Translations under genes and position numbers: made by a program | Part shown: positions 1 through 64,000 of the stretch, one piece after another | Layout of the letters: each line of letters opens with the position of its first letter | How positions within the stretch are numbered: the first letter of the stretch is position 1 | Notes under the pieces: generated by a model | Seen by the model: only the letters and a program-made list of their open reading frames with translations | What the model was told of the DNA's origin: nothing | Databases searched by the model: none | From: Magallana gigas | Taxonomy: Eukaryota | NCBI RefSeq assembly: GCF_963853765.1 | Contig: NC_088854.1 | Span: 8,556,001 to 8,620,000 of the forward strand | Direction of reading: 5' to 3' | DNA: 64,000 nt

Positions 1-12830: not shown

Positions 12831-14347
12831 TTTCTGGGGTACTGAGTACTACTGGCATCAGCCACAGCAGTAGCTCGCTGCCTGCTTCAATCCACCACTC
12901 GAGTATTAATGGAACGATGCCCTGTTGTTTCCGATCGACCGAACTGTCAAGTAGATTGTGTTGCATACTGTGTAACCTACTGATGGTGCAACAGTGACAG
13001 AGGTATGTGTGAGAGCAAGTGAGAGTTAATAGACGGAAAAGTTCATTAAGATGGCTTTAACCTAATTGGATAATCAGTAATATATGGGTTCCTTTTTAAT
13101 TAAAATCACACATGTAAATTACTTTGAAGTTTAATTTAATTTATTGAAGATCCTTCAACGTTTATTTTGGTCTGCTTTTCTATGTCTGTCTATTTGTTCG
13201 TCTGTCTTATGAATGTTCATCAAGTGACAGCGTGTACGGGAATTTGTGTCGATAGTTTGATGTCTATCTTGTGATGATAAACAGCTGATCAAAAATATAA
13301 GAGAATATGTAAATAATGGTGCAGTTTTATCTTATACATAATGGATTTTCTCGCACTATAAACTAGTCATTAAGTTCCGGTGAAGACTTAGCCGTTTGGT
13401 ACGAAAATAAAACCCTTACAGAAAGCGTCTTCAGCAGCGAAATCGATGGAAATCATACTGCAAACATCAGTGAAACTGATACCGATTAGAGCCGGTTTGT
13501 TGAATTATAATGCAGAGAAAGGAGAAAACGAATTTCATGATTACAGATGGAATTGTGTGCGAATAACAGTATTAAATTGGAACAGTAAGATCTCAAGTCT
13601 TCACGGAATACTTTGATGAATAACAATGAAGAATATCGTGCAGAAGTATTTTATTGTAAATGCGTATGCCATAGCAATCCAGCCAACCAGACTGAATTTA
13701 ATATTAGCATAAGGAACGTCCATTATATACTGATAAAGAACATAAACATCTATTTTCGTCTATTACAGATACACAAAAGCAGATTTAAATAAAATTTACT
13801 GTTTATTGTTTAAGAAAGGTATTCTAATTTGAAATCTAAGTAGCATCTAATTTATAATATGTAATGATTTATTAACAATACATTATCATGTAAAAAACCA
13901 AAAAACCAAAAAAAAACCACTCATAGCCAACAGTGTCTACACTATAGATTGAAATGCATTGATACATAGAGAAGAAATTGTTGCCATGTGGTCCCGTTGT
14001 CATGGTAACAGGGGAGAACAATGCACAAAATGACGATTTTAAGTTAAATTTCAGAAAAATGGTTAGAGAGGGAAAACATTAAGATAAAAAGAAAAAAAAA
14101 TGCAGAGGAAAAAAAGTTTAATCTTTTGATTGGGGAGAAGAAAGATTATGAAAAGTTATGTTTTTGAAAGGGATACTTCGGTACCCTTGAGGTCATCGTG
14201 ATTATAGTTTATTGCCCTTAAATATTTGTATATGGTTATTATAAAAAAAATTACCCTGTTGCAATGGTCAGAATATGTTAAACTAGGAAAATTTCAATTT
14301 TTATTTTTTTTAAAGATTCTTATTTCCATTTACGTACAGGGTCTTAT

Positions 14348-14841
14348 AGGGACATGGTCACGATTTTGGTCAAAAATTATTTTTTCGATTTTAATGTTTA
14401 CAATGCTTTAGTAAGGCATATTTAATAGGCAACCAAAATTTGAGTGTCATTTGATGAGTTATAAGCGAGTTACAGAGCTTACAATTCTTCGCTATGAAAA
14501 CAAAGCGTTTGTTTACATTTCGAATGTTGAAGTGATAATTCCAGTTTTCGACCTGAAATAAATGTGCTAATCGTTAGGAACTATTTATTTATGCTTTAAA
14601 TGAATAATAAGATAGACAAACCAGCTTTAAAATAGATATTTTCCTGGTATATTGAACCTATGTAAACAAAAACAGGGCACGAACCTTGTTTACATGACCA
14701 AGAATTGTGAGCCCTGTATCTTGCTTAAAAATCAACGACTGGCACCCAAATTTAATTTGATCATTAGAAATGCATTCCTAAAGCATTGCAAATAATAAAA
14801 ACAGAAAAATAAAATTTGACCAAAATCGTGACCATGCCCCT
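14348..14841. mobile_element. TTAA-flanked MITE family 1, copy 2 (opposite orientation)
   Basis: TIRs gggacatggtcacgattttggtcaaa and tttgaccaaaatcgtgaccatgcccct|ttaa. Confidence 0.82.
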
Positions 14842-15247
14842 TTAAATTATTTATGAAAAAGTATTTTTAAAACGTTTACAGGTAGAACAAAATTTAATTC
14901 TGTCAATTAAAAAAAACCCAACGATATTTCGAATGTGACCTGATTTGACAATTAAAAACATACTCGCATTTTGAAAATATACGCGGTTTATATTTTGCTT
15001 TCTTTAGTTTTCCAAAGGTCGGTATGCTTCAGGAGAAGTGTGCCCACACAAACACAAAATGTCGTCGGAATTTGCAATGAAAAAGTTACAATTTCACTGA
15101 GATTAAGAAATTAACTTGTAAGCACGAGCTTACAGTGCTCCAATGTAGCTACGCCACTGATCTAAATATAATAATACTGAACACCCTTTGCTTATTCGTA
15201 TTGTGACATATCTCTGCCCCTTGTGTGCAAGTTATTTTTCTATCAAC

Positions 15248-15310
15248 TATGTTGACATGCAAGATAATTATGTCAACATGCAACATAATTATGTTGACAT
15301 GCAAGAAAAT
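15248..15310. repeat. 21-bp minisatellite x3
   Basis: tatgttgacatgcaagataat / tatgtcaacatgcaacataat / tatgttgacatgcaagaaaat. Confidence 0.85.
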
Positions 15311-16151
15311 TCCAATCAGATAAGAATTATACAAAATCTCATAAAATCTCAAATATCACCCACCTGTTACATCCAAAATGCTAGATGCTACCTTTTTATG
15401 TTCTTTTATGTTTTATATTCAATAAAAACGAACATTTGTAAAGTGGCGAGAAAACACGCAACAGTTGTACATATCAAGAGTGTAAAATATAGAAATATCG
15501 ATTTTTAATACTAGAAAACAACAATATCTCAAGCGATGTAGAGAAGGTTTGCTTTGTCCTACATTTATATTTCGCTAATACGCAAGTACGATTCTATTTG
15601 GAACAAGCTACAATAGCAATTGTCTTATGGCAATCGTGTGTGTTCATATTTTTTTTTTGACTCATTCAAATTACAAAACAGCAGGCGGCACAAAGCAGAT
15701 CTTACCTGATCTGTCCCCTCTTCCCGCCAATTCAAAAAATACCCATGTGGCACCAATTACATCTACCATGAATATTACCATAATACACGGGGGGTAAGAC
15801 TAGATTCCATTAATCGCCTCATTCCTGTATGCTCGCATTTTATGCGTCAATATCAGATCCTTGTTTTAGACGCAAGATAGAACAGTGACCTCAATCAATG
15901 GCTTTTTTTCCAATTTTAATCTTGTAGCTAGAAACAAAAAATTTTGCGCAATTGTACAGTTTCGTCTTATGTAATGATTATTTAGTTCCATTGCAAAACA
16001 AAAATCGTGTACGAAAAGTTTCAATTTTTAATGGGACAATTTTTTCATTTTGATGGAACTTTAATCAAGTATTGAAATTCTGCAATCAATTTGATTGTCA
16101 GGACCTCCATACAGAATTACTTGTGTATCATCTAGTGCTCTGATGTACTTG

Positions 16152-16154
<3 letters not shown>

Positions 16155-16182
<28 letters not shown>
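16155..16182. repeat. (CT)14 microsatellite
   Basis: Read directly. The paralogous site in unit C (~31090) is only tctttctct. Confidence 0.95.
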
Positions 16183-16185
<3 letters not shown>

Positions 16186-17919
16186 AACGGTTAATGTTAG
16201 ACAACTTTATTCAACACTTTCAGGAACAATGTATAAAAGTGAAATCAAATTGAGCCACTTGGTCGTAATAAAAAAATAGATAAATACCTGTACACTGAGA
16301 GGACAAGAGCAAATGAAAAGAGACGATTGAGCTGACACCAGCGCCGAATCTGACAGCTCTGGTATCTATATTTATACACTTGTATCTTATAAGAATAGAC
16401 ATATATATTATAAAGTCACAGGCATCTGGCGTTATAGATTGTTCCCATAATAAAACTAAATACCCTATATCTAATAATGCACAGGTATATGTACCCATCG
16501 CTGTCATCTTGCATTTATTTCACACTGTCACATCAGGTGAAATTTTGAGTTAAAATTCATCGATAAAAATTGTTTGCGATCCTTCGTCTTCTAATCGGTT
16601 CTTCAAAATTTTAGCTTACAACTGATTCAACCAAAACGGTGCATTACATCTGTTATTAATAAAAATCATTCCCCAATCTGCATCTACTGTTTTAGGTATA
16701 CGACAAAACGCTAACGAGTAGACGGAAGTTGACGTTATTTTGTCAAACTTGTGGTAATTCCTTCCAAATATAGCACTGATACAAATATTCAAAAGACGTC
16801 TATTTGGAATTCGAACAACATACAAGTTAAAATTAAGAAAAGGGATACTACAAACTGTCAATTATAACTTTTATTTCACAAAGTTTATAAAACACATTTA
16901 AGAATGCATATATTTTGAAATAATGAAATAAACACCCGGTGCAGGGAAATCTCATTTACGTATAGGTGACAAATTCCGCCTACCCTTGACATATATCGCA
17001 GTAGATACAGATTGAGTCTTCAGATCAAGAGAGATAAAATTTAATATTTTTATCAGTAATTGTTAATTATGTTCAATTTTATAAATGGAATCAAAACATT
17101 TTTAAAAGGGAAAAATACATGGTATTTTACTGTAAAGTGCAAAAGCATGTGCAACGTAAACTTAAGTTGGCCACCGAAATTGTAACGTCAGGTAAAATAA
17201 TGCAAGTTAACGTCAGTCTGCTTGTGAAGTAGACAGCTTTTACGTTTCAAGGCATTCAAATAGTACTATCTTTTAAGAATAGATATTTCATTTAATTCAC
17301 GTAAAATGCAGCTCATAAAAAAATAAGTTGTTACAATATTGATTTTTAATTGATTAATAAAAATCCGTGGTGTGTGAGAAAAAAAATGTTTTTACATAGC
17401 ACTGTTATATTTTCTCGATATTTATAAGTATTTGTAATTAGCGTAGCTTCCATTTGACTTTTAAACACACCCAAAGCAAAGGCTTTAAAATGAAAACCTT
17501 TCATTGTTATTGAATTCAAAATATTATTCTTTATTACTTCTCAAAATCACATTATTCTTTATTACTTTTCAAAAATCACATAAACACTTGAAAACAAATA
17601 TATAACACAAACACAGTTGATTTGATGTGAAACATATTAGAAAGTGCATGATATTAAATTGGATTTATAAATAAATTAGAGATACATTTCATCTCCACAG
17701 AGAGACACAAGAGCCAACCTTGTTTAGAAACTGAATTGAAGAATCACGTGCGAAAACTTGAAATTTACATGGTGAGAAGTGATGCAACTGATATCGTTCA
17801 GTGTAATAATGACAATAATGACGATGACAGTCCACAAATATTTATATGTAATGCAGTCGGGAATATTGAGCAATAAAACAAATGTCTTGATAGAGTTTCA
17901 CTGCGAAAACTAAAATCAA

Positions 17920-20900
17920 TTATTTTGCAAGGTAGAAAACCCAAAAAACAAGATTGAATACAACATAGCAGAGAGGAAATACAATTCTTGACACTCTATC
18001 AACTCGTCGAGCTCGGTCCATGAAATCTTTCTTCGGTTGTGGTTCCGCAATCTGCATGCTTTTTCCATCTTTCTTATTGTCCTATAATAATTCGACAATC
18101 AGTTAATCTTTAATGAACAAGCAAACATATTTAACAAGGAATCTGTTCTTCTTGTTTTGTTTTTTTTTGAAAATGTGGTTTGACTTTATCTGGATTTTAA
18201 ATTCTTTAAAAAACTCGATTTCTTTACTTTGATTTTCGTTTTTCCAAGTTTACTGTAAACGTATCTTTTATTTCACCTTGAATTTATTTCGGCAGTTTTT
18301 GAGCTGACTCAAAAAAAGTCATTGCTGAGTGTCCTACAAAAACTATTTTACTTATATTAATTAATGCTATTAAATTGAAGAATCGGTTTATAATTTACTT
18401 TTTAAAGTCAATATCATAAACGCCTATTATACGTTTAGGGTATTATCATGTTGTGAGTTATCATTATAATTATTGGTATTAGAGTAAGGTACCTTAGCTT
18501 GTTTGCAATGTTTTCTTGTGTGAACGTTTATATAAGCGTATTCCAATAAAGCGGCAAATACAAACAAAAGTCCAGCAGCCAACCAGATATCAATGGCCTT
18601 TATGTAAGACAAAACCGGAAGAGAAGACCGTATGCCGGAACTCTGCGTTGTCATAGTGAGCACACAGATGACTCCTAGCGAAACCCTCGCGGGAACATGA
18701 TCCAAGTGAATCCAAAACGAGAGCCAGGAAAGGATGACAATCATCATGCTTGGAATAAACACGTGTGACATGTATAATCCCAAATTTCTTTGAATGAACA
18801 GTTTGGCTTCGAGACAGGAAAACTCTATATCTGGAATTGAAGTATAAAAATTTCTTGACCCATGTAATGATGAAAGAGCAAGGTATCCTCTTTTTTCTAG
18901 GATTAAATAAAGAGGAGTAAACTCTAAAACACCGAAGACTCCAGACCAACCAACCTCACTTCCTTGTTAGTTTTTAAAACAGACTAATACATCATTCCCA
19001 ACAAGAAACAGGGAACAAAATTAAACGCAGGAAAAAAGCATTTAATAGAATAATTCATATATGTTTAGAAGAGTTGAATGTTTACATTTGGTCAAAGCAA
19101 GTTTCATTAATGTGTTGACATACCAAAATGTCCCCATGATTTTAGAACGGAAACAACAACATTGATAACTAACCAGACATATTAAAAAATTGATGCATCT
19201 AATATAAATGAAGTAATTTTAAAACAAAAGTACATCTAATGTGTTTGATAATTGAAATTGTTCCGTTTTTTTTTCTTCTATAAAACTGTACGTTTTGATA
19301 ATTATATGATGTTACTTGTATCCAATCGATTTAACAAACCCGAAAGAAAGTAGAATGAATGTGATTGTAATTATAAACTGTCAAAAATAACATCAACGGC
19401 AACCAAAAAGAAGGGAATTTCTGACTATTATGTGTATGATGGGCGGTCAACTTGTAATAGCTAGAAGATAAATTATCCTTTCCAGCTAAAAATCCTTAAT
19501 TAGGTGTGCTTTACACAAATAGTAAATTTACATGACTAGTTCTATATTCATTATGAGCTTTGTAATTGTATCATTGTAATTTGAGCTAATATACAGCACT
19601 GCTCTTTAGATTGTTTACTATTGATATGCTCTGGTGTGATATCAAAGAACGATAATCAATTCTATATCTATATTAAGCGTTTTGTTTTATCAAATTTTAA
19701 CGAAGATCAAGTCAAATGACAAATATTTCAAATTGTTTTCCTTCTTATCTATTGTCATATAATTTTATGTCAAAAAACGAAACTCCTCAAATTTTAATTT
19801 ATTTAGCAAATATTTATTGTCCGGTTGAAGTTATTGATACAGAATGATTTGATAGCTTTTTGATAGATCAAATGCTTTAATTAAATAGTACTGTACCTAA
19901 ATACACAATGAGTGTCGTGCCATTCTGTATTATGCTTATGACAAAAGACAAGCGTAATCTGAATAACACGTCACAACTGAACTAACACGACAACATAAGA
20001 CTTACTAAACGAGTTGACGTTAGAACCGCCCTTGGTCTCCAGTGGTTTGTAGAAATAGAACTGAGGTAGCCTCTGTTCGTCGTTATCGTCAAGTTTAAAA
20101 ATAACCGGTTCTTTGGGATTCCACCTCAAGGCAACGTTCTCTTTAGAGTAAGCATCTGCAACTCAAAAACTTGTACATCATCATTCTGTTCAATTCTTTT
20201 CATAAGTATAAACGTGTCAGCATAATTCATGTAATAATAATTTGAAATTATTATTACTTAAACTTGCGATCGTTATGCAGTTTTATTTTTCAAGCAAAAT
20301 AAACTTTCTCTGTACTTATCAATTATTTTAAAATAAATACTTTTAGAACATTCTTTTAATTTTTTTTTTAGGAATTTTAGGAATTAATGTTTAGCCTCTC
20401 CTAAATTCAGAAATGTTTATTTCATCGCAATAAATAAAAGGTGTTTACATGTTTTATCTTAAATTTTCTCCGTTCCATAAACGTAAAACAGCCATCGATG
20501 TCAAGCAATATTAAACAGGTTCATGATTCGTCGTTGAGGAAACGTTCTCATTGTTAATTAGTAATTACTTACCTTTAAATAGCAAAAGCACTGCGTAATT
20601 AAAGATTTAGGTAATTTAATTTCTGATAAAACTTTTTCTTGTTCACATAGCTAATGGACTTATTGTGCCAAATGACACAGTCAGGGTTTGTTTCATATAA
20701 TAAACCTACTGTGTTTCGAAAAAAAATCCAAAATGAAAAGAACAACAATCTCTTGTTTTCCCCGAAATCTTATTCAACAGCGTTTTGAAATGCTTAAACG
20801 CCATCTTTTGATCTGTATGACCGTTGTTACAACAGTAAAAGTAGTGTGTTGCTTGAAATTACTTTCCGAGAAACCACTGCATCAGAAATACCAATATTTA

Positions 20901-23900
20901 TAACAAGGGTTATATTAATAGTAAACAAAAAATCTAAATTGCTAAAATTCTGACATCCAGACCAATAATGAGTCCTCAAGAGGGGTTGAAAGTCCAATAT
21001 AGATTTAATGCTACAATAAGTGATTCTACTATGCAATGATCACCTTCAAATAATATAGATTTGAAATTGTAAAAACCGTGACCATCGGACCAATTTTGGT
21101 ACCAAAAGAGGGTTTGAAGTTTTACATGAAAACATTTAATTCTCACAATGTTATAATTTGTGGATTAACTTTGCACGTATTCTAATATAGTGTAGATTTT
21201 GAACTGTGCAAACTGTGATCCCTGTCCACAACGGTGGCCCCAAAAATTTTCGGAGTTCAGATTAGAAATATATAGGGAAATTGTTAGAAAATACAATGTT
21301 ACATTTGGGACTTTACGATGCGATGCAAGCGACTTAATATTCTCATAAAGTCCTCATATTAAGATCAAATCAAAAGTGACCATGTTTTACTTTTTATAAT
21401 AATCATTGTCAAATATTTAGCTTGATACGATCCATAAATATACTAAAAAATCAATATGTGCCATGCAATGTTTGTGGATAGCTCGGATCTGAACGATAAT
21501 GTTTCACTACCCTGAACAATTTTATCTTTTTTTCATTCTGAGCAGGTATTACACCACTATTAAAAACGACATTACACGTTGTTGCTTTTAAACAATTTCA
21601 TCTTTATTCATTCTGAGCAGATATTAAACCACTATTAAACAGTATCTTACACGTTGTTGCTTTTTTGCTTTCAACACTTACAACTTTCCAGGAAAATATA
21701 ACAGGTCTGGTCGTCCATTGGAAAATATCGAAGATCCATCATACAAGACAGAGTTAATGATAATCTGTAAATAAGAATTACCAAAAAGTTTAATTGTTGA
21801 ATAATTTAATCTAAAATAGTCTTTATATAAAAATATTATTGTTTGCATTGATGATTTTTCTGTAAAGCAATCTTGTTGTTCAAAAGATATGGATATTTCA
21901 AATTATTAAACAACATTCTCTCATTTTGAAAAAGGTGGTCGGTATAACCAAACTTTAACTCTAAATTATAAATGCACATACTATAAGAATAGTTGTAACA
22001 ACAACAGAAAAGAAAACTATTGGTCATATTCTTGAGTAAAGTTATCAAAAATCTTCTATTTCGATTATTAAACTTTATGAGGTACTTAGTATTTGATATT
22101 GTGTCCTTATAATGTTTGAAAGGTTTAGAACAATGCTTTGGCTTCAAGGTGTCTCATCTCGCCTGAACTGCAGGCTCGGTGATACAGACATGGCAGCAAA
22201 AGAGACGAAATCTCTTAAAAAAACATTCAACTCTAGACCAACACTTGTTATGGAATACTTGATAGTAATACACACTGTCTTACTTTAACTACACTCGAAA
22301 AATGTTGAATGCAATAATGTTACTACGAAGCGTGCATTTTTAGTAATGTTATTCATCTTCTTTAACGTTTTCCAAATTTATTTAATAATTTATCTATGAT
22401 GTTTTAAATTTGATGTACAGTGAATGCATTTACAGAATTGTTAGAAAAACAAAAGGCCCATAGGCCACATCGCTCACCTGAACAACAGTTCCTTGCAACA
22501 TTCTATTTCGTAGCATATGCTATTTCTATTTTAATCTTGGAACCCCTTTCTGGGGCCCCAGTATTGGTCCGTGGATTATTGTTGGCTTTAACAATTTCGA
22601 ATCTACACTATCTCAGGATGCTTGCACAGTAATCTCACAAACTGTAGCTTTGTAGTTCTCAAAAATAATTTTTTTAAACATTTTTCATAATATACATTTC
22701 TATGTTAAACTTTGAACCCGTCTCGGGGCCCCAATATTAGTCCAGTGGGCACAGCGTTGTTGATTTAGAATCTTCATTATTTAAGGATGCTTACATAGTA
22801 ATCTCCCAAATTGAAGCATTGTAGTTTCTTGAACCTCACCACGGACCCCATTTTTATCTGGGGGCCACCATATTTTATTGTATATTTTAGCTTTTGGTTA
22901 AATAATGGCATTTCTGGTGCTGTGGTTCTCGAGAAGAATTTTTTAAAACTTTTCTCCCTACGTATTTCTATGTTAAACTTTGAACCTCGACTTGGGTCCA
23001 AGTTTTGGTCCGAGGGTCACGAATTTTACAATTTAGAATTTACTATCAATACAATCTTTGGTGTAAATATTCGCATTTCGTTTAGTTGTTCTTGAGAAGA
23101 AGATTTTTAAAAACACATACCCTATACTCACAGCTTCGTAATTATCTCCATCTTAAATTATTTTATTTAGAATCCCCATACTATAAGGATGCTTTCTATT
23201 AAGTTTGGTTAAATTTGGCCCAGTGGTTTTAGAGAAGAAATGAAAAGTATGAAAAGTTTACAGACGGACGACGGACAACAGGTGATCAGAAAAGCTCATT
23301 TGAACCTTCACTTCAGGTGAGCTAATAACGCACATTAATTAACGGTAAAAATGGGAGTTGGGGTGATTTTCACTTGGTGTTGAATTCAGTAAGGGTCATA
23401 TATAGACAGAGGCATGTCCGACCTGATGCTGTAGATGACGGAACCGTTGTTGTAGATGTGGAGAAGTTTGTTTGGGACCGTGATGGTGTGGAAGCTGGCG
23501 CTTTTCTCATTCTTGAAGAAGAGGTCAGGGATCCACACGTCACCAATACGCCTCTGGTCCAGTTCTAGGACACTGATGTTGCTGATATGAGAGAAGTTGA
23601 GGCGAGAGTCTCTCCATGTCTGTCGCAAAAACACGTTCATTGAGTAATCCTGTAACAGAATGGTGAAGGTTGAAGAATCAGAAAGATGAATTGTGACATT
23701 AATTGTGTCGGTGTTAATCCTTATTATTTCTTAAATAACGTATATAGTGTGTACTATCTTTATGGGACTCAGACAATTGTTATAACAGATTTTACTTGTG
23801 ATACATCTTTACACAATTGTGCCGTATTATATAAAAAAAAATCATTTTATAAACGTTTCAAATGGGGCAACCATAGCCTTAATCAACCTAAGAGCTTCAA

Positions 23901-25684
23901 GCAAAGTGTCATGCAGTATATATATATATAAAAATATGCCATACTATTAAAGTAGAAATGACACGTTAATCGTCGTATTTGAATTAATAAATGCCACAAC
24001 GCCTGCTTTGATGTTTTTGATAATAAAATAAAATAAAATGTTCCAAATAAAGACACAAAAAACAGGATCATACAGTTATTTCTCAAAAAAAGTATTTAGC
24101 TTATATTGGATATTAATTGCACTTTTGCGTTAGTATAAAACCGAATTATTCACACTTTCATACCATGGATATGGCACTAATGGAGTCGATACTTGTTATT
24201 TCAAGCTGAACATCAACCTCCGTTGCCACATCTACAAACAATATAATAACATCCTTGTTACATGATTGTACATATCAACCAATTAAAATTGGTTCTATAT
24301 CGCAATTTAAAGGTTTTATCAAATGTTGATATAGGGCCTTCTTTGACTAAAACACACCAATATATATAGCTACCTTTTTCGTAGTCAGGTGCAATTCCAG
24401 CGTCATATGTTGAGCTGTTCAGTAGATGATTCAAAATATCCCTTCTGAAATGTACCACAGTAATATTAAATGTTTTTGTATACAGCTTTATTATTGATAT
24501 GGGACTCTAAACCTGCTTATCAAACAAATGTTTAATATATTATATCTTAAGCGTTGTTGAATAAAATGCAGCAGTGAACTCAGCCCTAAAGGTCTTCGCG
24601 ACACATGGCAATTCTAGGACAGGTCAAGGTTGACCCAGTTGTATTGTTAAATATGTATATGTAACAGTTCTACTAACGTGTAGATTCTCAACTAAGAGTA
24701 ATATATGTTAGGAGAGATATTATAAAGAGTTAGTTGAAAATGGGTTTGGGGCACCATATAGATGTAATTTTTTTGTCAACAACACAATTTAATTTGTCAC
24801 AAATAGGACACATATCAATAATAAATCAGGAGGTGAATGATTTCAAATAAATAGTCAATGCACTTTAGTTACAATCAATCATTAATCAATTAGCAATGTT
24901 TATTTGATATCGTAAAACCAGGATACGAAATTGACAATTTTGGAAAGCTAGGGGAGTAACAATGTAAGCCACGTCAGAAATATCAAGCTTGTTGCGTGTA
25001 TTGCTGCGACAGAATAGTTGACCTTGGTCATAAAAAAAGATTTGTCCCGCATAGTTAAGTTGATGTAAACTTGCAGAATTTTAGTTTGTATTCTTGGTTA
25101 TGAAACCTTGAGAAACCAAATCAACGTTGACTTTATGATAAAACAAAAAAAATAAGACTACTTACATCGATTTCATTAAGCACAGGATGAGTGTCCTCCA
25201 TGCGATGCGAGAATACAAGATATATAAAGCAGAAAGTACTACAAGAAGTTCGTCTGATGCTTGTACTCTTTCATCATTTCATGTACGTAATAAATGAAAC
25301 GTTTACATAATTTATAAAAAAAAAAGATTCGAGATATGTTGTAAGGCGCATTTATAATCCATTCATTTTATTTTGCTTTATACGTGTAAAGAAAGGTTAA
25401 CATAAATCATATTCCTTTCATCTTTATTAAAAAAATGAAAATTGGTGTAATTTTTTCTGATAAAATCGTTTTTAACTGAGGTCGCATACAACAACCCATA
25501 CATTTATACAAAGACATAACGCTATCCTTTTATTACTTTAGATTCATTGTTATCTATATCATGCATCAGGGGGAAAAGACTTTATAAAAGCTGGAATCAA
25601 GTAATCATACCTCTGCAGCTGCTGGGACCTGACCAGGCGACCCAGCAAAAGAACAATCCACAGACTGGTGAAGAGAGTGTTCAT
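17920..25684 (-). CDS. Cys-loop ligand-gated chloride channel subunit B, 390 aa; exons 25684-25611, 24444-24374, 24231-24164, 23649-23423, 21764-21682, 20155-20006, 18830-18493, 18081-17920
   Basis: Exons of 74,71,68,227,83,150,338,162 nt (1173 nt) join in frame with canonical splice sites and the same phases as gene A. Signal peptide [20 protein letters not shown], Cys-loop [16 protein letters not shown]2 [20 protein letters not shown]4 [27 protein letters not shown]. Confidence 0.93.
22447..23326 (+). mobile_element. Helentron-associated non-autonomous element (HINE-like) with ~165-bp satellite-like array
   Basis: 5' aaacaaaaggcccataggccacatcgctcacctg. About 4 degenerate internal units, a (gacg)n microsatellite, and a 3' ggtgatcagaaaagctca...caggtgagct end forming the subterminal IR gctcacctg/caggtgagc. 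The site is empty in gene C (~38165). Confidence 0.8.
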
Positions 25685-26910
25685 CCTTGTTGTAGCTGTT
25701 GGTCAGATCATTAGGAGTCAGCGCCTTATGTAACAGGATTTTAAAGAGTTTAACAAATTGCTGTGTTTTTATGTGTGAAGCAAACAAGGAAGCTTAAAAG
25801 GGAACAACATGAATTTAGAATCTTTAGGAAACACATTAACGCACTTACATACAACCTTTTATGTTGAAATTATTGGTAAACCAACAAGTTAACCGACCCA
25901 TTCTTCTGAAATATTCATTTTATTTCAAGTGTTTACAGTAGTTATGATTTTATAGACTATTTGGTGTTGAATGTTAAAGTAGAAAAACTTTGTTTTAAAG
26001 CGGATGGAGAATTCAGAATAAAGCTTGTGAGATAACAATTTTAAAACATTTAATGATCAAAGAAAGTACAGAAGAATCCCGTTGTTATTGTCGGATTATG
26101 GATGCCTATGGCCATAACAATACGTTTGCAGTGTATTCTCACAGTATACAGAAAATATTAAACATACACAGTGTCAATGGGCATATGTACAAATGAAATC
26201 TAAAACAATGAATATGAAAACCTGAAACCATTACCTGGATGCTACATAACAAATACAATTCAATTTCTGTTTAAACAAGAGGCTATAATGTATAATATTA
26301 TAATTTGTAGAGCTCTATCCTCATCAGAAAAGAATAGCTATGTTGTTTCTAGTAAGGATTACATTGATAAGCCTAAAAAAGCCAAAAATACACAAAGTTT
26401 CTTTTAACTTGCTTACTTGCTGACTTCCTCTACATCTCTAGATCTTATTGTTGCGAATTCAAGCGAATGCGATTTACTTCCCAGAATTTCTACCGGCTAC
26501 ATAACAAAGAAACCATGTAGTTTTCTATTAAGCAAATAAAAAAGTGTTTCAGATTAAATTGAAAGAAGTATCTATAAGAGAAAATCAAACGATTCATGAG
26601 GAGAAAAACAAAGCACAATATACCAAAAATATAGCGTATGTCAAGAGAGAGAGACAGCCTGATATAAGACGCACTATATAATGGAAATCAAAGCATGGGT
26701 TACCGGAAATATTCAGATACAGATGAAAATATCCACAGGAAATAAAACGTGCTTTCAAAAATGAGAAGTAGGGTGGCAGTAGGAAAAGAAATATCAAAAG
26801 AATATTTAACAAGATACGTTGTATAGAGGAAAGTCTATAATGAATGGTTTTGAATAGTTTCAATCATTCACAAAAATCATTACAACTTACATACCTACCA
26901 CATATATATC

Positions 26911-27012
26911 AGACATGTTAACAAGGAGTTTCAACCATCGCTCCTTATAGAGACACCATGACAAAGAATTTTTACATTTGCTAGTGGATTAGACACCATG
27001 ACAAGGAATTTC
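26911..27012. repeat. ~40-bp tandem repeat (2-3 units) upstream of gene B
   Basis: agacaccatgacaa(a/g)gaattt at 26951 and 26991, with a degenerate unit at 26911. Confidence 0.7.
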
Positions 27013-27239
27013 AGCCATTTAAAAAATGATGCAATTCATGGTTTCAATACATAAGTTAAAGAAAATATAACAAAATATTCTGTGTAAGTAATTATCGTAT
27101 ACAAATTATCAGTTCATACTCAAAGAGAATTAAATTCTATAAACAATTAACATTGATAAAAATGATTTGTCCTTGGTGTTTAAACGAAAGCTCGCTCTTA
27201 ATTTTTCTTCAATACACTGTATTAGCACAAGAATCAGCG

Positions 27240-27360
27240 GATTAGATGCATATTAACTTTGAAGAACAGGGTACCTTTTGATGAACTCGTTTTGTTTATT
27301 GGTAACTGGGAATCAATAAACTAGAGTCAATGCCCACCTTGAATAAATGTGCATTTAAGC
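27240..27360 (-). promoter_or_regulatory. Conserved non-coding block upstream of gene B (candidate non-coding first exon/promoter; donor AAG|gtaccc after 27275)
   Basis: About 70 bp nearly identical to 47826-47915. An acceptor-like ttttaag|cttcc at 25792 precedes the signal-peptide exon. Confidence 0.45.
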
Positions 27361-27529
27361 ATTCGATCATTATTTTTGAAAGATATAGTCTCAGCCGTGA
27401 AGTGATGTGTGTATACCAATTGAGTAACGCGCGTTAGTGTTAGCCGCTGCAGTTGTCAGGCCGAATTTTTCAAAAAGTAATGATTTAATGCTTATATTTA
27501 CTTTTTTTAACTACTTGCTTTCATAATGG

Positions 27530-27734
27530 TCGGATTATCTCCCCCAAAAAGGTTTAGTTGTTTTAAACAATGATGATTTCCTACTCATAAAGATGGCTTG
27601 TGTCATTCCTTTTGGTCCAGTTGTTCATGAGAAAAAAGTAAAACAAAATGTGAAAAGCTTACGGACAAACGGACGGACAGACGGACAGCTTCTTAGATAA
27701 GCTGACTTGAACTTTTGGTTCAGGGGAGCTAAAA
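27530..27734 (+). mobile_element. HINE-like 3' fragment
   Basis: aaaatgtgaaaagcttacggacaaacggacggacagacggac...caggggagctaaaa matches the 3' ends of the other copies. Confidence 0.65.
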
Positions 27735-28290
27735 AGAAAAAAACTCACATTTTTTGGTTGACTTTCCCAAAACTGATCTAAAAGGCTCACATAAACTTCA
27801 AAAAACTTGATCATCGCATAAAAATTAAAAAAAGTCCACACTTGTTTTCAATACATGCAATTCTGTTTTTGTTGATTCCAATGATACAGTCATGATTATC
27901 CTGTGCTCAAAACGATATAAAAATTATTTTCTATTGTTTCTAAGTTTTTGAATGCTTTAAAATGCACTAAATACAGATGTCATATATATAACATATAAGA
28001 TCTACATTTTGACTACTCTTTGCATATTATTGTATTATTTAACCATACGTTCTATTTGAAAAAGGTTTAAAGCATCGGACAATGTGTTTGGTTGAATGAT
28101 ATACGTTCAATTAGATAAGTTCATAATGACAGCCCCGTAAAAACACAGTCTATTTAAAACTTTAAATTAATATCTAGTATACGCTCGGTGTATATCTCCC
28201 GCTATGTTTGCATTGGAAATCTGTGACATTTAATTTTCAAAAACACAGGGAATATTTGATCACGACATGTGAGCACAAGTAAACGTCATC

Positions 28291-28705
28291 ATGCGCTTTG
28301 AATATAATTATTATTGAAAGATTAAATAAAACATTCAAACTTACATAACCAATTCATTCATTCATTCAATCTTTATTTCCCCCTTGCGGAGATTTCATGT
28401 TGTAAATTACAATATATAAAGAAAATCAGTCAATCGTACAAAAATAGGAAATAATTGTGAAGACAACGTATATACATATATAGTAAGGAAAATATTTATA
28501 AATTGTTACATTTGCTCTAAGAATAATAGAGCTCTATTGTAGCATGCTGCTGCACTACATACAAATTTTGCGCAACTGCAGATAAATTTTTTCTTGTTTT
28601 CTTTATCAAATAATGTTGTGGGTTCAAATCCCCCGAGCAAAATGCGCTTTGAATATAATTATTATTGAAAGATTAAATAAAACATTCAAACTTACATAAC
28701 CAATT
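28291..28705 (-). mobile_element. 5'-truncated LINE-like 3' end (~287 bp) flanked by a perfect 64-bp direct repeat
   Basis: Identical 64-mers at 28291-28354 and 28642-28705. On the minus strand the insert reads GGFEPTTLFDKENKKKFICSCAKFV... and ends aataaagattgaatgaatgaatg, i.e. AATAAA plus a tetranucleotide tail. Confidence 0.6.
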
Positions 28706-31488
28706 GATATGTACAAGTACTTTTGAAATATAATCGTTGTCATATTTTTTTATCTCAAAAAAGAGTTTTCCCGGCATAGTTTCTGGCACTATATTTGAAG
28801 CCGCGGCAGCATTAAATACATATAACATGTTTTATAGCTGTTCAATTTTTTAAAGAGACAGTATGGTGAATCTTAACAAAAAAAAATCTTAAAAAGAATC
28901 CGATCGGGTTCAGTATTTTTGTACTACTCATAAATGTATCAACTTTCAGATAATTACAAATTTCTCAATGAAATAAATCTAATTATTTCATCAAAATGAA
29001 ATGTTACGTATAACCCATACATATTTACACCGCAACATGTTACGGGGTTAAGCCTTCTATACTATTACGCATGCGTATTTACAGTAAACTAAATGCATGC
29101 AGGGATCGCGAAGATTCTCCTGGACATGCTTGTTGATAGAAATATGTCTATATTCTACTACTCCCAGGTTGTAATTGTTCAACGTTTTAAAAATCACCAC
29201 AATTATTATTTTGTAAGCATGTATTTTGCGTGTTTATCATAGAAGTTGCTACAACCTAAATTCATTTTTGTAAGTGAGGCCCCTTGAAGGGTTATTTGAC
29301 ATATCTATGTCCGTTCATTTTAAAATTGGTAAACAATTAATAATTTATTTATTCAGAAAGTAATGATGTGTTCCGTTAAGAGAGTTTCTTTACCTCGTAT
29401 ACCATTATGACCACAGTCAGGCGAATGTCTTGTAGTTTTCAGCACGTGTCAATTACTGTCAATCAAAATCAACATGGTACACATAAACGATATAAGATTA
29501 TTCCAGTTTGTACGACCCCTTTAATTTTCGGAAGCTCATAATTACATTAATAATGTATGTGAAATGTATGTGTTTTCAGCTGTTCTGTCTCTTTAATCAT
29601 ATTCCTGACAAAATGTGCATATAATAGTTTCAAAGCGGCGATACAAAATAGTTCATACATCAAAAAAATATGAATAAAAGTAAGAGTAATCTACATACAT
29701 AAATTCAAAATGATTTGCGAAAAATACATCCTGAAAAGGTTGATAGTCATTGAAATATACGCCATCTCACGAGTTTAATAAAAGGCGTGAACGTTGTTCG
29801 TCAGTTGATTAAATATTCGACGCTTGGCCGATCTTCACAGATGCGATCAAAGAGATGAATCTATCAAACGTTTTAAAGTTTAAAGTCATGCCATTTTGTA
29901 TGTTCTATATGAAGCTATAAACGTTTCAATTGACCTTATTTCATTAACTTACTTAATCGGGCTCGATAGTCATGTCAATTTTAAGACTGTATCGAGGCTG
30001 TATTGATATACATTAAAATATAAGAAAATATAGGAAATAACCAAAATGAGGTTATATATATCGATTTTTCTTAACTAGCTAAAATATTTTAGAGCTTAAC
30101 AAATCATATCTTAAATTTAAGGTAAACAATATGCTTAATCTGTTGACAACTAAACATCCTTAAGTATTTTATTTATTATAGATAGAATATTTTTTTTCTG
30201 TCAATTGTTTGAAAAATAAATGAAAGGGATTGATGTTTGATGTTACTGTCATACATTCTGTGAAGTATACAACATATTCAATTAAAGAGTTTATTTGTAA
30301 AGACAAAAAGGTAGTGAGAAAACACTTAACAGTTGCATTTATGTAGAGTATGAAATATAGAAATATTGATTTTATTTTTATCAGAAAACAACAACGTCTC
30401 AAGCGATGTCTTTTGTAACCCTGAGATATTAAAAAATCGATTTGATTTGTTAAAACGAAACTTTGATTATATTTTGGTTAATTTGTATTGTCAATTATGA
30501 TCGATAGGTGTTGTAGTTTCTAGAAATATCCCAAAGAAAAAGTTGCTTTGTTTGTACATATATATTTCCCTATGACGCAAATATAATTCTATTTGAAAGA
30601 AGCTACAACAGCAATTGTCTTATGGCAATCGAGTGTGTTCATATTTTTATGACTCATTCAATTTTAAAAAAACAACAGGCGACACAAAGCAGATCTCACC
30701 TGATCTTCCCCTCTTCCCGCCAATTATAAAAATTATCCATGTGGCACCAATTACATCTACCATAAATATTACTCGATTATCGCCTCATTTCTATATGCTC
30801 GCATTTTACGCGTCAATATCAGATCAGTGACCTCAATCAATGGCTTTTCACTTTCAAAGTAGTAGCTAGAAACGAATTGTGCAAACTGTTCGTCATATGC
30901 AAGTGAAATCTAGTTCGATTGCAGAAACAAATTACGTGTACAAGATGTTCCATTGTTCGAAGTGACAATTTGTTTGTTTTGATGGAACTTTAATCGAGTA
31001 TTAAAATTCTGCAATTAACAATTAAGTTAGGGCATCCATAGGACACTGTACTATCTTGTTAGTATAGCGGTAACCTCTGATGCACATGATTCTTTCTCTG
31101 AATCGGTCAATCTTAGACAACTTCAATCAACATTATCAACATTCATTATAGCGCAAATTAAAACCACACAAACGCTTGGAAAGAAATATATATCACAAAC
31201 ACAGTTGATTCAATGCAAAACGTTTTAGGCGGTGTGTGAGCCAAAATTAGATTTATAAAGAAACCAAAGATACATTTCATCTCCAAAGAAAGCCTAAATG
31301 ACCAACTTACCACAATCACGTGCGCATTATTCAAAGTTTACAATGAAAGATATGCTGAAACTGATATCGATAAGTGTGAAATGTTAATAATGACAATAAC
31401 AGTCAACATAGTATATGTAATCCAGTAAGAAATATCAAGCAATAAAAGAAACACATTGATACCGTTTCATTGGGAAAACTAAAATCAA

Positions 31489-34400
31489 TTATTTTGAAAG
31501 ATAAACAACCCAAAAAACAAGATTGAAGACAGCATAGCAGATAGGGAAGACAACTCTGGACAATCTATCAACACGTCGAGCTCGGTCCATGAAATCTGTC
31601 TTCGTTTGGGGTTCCATGATCTGCATGCTCTTCTTATCTTTCTCATTGTCCTATAATTATTCAGTAATCAAATAATCACTCAATGGACAAACAAAAATCC
31701 ATTTTTTTTTAAACATGTGTTTTGACTTTTCCCGGATTTCTTTGCTATGTTTTTCATTTTTCAAAGTTTACAGTAAACGTATCGAACATTTCACTATGAA
31801 TTCATCTCAGCATTAATTGAGGTAACCAAAAACAAATAAATTGCTAAATGTCCTTCATAAACTTTATAAATTTATGCAATTACATTCATAAATCTGTTAA
31901 TTGTGTACTTGTTGAAAAGTCAATTTTTGCCAAATATTGTATACGTTTGAAATACGTCTAGCGTAACATTGTGTTGTAAGTTATTATTATATTAATTCAT
32001 TTTAATTAGAGGACATTACCTTTGTTTGTTTTCGATGTTTTCGTGTTTGTACGTTTATATAAGCATATTCAAGTAAAGCGGCAAACACAAACAAAAGTCC
32101 AACAGCCATCCAAATATCGATGGCCTTAATATAAGACACAACCGGAAGAGAGGACCGTATACCGGAACTCTGCGTTGTCATGGTGAGCACACAAATGACT
32201 CCGAGCGAAACTCTTGCGGGAACAGCATCCACGTGAATCCAAAACGAGATCCAGGAAAGGATGACAATCATCATGCTTGGAATAAACACTTGTGACATGT
32301 AGAATCCCAAATTTCTTTGAAAAAACAGTTTGGCTTCGAGACAGGAAAACTCCGTATCTGAAATTGGTACATAAGAATTTCTTGATTTCATGTGATTAAG
32401 AAAGAGCAATATTGCCCCTCTTTCCTAGGAATAAATGAAAAGTGAAAGTTTAAAACATCGACGACTCCGGATTATGCTGTACGTCTTTTATCATTTGAAT
32501 AACCTGTATATATAAAATGTTTATACATGTTATATTTAATGCATTCAACCAACTTCACTTTCTTGTAAAGTTTTGAAATTTATCCAGAGCTGCGTTTCAC
32601 AAAAGAACTTGCGACCTACGACCAATTTAATGAATGTATTTAAATAACAAACTAATTAAGATTTGAATTTAAAGAGGGCAAAATATAATTATAGAAAACA
32701 AAATTAAGGTTAATTGATGATGCGCAAACCAAATGTCATGATTACTAAATATGACCCTCATATTAAGGGTATGAAAAAACGCATTCTTAAACACTGGAAG
32801 CTTCTGCAAAAAGACCCAATCTGCAAAGAAATTTTTAACATTGAACCAATAGTCGCCTGCAGTAAACACAAAAACATAAGCGAATTAATAACTCACTCTC
32901 GATTACAATAATGTGTGACCTATAAGGTGGACCCCTGATGAGGCGGACCAAAAGAGCAAAAACTCTATATTCTCTTTAAAACCCGCCGAAACACTCCACA
33001 CTTCCATAATAGCTTATTTAATAAAAACCCATTAAGTGGTCAGAGTGTCGGGTCCTTTTAAAATTTAAACAAACTTGGTTGATTGATGTACTTTTTTCAA
33101 ACTAAATTTTGTTCGTCAAAGATGATGCATTCTACAAGACGGAAAATATTTACGACTTTGTCGTTAGTTCTTTCCCAGATCTTTGTATTTGAGAAAATGA
33201 ATATGTCATTCAATCCATGGGTCTTAAAGCAGACTTAAAATCCCTCCAAGAAGAAGCAGGGAATAAAATCAAACGTAGCATTTAAGTAGAACAATTCATG
33301 AATGTTTACATTTGGTCAAAGCTAGTTTCATTAATGTGTTGACATACCGAAATGTTACCTTATTTTTAAAATAAAAACAACAATTGTGAACTAACCAGAC
33401 AGATTTGGCAATAGATGCAATTGCTATAATTAACTAATTTAAAAACAAACAACATCTAATGATTTTGTTAACTGAAAAATTAACACGATTGCAGCAATCT
33501 GTTCCGATTTAATTTCTATGAAGCTGTACGTTTTGACAATGATAAGATATTGTTAGTATCTAATTGAGTTGACAAACTCAACAGGAATTTGAATAATTGT
33601 GATTGCAAATTGGGAATAATGACATCAACGGCAACCAAAAAGGGAGTCTCTGACTTATATGTCAGATTGGTGGAGGGGGCGGCTGCAAAAGCTACAAAAT
33701 TAATTATCCTTTTTCTACTAGAAATCCTTTTTTGTTGTCTTTAACCCAAATAGTTAAGAAACGTGACAAGTTCTATATTCATTATGAACTTTGGCAAATT
33801 ATTAACTAATGTAAAATTGTTATCTTAGTTAAATGCATCACTAATTGTTCTGTAGAATGGTCACCATTAACATACCCCTGTGTACTATCAGGAAAACGAG
33901 AATCGATTCTATATCTTTATTGTGCTTCTTGTCTTCAAACAACAATTTTTTTGATATTGTTATATATTTTATATATAGTCATATTATATTCTAAAATAAA
34001 AAAATCCTCAGATTATTTTGTCAAATGTGTTTGTTAAGATAAACAAATCAGTAAAGTGGGTTGACTTGGTGGTTTTCTGATCGATCAAATGATTTCAGTA
34101 AAGGGTGTGCACCTGAAAACACCTTAAATATTGTGTCATTCCGTTTCATGTTTATGGTAAAAGACCATCGTAACCTAAGAAACACGTGATAGAGTGACAG
34201 AGACGTAAAAATAGAATCTCACTAAAAGAGTTGACTGTAGAGCAGCCCTTGGTTTCCAAAGGTTTGTAGAAATAGAACTGCGGTAGGGTTTGTTCGTCGT
34301 TATCGTCAAGCCCAAAGATAACCGGGTCATCGGGATTCCACTTCAAAGCAACATTTTCTATAGAGTAACCATCTGCAAGACAAAAACCAGTAAATCATAA

Positions 34401-37400
34401 TTTCCTTGATTTATTTTTGTTCTCAGTCTACATTATGACGTCATGTTTCATACGTAAAACGTAAAAGTTGTGTCTTTGGAAACAACCGAAAAGGTACGTA
34501 ATTACGATTTTTTGTTCTTCTTTCAATTCTTATCTATTTCATAAGTTGATAAATTTTCTATTTATACTTTATTCAGTATCTAAATAAATGGTTCCGTAAT
34601 GTGATTTTTAAAATTTTCTATCTAATGATTTGACAAGATATTTACTAATTTAAATATCACTTCTGCTAAACTAAGAAACTAACGATTGTTACAACTCATG
34701 CATACATGTAGTGCTCGCAGTGCATTTTTCATAAAACACAAATAAAACCTTACTTTCATTTAAATACTTAAAAATAAATCATTTTTACAAATAATACATT
34801 AAAATTTATAAACCTTCTAAATTCAGAAACATTTAAATATATAAATGTGTACATGTTTCTACTTGGATTTTCTGTGCTGTTTAAACGTTTAAAACGAAAC
34901 AAAAAATCTATAGAAATCTGCTTAGATTAAATGGGTTTGTATTTTGTCGAAGTGGAACAATTTTCCTTTGTTAACATGTGTTACCTTACTTAAAAAAATT
35001 AGAAGCACAAGGTAATTGGAGAACATCGTAATTTTTTGATTTAGAATGTTTAATTTCTGGTAGAGCATACTTTTTGTTCATCATTTTCTTGCAAACAAAT
35101 TAAGCTAATGAGCTTCTGGGTCAAATGACACAGATTTCAAGATTTAAAAAAAAAGTCATATTGTATTAAAACCCCAAACAATTATCAACAATCAGTTTCC
35201 CTGCAATCTTGTCCAACAGCATTTTGTAATTGGTAAAACCATCAGGTTTTGATCTGTAAGCTTTAAGTTGAAGGCCGTTAGGTTTTGCTCATCCGAACCT
35301 AATTGTCGATTGTCTGTCTGTCTGTTTGTTTGTCTGCCCGTCCATCTGTCCATCAGTAAACTTTTTACATGTTTTACTTCTTCTCTAGAACAACTGAGCC
35401 AAATTTAACAAAAATTGGTATAAAGCATCTTTATGATAATGGAATTTAACGTTGTAAAATTAAATATTCTTTCTCTTTTCAAAGATAGCCGAAAAAATAA
35501 CCAAAACAGTAGAAAAAGATGTTTTTCGTAAAAAAAAAATCTTTTCGAGAACCACTGCATCACAAATTCCAACGTATATAACAAAGCTTATATAGATAGT
35601 GACAATACTAAATTGCTAAAACTATGCATATGACCCCCAGATCAATAATGAGGCCTTCAGAGATAGCAAAAGTTCAACATATAAATACACAGGAAAAATG
35701 TTTTAAAATCTGTTCAAGAACTACAGTGCTACAATTTGTGATTCTACTATGCAAGCATCTTCAATCAGTTTAGATTCGGACCATTTCCGGGACCTGAAGA
35801 GGGGTTCAGAGTCTAATATCAAACTTAATAAATAGCCTAAAGGGGCATGGTCACCATTTGGGTCAAAAAATGTTATCCGATTAAAATTTTTATGATGTAT
35901 CAGTAAGGCATTTTTAATAGGCAATTGAATGTTGAAGTAAAAATTCCAGTTTGAGACCTTAAATATGTTGAACGTCAAGAACCGTTTATTTAGTTAAACA
36001 TATGAAAACAAAAACAAAGCACGGGCATTGTGTACATGACAAAGAGTTGAGAACCCTTTATCTTGTAAATAACTCTAACTCCCAAATTTCATTTGATCAT
36101 TAGAAATGCATCCCAAAAGCATGGTATGTAATAAAAACAGAAAGAAAAAATAGAATTTTATCAAAATCGTAACCACGTCCCTATTTACTATATATTCATT
36201 TTTTGTCTAATGTTTGTAGACAGCTCGAACCATAACGATAATATTCCACTTCAATTATCAAACTTATCTTAGCAAGGCAGAGAAACACAATGTTGCATCG
36301 TTGTTTGCTTTTTTTGTTGCTTTTAATACTTACAGCTTTCCATAAAAATAGAACAGGTCTGGTCGTCCATTGGAAAAAATCGTAGATCCATTATACAAGA
36401 CAGAGTTAATGATAATCTGTAAATAAGAATCATCATTAAGTTGAATTATTAATAGTTTATTATATATTTAGTTCTCTAGATTTAGATACACTAGTCAAAA
36501 TTTCTAACGCCCCATGCAAGTGTTTATTTTACACAGTTCCTAATTCAAATCATTTGACCATGACGATAGTTAAATATCAAACATAGAGAATAACAAAGCA
36601 TTTTTTAAAAAACTCAATCAAAATTTATTTTAGTGTTTTTGAAAGAATGAAGAAGGCACAGTACCCTCCAATATAAAAATTATTACTTTAAAACCACGTG
36701 ATTTTCCCATTTTCATTGATAACAGCATCTCATAGAGACCCCACAATTGATTAAAAACCCTTTGTGGAAGGTTATTCCATCTGTTTATGTGGTCTAGTTT
36801 TGCAAAATTCGAATGCCGAGGAACGGTCTTTGAGGTTTCTCATCCCACCCAAACAGGCCATTTATGTGTTATAAAAGATAGCGTGCTGTTGAGCGTTTTG
36901 TGCGGTGTTTATCTGAAATTGAGTTACCCAAATGTAGCCGTCATGTTGACGTGCCGTTACATGACGTTTATGCCATCATGGTAGGTCTTCAACATTTCCG
37001 GTTGCATTGGATTTCCGGTCAAACCGTTAAATGATTGTGTGATGTCTTTAACGATTTGTGATGAAAATCAGGAATTAAGAATATCTTATTGTTTGGACCA
37101 TAGTTTTAAAAGGTTAAAAATTAAAGTCAAGAAATCAAATATTGTGAAAAGAAAGAAACCTATCGTAAACCGCGCTCTGCTTGGATCACGTTCGCCGATT
37201 TTAACTGAATTGAATTTATGTTTTTTAAAGTAATCGATCGAATTGAGTCGTTTTGAAAAACACATTCGAAAAACATATCGAACACGCCCTCCACGCCTTT
37301 CAACAAATACGGTCATGGTTGAGTTATTTTAACTCGATTACAAATTTTTGACATGAACAGGTAATCATTTAGAAACAGTCGATAGTGGCAACAACTTAAA

Positions 37401-40400
37401 AACTGGTGTTAACGTTTTTAAAATAATAAATATATACAACTAGGATGTTAGGAATTTTGACCAGTATATTATTGTTTGCATTTACGATATTTTTTTAAAG
37501 CAATCATGTTGTTCATAAAAGAGATATAAATAGTTCAAATAGTCTTGTCTTAAAAGGTTGGTTGGTATAACCAAGCTTCACCACCGAATAGTTATACAAT
37601 GATTATGTAATATCATCCTGGAACATATAAAACTATGAGCGTCGCTTGATATACGAAAGAGAGAAAACTATTGATTATACTCTTTTGAATTGCACTATCA
37701 AAGATCCGAATTATCACAACTTTTGTTTCAATTATTAAAGTTTACGAGGTATATTGGAGTGTATTCTGAAAGTAGGTAAAAGTTCTGCAACAATGTTTTG
37801 GCTTTTATGTGTCTGACCTAGCCTGAACTGCAGGCTCTGGGATTTAGAATTGGCAGAAACAGAGAAAAATGTGAGAATCATCGCGCCTAACACACAACTC
37901 TTCAGAGAAACATCCAAGGCTAGACTTGGCACTTGTATAGAATTCTAACACTTACAATGGAATTATACTTGGTAGTAACTGTCTCACTTTAACTTCTCTC
38001 TAGAAATGGTGCATGTAATAATGCTTCTTCAAAGCGTGAGATGCAGAGACACATTATATTGTATTGTTTATAAGCTTATCTTAACGTTCTCTAAAAATTC
38101 TAATGCTATTCATCGTGTTGTAAATTTGCTTTATAGTAAATGCATCTATAGAATTGATAGAAATTTAAGACACAATAATTAACGAAAATAATGGGAGCGG
38201 TTGGGGGGGGGGGGGAGAGGATTATGCTCTTGGTTCTTGTTGAATTCAAGAACGGCCTACACAGAGGTCATACACAGAGACATGTCCGACCTGATGCTGT
38301 AGATAACGAAACCGTCGTTGTAGATGTGGAAAAGTTTGTTTGGGACTGTGACGGTGTGGACGCTGGCACTCTTCTCATTCTGGAAGTAGGTGTCTGGGAC
38401 CCACACGTCATCGATACGTCTCTGATCCAGTTCTAGGACACTGATGTTGCTGATATGAGAGAAGTTGAGGCGAGAGTCTCTCCATGTCTGTCGCAAAAAA
38501 ACGTTCATTGAGTAATCCTGTAACAAAATGGTGTAGGTTGAGGAATCAGACGGATGAATTGTGACGTTGATTCCTTATCATTTCTTCAATCACACTATTT
38601 AGTGTATTATCTTTATGTGACTCAAAAAGTTGTTAAAATATCAGTTTTTACATGTATAGACTAATACTTTTTTATAAGCGATAATTGTATTGCTTATATA
38701 AAAGAATTAATTTTTTGAACGTTTTAAATCGAGCATCTATAGCCTTGAACAACCTTACAACTTCAAGTAAACTGCATACCATTTTACCAATGTCTGAAAT
38801 CGAACCATGGTCAATTTTGGCATACCAATGGTAAGTTATTAGATCTAACAGTTTAAGAATTACATTTTCAATGTATGATTCTTAGAATGTGGCAATCGCA
38901 TATTCATGATCTCTAGTGCTATTTTGATAACATTTGACTAAATACAATATTATATGCCTTTTATTATTTTTGCCTGAACCATGTAAAATACCCGATGGAT
39001 CTACTTATACAACAGTTTCTGATATTAAAATTTTCGGGTTATGTTAGGATGGAGAGCATATTCTTAATTTTAATGAGCATGGTTTTCCTTTTACAATTCT
39101 GGACAATCATTAGCGTCTATTAAAACGAGTAACCCGATACCATTCTACTATTGTCGTTGTAAAGCTTACACCAATTGATAAACAGTCATTGCAATGATAT
39201 ATGAAATTCATGTTCTTTTATCAAGACTGGAAATGACACGGCAGTAGCGTTTATGAATTTACAATTGCCCCAACACCTAACTGATATAATCTTTCAAACA
39301 AAGACACGAAAGAGCATCTTTCAACGACTACTTAAGGGCGCATTGAGCGTATTTAAGATAATAATTGCAAATTTTTGTAGGTATATAACGGAATTATTTA
39401 AATTTTCATACCATGGATATAGCATTAATGGAGTCGATACTTGTAACAAAAAGCTGGACATCAACTTCTGTAGCAACATCTACGAATTACAAAATATATC
39501 CTTGTTACATGATTGTCTATTTCAAGTAAAAAAAATACCACATCTATTTCACAATTTACGGTGTTATCAAATGTTTGATAACCTTTGACTAGCACACCAT
39601 TGAATATAGCTACCTTTTTCGTAGTCAGGTGCAATTCGAGCGTCATACGCTGAGCTGTTCAGCAGATAATTCAAAATATCCCTTCTGAAATACATACAAT
39701 TATATGAAATGTTTCAATACAGCTTTATTATTGATATGGGCGTACAAACTTGAATTCAAAAAATTATTAAATATATTTGATTATAAGAGTTGTTAAATAA
39801 AATACAGCACCGAACGTAATTTTAAAGTTCTTTGTACATATTCTAGTATTTAACAAAACCATTTTGATCAACCTTGACCTAACCATGAAGTGGCTAGTTC
39901 ATGTAACAGTTTTACTTAATTGTAGATAGTATCTGAACCAAGAACAGTATATGTTTGTATAGGTTGTAATAAAGCCAAGAATCAGTCTGTTCAAAAATGG
40001 CTTTGGGGCACCATAATTGATAGATTGGGGTTTAAAATAATTCAAAATAGTCGATATACTTTAGTTACAATTAATTCATTGATTAATTAGTAATTCCTGT
40101 CTGATATTCATCACCAGGGTCTTGAAATTAATAATGTTGGCAAGCTAAGATTAACGACAACAAAGAATAACATGGTAAGTGACGACATAAAATATTTAGC
40201 AAATAAAGCTTGTTGCGTGTATATCAGCAGTGATAAAATAGTTGACCTTGGCCAAAAAGGGAATTTTGAAACGCACAGAGACTTGCTAGGGATTAAACGA
40301 GTTTTAATATGTTGATAAAAACTTGTAAAATTTAACTTTCAGCTCTTGCTGATGAAACTACGAAAAATAATATCTACATTGACGTTATGACAAAACAAAC

Positions 40401-51200: not shown

Positions 51201-54200
51201 GGCTGCTAAGATGCATTTAATATTTTGCTGAAAGGTAACCAGGCATTTTGCCCACCCCTTACATTATAATTAGTTAAATACTTGTCAACAGTTTAAAGTT
51301 TTTTCCTAAACAATACGTGATTTGTACACTGTAAATAGGCATAAAATATTTTGTTAAGTAACTCTTTTTGTTTTAATTGGTCAAAATATTGAATGTGATC
51401 AAGATGCATATCCCATAACTATAGATATTTTTGCTGCATGTCAAGATGAACTGATTATAACGCTCGAAAAGCGTTATCAATTAATAGTGGCCATTAGCGG
51501 GTCAAATATTTCATCTGAATTTACATTTGTAAGCGCGGATCCAAAGTAAAAGGCCGTCCCTTTAAAAAAAAATCTCAAAATTAATCGTAGCTTTTTAAGA
51601 GGTTATATAAAAACATAGCTAACTTAACTTTTATGCATATATTTACTAACCGTCTAGGTCCATGCTTTCAAGGGGATCAGATAGATTTTTAACGTACCAA
51701 TAAAAGTTAATTACTTACATCTTAGATCTGTGCATGGTATAAAATGACATCCTCATATCTCAATGGATAAAACTGGATTTGATATTATCAACAAAATGCC
51801 AGAAATCAAGCATTTGTGAACAATAAATGTGAATGTAGCTTGCAGTGTGTTTACATACCGAATAAGAAGATCTTCCTTTTCTTCAGCAATCTGTTTCAGT
51901 TGGCGTGACATTTTACTTTCACTTTGATGATGTGCTTTTTTAAGCTCCTCTTCACGTCTTTTTAATCGTGAAGATTCTTCTCGTTCGAGTTTCAGAGATC
52001 TTAAAAGCAATATCGATTGTGAATTCCTTGACATTTCTTACTTTTACAATTTTAATTAAGAAGAACAGCCCAGCTACTTCTTACTAGTGTACAAGGTCTA
52101 TAATGATGAAATTAAATGCAAGGCAAAATATTAAATGATACTTACTTATTAACTTCAATATTTTTTTGACAAAGCTCTTCAAAGTAACTGTTCCCACTGA
52201 GAAGGAAACAGACTGTATAGACAATACGATTTATGACTTTTCAATATATTTCTGCATACAGTCGTTAAACATTGTAAATAGATAAGACAATAAATACATT
52301 TTTTTTTTCATTCTGCAGTCTTTTTGTTTCTATTTGATATTAACTCCGATAAAAACAAACTGAAAATGCAATACAAGTAGCTCGATACAATCATAAACAA
52401 CAAACGTACAAGGTCATTTAAAAGTACCTACGTTGAGCTTCGTTTACTATAAACCATATTTGATACTTTGCAATCAATATCCACAGGACGGGGAAGAATT
52501 GTAACTTTGTTTTTTGTCGTTTATATGAATTTGTAAAAGATTCCTTTTATATCCCGAATGTATCGCTCCCAATCTTATCAAAACTTTTTTTAATCACTTG
52601 ACAGTTCGATTTTACTGCATGTCAAGATAAATTGATTAATACGCTTGATAAGCGCTACCAGCTTATAGTGGCCAATAATGGTTCAGATATTTCATACAAA
52701 GAACTATATGTGATTTGAGTTAAATTTGGCCCCCATAATTTTTAAAAGTGTTTCGGGTACAATAGTTGTTATGCATTTTTTTTTTACAAGAGTTGATATA
52801 AAAATATTTAACCTATTTATATGTTTTTTTTCTTTTCACTGACAGTATATGACGTCCGAAGTGACGCTATTTCAAATCAGTCAAGAATTGACATTTTTCT
52901 TACCTTTTTACGAATGGGGAATATAAAGCGCATGCTTGAAAAAGGAAAAAAAACCTGTAACTGATTAGTCTTGGCTAGATATATCTCTGATTAAAATCGT
53001 TTGTTTGTTCAAGCATGTGCTTTTTGTTATCTGAACAAAATCTGCATAAAAACAAGCTTTTTTATGCTAAAAATGCAAAAATGGCGAAAAGAGGTTGTCT
53101 TTACGATGTCATATTTCTAAATTGTGAGCACTTAATTAAATCAAAATGAATATTATGTAGAAACATCACATATATATATATATGTACAAAGAAAACACAG
53201 ATTTACATTAAAATGATGATGTTTATTTAAGGGGGGCATTTTAGGCCCATATCATATATAGTCCTTTAAGAGGGGATCCACGATAATAGGCTTTCCATTA
53301 AAAATATTCTAGATCAATGCTATAAGCTAAAATCGTAGGCTTTGATGTAAAAGTTGACTTTTATACATATAATTACTAATTGTTTGGGTCATGTTTTCAA
53401 GAGGATCTGATAGATTTTAACGTACCAATAAAAGTTAACTACTTACATCTTAGATCTGTGCATAACATTAAATGGAACCCTCATAATTCAATGGATAAAA
53501 ATGAATTTGATATTATCAACAAGATGCCAAGAATCAAGCTTTTGTAAAAACTTGCGTTGAATGTAGCTTGCGGTGTGTTTACATACCGAATTAGAAGATC
53601 TTCCTTTTCTTTAGCAATCTGTTTCAGTTGGCGTGACAATTTATTTTCACTTTCATAATGTGCTTTTTTAAGCTCCTCTACATGTCTTTTTAATCTTGAA
53701 GTTTCTTCTCGTTCGAGTTCCAGCAATCTTAAATTCGAAATATTATACCATACAAAAAATGAACAATGATAGTTAATTTCTAGATATATTTCAATTTATC
53801 TCTTGTAATTAAAAATAATAGTGAAAACTTACAATAACTCCAAAGCTAGTAGAAATATATATAAATACATATAATGCTACCTACTGTTGTGCTATGATAT
53901 ATTTGTGATTTAGTTCCTCTACGTCTTTTTTCCAGCTAAAAAGAAAAGATGTTTTATTAATATATAGGTTATTATTGCATTCATATGGAACATTTCAATG
54001 TAGTTGCTGTAGCTTGATTTGACACTGTTTACATTTGATAATATGCTACCAGAAAAAAGAAACTGTGCATTATAAAATTTAGCATAAATTTTCTATATCT
54101 ATTGTTTGTATTTATAAAATTTAAACAATCAATAATGGTAATGTTTTTGACAATATCGGATGGTAACCGTCCGGGTGCACGGACTTTTTCATTGTTAGTG

Positions 54201-55922
54201 AGCACTTGTTGTTTATAGAAGAATTTGTATGCGCGAGTTTTACGGGCCAATACTGTTTGGAATAAGGACTGTAAAGGATTTGTTTAAACTTTTTTTGTTA
54301 AGGAAATCACTTTAGTTTCAACAACATTTACCCTTATGTCATGCCACGACTCAACAAAAACCAACGTTATCGTGCTGTTTGGATACTGCAAGCTGGAATG
54401 GCACAAAATACTGTAGCAAGACACTTTGGAGTTCATCGGAACACCATCCAGTCATTATGGAGACGTTTTCAACAACCTGGCAAAACTCAGGATCGACCGC
54501 GCTCTGGGCGACCTCGTGTGACGTCATGTCAACAGAACAACCACATTAGACTTGTGCATCTGAGAAATCGTTTCCAGACAGCAAGTTTGACTGCCCGTAG
54601 CATTCCAGGGCTTCTACCAATTAGTCCAAGAACTGTGCGTAATCGTCTGCGCGAGCAAAACATCAGACCAAGACATCCAGTAGTGCGCCCAGTACTGCTT
54701 CAACGTCATCGTATCGCCAGACTAGCGTGGTGCACACGACATCTGCGATTCAGAATACAGGACTGGGCCAATATTCTATTCACTGATGAATCCAGATTTC
54801 ATTTGGATAGCAGTGACAACCGTTGTAGGGTGTATCGTCGAGTTGGGGAGCGTTACCAGGACGCTTGTGTTGTGCAACGTCGACAATTTGGTGGAGGTAG
54901 CGTTATGGTGTGGGGTGGAATATCAGCACGTGGAAGGACACCTCTACAAGTTGTCAATGGAAATCTCACCGGCGTACGCTATCGAGATGAAATTATTCAG
55001 CGTCATGTGATCCCCTTCATACAGAGACATCAAAATCACATCACTCTGCAGCAAGACAACGCAAGGCCACACGCTGCACGTGTAGTCAGGGACTTGTTTG
55101 TTCAACAGAATGTCGATGTATTGCCTTGCCCAGCTGTTTCCATCGATTTGTCGCCGATTGAGCACGTCTATGATGAAATGGAAAGACGTTTACGCCGTTT
55201 ACCAAATCAGCCAGTGACATTGGCTGATTTAGGCCAGGCTTTAACCAACATCTAGAACAACATCCCTCAAGCATTTCTGAACACTGTAGTGACATCAATG
55301 ATGCGTCGCTGTGAAGCATGCGTGAACGCAAATGGTGGTCACACGCGTTATTAATTTTGTTGATTCAATTTCAAATAACAGTGACTTTCGAATATGCTGA
55401 AATTGACGTTATTCGACGTTGACATTAATGTGTTATGAGATGTTGTTACGAATACATGTGTTAACAGTATTACAAAAAATAAAATTTGTTCATTGTAATT
55501 TTTAAATGTTTTTTTTATATATTAAATAATGCACAGTTTCTTTTTTCCGGTAGTATATTTTTATTTTGTATTTCAGTATGATGTAATAACTAGCTATTAA
55601 AAATAAAATGTAAAGACAAAACTAAGCGCCAAATACAAACTTCCCCAACTGGTATACAAACTCATTAACATAATTACGGTATTTTCCATTTACTATAAAC
55701 AACATATGATATTTGACAAAATTTTCCACAGAAAGTTTAAGATTTTTTACGCTATTCTGGTTAGTTTATTAAATTTTACGTTACCTCTTATATCCTGAAA
55801 GTATATCGCCGAGTTTTTTCAAACTCCTTTTCTTTTCTATACATTTTCCAATGCTATCACTCCGCATGCTACAATATTCAATGTAAGAAACATTAGAAAC
55901 ATATAGCACAATTTGATATACA

Positions 55923-56007
<85 letters not shown>

Positions 56008-56196
56008 GAATAACCTATTTAAAAAACTTTCAATATTGAATACAGTTTGTAAAACTACTGTCTTAATCTCTCTCTAGTAGTGTTTGCTGGAATGGTTTGT
56101 AATTCTCCAGGAGAATACGATTTTAAAACGAAATTGTCAAAGACTTCATCCTCAATATTTCTTGGATAAGAAATGAGCTCTCCATTCCAGCTTGAT
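48218..56196 (-). CDS. Coiled-coil + MIEAP (mitochondria-eating protein C-terminal-like) domain protein, 5' end not resolved; exons 56196-56059, 53935-53885, 53727-53587, 52196-52146, 51999-51859, 50721-50517, 49215-49120, 49042-48947, 48859-48218
   Basis: Exons of 138,51,141,51,141,205,96,96,642 nt join in frame (about 519 aa). The motifs LSRIAGAKLTNNNPHIADLSDDNRPTKLAEKFGQLYDDAWTD and CVELCWFMHITQPP...YMKSGTVIDYIVWPVMYLHENGPLLTKGIAQ match my recollection of MIEAP-domain proteins. The E/K/L-rich exons look like heptad coiled coil. The donor at 56058 (gtagtt) is weak. Orthology to SPATA18 is not claimed. Confidence 0.8.
50167..50400 (+). mobile_element. Tc1-like transposase N-terminal (HTH) relic
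   Basis: MGKRRELSENERQTVIGM...VAQEYNVHPSSIRQLI...DRQRSDRSRKTTVRQDRFI follows the Tc1 paired-domain plus GRPR-like pattern. Truncated, and I found no TIR pair. Confidence 0.75.
52700..53265. mobile_element. TTAA-type MITE family 3 in duplicated intron of the MIEAP-domain gene
   Basis: Left end gaactatatgtgatttgagttaaatttggccccc; the reverse complement of the right end is ggactatatatgatatgggcctaaaatgcccccc, with ttaa at 53266-69. Absent from the paralogous intron copy (~51520). Confidence 0.65.
54046..55553 (+). mobile_element. Full-length Tc1-family DNA transposon (defective)
   Basis: 28-bp TIRs ctacc(a/g)gaaaaaagaaactgtgcattat at 54046-54073 and 55526-55553 with 1 mismatch. TA on the right flank, TG on the left. 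Lies in an intron of the MIEAP-domain gene, antisense to it. Confidence 0.92.
54341..55354 (+). pseudogene. Tc1 transposase (DD34E) with premature stop
   Basis: Paired-like HTH, GRPR linker, FTDESRF, VMVWGGI, QQDNARPH and SPIEH, with 34 residues between the second D and E. TAG at 55253-55255 replaces an expected Trp, and the frame continues to GGHTRY* at 55354. WPA has become CPA and SPD has become SID. Confidence 0.92.
55928..56003. repeat. (TA)n microsatellite, ~38 units
   Basis: Read directly. Confidence 0.95.
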
Positions 56197-59100
56197 CTAC
56201 AAAAAGAGAATATAAATATGTGCAAATCCGGAGCAATCATTTAATCTACAAATTTTAAAATTTTTGGACTATTTTAATATAAACACAACCCTACTCTGAA
56301 ATTGTCTTCAGAAATACTTGTGTATAAACATCATAAGCGTTGAGGAGAGAACAAAACCATTGCAAGTCGTTTCTGAAAAAATAAATAAAAACAAGAATTT
56401 AAGAAAATCAATACTGCATATAATACAGCTCCTTGTTACAGCGTTGCAAATTCACAAAACATTCACTTAGAAAATCGTTCACTTACCATATTATAGAAAT
56501 AAAATTACCAAATATGTGGTGAAATGAATTTTGATAATTATTGAATGTTTATTCTTGAATAAACAATTGAATGATTAATTATTAATATTAAGGTATCTCA
56601 CTTGACAAGTTTTTATTTCATTGCGCACATGATCAATATATTTAAAAAGAGTAGAATTTTCTGTCCAATCATCACAGAAAGATTTATTTTCATTACAACA
56701 CAAGATGCATAAAAAAACCCCATTTGAATTCAATAAATAATCAGGTTTGATGGGGGAAATGTTTTTTTGCGGAGGTTTTTAAAAGACAAAATGGCAAAAA
56801 CAAGCAATTTTATTATATTCAATGAACCTTTTTATAAGACACGTTATCATGACTTGCATTTTTAACATTTGTTAGGTTAAGATCACATTCTATACGTTTT
56901 TAGTGTACAGAAGTGTGGTAGACCTTTAGCACAGAACTCTTAATGCCAAAATTTGGAAGCTCTCTACCTTATATTTGACATTACTAATTCCCATATTTTA
57001 TTATGCCACAATAATACTTAATACATATCTAGACAAACTTAATTAATTGTATAAAATTCTTGATACTCAAAAAGCTTTTATTTCAAATCAAATTGAAATA
57101 TTAAAGACAATTGTCTAAATGCAAAAGGCTCACAAAAGAAGGATTGTACTGGACATTTAAAAATTGTGACAAAATAAATTTAAAAAATGGGGACATATTT
57201 TAATTAAAGGAATTACTAATGTCTAAACTGCAACTTTATTACATTAATTTTTCAAAGTCTTTAAATTTCTTGAAAGATTGCTTGATTGTTTTCATGTTGA
57301 GAGGAATGCAAACATTAATATTTTATTTTTGGGCACTATGGAGTTACAATACAAGTTTCACTATTAAAGTTTAAAACTTAAAATTTTGATCGTAAAGCTG
57401 TAGTTAACCTGGTAGGATGCATTTTGGCTTTCTATTGAAATGCTAGCAAACATTCTCGAACACACATGTATCTTGTATTTGAAAAAAATATGAAAAAAAT
57501 TGATTCATATTGTTAATTGTAATGTAAATATTCTTAAAAGAATTTGATGAATTTAGGGATAAGCCTTATTTGTTATCTTCGCTCAAGTAAATACTTCATA
57601 AAAACTAAAAAAAACGAATGAAAAAAAATATTAAAAATTGTATTTTGAATACGGTACATGGTATTCCAATGTAAACCAAGCCTCGGGGTTCCGATATAAC
57701 AACTTGATAACATGCAGAAGCTCAATCACGGACAGTCCGATGCAGTCTTGTTCAGATAATCGATACCAAAGTACAGAAACCCAACACAGATCGAAATCAC
57801 ACACATCAGTTTTTGGACAGCCATTGCTTTTTTTATACCAATAAGTTGACACGTAATAACATTGCTATTCACGTATACTGTATGCAATAATCGCCGCCTT
57901 TTTCTTTTCGCCCTCGTTGTCAGTGGGCGAATTTATGACTGCGCAAATTCCAATAATTCAAGTAAATCTGTATCTTGGCGAAATCAAAACTGGGCAAATC
58001 TGTTTGCAAGTGTAGAAGTGCGAAATTAACACGGGGCGAAAATAATCCATTTGCTGTTAAGATAAGGTCAAATATATGGTTAAGAAATTATATAATTTGC
58101 CGAGAGATTAAGGTAAGAAAATTTCTGATTTATAGACTAGGTTCGGTAGATTTTTTCCCCTTGAAATCGTTTTGATTTTTTTACACAAATCACTACGCAC
58201 TTTTATCTTACTACTCATAGCTTGTGCATTCTAAATCAAAAATCTAGTTTGGAAATACTTAAAACGTAACACAAGCCATTGAAAAGAAATAAAATGTTTG
58301 TGTAAGACAAGTCAATAAACCCACATTCTCGGAATATTATTGCATTTCTTAAAACTTACTTGAAATTATAACAAATTAAAACATTAATTGTCTGATATTT
58401 ATACTTTGTTACGATGTACATATATGACTTTTTTGTACAAGTCGAATAAAAGAATACATATGATATAAATCATATCAGATTTCACGTCAGTTTACAAGAA
58501 ACCGATTGCAGGTCGGTTATCTAAAAGATAGATAGCGGGAATTCAATCATCTTGCAAGTAAACAAATATTGTAAAGCTTAATTAAGAAGGTCACGTGTTA
58601 ATAAACACCATTAATCGCATTAATTTTCATAAAAATGTAGAAAGATGACGGTACTGTCTACAACCTGCAACCTGCAATCACACGTTTGTTTATTTGATAA
58701 TTTAAGAAGTTAGATATGGGATTTTTACTATACATCATATTTTCATCACAAAATCGCCGCGATACTTTCATAACGAACTTTATGTAAATCCATATAGAGA
58801 ATCAGTAGACAATTTCATTTTAGTACATGATGTACAAAAAATCACCTTCGTCGATATGTTTTTTCTTTCAAAGTTATGATCCAGTACATGATTTAATTGT
58901 TGTCATTTAATGTGTCGTTTTATTACTCAACTAAAAAATCAGTAAAACGCTTGCTGCATCAAACAATACAGCCGCTGAATTAGTTAAAATAGAGATAAGC
59001 TGTTATTTTTGTTCAAAAGGATGCACTTTACAAACTAGTCCAGCATTTAGTTTGGTGTATAGATACATTTAACCGCTTAAATATTAGCAATTTTCTTATT

Positions 59101-60349
59101 CTTGCTGTTTCTGTTGATGACTTAGTGATTCTATTGGTGCACATATGTGGTCCAAATTAATACACGTTAGTTCTATTAAAAATTATTTCAGCATCTTGAG
59201 ATTCTGTTTAATATCATTATACTGTTTTCGGGGATGACTTTAATTTATTTGTTAATAAAAAGTAAAAATACAAAAGCCTGAATAACCCCAAATAGAGACA
59301 AGAAGTATTAAGACAAATTGAAATTTTTAACCTGAAAGTCATTTTTTTGTGAAAACAATCCAAATTTGAAAAAGTTCACATGAAGAAGACAAAACCAGTA
59401 AAACAAGCCAGGCTTGATTTTTTCCAAAGTAATAATCAATATTATTTTTTATCTTGATATCTTGCTATAACAACATTACATTTATTAATCTAATCAAGAA
59501 AGTTTGTTTAAAAGAAGATTTGAGAATTTACAAAGTATAAAACAGAATGGTGTTATATTTGGAAGGGATATTCATTCACCAATGCCTTAAATGCTTCCAG
59601 CACTACAATACCTGGAAATTGGTGATGATGTGTGTTGTTTCCAGTGTTTTGGCAGCCAACATTGATAACTCTGTTCATCAGCGCTAAAAGAAACCTTCAT
59701 TACTTGAATTATTGAACAGCCACATTGTTCATATGATTATCACTTCATGTGTCTCTTTCAAGTTTTTTAAATATGAATATCTTGTTATAAAACTCGAAAA
59801 AAATTCTCAAATCATCAATTGAAACCTGCTTATGAATATATCCTACATCAACGGACCAATCTTATTCTACGCTACAACGTATCAGAGATCACAACAAAAT
59901 TGAAAACAAACAATGATAAAATGTGAAAAATATGTTACTGTGCGGTACTTTTGAATGAAGATATAATAAAGTTGTAAAATATTTTTATATTAAAATTTGA
60001 ACCAATGCTCCTGGAAACCCAATTTTTGCCTAAGGGTCATGGTTAAAACATATTATAATCTACAATATCTAAAATACATAGTATAGTATTATAATTGCAT
60101 AGTAATATAAAAAATGTAAGCATTGAAATTCTTAATAAGATTATTGAACGATGCCCCCTTTATATTTCTTGAAACCCTCCAAGCAGCGTAGTAGAAGTCG
60201 GGAGGCACGGTGTGAACAATTTAGAATCTACACAAAATATAGAAGCGTTGAAGTAAGTATTGGCAATTCTGGTGCAGTGATATTTGAGAGGATACATGAA
60301 TAAATTGTTAAGACACGCATCCTATTTTCATTGTTTCATGGTTATTTTT

Positions 60350-60505
60350 TGAAAAGGGTTTCGCCTTATTTTAACAATTTTGAATCCCCTTCCCACAAAG
60401 ATGTTTAAATTCGGTGGTTCTAGAAAAGAGATGAAACTTATGAAAAGTTACCGACAGACGAACGAACGATGGACAACAGGTGATCAAAAAAGCTTATTCA
60501 TTGGT
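60350..60505 (+). mobile_element. HINE-like 3' fragment abutting a TTAA MITE
   Basis: aaaagttaccgacagacgaacgaacgatggacaacaggtgatcaaaaaagct matches the HINE 3' end and is cut off where the MITE starts at 60513. Confidence 0.6.
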
Positions 60506-60512
60506 ACATTAA

Positions 60513-60993
60513 AGGGGCATGGTCAGATTTTTGGTCAAATTTTATTTTTCTTATTTTATTATTTACAAAACTTTAGGAATGCATTTCTAATAATCAAATA
60601 AAATTGAGAGTTATCAGCAAGATACACGGCTTACAAGTCTTTATTATGTAAACAAGGCATGTGCCCTGGTTTTGTTTACATATGTTCAACATACCTGTAA
60701 AAAAATCTTTTTCAAGCTGATTTGTCTATGTTCTTATTCATTTTAAGCATAACAAGACAGTTTTAAACGTTTTACACATACATTTTAGATCTAAAACTGG
60801 AATTATCACCTCAACATTCAAAATGTAAACAAAAGCTTTGTTTTCATAGCAAAGAATAGTAACCTTTGTAACTCCCTTATAACTCATCGAATGACACTCA
60901 AATTTTGATTGTTTATTAACAATGCATTACTGAAGCATCGTAAACATTAAAATTGGAAAAATCATATTTGACCAAAATCGTTACCATACCCCT
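60513..60993. mobile_element. TTAA-flanked MITE family 1, copy 4
   Basis: ttaa|aggggcatggtcagatttttggtcaaa ... tttgaccaaaatcgttaccatacccct|ttaa. Confidence 0.82.
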
Positions 60994-61891
60994 TTAAGTT
61001 AAAAGTAGTTTAAGTTATCAACTGAAGTACAATTATTTACAAAGACTTCACAGCAGCGGCTTTGTCCCCCATTTTTTAAACTTTGACCTCTACAATAAAA
61101 ATAGGTTCATGTGCAAAATCATCGATGCTTATAGTTAAGTTGAATTTATACTGTGTACATGTTAAAATGATTTTAATACTAGCGAAAAACGTTTAACATT
61201 ATGTTTATAGTTTTTTTTCCATATATAGTGAGTCATCAAAGATTATTTACAAAATCAGATTTAGATTGAAATTTATGTAAATTTTCAATGAATAATCAAA
61301 TCATGTACCATATTATAATATGTTTTGTAACTTCGAAATGTTCAATGATTTTTATACTTAATTAAAGAATGGCACGATCGCATTTGTACTTTTGCTATTA
61401 TTGTAAAAATCTCTTAAAAAGTTTTTTTCAGTATTTTTATAAATCATTAATCTCAGGCAGGTACTTTTAAATTGTTATAAATATACAAAGGAACATAAAG
61501 CTTAGATAAATGAAGACATCTGGAAGTCTGAAGATGCACAACAATTGTTTTCAATTCAGTTTGTCAGTTTGATCATCTAATATTTATGGTATCTTTAAAA
61601 GATATTGTTCATACTTTTAAAAGAACATCGTTTTAACCATGAAGCATTTACAAATATCGAGTAATCAATCAAAATGTGAATCAATGATATCTTGAGACAG
61701 AGTATAGCTGTGAGAGTAAATTTGCTTGCATCTTGCTTACTTTAAGTACTTTGTAAAAGGGGGTATGTATTAGGTTTGAATTCAACTGTCTTGGTAAAGA
61801 GAACGATCATTCATAAAAAATTACTACCGCCAACAGGCATCTGCCGTTATATATTTTTCTCATATAAAAAATTTATACTTTTTACTAGATA

Positions 61892-62512
61892 CCGTATATC
61901 AGGTTTTTTCCGCGTGTATGCAAGTTCTGCTTTGTTCGCGACGATTGCTGAATCGCGGAAAAAATGAGCGTAAAATTTGATACAAAGTTTTGTTCTTGTA
62001 ATAGAGTTTTTTCTTTCCTTATAAAGTAAACAGGTAATTTACAGTACGGTGAACTGTGTTTAGTTAGTTTAGTTAGAGGTAAATATTGCGGGATCAGATG
62101 GCATGTGAGCATCATTGTTGATTTAATAATCCATTGACAAGCTAATTAAAACGGTCACTTTCCGTGCGTTAACCAATGTCTAATTATATCTGAGCAACTG
62201 GTATATGTAACGGTACATGATCTATTGATCTATGACTGTTTGCGTCTCTGAACATAATTATCGGTAATTATTTTACATTAAAAAAACCGTGTCATGGTTT
62301 TATTGGTGTAATGGTTTTATTGTCCGAATTTTTCATAAATTAAGAGTGACAATTTAGATACCTTTTTTCCTCTTACTTCTCAGGGTTAAACTTGAATTAT
62401 ATTTTCACTATGACTCTAAAAAAGTGAAAATTTGCTTCGCGAAAATATTATATACCATTCTAGGTTCTGATTCGCGGAAAAAACATGACGCAGAAAAAAA
62501 CCTGATATACGG
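61892..62512. mobile_element. TA-flanked MITE
   Basis: Perfect 18-bp TIR ccgtatatcaggtttttt / aaaaaacctgatatacgg with TA on both sides. Confidence 0.82.
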
Positions 62513-64000
62513 TAGTACACAAGATACACATCGCTGCATTTTTTGTTTTTATTTAGAACTGTCACATCAGCTGGAAGTTTCACTTGGAACATATATTGGT
62601 AAAATTAGTTTGTGATCCTCGCAGTCTCCCTATTCCTTTATGCCGTTCAACATGTAAGCTCACAACCAATTATAACAAAACGGTTTATTACGTTTGTCAT
62701 TAATAAAAGTCATCCCTCAATTTGCATCTTTTGTCTTATACATGCATTAGATGGTTAAGGGAGCACGGACCTTTGCATCTTACATTGGGCAATTCTTCCT
62801 AATTATTCACTGGTGTGCGTATAAAGGCGTTGATGTTAACTTCGATCCACATGCAAGTTAAGGTGGCTCTATACACCAGTTTTTGATGACGGAGTACGCA
62901 AAAAAATAAATCTGGAAGCATGCAATTCCGGTACTGGCTGATTTAATCTTAGGCGAATTGTATGGGGATCGCTCTTAAATCTAAAAAATGTTAAATAAAT
63001 AGATTTAATTTGATAATTGGAAAATTCATTATTTACATGTAAGGTGGTATTATTTATCGAAATAATCAATAAAATCAAGTATAATTTTATAAATACTTTC
63101 TTTCCCATCATTTTCATCTAACATGGTAGTGCAGTGGGTAAAATTCTAAACTGGTGAAAGTATTTCAATTCTAATTTACTTTAATTCACACTAACTTCGA
63201 CAGATGTTCCGTTTCACCTTAAGGGGATGGGAGGGTGGCTTTGAATTTCTCTCAGGTTGGGATACATAAATCGTATAAGTTAATTTTCCCCTTTATAAAT
63301 TTGACTTCGTTTTGCATTAACGAGAATATATTCAGTTATATATGCCTAAAATGAAATATGTATGTATTTATCATTTCAACACAATATTAAGGAAAAAAAA
63401 TTCAACTCAGAAATTGAAAAGTCCCCAAGGTGTTTGGGCCCTGGGTCTTAAGAACGATAACTTCTACCTGAGGAACTTTCATACCAAATTAATTTAAAAA
63501 AAAAAATTGATGTTAATTTGCAATGATTTTCATTCAATTTTTTATGTCACATTTATTTAAATACATTTTCTTATAACATCAGATAGATTTTTTAGATTAT
63601 TTGTCAACAGAGTAAGAATATATGAAAAATTATGTTTGGGGGAAATACTATAAAAACTGCAATAAAAAAAGTTTTGAATGATATGAAGTGTTATATTTTT
63701 TTATGTGTCTAAAGGAAATATCCTTCAAATGACAAAATGATTTCTCTCTATTTGTTAATAGTTAACTACAAAAAAATTCTTTAACAGAAACACAAAAAAT
63801 CATTAAAAAATTCTTTTAAAATACCTATGGTATCACTGTCATCTTTTTTGTATTGGATTAGTATATGTTTTGTTGTCTTCTATTGAAAATTGTAATAAAA
63901 TGTGGATGTATAGAGGCACCTTAAAATGATGGAAGTGGATAAAATTTGCTGTCAAGTATTATACCTTTTATTGCACAAAGTTTACATAAACATGTTCATC

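What the first reader, a model, noticed from the sequence alone, without database searches (positions are those of the whole stretch)
32929..33055. Complete, monomer-type hammerhead ribozyme hidden in an intron
Seen: every core nucleotide (CUGAUGA, GAAA, GUC) and three Watson-Crick stems are present. Stem I has 6 bp, stem II 5 bp with a ~36-nt loop holding a small agag/ctct hairpin, and stem III 6 bp extended by cactt/aagtg. It starts about 18 nt after the stop codon of a Penelope-like ORF. Established: PLEs carry type I hammerheads, often minimal ones with a very short stem III that need dimerisation. Inference: the long stems II and III here should let it self-cleave as a monomer after C33049. 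It lies antisense to channel gene C, so it would not cut that pre-mRNA, as expected if sense-oriented intronic insertions are purged.
Basis: partly seen in the sequence, partly recalled or inferred. Interest (0 to 1): 0.75.

Follow-up and report, generated by a model that had tools for sequence, protein, structure and literature searches.

The report
Hammerhead ribozyme in truncated Penelope-like retroelement
A complete hammerhead self-cutting RNA motif really is there, but it is the leftover 3' end of an endonuclease-less Penelope-like jumping element that landed backwards in an intron of an oyster ion-channel gene: a good new example of a known association.

Summary
Window 32929-33055 (+) has every hammerhead core nucleotide, three helices (6, 5 and 6 bp) and C17 at 33049. 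That fold is the minimum-energy structure and 29-50% of the ensemble in 127-727 nt contexts.

It is not chance. A covariance model finds at least 149 copies in this roughly 564-Mb oyster-like genome. Across diverged lineages and metagenome relatives, 14 of 19 pairs show compensatory changes while the core stays fixed.

The window copy is a 382-bp, 5'-truncated fragment (32722-33103) holding the last ~63 codons of the RT gene, the hammerhead and a 48-nt tail. Its parent is a ~3.6-kb element that forms tandem arrays, with ORF1 and a Penelope-type RT but no GIY-YIG endonuclease. Endonuclease-bearing relatives carry minimal hammerheads; this clade carries a full one with a long helix III.

The motif lies antisense in an intron of a Cys-loop channel gene.

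Self-cleavage was not shown: Rfam models miss it, and the RNA reads were too few. The purging argument is untested.

Other agents of this scan already noted the same family elsewhere in this genome. Verdict: a real, probably cleavage-competent relic, and a new member of a known kind.

The parts
32722..33103 (+). 5'-truncated copy (subfamily A) of an endonuclease-less Penelope-like retroelement
   Evidence: Homology to other copies starts at 32722 and ends at 33101-33107. Copies L002, L004 and L005 continue further upstream, so 32722 is a truncation point and not a unit boundary. The copy is 88-90% identical to its nearest copies.
32723..32911 (+). C-terminal remnant of the ORF2 (RT) gene, with stop TAA at 32909-32911
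   Evidence: tblastn gives 69% identity to residues 582-645 of the intact 650-aa ORF2 of subfamily B.
32929..33055 (+). Type I hammerhead ribozyme motif (127 nt)
   Evidence: for sequence and fold. It scores 116.8 bits, E 1e-33, against family model R1.
32935..32941 (+). Core C3-A9 (CUGAUGA)
   Evidence: Invariant except the free position N7 across 11 lineages.
32942..32987 (+). Helix II: 5 bp (32942-46 with 32983-87) closing a 36-nt insertion that holds an inner hairpin
   Evidence: G10.1-C11.1 is invariant and four of the five pairs covary. The insertion varies from 4 to 126 nt between lineages.
32988..32990 (+). Core G12 A13 A14
   Evidence: invariant.
32991..33048 (+). Helix III: 6 bp (32991-96 with 33043-48) plus a 5-bp extension (32999-33003 with 33034-38). 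A15.1 is 32991 and U16.1 is 33048.
   Evidence: -7.9 kcal/mol when folded alone. All lineages of this clade have 6-10 bp here.
33049..33049 (+). C17, with the predicted cleavage 3' of it
   Evidence: Position follows from the core geometry. H17 is C or A in relatives, never G. Cleavage itself was not shown.
33056..33103 (+). Conserved 3' tail of the element, ending in ...TTTTTTCAAAC
   Evidence: The tail is conserved across lineages A-G. All copies end here. The end motif is stuttered three times in L009.
32696..32719 (+). Tail-like 24-nt segment just upstream of the truncation point, resembling 33067-33088
   Evidence: Local alignment score 27 against a background of 14.4 +/- 3.0; 3 of 2967 random window pieces score as high. 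It may be the PLE 'tail' signature or microhomology.
34155..34394 (-). Upstream exon-like frame of the host Cys-loop channel gene (ligand-binding domain)
32005..32424 (-). Downstream exon-like frame of the host gene (TM1-TM3)
   Evidence: A frame containing TM4 lies at 31492-31650.

Best explanation
The motif is the element's own hammerhead, carried in a dead 5'-truncated copy of an endonuclease-less, two-ORF Penelope-like retroelement. The copy inserted antisense into an intron of a Cys-loop channel gene.

Shown for the live element:
- The hammerhead sits between the RT stop codon and a conserved ~50-nt 3' tail.
- Units of about 3.6 kb lie head to tail.

Inferred:
- On a read-through or multimeric transcript, the ribozyme folds on its own, because helix III is 6 bp or longer and not palindromic.
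- It cuts after C17 and releases unit-length RNAs with 5'-OH and 2',3'-cyclic phosphate ends.
- Every truncated DNA copy spans the cut site and runs 48-54 nt beyond it. The reverse-transcribed template must therefore be uncut RNA or re-ligated (circular) RNA, with reverse transcription starting at the tail end.

The window copy still has an intact core and all its pairs, so it would probably cut any plus-strand transcript. Nothing suggests it serves the host.
For: - Sequence and fold. The hammerhead fold is the minimum-energy structure and 29-50% of the ensemble in four contexts.
- Family: 34 BLAST copies and at least 149 model hits genome-wide.
- Covariation: 14 of 19 pairs change on both sides, 93.8% of cells are paired against 45% or less when the register is slid, and 0 of 500 shuffles reach the observed values. 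A descriptor-based table made independently of the model agrees.
- Linkage: the hammerhead follows the ORF2 stop in lineages at 47-100% protein identity in this genome. It also does so in metagenome relatives at 39-47%.
- Element anatomy.
- PLE affinity: ORF2 is 33% identical over 635 aa to same-genome ORFs with RVT_1 plus GIY-YIG.
- Clade: the full-hammerhead, endonuclease-less elements form one clade, SH-aLRT 99.
- Transcription: three RNA-seq runs hold 67-79% of the element's words.
- Antisense intronic position.
- Decay: sister copies of subfamily A carry core and stem hits, e.g. CUGAUAA, GUU and broken pairs, as expected for neutral relics.
Against: - No cleavage was observed. No read starts or ends fall at the predicted cut of the sister lineage, and contigs bridge it.
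- No Rfam hammerhead model matches.
- No loop-loop tertiary contact between helices I and II was identified, so activity at physiological Mg2+ could be low.
- Helix II is only 3 bp in two lineages.
- DNA carry-over in the RNA libraries cannot be excluded.
- Circularisation and rolling-circle reverse transcription are inference; tandem arrays could instead arise by unequal crossing-over.
Confidence: 0.8

Rival explanations
1. The motif is structurally intact but catalytically poor or inactive. It would be a 'pseudo-hammerhead' that needs protein or RNA cofactors, or pairing with a second copy, like the minimal PLE hammerheads.
For: - No conserved helix I / helix II tertiary contact was identified.
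- Metazoan PLE hammerheads cleave poorly in vitro (PMC4209133).
- In the Anolis PLE, cleavage is dispensable for insertion in vitro and no RNA-seq ends map to the cut (PMC11167929).
- My reads showed no ends at the cut.
- Genomic copies all span the cut site.
Against: - Helix III is 6-10 bp and not palindromic in every lineage of the clade, so no dimer is needed.
- The core is invariant and 14 of 19 pairs covary, which implies selection on the folded RNA.
- EN-deficient fungal PLE hammerheads with a large helix III cleave as monomers at 1 mM Mg2+ (PMC4209133).
- Two earlier notes of this scan report read ends at the cut in sister lineages; I did not verify them.
Confidence: 0.2
2. It is a unit of a non-autonomous, non-LTR retrozyme (a small circRNA retroelement) rather than a truncated autonomous element.
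For: - The 382-bp size resembles mussel retrozyme repeats of 350-390 bp (PMC7229834).
- Some model hits lie 148-330 nt apart, e.g. C1:63292286 and C1:63292614, which could be short tandem derivatives.
Against: - The fragment is colinear with the 3' end of the autonomous unit and includes 63 codons of ORF2.
- It is a single copy, not a tandem repeat.
- Sister copies L002, L004 and L005 extend further upstream into decayed ORF2.
Confidence: 0.04
3. The copy has been co-opted by the host, for example to process an antisense transcript that regulates the channel gene.
For: The core and all pairs are intact although the copies differ from each other by about 10-12%.
Against: - With about 47 constrained positions and about 5% change per copy, survival by chance is roughly 1 in 10, which is not remarkable among several copies.
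- Sister copies decay freely.
- No expression or orthology evidence was obtained for this locus.
Confidence: 0.04
4. It is a chance match to the hammerhead consensus.
For: Rfam models do not score it. The fold z-score is a modest -2.6.
Against: At least 149 related copies, conserved linkage to the RT gene, and covariation in all three helices.
Confidence: 0.01

Closest known systems
Hammerheads of endonuclease-deficient PLEs of fungi and protists (Coprina-type), Cervera and De la Pena 2014 (PMC4209133)
   Same: Type I topology, a large stable helix III, helices I and II of varied size with no recognisable tertiary contacts, location in the terminal repeat region, and an RT without GIY-YIG.
   Different: - The host here is an animal (a bivalve).
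- The element sits inside chromosomes and introns, not at telomeres.
- No reverse-complement telomeric repeats lie next to the ribozyme.
- It forms multi-unit tandem arrays.
Minimal hammerheads of metazoan EN+ PLEs (Penelope/Poseidon, Neptune, Nematis)
   Same: Same core, type I topology, and position in the pseudo-LTR or 3' region of a PLE. Examples in this very genome (L073) and in metagenome relatives.
   Different: - Those have helix III of 0-2 bp, often palindromic, and are thought to act as dimers.
- The clade studied here has 6-10 bp plus extensions, and a helix II insertion of up to 126 nt.
Athena/Terminon EN- PLEs of rotifers and EN- families arising inside Neptune (PMC8557442)
   Same: - Loss of the endonuclease, an ORF1 with coiled-coil character, and a hammerhead near the 3' end.
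- The nearest EN+ relative here has a CX4CxxC linker of the Neptune/Nematis kind.
   Different: No telomeric association or telomere-complement repeats were seen. Clade assignment against named references was not done.
Non-LTR retrozymes of invertebrates, e.g. mussel (PMC7229834; bioRxiv 10.64898/2026.07.22.740005)
   Same: Type I hammerhead, tandem head-to-tail units, and a proposed circRNA intermediate. Retrozymes are argued to derive from PLE pseudo-LTRs.
   Different: Retrozymes are 170-400 nt and non-coding. This family's unit is 3.6 kb and encodes its own RT, and the window copy is a single truncated fragment.

Membership tests
Hammerhead ribozyme | Conserved core: C3 U4 G5 A6 N7 G8 A9, G12 A13 A14, the A15.1-U16.1 pair, and H17 that is not G | tested here: met
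   All present at 32935-41, 32988-91, 33048 and 33049. Invariant in 11 lineages except the free N7 and H17 = C or A.
Hammerhead ribozyme | Three helices around the core with G10.1-C11.1, supported by covariation | tested here: met
   Helices of 6, 5 and 6 bp. 14 of 19 pairs have double changes and 0 of 500 shuffles reach that (on an alignment fitted to the model). The descriptor table agrees.
Hammerhead ribozyme | Site-specific self-cleavage 3' of H17, giving 2',3'-cyclic phosphate and 5'-OH ends | tested here: inconclusive
   Only 52 raw RNA reads were laid on the sister lineage. None begins or ends at the cut, and contigs bridge the site. A bench assay is needed.
Hammerhead ribozyme | Tertiary contact between helix I and helix II elements, as in fast natural hammerheads | tested here: inconclusive
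   The flanks AAGGU (5') and UAAUAAAU (3') are semi-conserved, but no recognised contact motif was identified.
Hammerhead ribozyme | Match to curated Rfam hammerhead covariance models | tested here: not met
   No hit at gathering score or at E up to 10. Compact relatives and minimal PLE hammerheads also give no hit. The likely cause is the long insertions; this is an annotation aid and not a defining property.
Penelope-like elements | RT related to PLE RTs | tested here: met
   - ORF2 is 33% identical over 635 aa (E 2e-86) to same-genome ORFs that carry RVT_1 (39.7 bits) followed by GIY-YIG (37.6 bits).
- Homologues are precomputed as RVT_1.
- ORF2 itself is below the Pfam threshold.
- Placement among named clades was not tested.
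Penelope-like elements | GIY-YIG endonuclease fused to the RT (defines EN+ PLEs only) | tested here: not met
   ORF2 stops where relatives continue into the Zn-finger linker and GIY-YIG. The 3623-bp unit has no room for another ORF. EN- PLE clades are recognised (PMC8557442), so this puts the element in the EN- class and not outside the PLEs.
Penelope-like elements | Partial or full head-to-tail tandems (pseudo-LTRs), adjacent inverted truncated copies, and frequent 5' truncation | tested here: met
   Arrays with 3623-3636-bp spacing on C7, C3, C1 and C6, an inverted copy at C7:14282993, and truncated copies of 100-390 bp.
Penelope-like elements | Hammerhead motif in the terminal repeat or 3' region | tested here: met
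Non-LTR retrozyme | Short (170-400 nt) non-coding tandem repeats, each with a type I hammerhead, expressed as circRNA | tested here: not met
   The window has a single copy. The fragment contains RT coding sequence colinear with the autonomous unit. circRNA was not tested.

The most novel reading that the evidence does not exclude
This bivalve clade may be an autonomous counterpart of retrozymes. An endonuclease-less PLE would use a monomeric hammerhead to cut multimeric transcripts into 3.6-kb units. Those units would be ligated into coding circRNAs and copied by rolling-circle reverse transcription from the conserved tail. This would explain three things at once: the exact-unit tandem arrays, the fact that every truncated copy spans the cut site, and how the element spreads inside chromosomes without its own nuclease. 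Loss of the endonuclease paired with a full hammerhead would then be a functional link that recurs across kingdoms (Coprina in fungi and protists, this clade in animals).
Probability: 0.15. Interest if true: 0.7.

Novelty: new member of a known kind. Interest (0 to 1): 0.35.

Why it matters
The link between hammerheads and Penelope-like elements has been known since 2014. This copy therefore adds an example, not a principle.

Three points give it some value:
- It documents an animal PLE clade that lacks the endonuclease and sits inside chromosomes. Its ribozyme is the full, stable-helix-III type so far described for telomeric EN- PLEs of fungi and protists, whereas the EN+ relatives sampled here, where a motif was found, carry minimal hammerheads.
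- Rfam-based annotation misses the whole family, so such ribozymes are under-counted in mollusc genomes.
- Truncated copies all span the cut site. That constrains models of what the ribozyme does in PLE replication: the template is either uncut or re-ligated RNA.

For the channel gene the insertion is most likely neutral.

Tried and rejected
- **Rfam:** nothing on the window at gathering score, on 32850-33150 at E up to 10, or on seven related loci at E up to 1.
- **Pfam and PDB:** Pfam on ORF2, ORF1 and the window stub gave nothing useful. A sequence search of ORF2 against PDB chains gave no hit.
- **The look-up of encoding contigs:** Metagenome contigs were used instead.
- **The fetch from genomes:** As a result, about 20 more diverged lineages, the closely spaced model hits and full-length 5' junctions were not examined.
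- **Reads:** Only 52 raw reads were laid, with no ends at the cut. The 'goes back 3601' joint with 22 letters between is just the rest of the 3623-bp unit, so it does not separate a tandem array from a circle.
- **32722 as a unit boundary:** I first read 32722 as the boundary of a 386-bp non-autonomous element. I rejected this when sister copies proved to continue upstream.
- **Constrained fold:** my first attempt used coordinates off by one; corrected.
- **L093:** its motif has G at position 17 and a broken stem I, so it was left out.
- **Tree:** rows with stops or short HSPs (L058, L075, L004 and others) and duplicates were left out. No named reference RTs were available, so no clade name is claimed.
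- **Paper PMC5850863** (Terminons) is not held.
Full report
**1. The observation**

- Stem I: 32929-34 pairs with 33050-55, 6 bp.
- Core CUGAUGA: 32935-41.
- Stem II: 32942-46 pairs with 32983-87, 5 bp, closing a 36-nt loop that holds an inner hairpin.
- GAAA: 32988-91.
- Stem III: 32991-96 pairs with 33043-48, 6 bp, extended by CACUU 32999-33003 pairing with AAGUG 33034-38.
- C17: 33049.

The upstream frame ends at TAA 32909-11, 17 nt before the motif.

RNAfold gives exactly this three-way junction as the minimum-energy structure (-29.7 kcal/mol, z = -2.6). With the three helices enforced and the core kept unpaired, the hammerhead fold holds 29-50% of the ensemble in contexts of 127, 247, 382 and 727 nt, and it is the minimum-energy fold in each.

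Rfam 15 does not see it, neither at gathering score on the whole window nor at E up to 10 on 301 nt.

**2. It belongs to a family**

BLAST of 32900-33080 against the window's own genome (564 Mb, 29 contigs) gave 34 matches. These fall into a close subfamily A (80-92% identical, including the window copy) and a subfamily B (about 73%). Subfamily B occurs in arrays spaced 3623-3625 bp apart.

An alignment shows the core kept in both subfamilies, while individual old copies carry inactivating hits such as CUGAUAA, CUCAUGA and GUU.

A covariance model built from eight lineages of this genome (A1/R1) finds at least 149 hits genome-wide. Only 150 candidates were scored, so this is a lower bound. The window copy scores 116.8 bits. 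It is the only hit in the window.

**3. What the element is**

One subfamily B unit (L031) is 3623 bp. In order it holds:
- ORF1, 235 aa, coiled-coil-like with a basic tail.
- ORF2, about 650 aa.
- The 133-nt hammerhead, directly after or overlapping the ORF2 stop.
- A 48-nt tail beyond stem I, ending ...TTTTTTCAAAAC. The next unit then follows with no spacer.

ORF2 has no GIY-YIG domain. Pfam is silent on ORF2 itself. However, its homologues (about 645 aa, widespread in oysters, pearl oysters, mussels and scallops) are precomputed as RVT_1.

In the same genome ORF2 aligns at 33% identity over 635 aa (E 2e-86) with ORFs that continue for 151 more residues through a CX4CxxC linker. Those ORFs score RVT_1 at 39.7 bits and GIY-YIG at 37.6 bits, which is the canonical EN+ PLE architecture.

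Arrays, an adjacent inverted truncated copy, and many 5'-truncated copies complete the PLE picture. EN- families arising inside EN+ clades such as Neptune are on record (PMC8557442).

**4. The window copy**

Homology runs only from 32722 to about 33103. It covers the last ~63 codons of ORF2 (69% identical to subfamily B), the hammerhead and the tail.

Sister subfamily A copies continue upstream into a decayed, frameshifted ORF2. So 32722 is a 5' truncation and not the edge of a small unit. Copies differ by 10-12%, so the insertion is not young.

A 24-nt stretch just upstream (32696-32719) resembles the tail at 33067-88; 3 of 2967 background pieces score as high. This could be the PLE 'tail' signature (PMC8557442, PMC11167929) or microhomology.

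**5. Covariation**

Eight lineages of this genome, at 47-100% ORF2 identity, carry the motif right after the ORF2 stop.

A protein-based scan of metagenome contigs returned 80 loci. The closest relatives are L077, L078 and L079, at 39-47% identity. Their ORFs also end without an endonuclease, and they also have a full three-helix hammerhead downstream.

A descriptor-based table over 11 lineages shows:
- The core, G10.1-C11.1, A15.1-U16.1 and the 15.2-16.2 pair are invariant.
- Double changes occur in helix I (five positions), helix II (four) and helix III (three to five).
- Helix III is always 6-10 bp.
- The helix II insertion ranges from 4 to 126 nt.

On the model-fitted alignment A3, 14 of 19 pairs change on both sides and 93.8% of cells pair. 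Slid registers reach 45% at most, and 0 of 500 shuffles reach the observed values. That alignment leans towards the model's structure. The plain MAFFT alignment of this genome's lineages alone gave a weaker but positive signal: 4 pairs, 33 of 500 shuffles.

**6. Ribozyme type and endonuclease**

EN+ relatives, at 27-31% identity, carry minimal hammerheads with helix III of 0-2 bp, often palindromic. This holds in this genome (L073) and in the metagenome loci where a motif was found. These are as described for metazoan PLEs (PMC4209133).

In a quick maximum-likelihood tree of 75 RT segments, the full-hammerhead, EN-less elements form one clade (SH-aLRT 99), apart from all rows with GIY-YIG. The tree is midpoint-drawn and has no named references. 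Rows with stops or short alignments were left out.

The same pairing, an EN-less RT with a large-helix-III monomeric hammerhead, was reported for fungal and protist PLEs. One of those cleaves at 1 mM Mg2+ (PMC4209133).

**7. Function**

Shown:
- The ribozyme lies between the ORF2 stop and a conserved tail.
- All truncated DNA copies, down to about 100 bp, span the cut site and end 48-54 nt beyond it.
- In L009 the terminal motif TTTTCAAAAC is stuttered three times and is followed by a second 102-nt terminal fragment.

Inferred:
- Reverse transcription starts at the tail end. This matches the internal or tail-linked initiation shown for an Anolis PLE (PMC11167929).
- The template is either uncut RNA or cut-and-religated circular RNA.
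- The ribozyme's likely job is to cut read-through or multimeric transcripts into units, as proposed for PLEs in general (PMC4209133).

RNA evidence: three RNA-seq runs hold 67-79% of the subfamily B unit's words, and their contigs cover it. The one raw-read run gave only 52 reads, with no pile-up of ends at L031:3851/3852, and contigs bridge the site. Cleavage in vivo is therefore untested here. The 'goes back' joint equals the tandem unit and is uninformative.

**8. Host context**

Minus-strand exon-like frames of a Cys-loop ligand-gated channel lie at 38260-38574, 36326-36445 (the Cys-loop), 34155-34394, 32005-32424 (TM1-3) and 31492-31650 (TM4).

It cannot cut the channel pre-mRNA.

A 2026 preprint reports exclusion of vertebrate retrozymes from introns and exons, but gives no orientation test for this family (10.64898/2026.07.22.740005).

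**9. Earlier notes of this scan**

Earlier notes describe the same EN-less PLE family and its hammerhead on other pieces of this genome. Two of them state that RNA reads end at the predicted cut. I treat these as leads. My own reads call neither confirmed nor contradicted them.

**10. Verdict**

This is a real, family-conserved, structurally intact type I hammerhead in a dead fragment of an EN-less Penelope-like element. It is ordinary for the host gene. It is a new member of a known association, with a moderately interesting clade-level pattern: a full hammerhead goes with loss of the endonuclease.

Noticed in passing
window 32696-32719: A 24-nt segment immediately upstream of the 5' truncation point resembles the element's own 3' tail (33067-33088). 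Only 3 of 2967 background pieces score as high. It may be a PLE 'tail' signature or microhomology at insertion.
   Followed up: partly
L009, minus strand, about 1340-1480: After a subfamily B copy the terminal motif TTTTCAAAAC is repeated three times, followed by a second 102-nt 3'-terminal fragment. This looks like repeated initiation or template jumping at the element's 3' end.
   Followed up: partly
G000 C1:63292286-63292751; C2:440309-440574; C3:52330610-52331730: Model R1 hits lie only 148-530 nt apart, some in inverted orientation. They could be short non-autonomous (retrozyme-like) derivatives or the head-to-head junctions typical of PLEs.
   Followed up: no
L031:3724-3726 compared with window 32909-32911: There are two ORF2 stop variants. 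In eight subfamily B copies an AAT-to-AAA change removes the TAA stop, and the frame runs 8 codons further to a TAG whose last two bases are the first two of stem I.
   Followed up: partly
L079:2476-2684: The compact 84-nt hammerhead of this metagenome relative is followed by a long 8-nt microsatellite of the form (GAAANNGC)n. This fits the microsatellite insertion bias reported for PLEs.
   Followed up: no
L066, about 2560-2650: Downstream of an H-lineage copy lies a tRNA-like stretch in reverse orientation, seen in the printout. It may be a tRNA gene or a tRNA-derived SINE at the insertion site.
   Followed up: no
window 24261-24506 (-) and 39570-39713 (-): Two exon-like frames share a near-identical N-terminal motif ([26 protein letters not shown]). 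This indicates tandem paralogous Cys-loop channel genes in the window.
   Followed up: no
L073 and L129: Rfam 15 gives no hit at E up to 1 even on the canonical minimal PLE hammerheads in these loci. PLE-type hammerheads as a class are invisible to Rfam-based annotation.
   Followed up: partly
L080:about 3020-3060: The sister lineage to the full-hammerhead clade (35% identity, ORF extended by 75 aa with no GIY-YIG detected) carries a small hammerhead with a palindromic helix III (ACAGCUGU), which is the dimer type.
   Followed up: no
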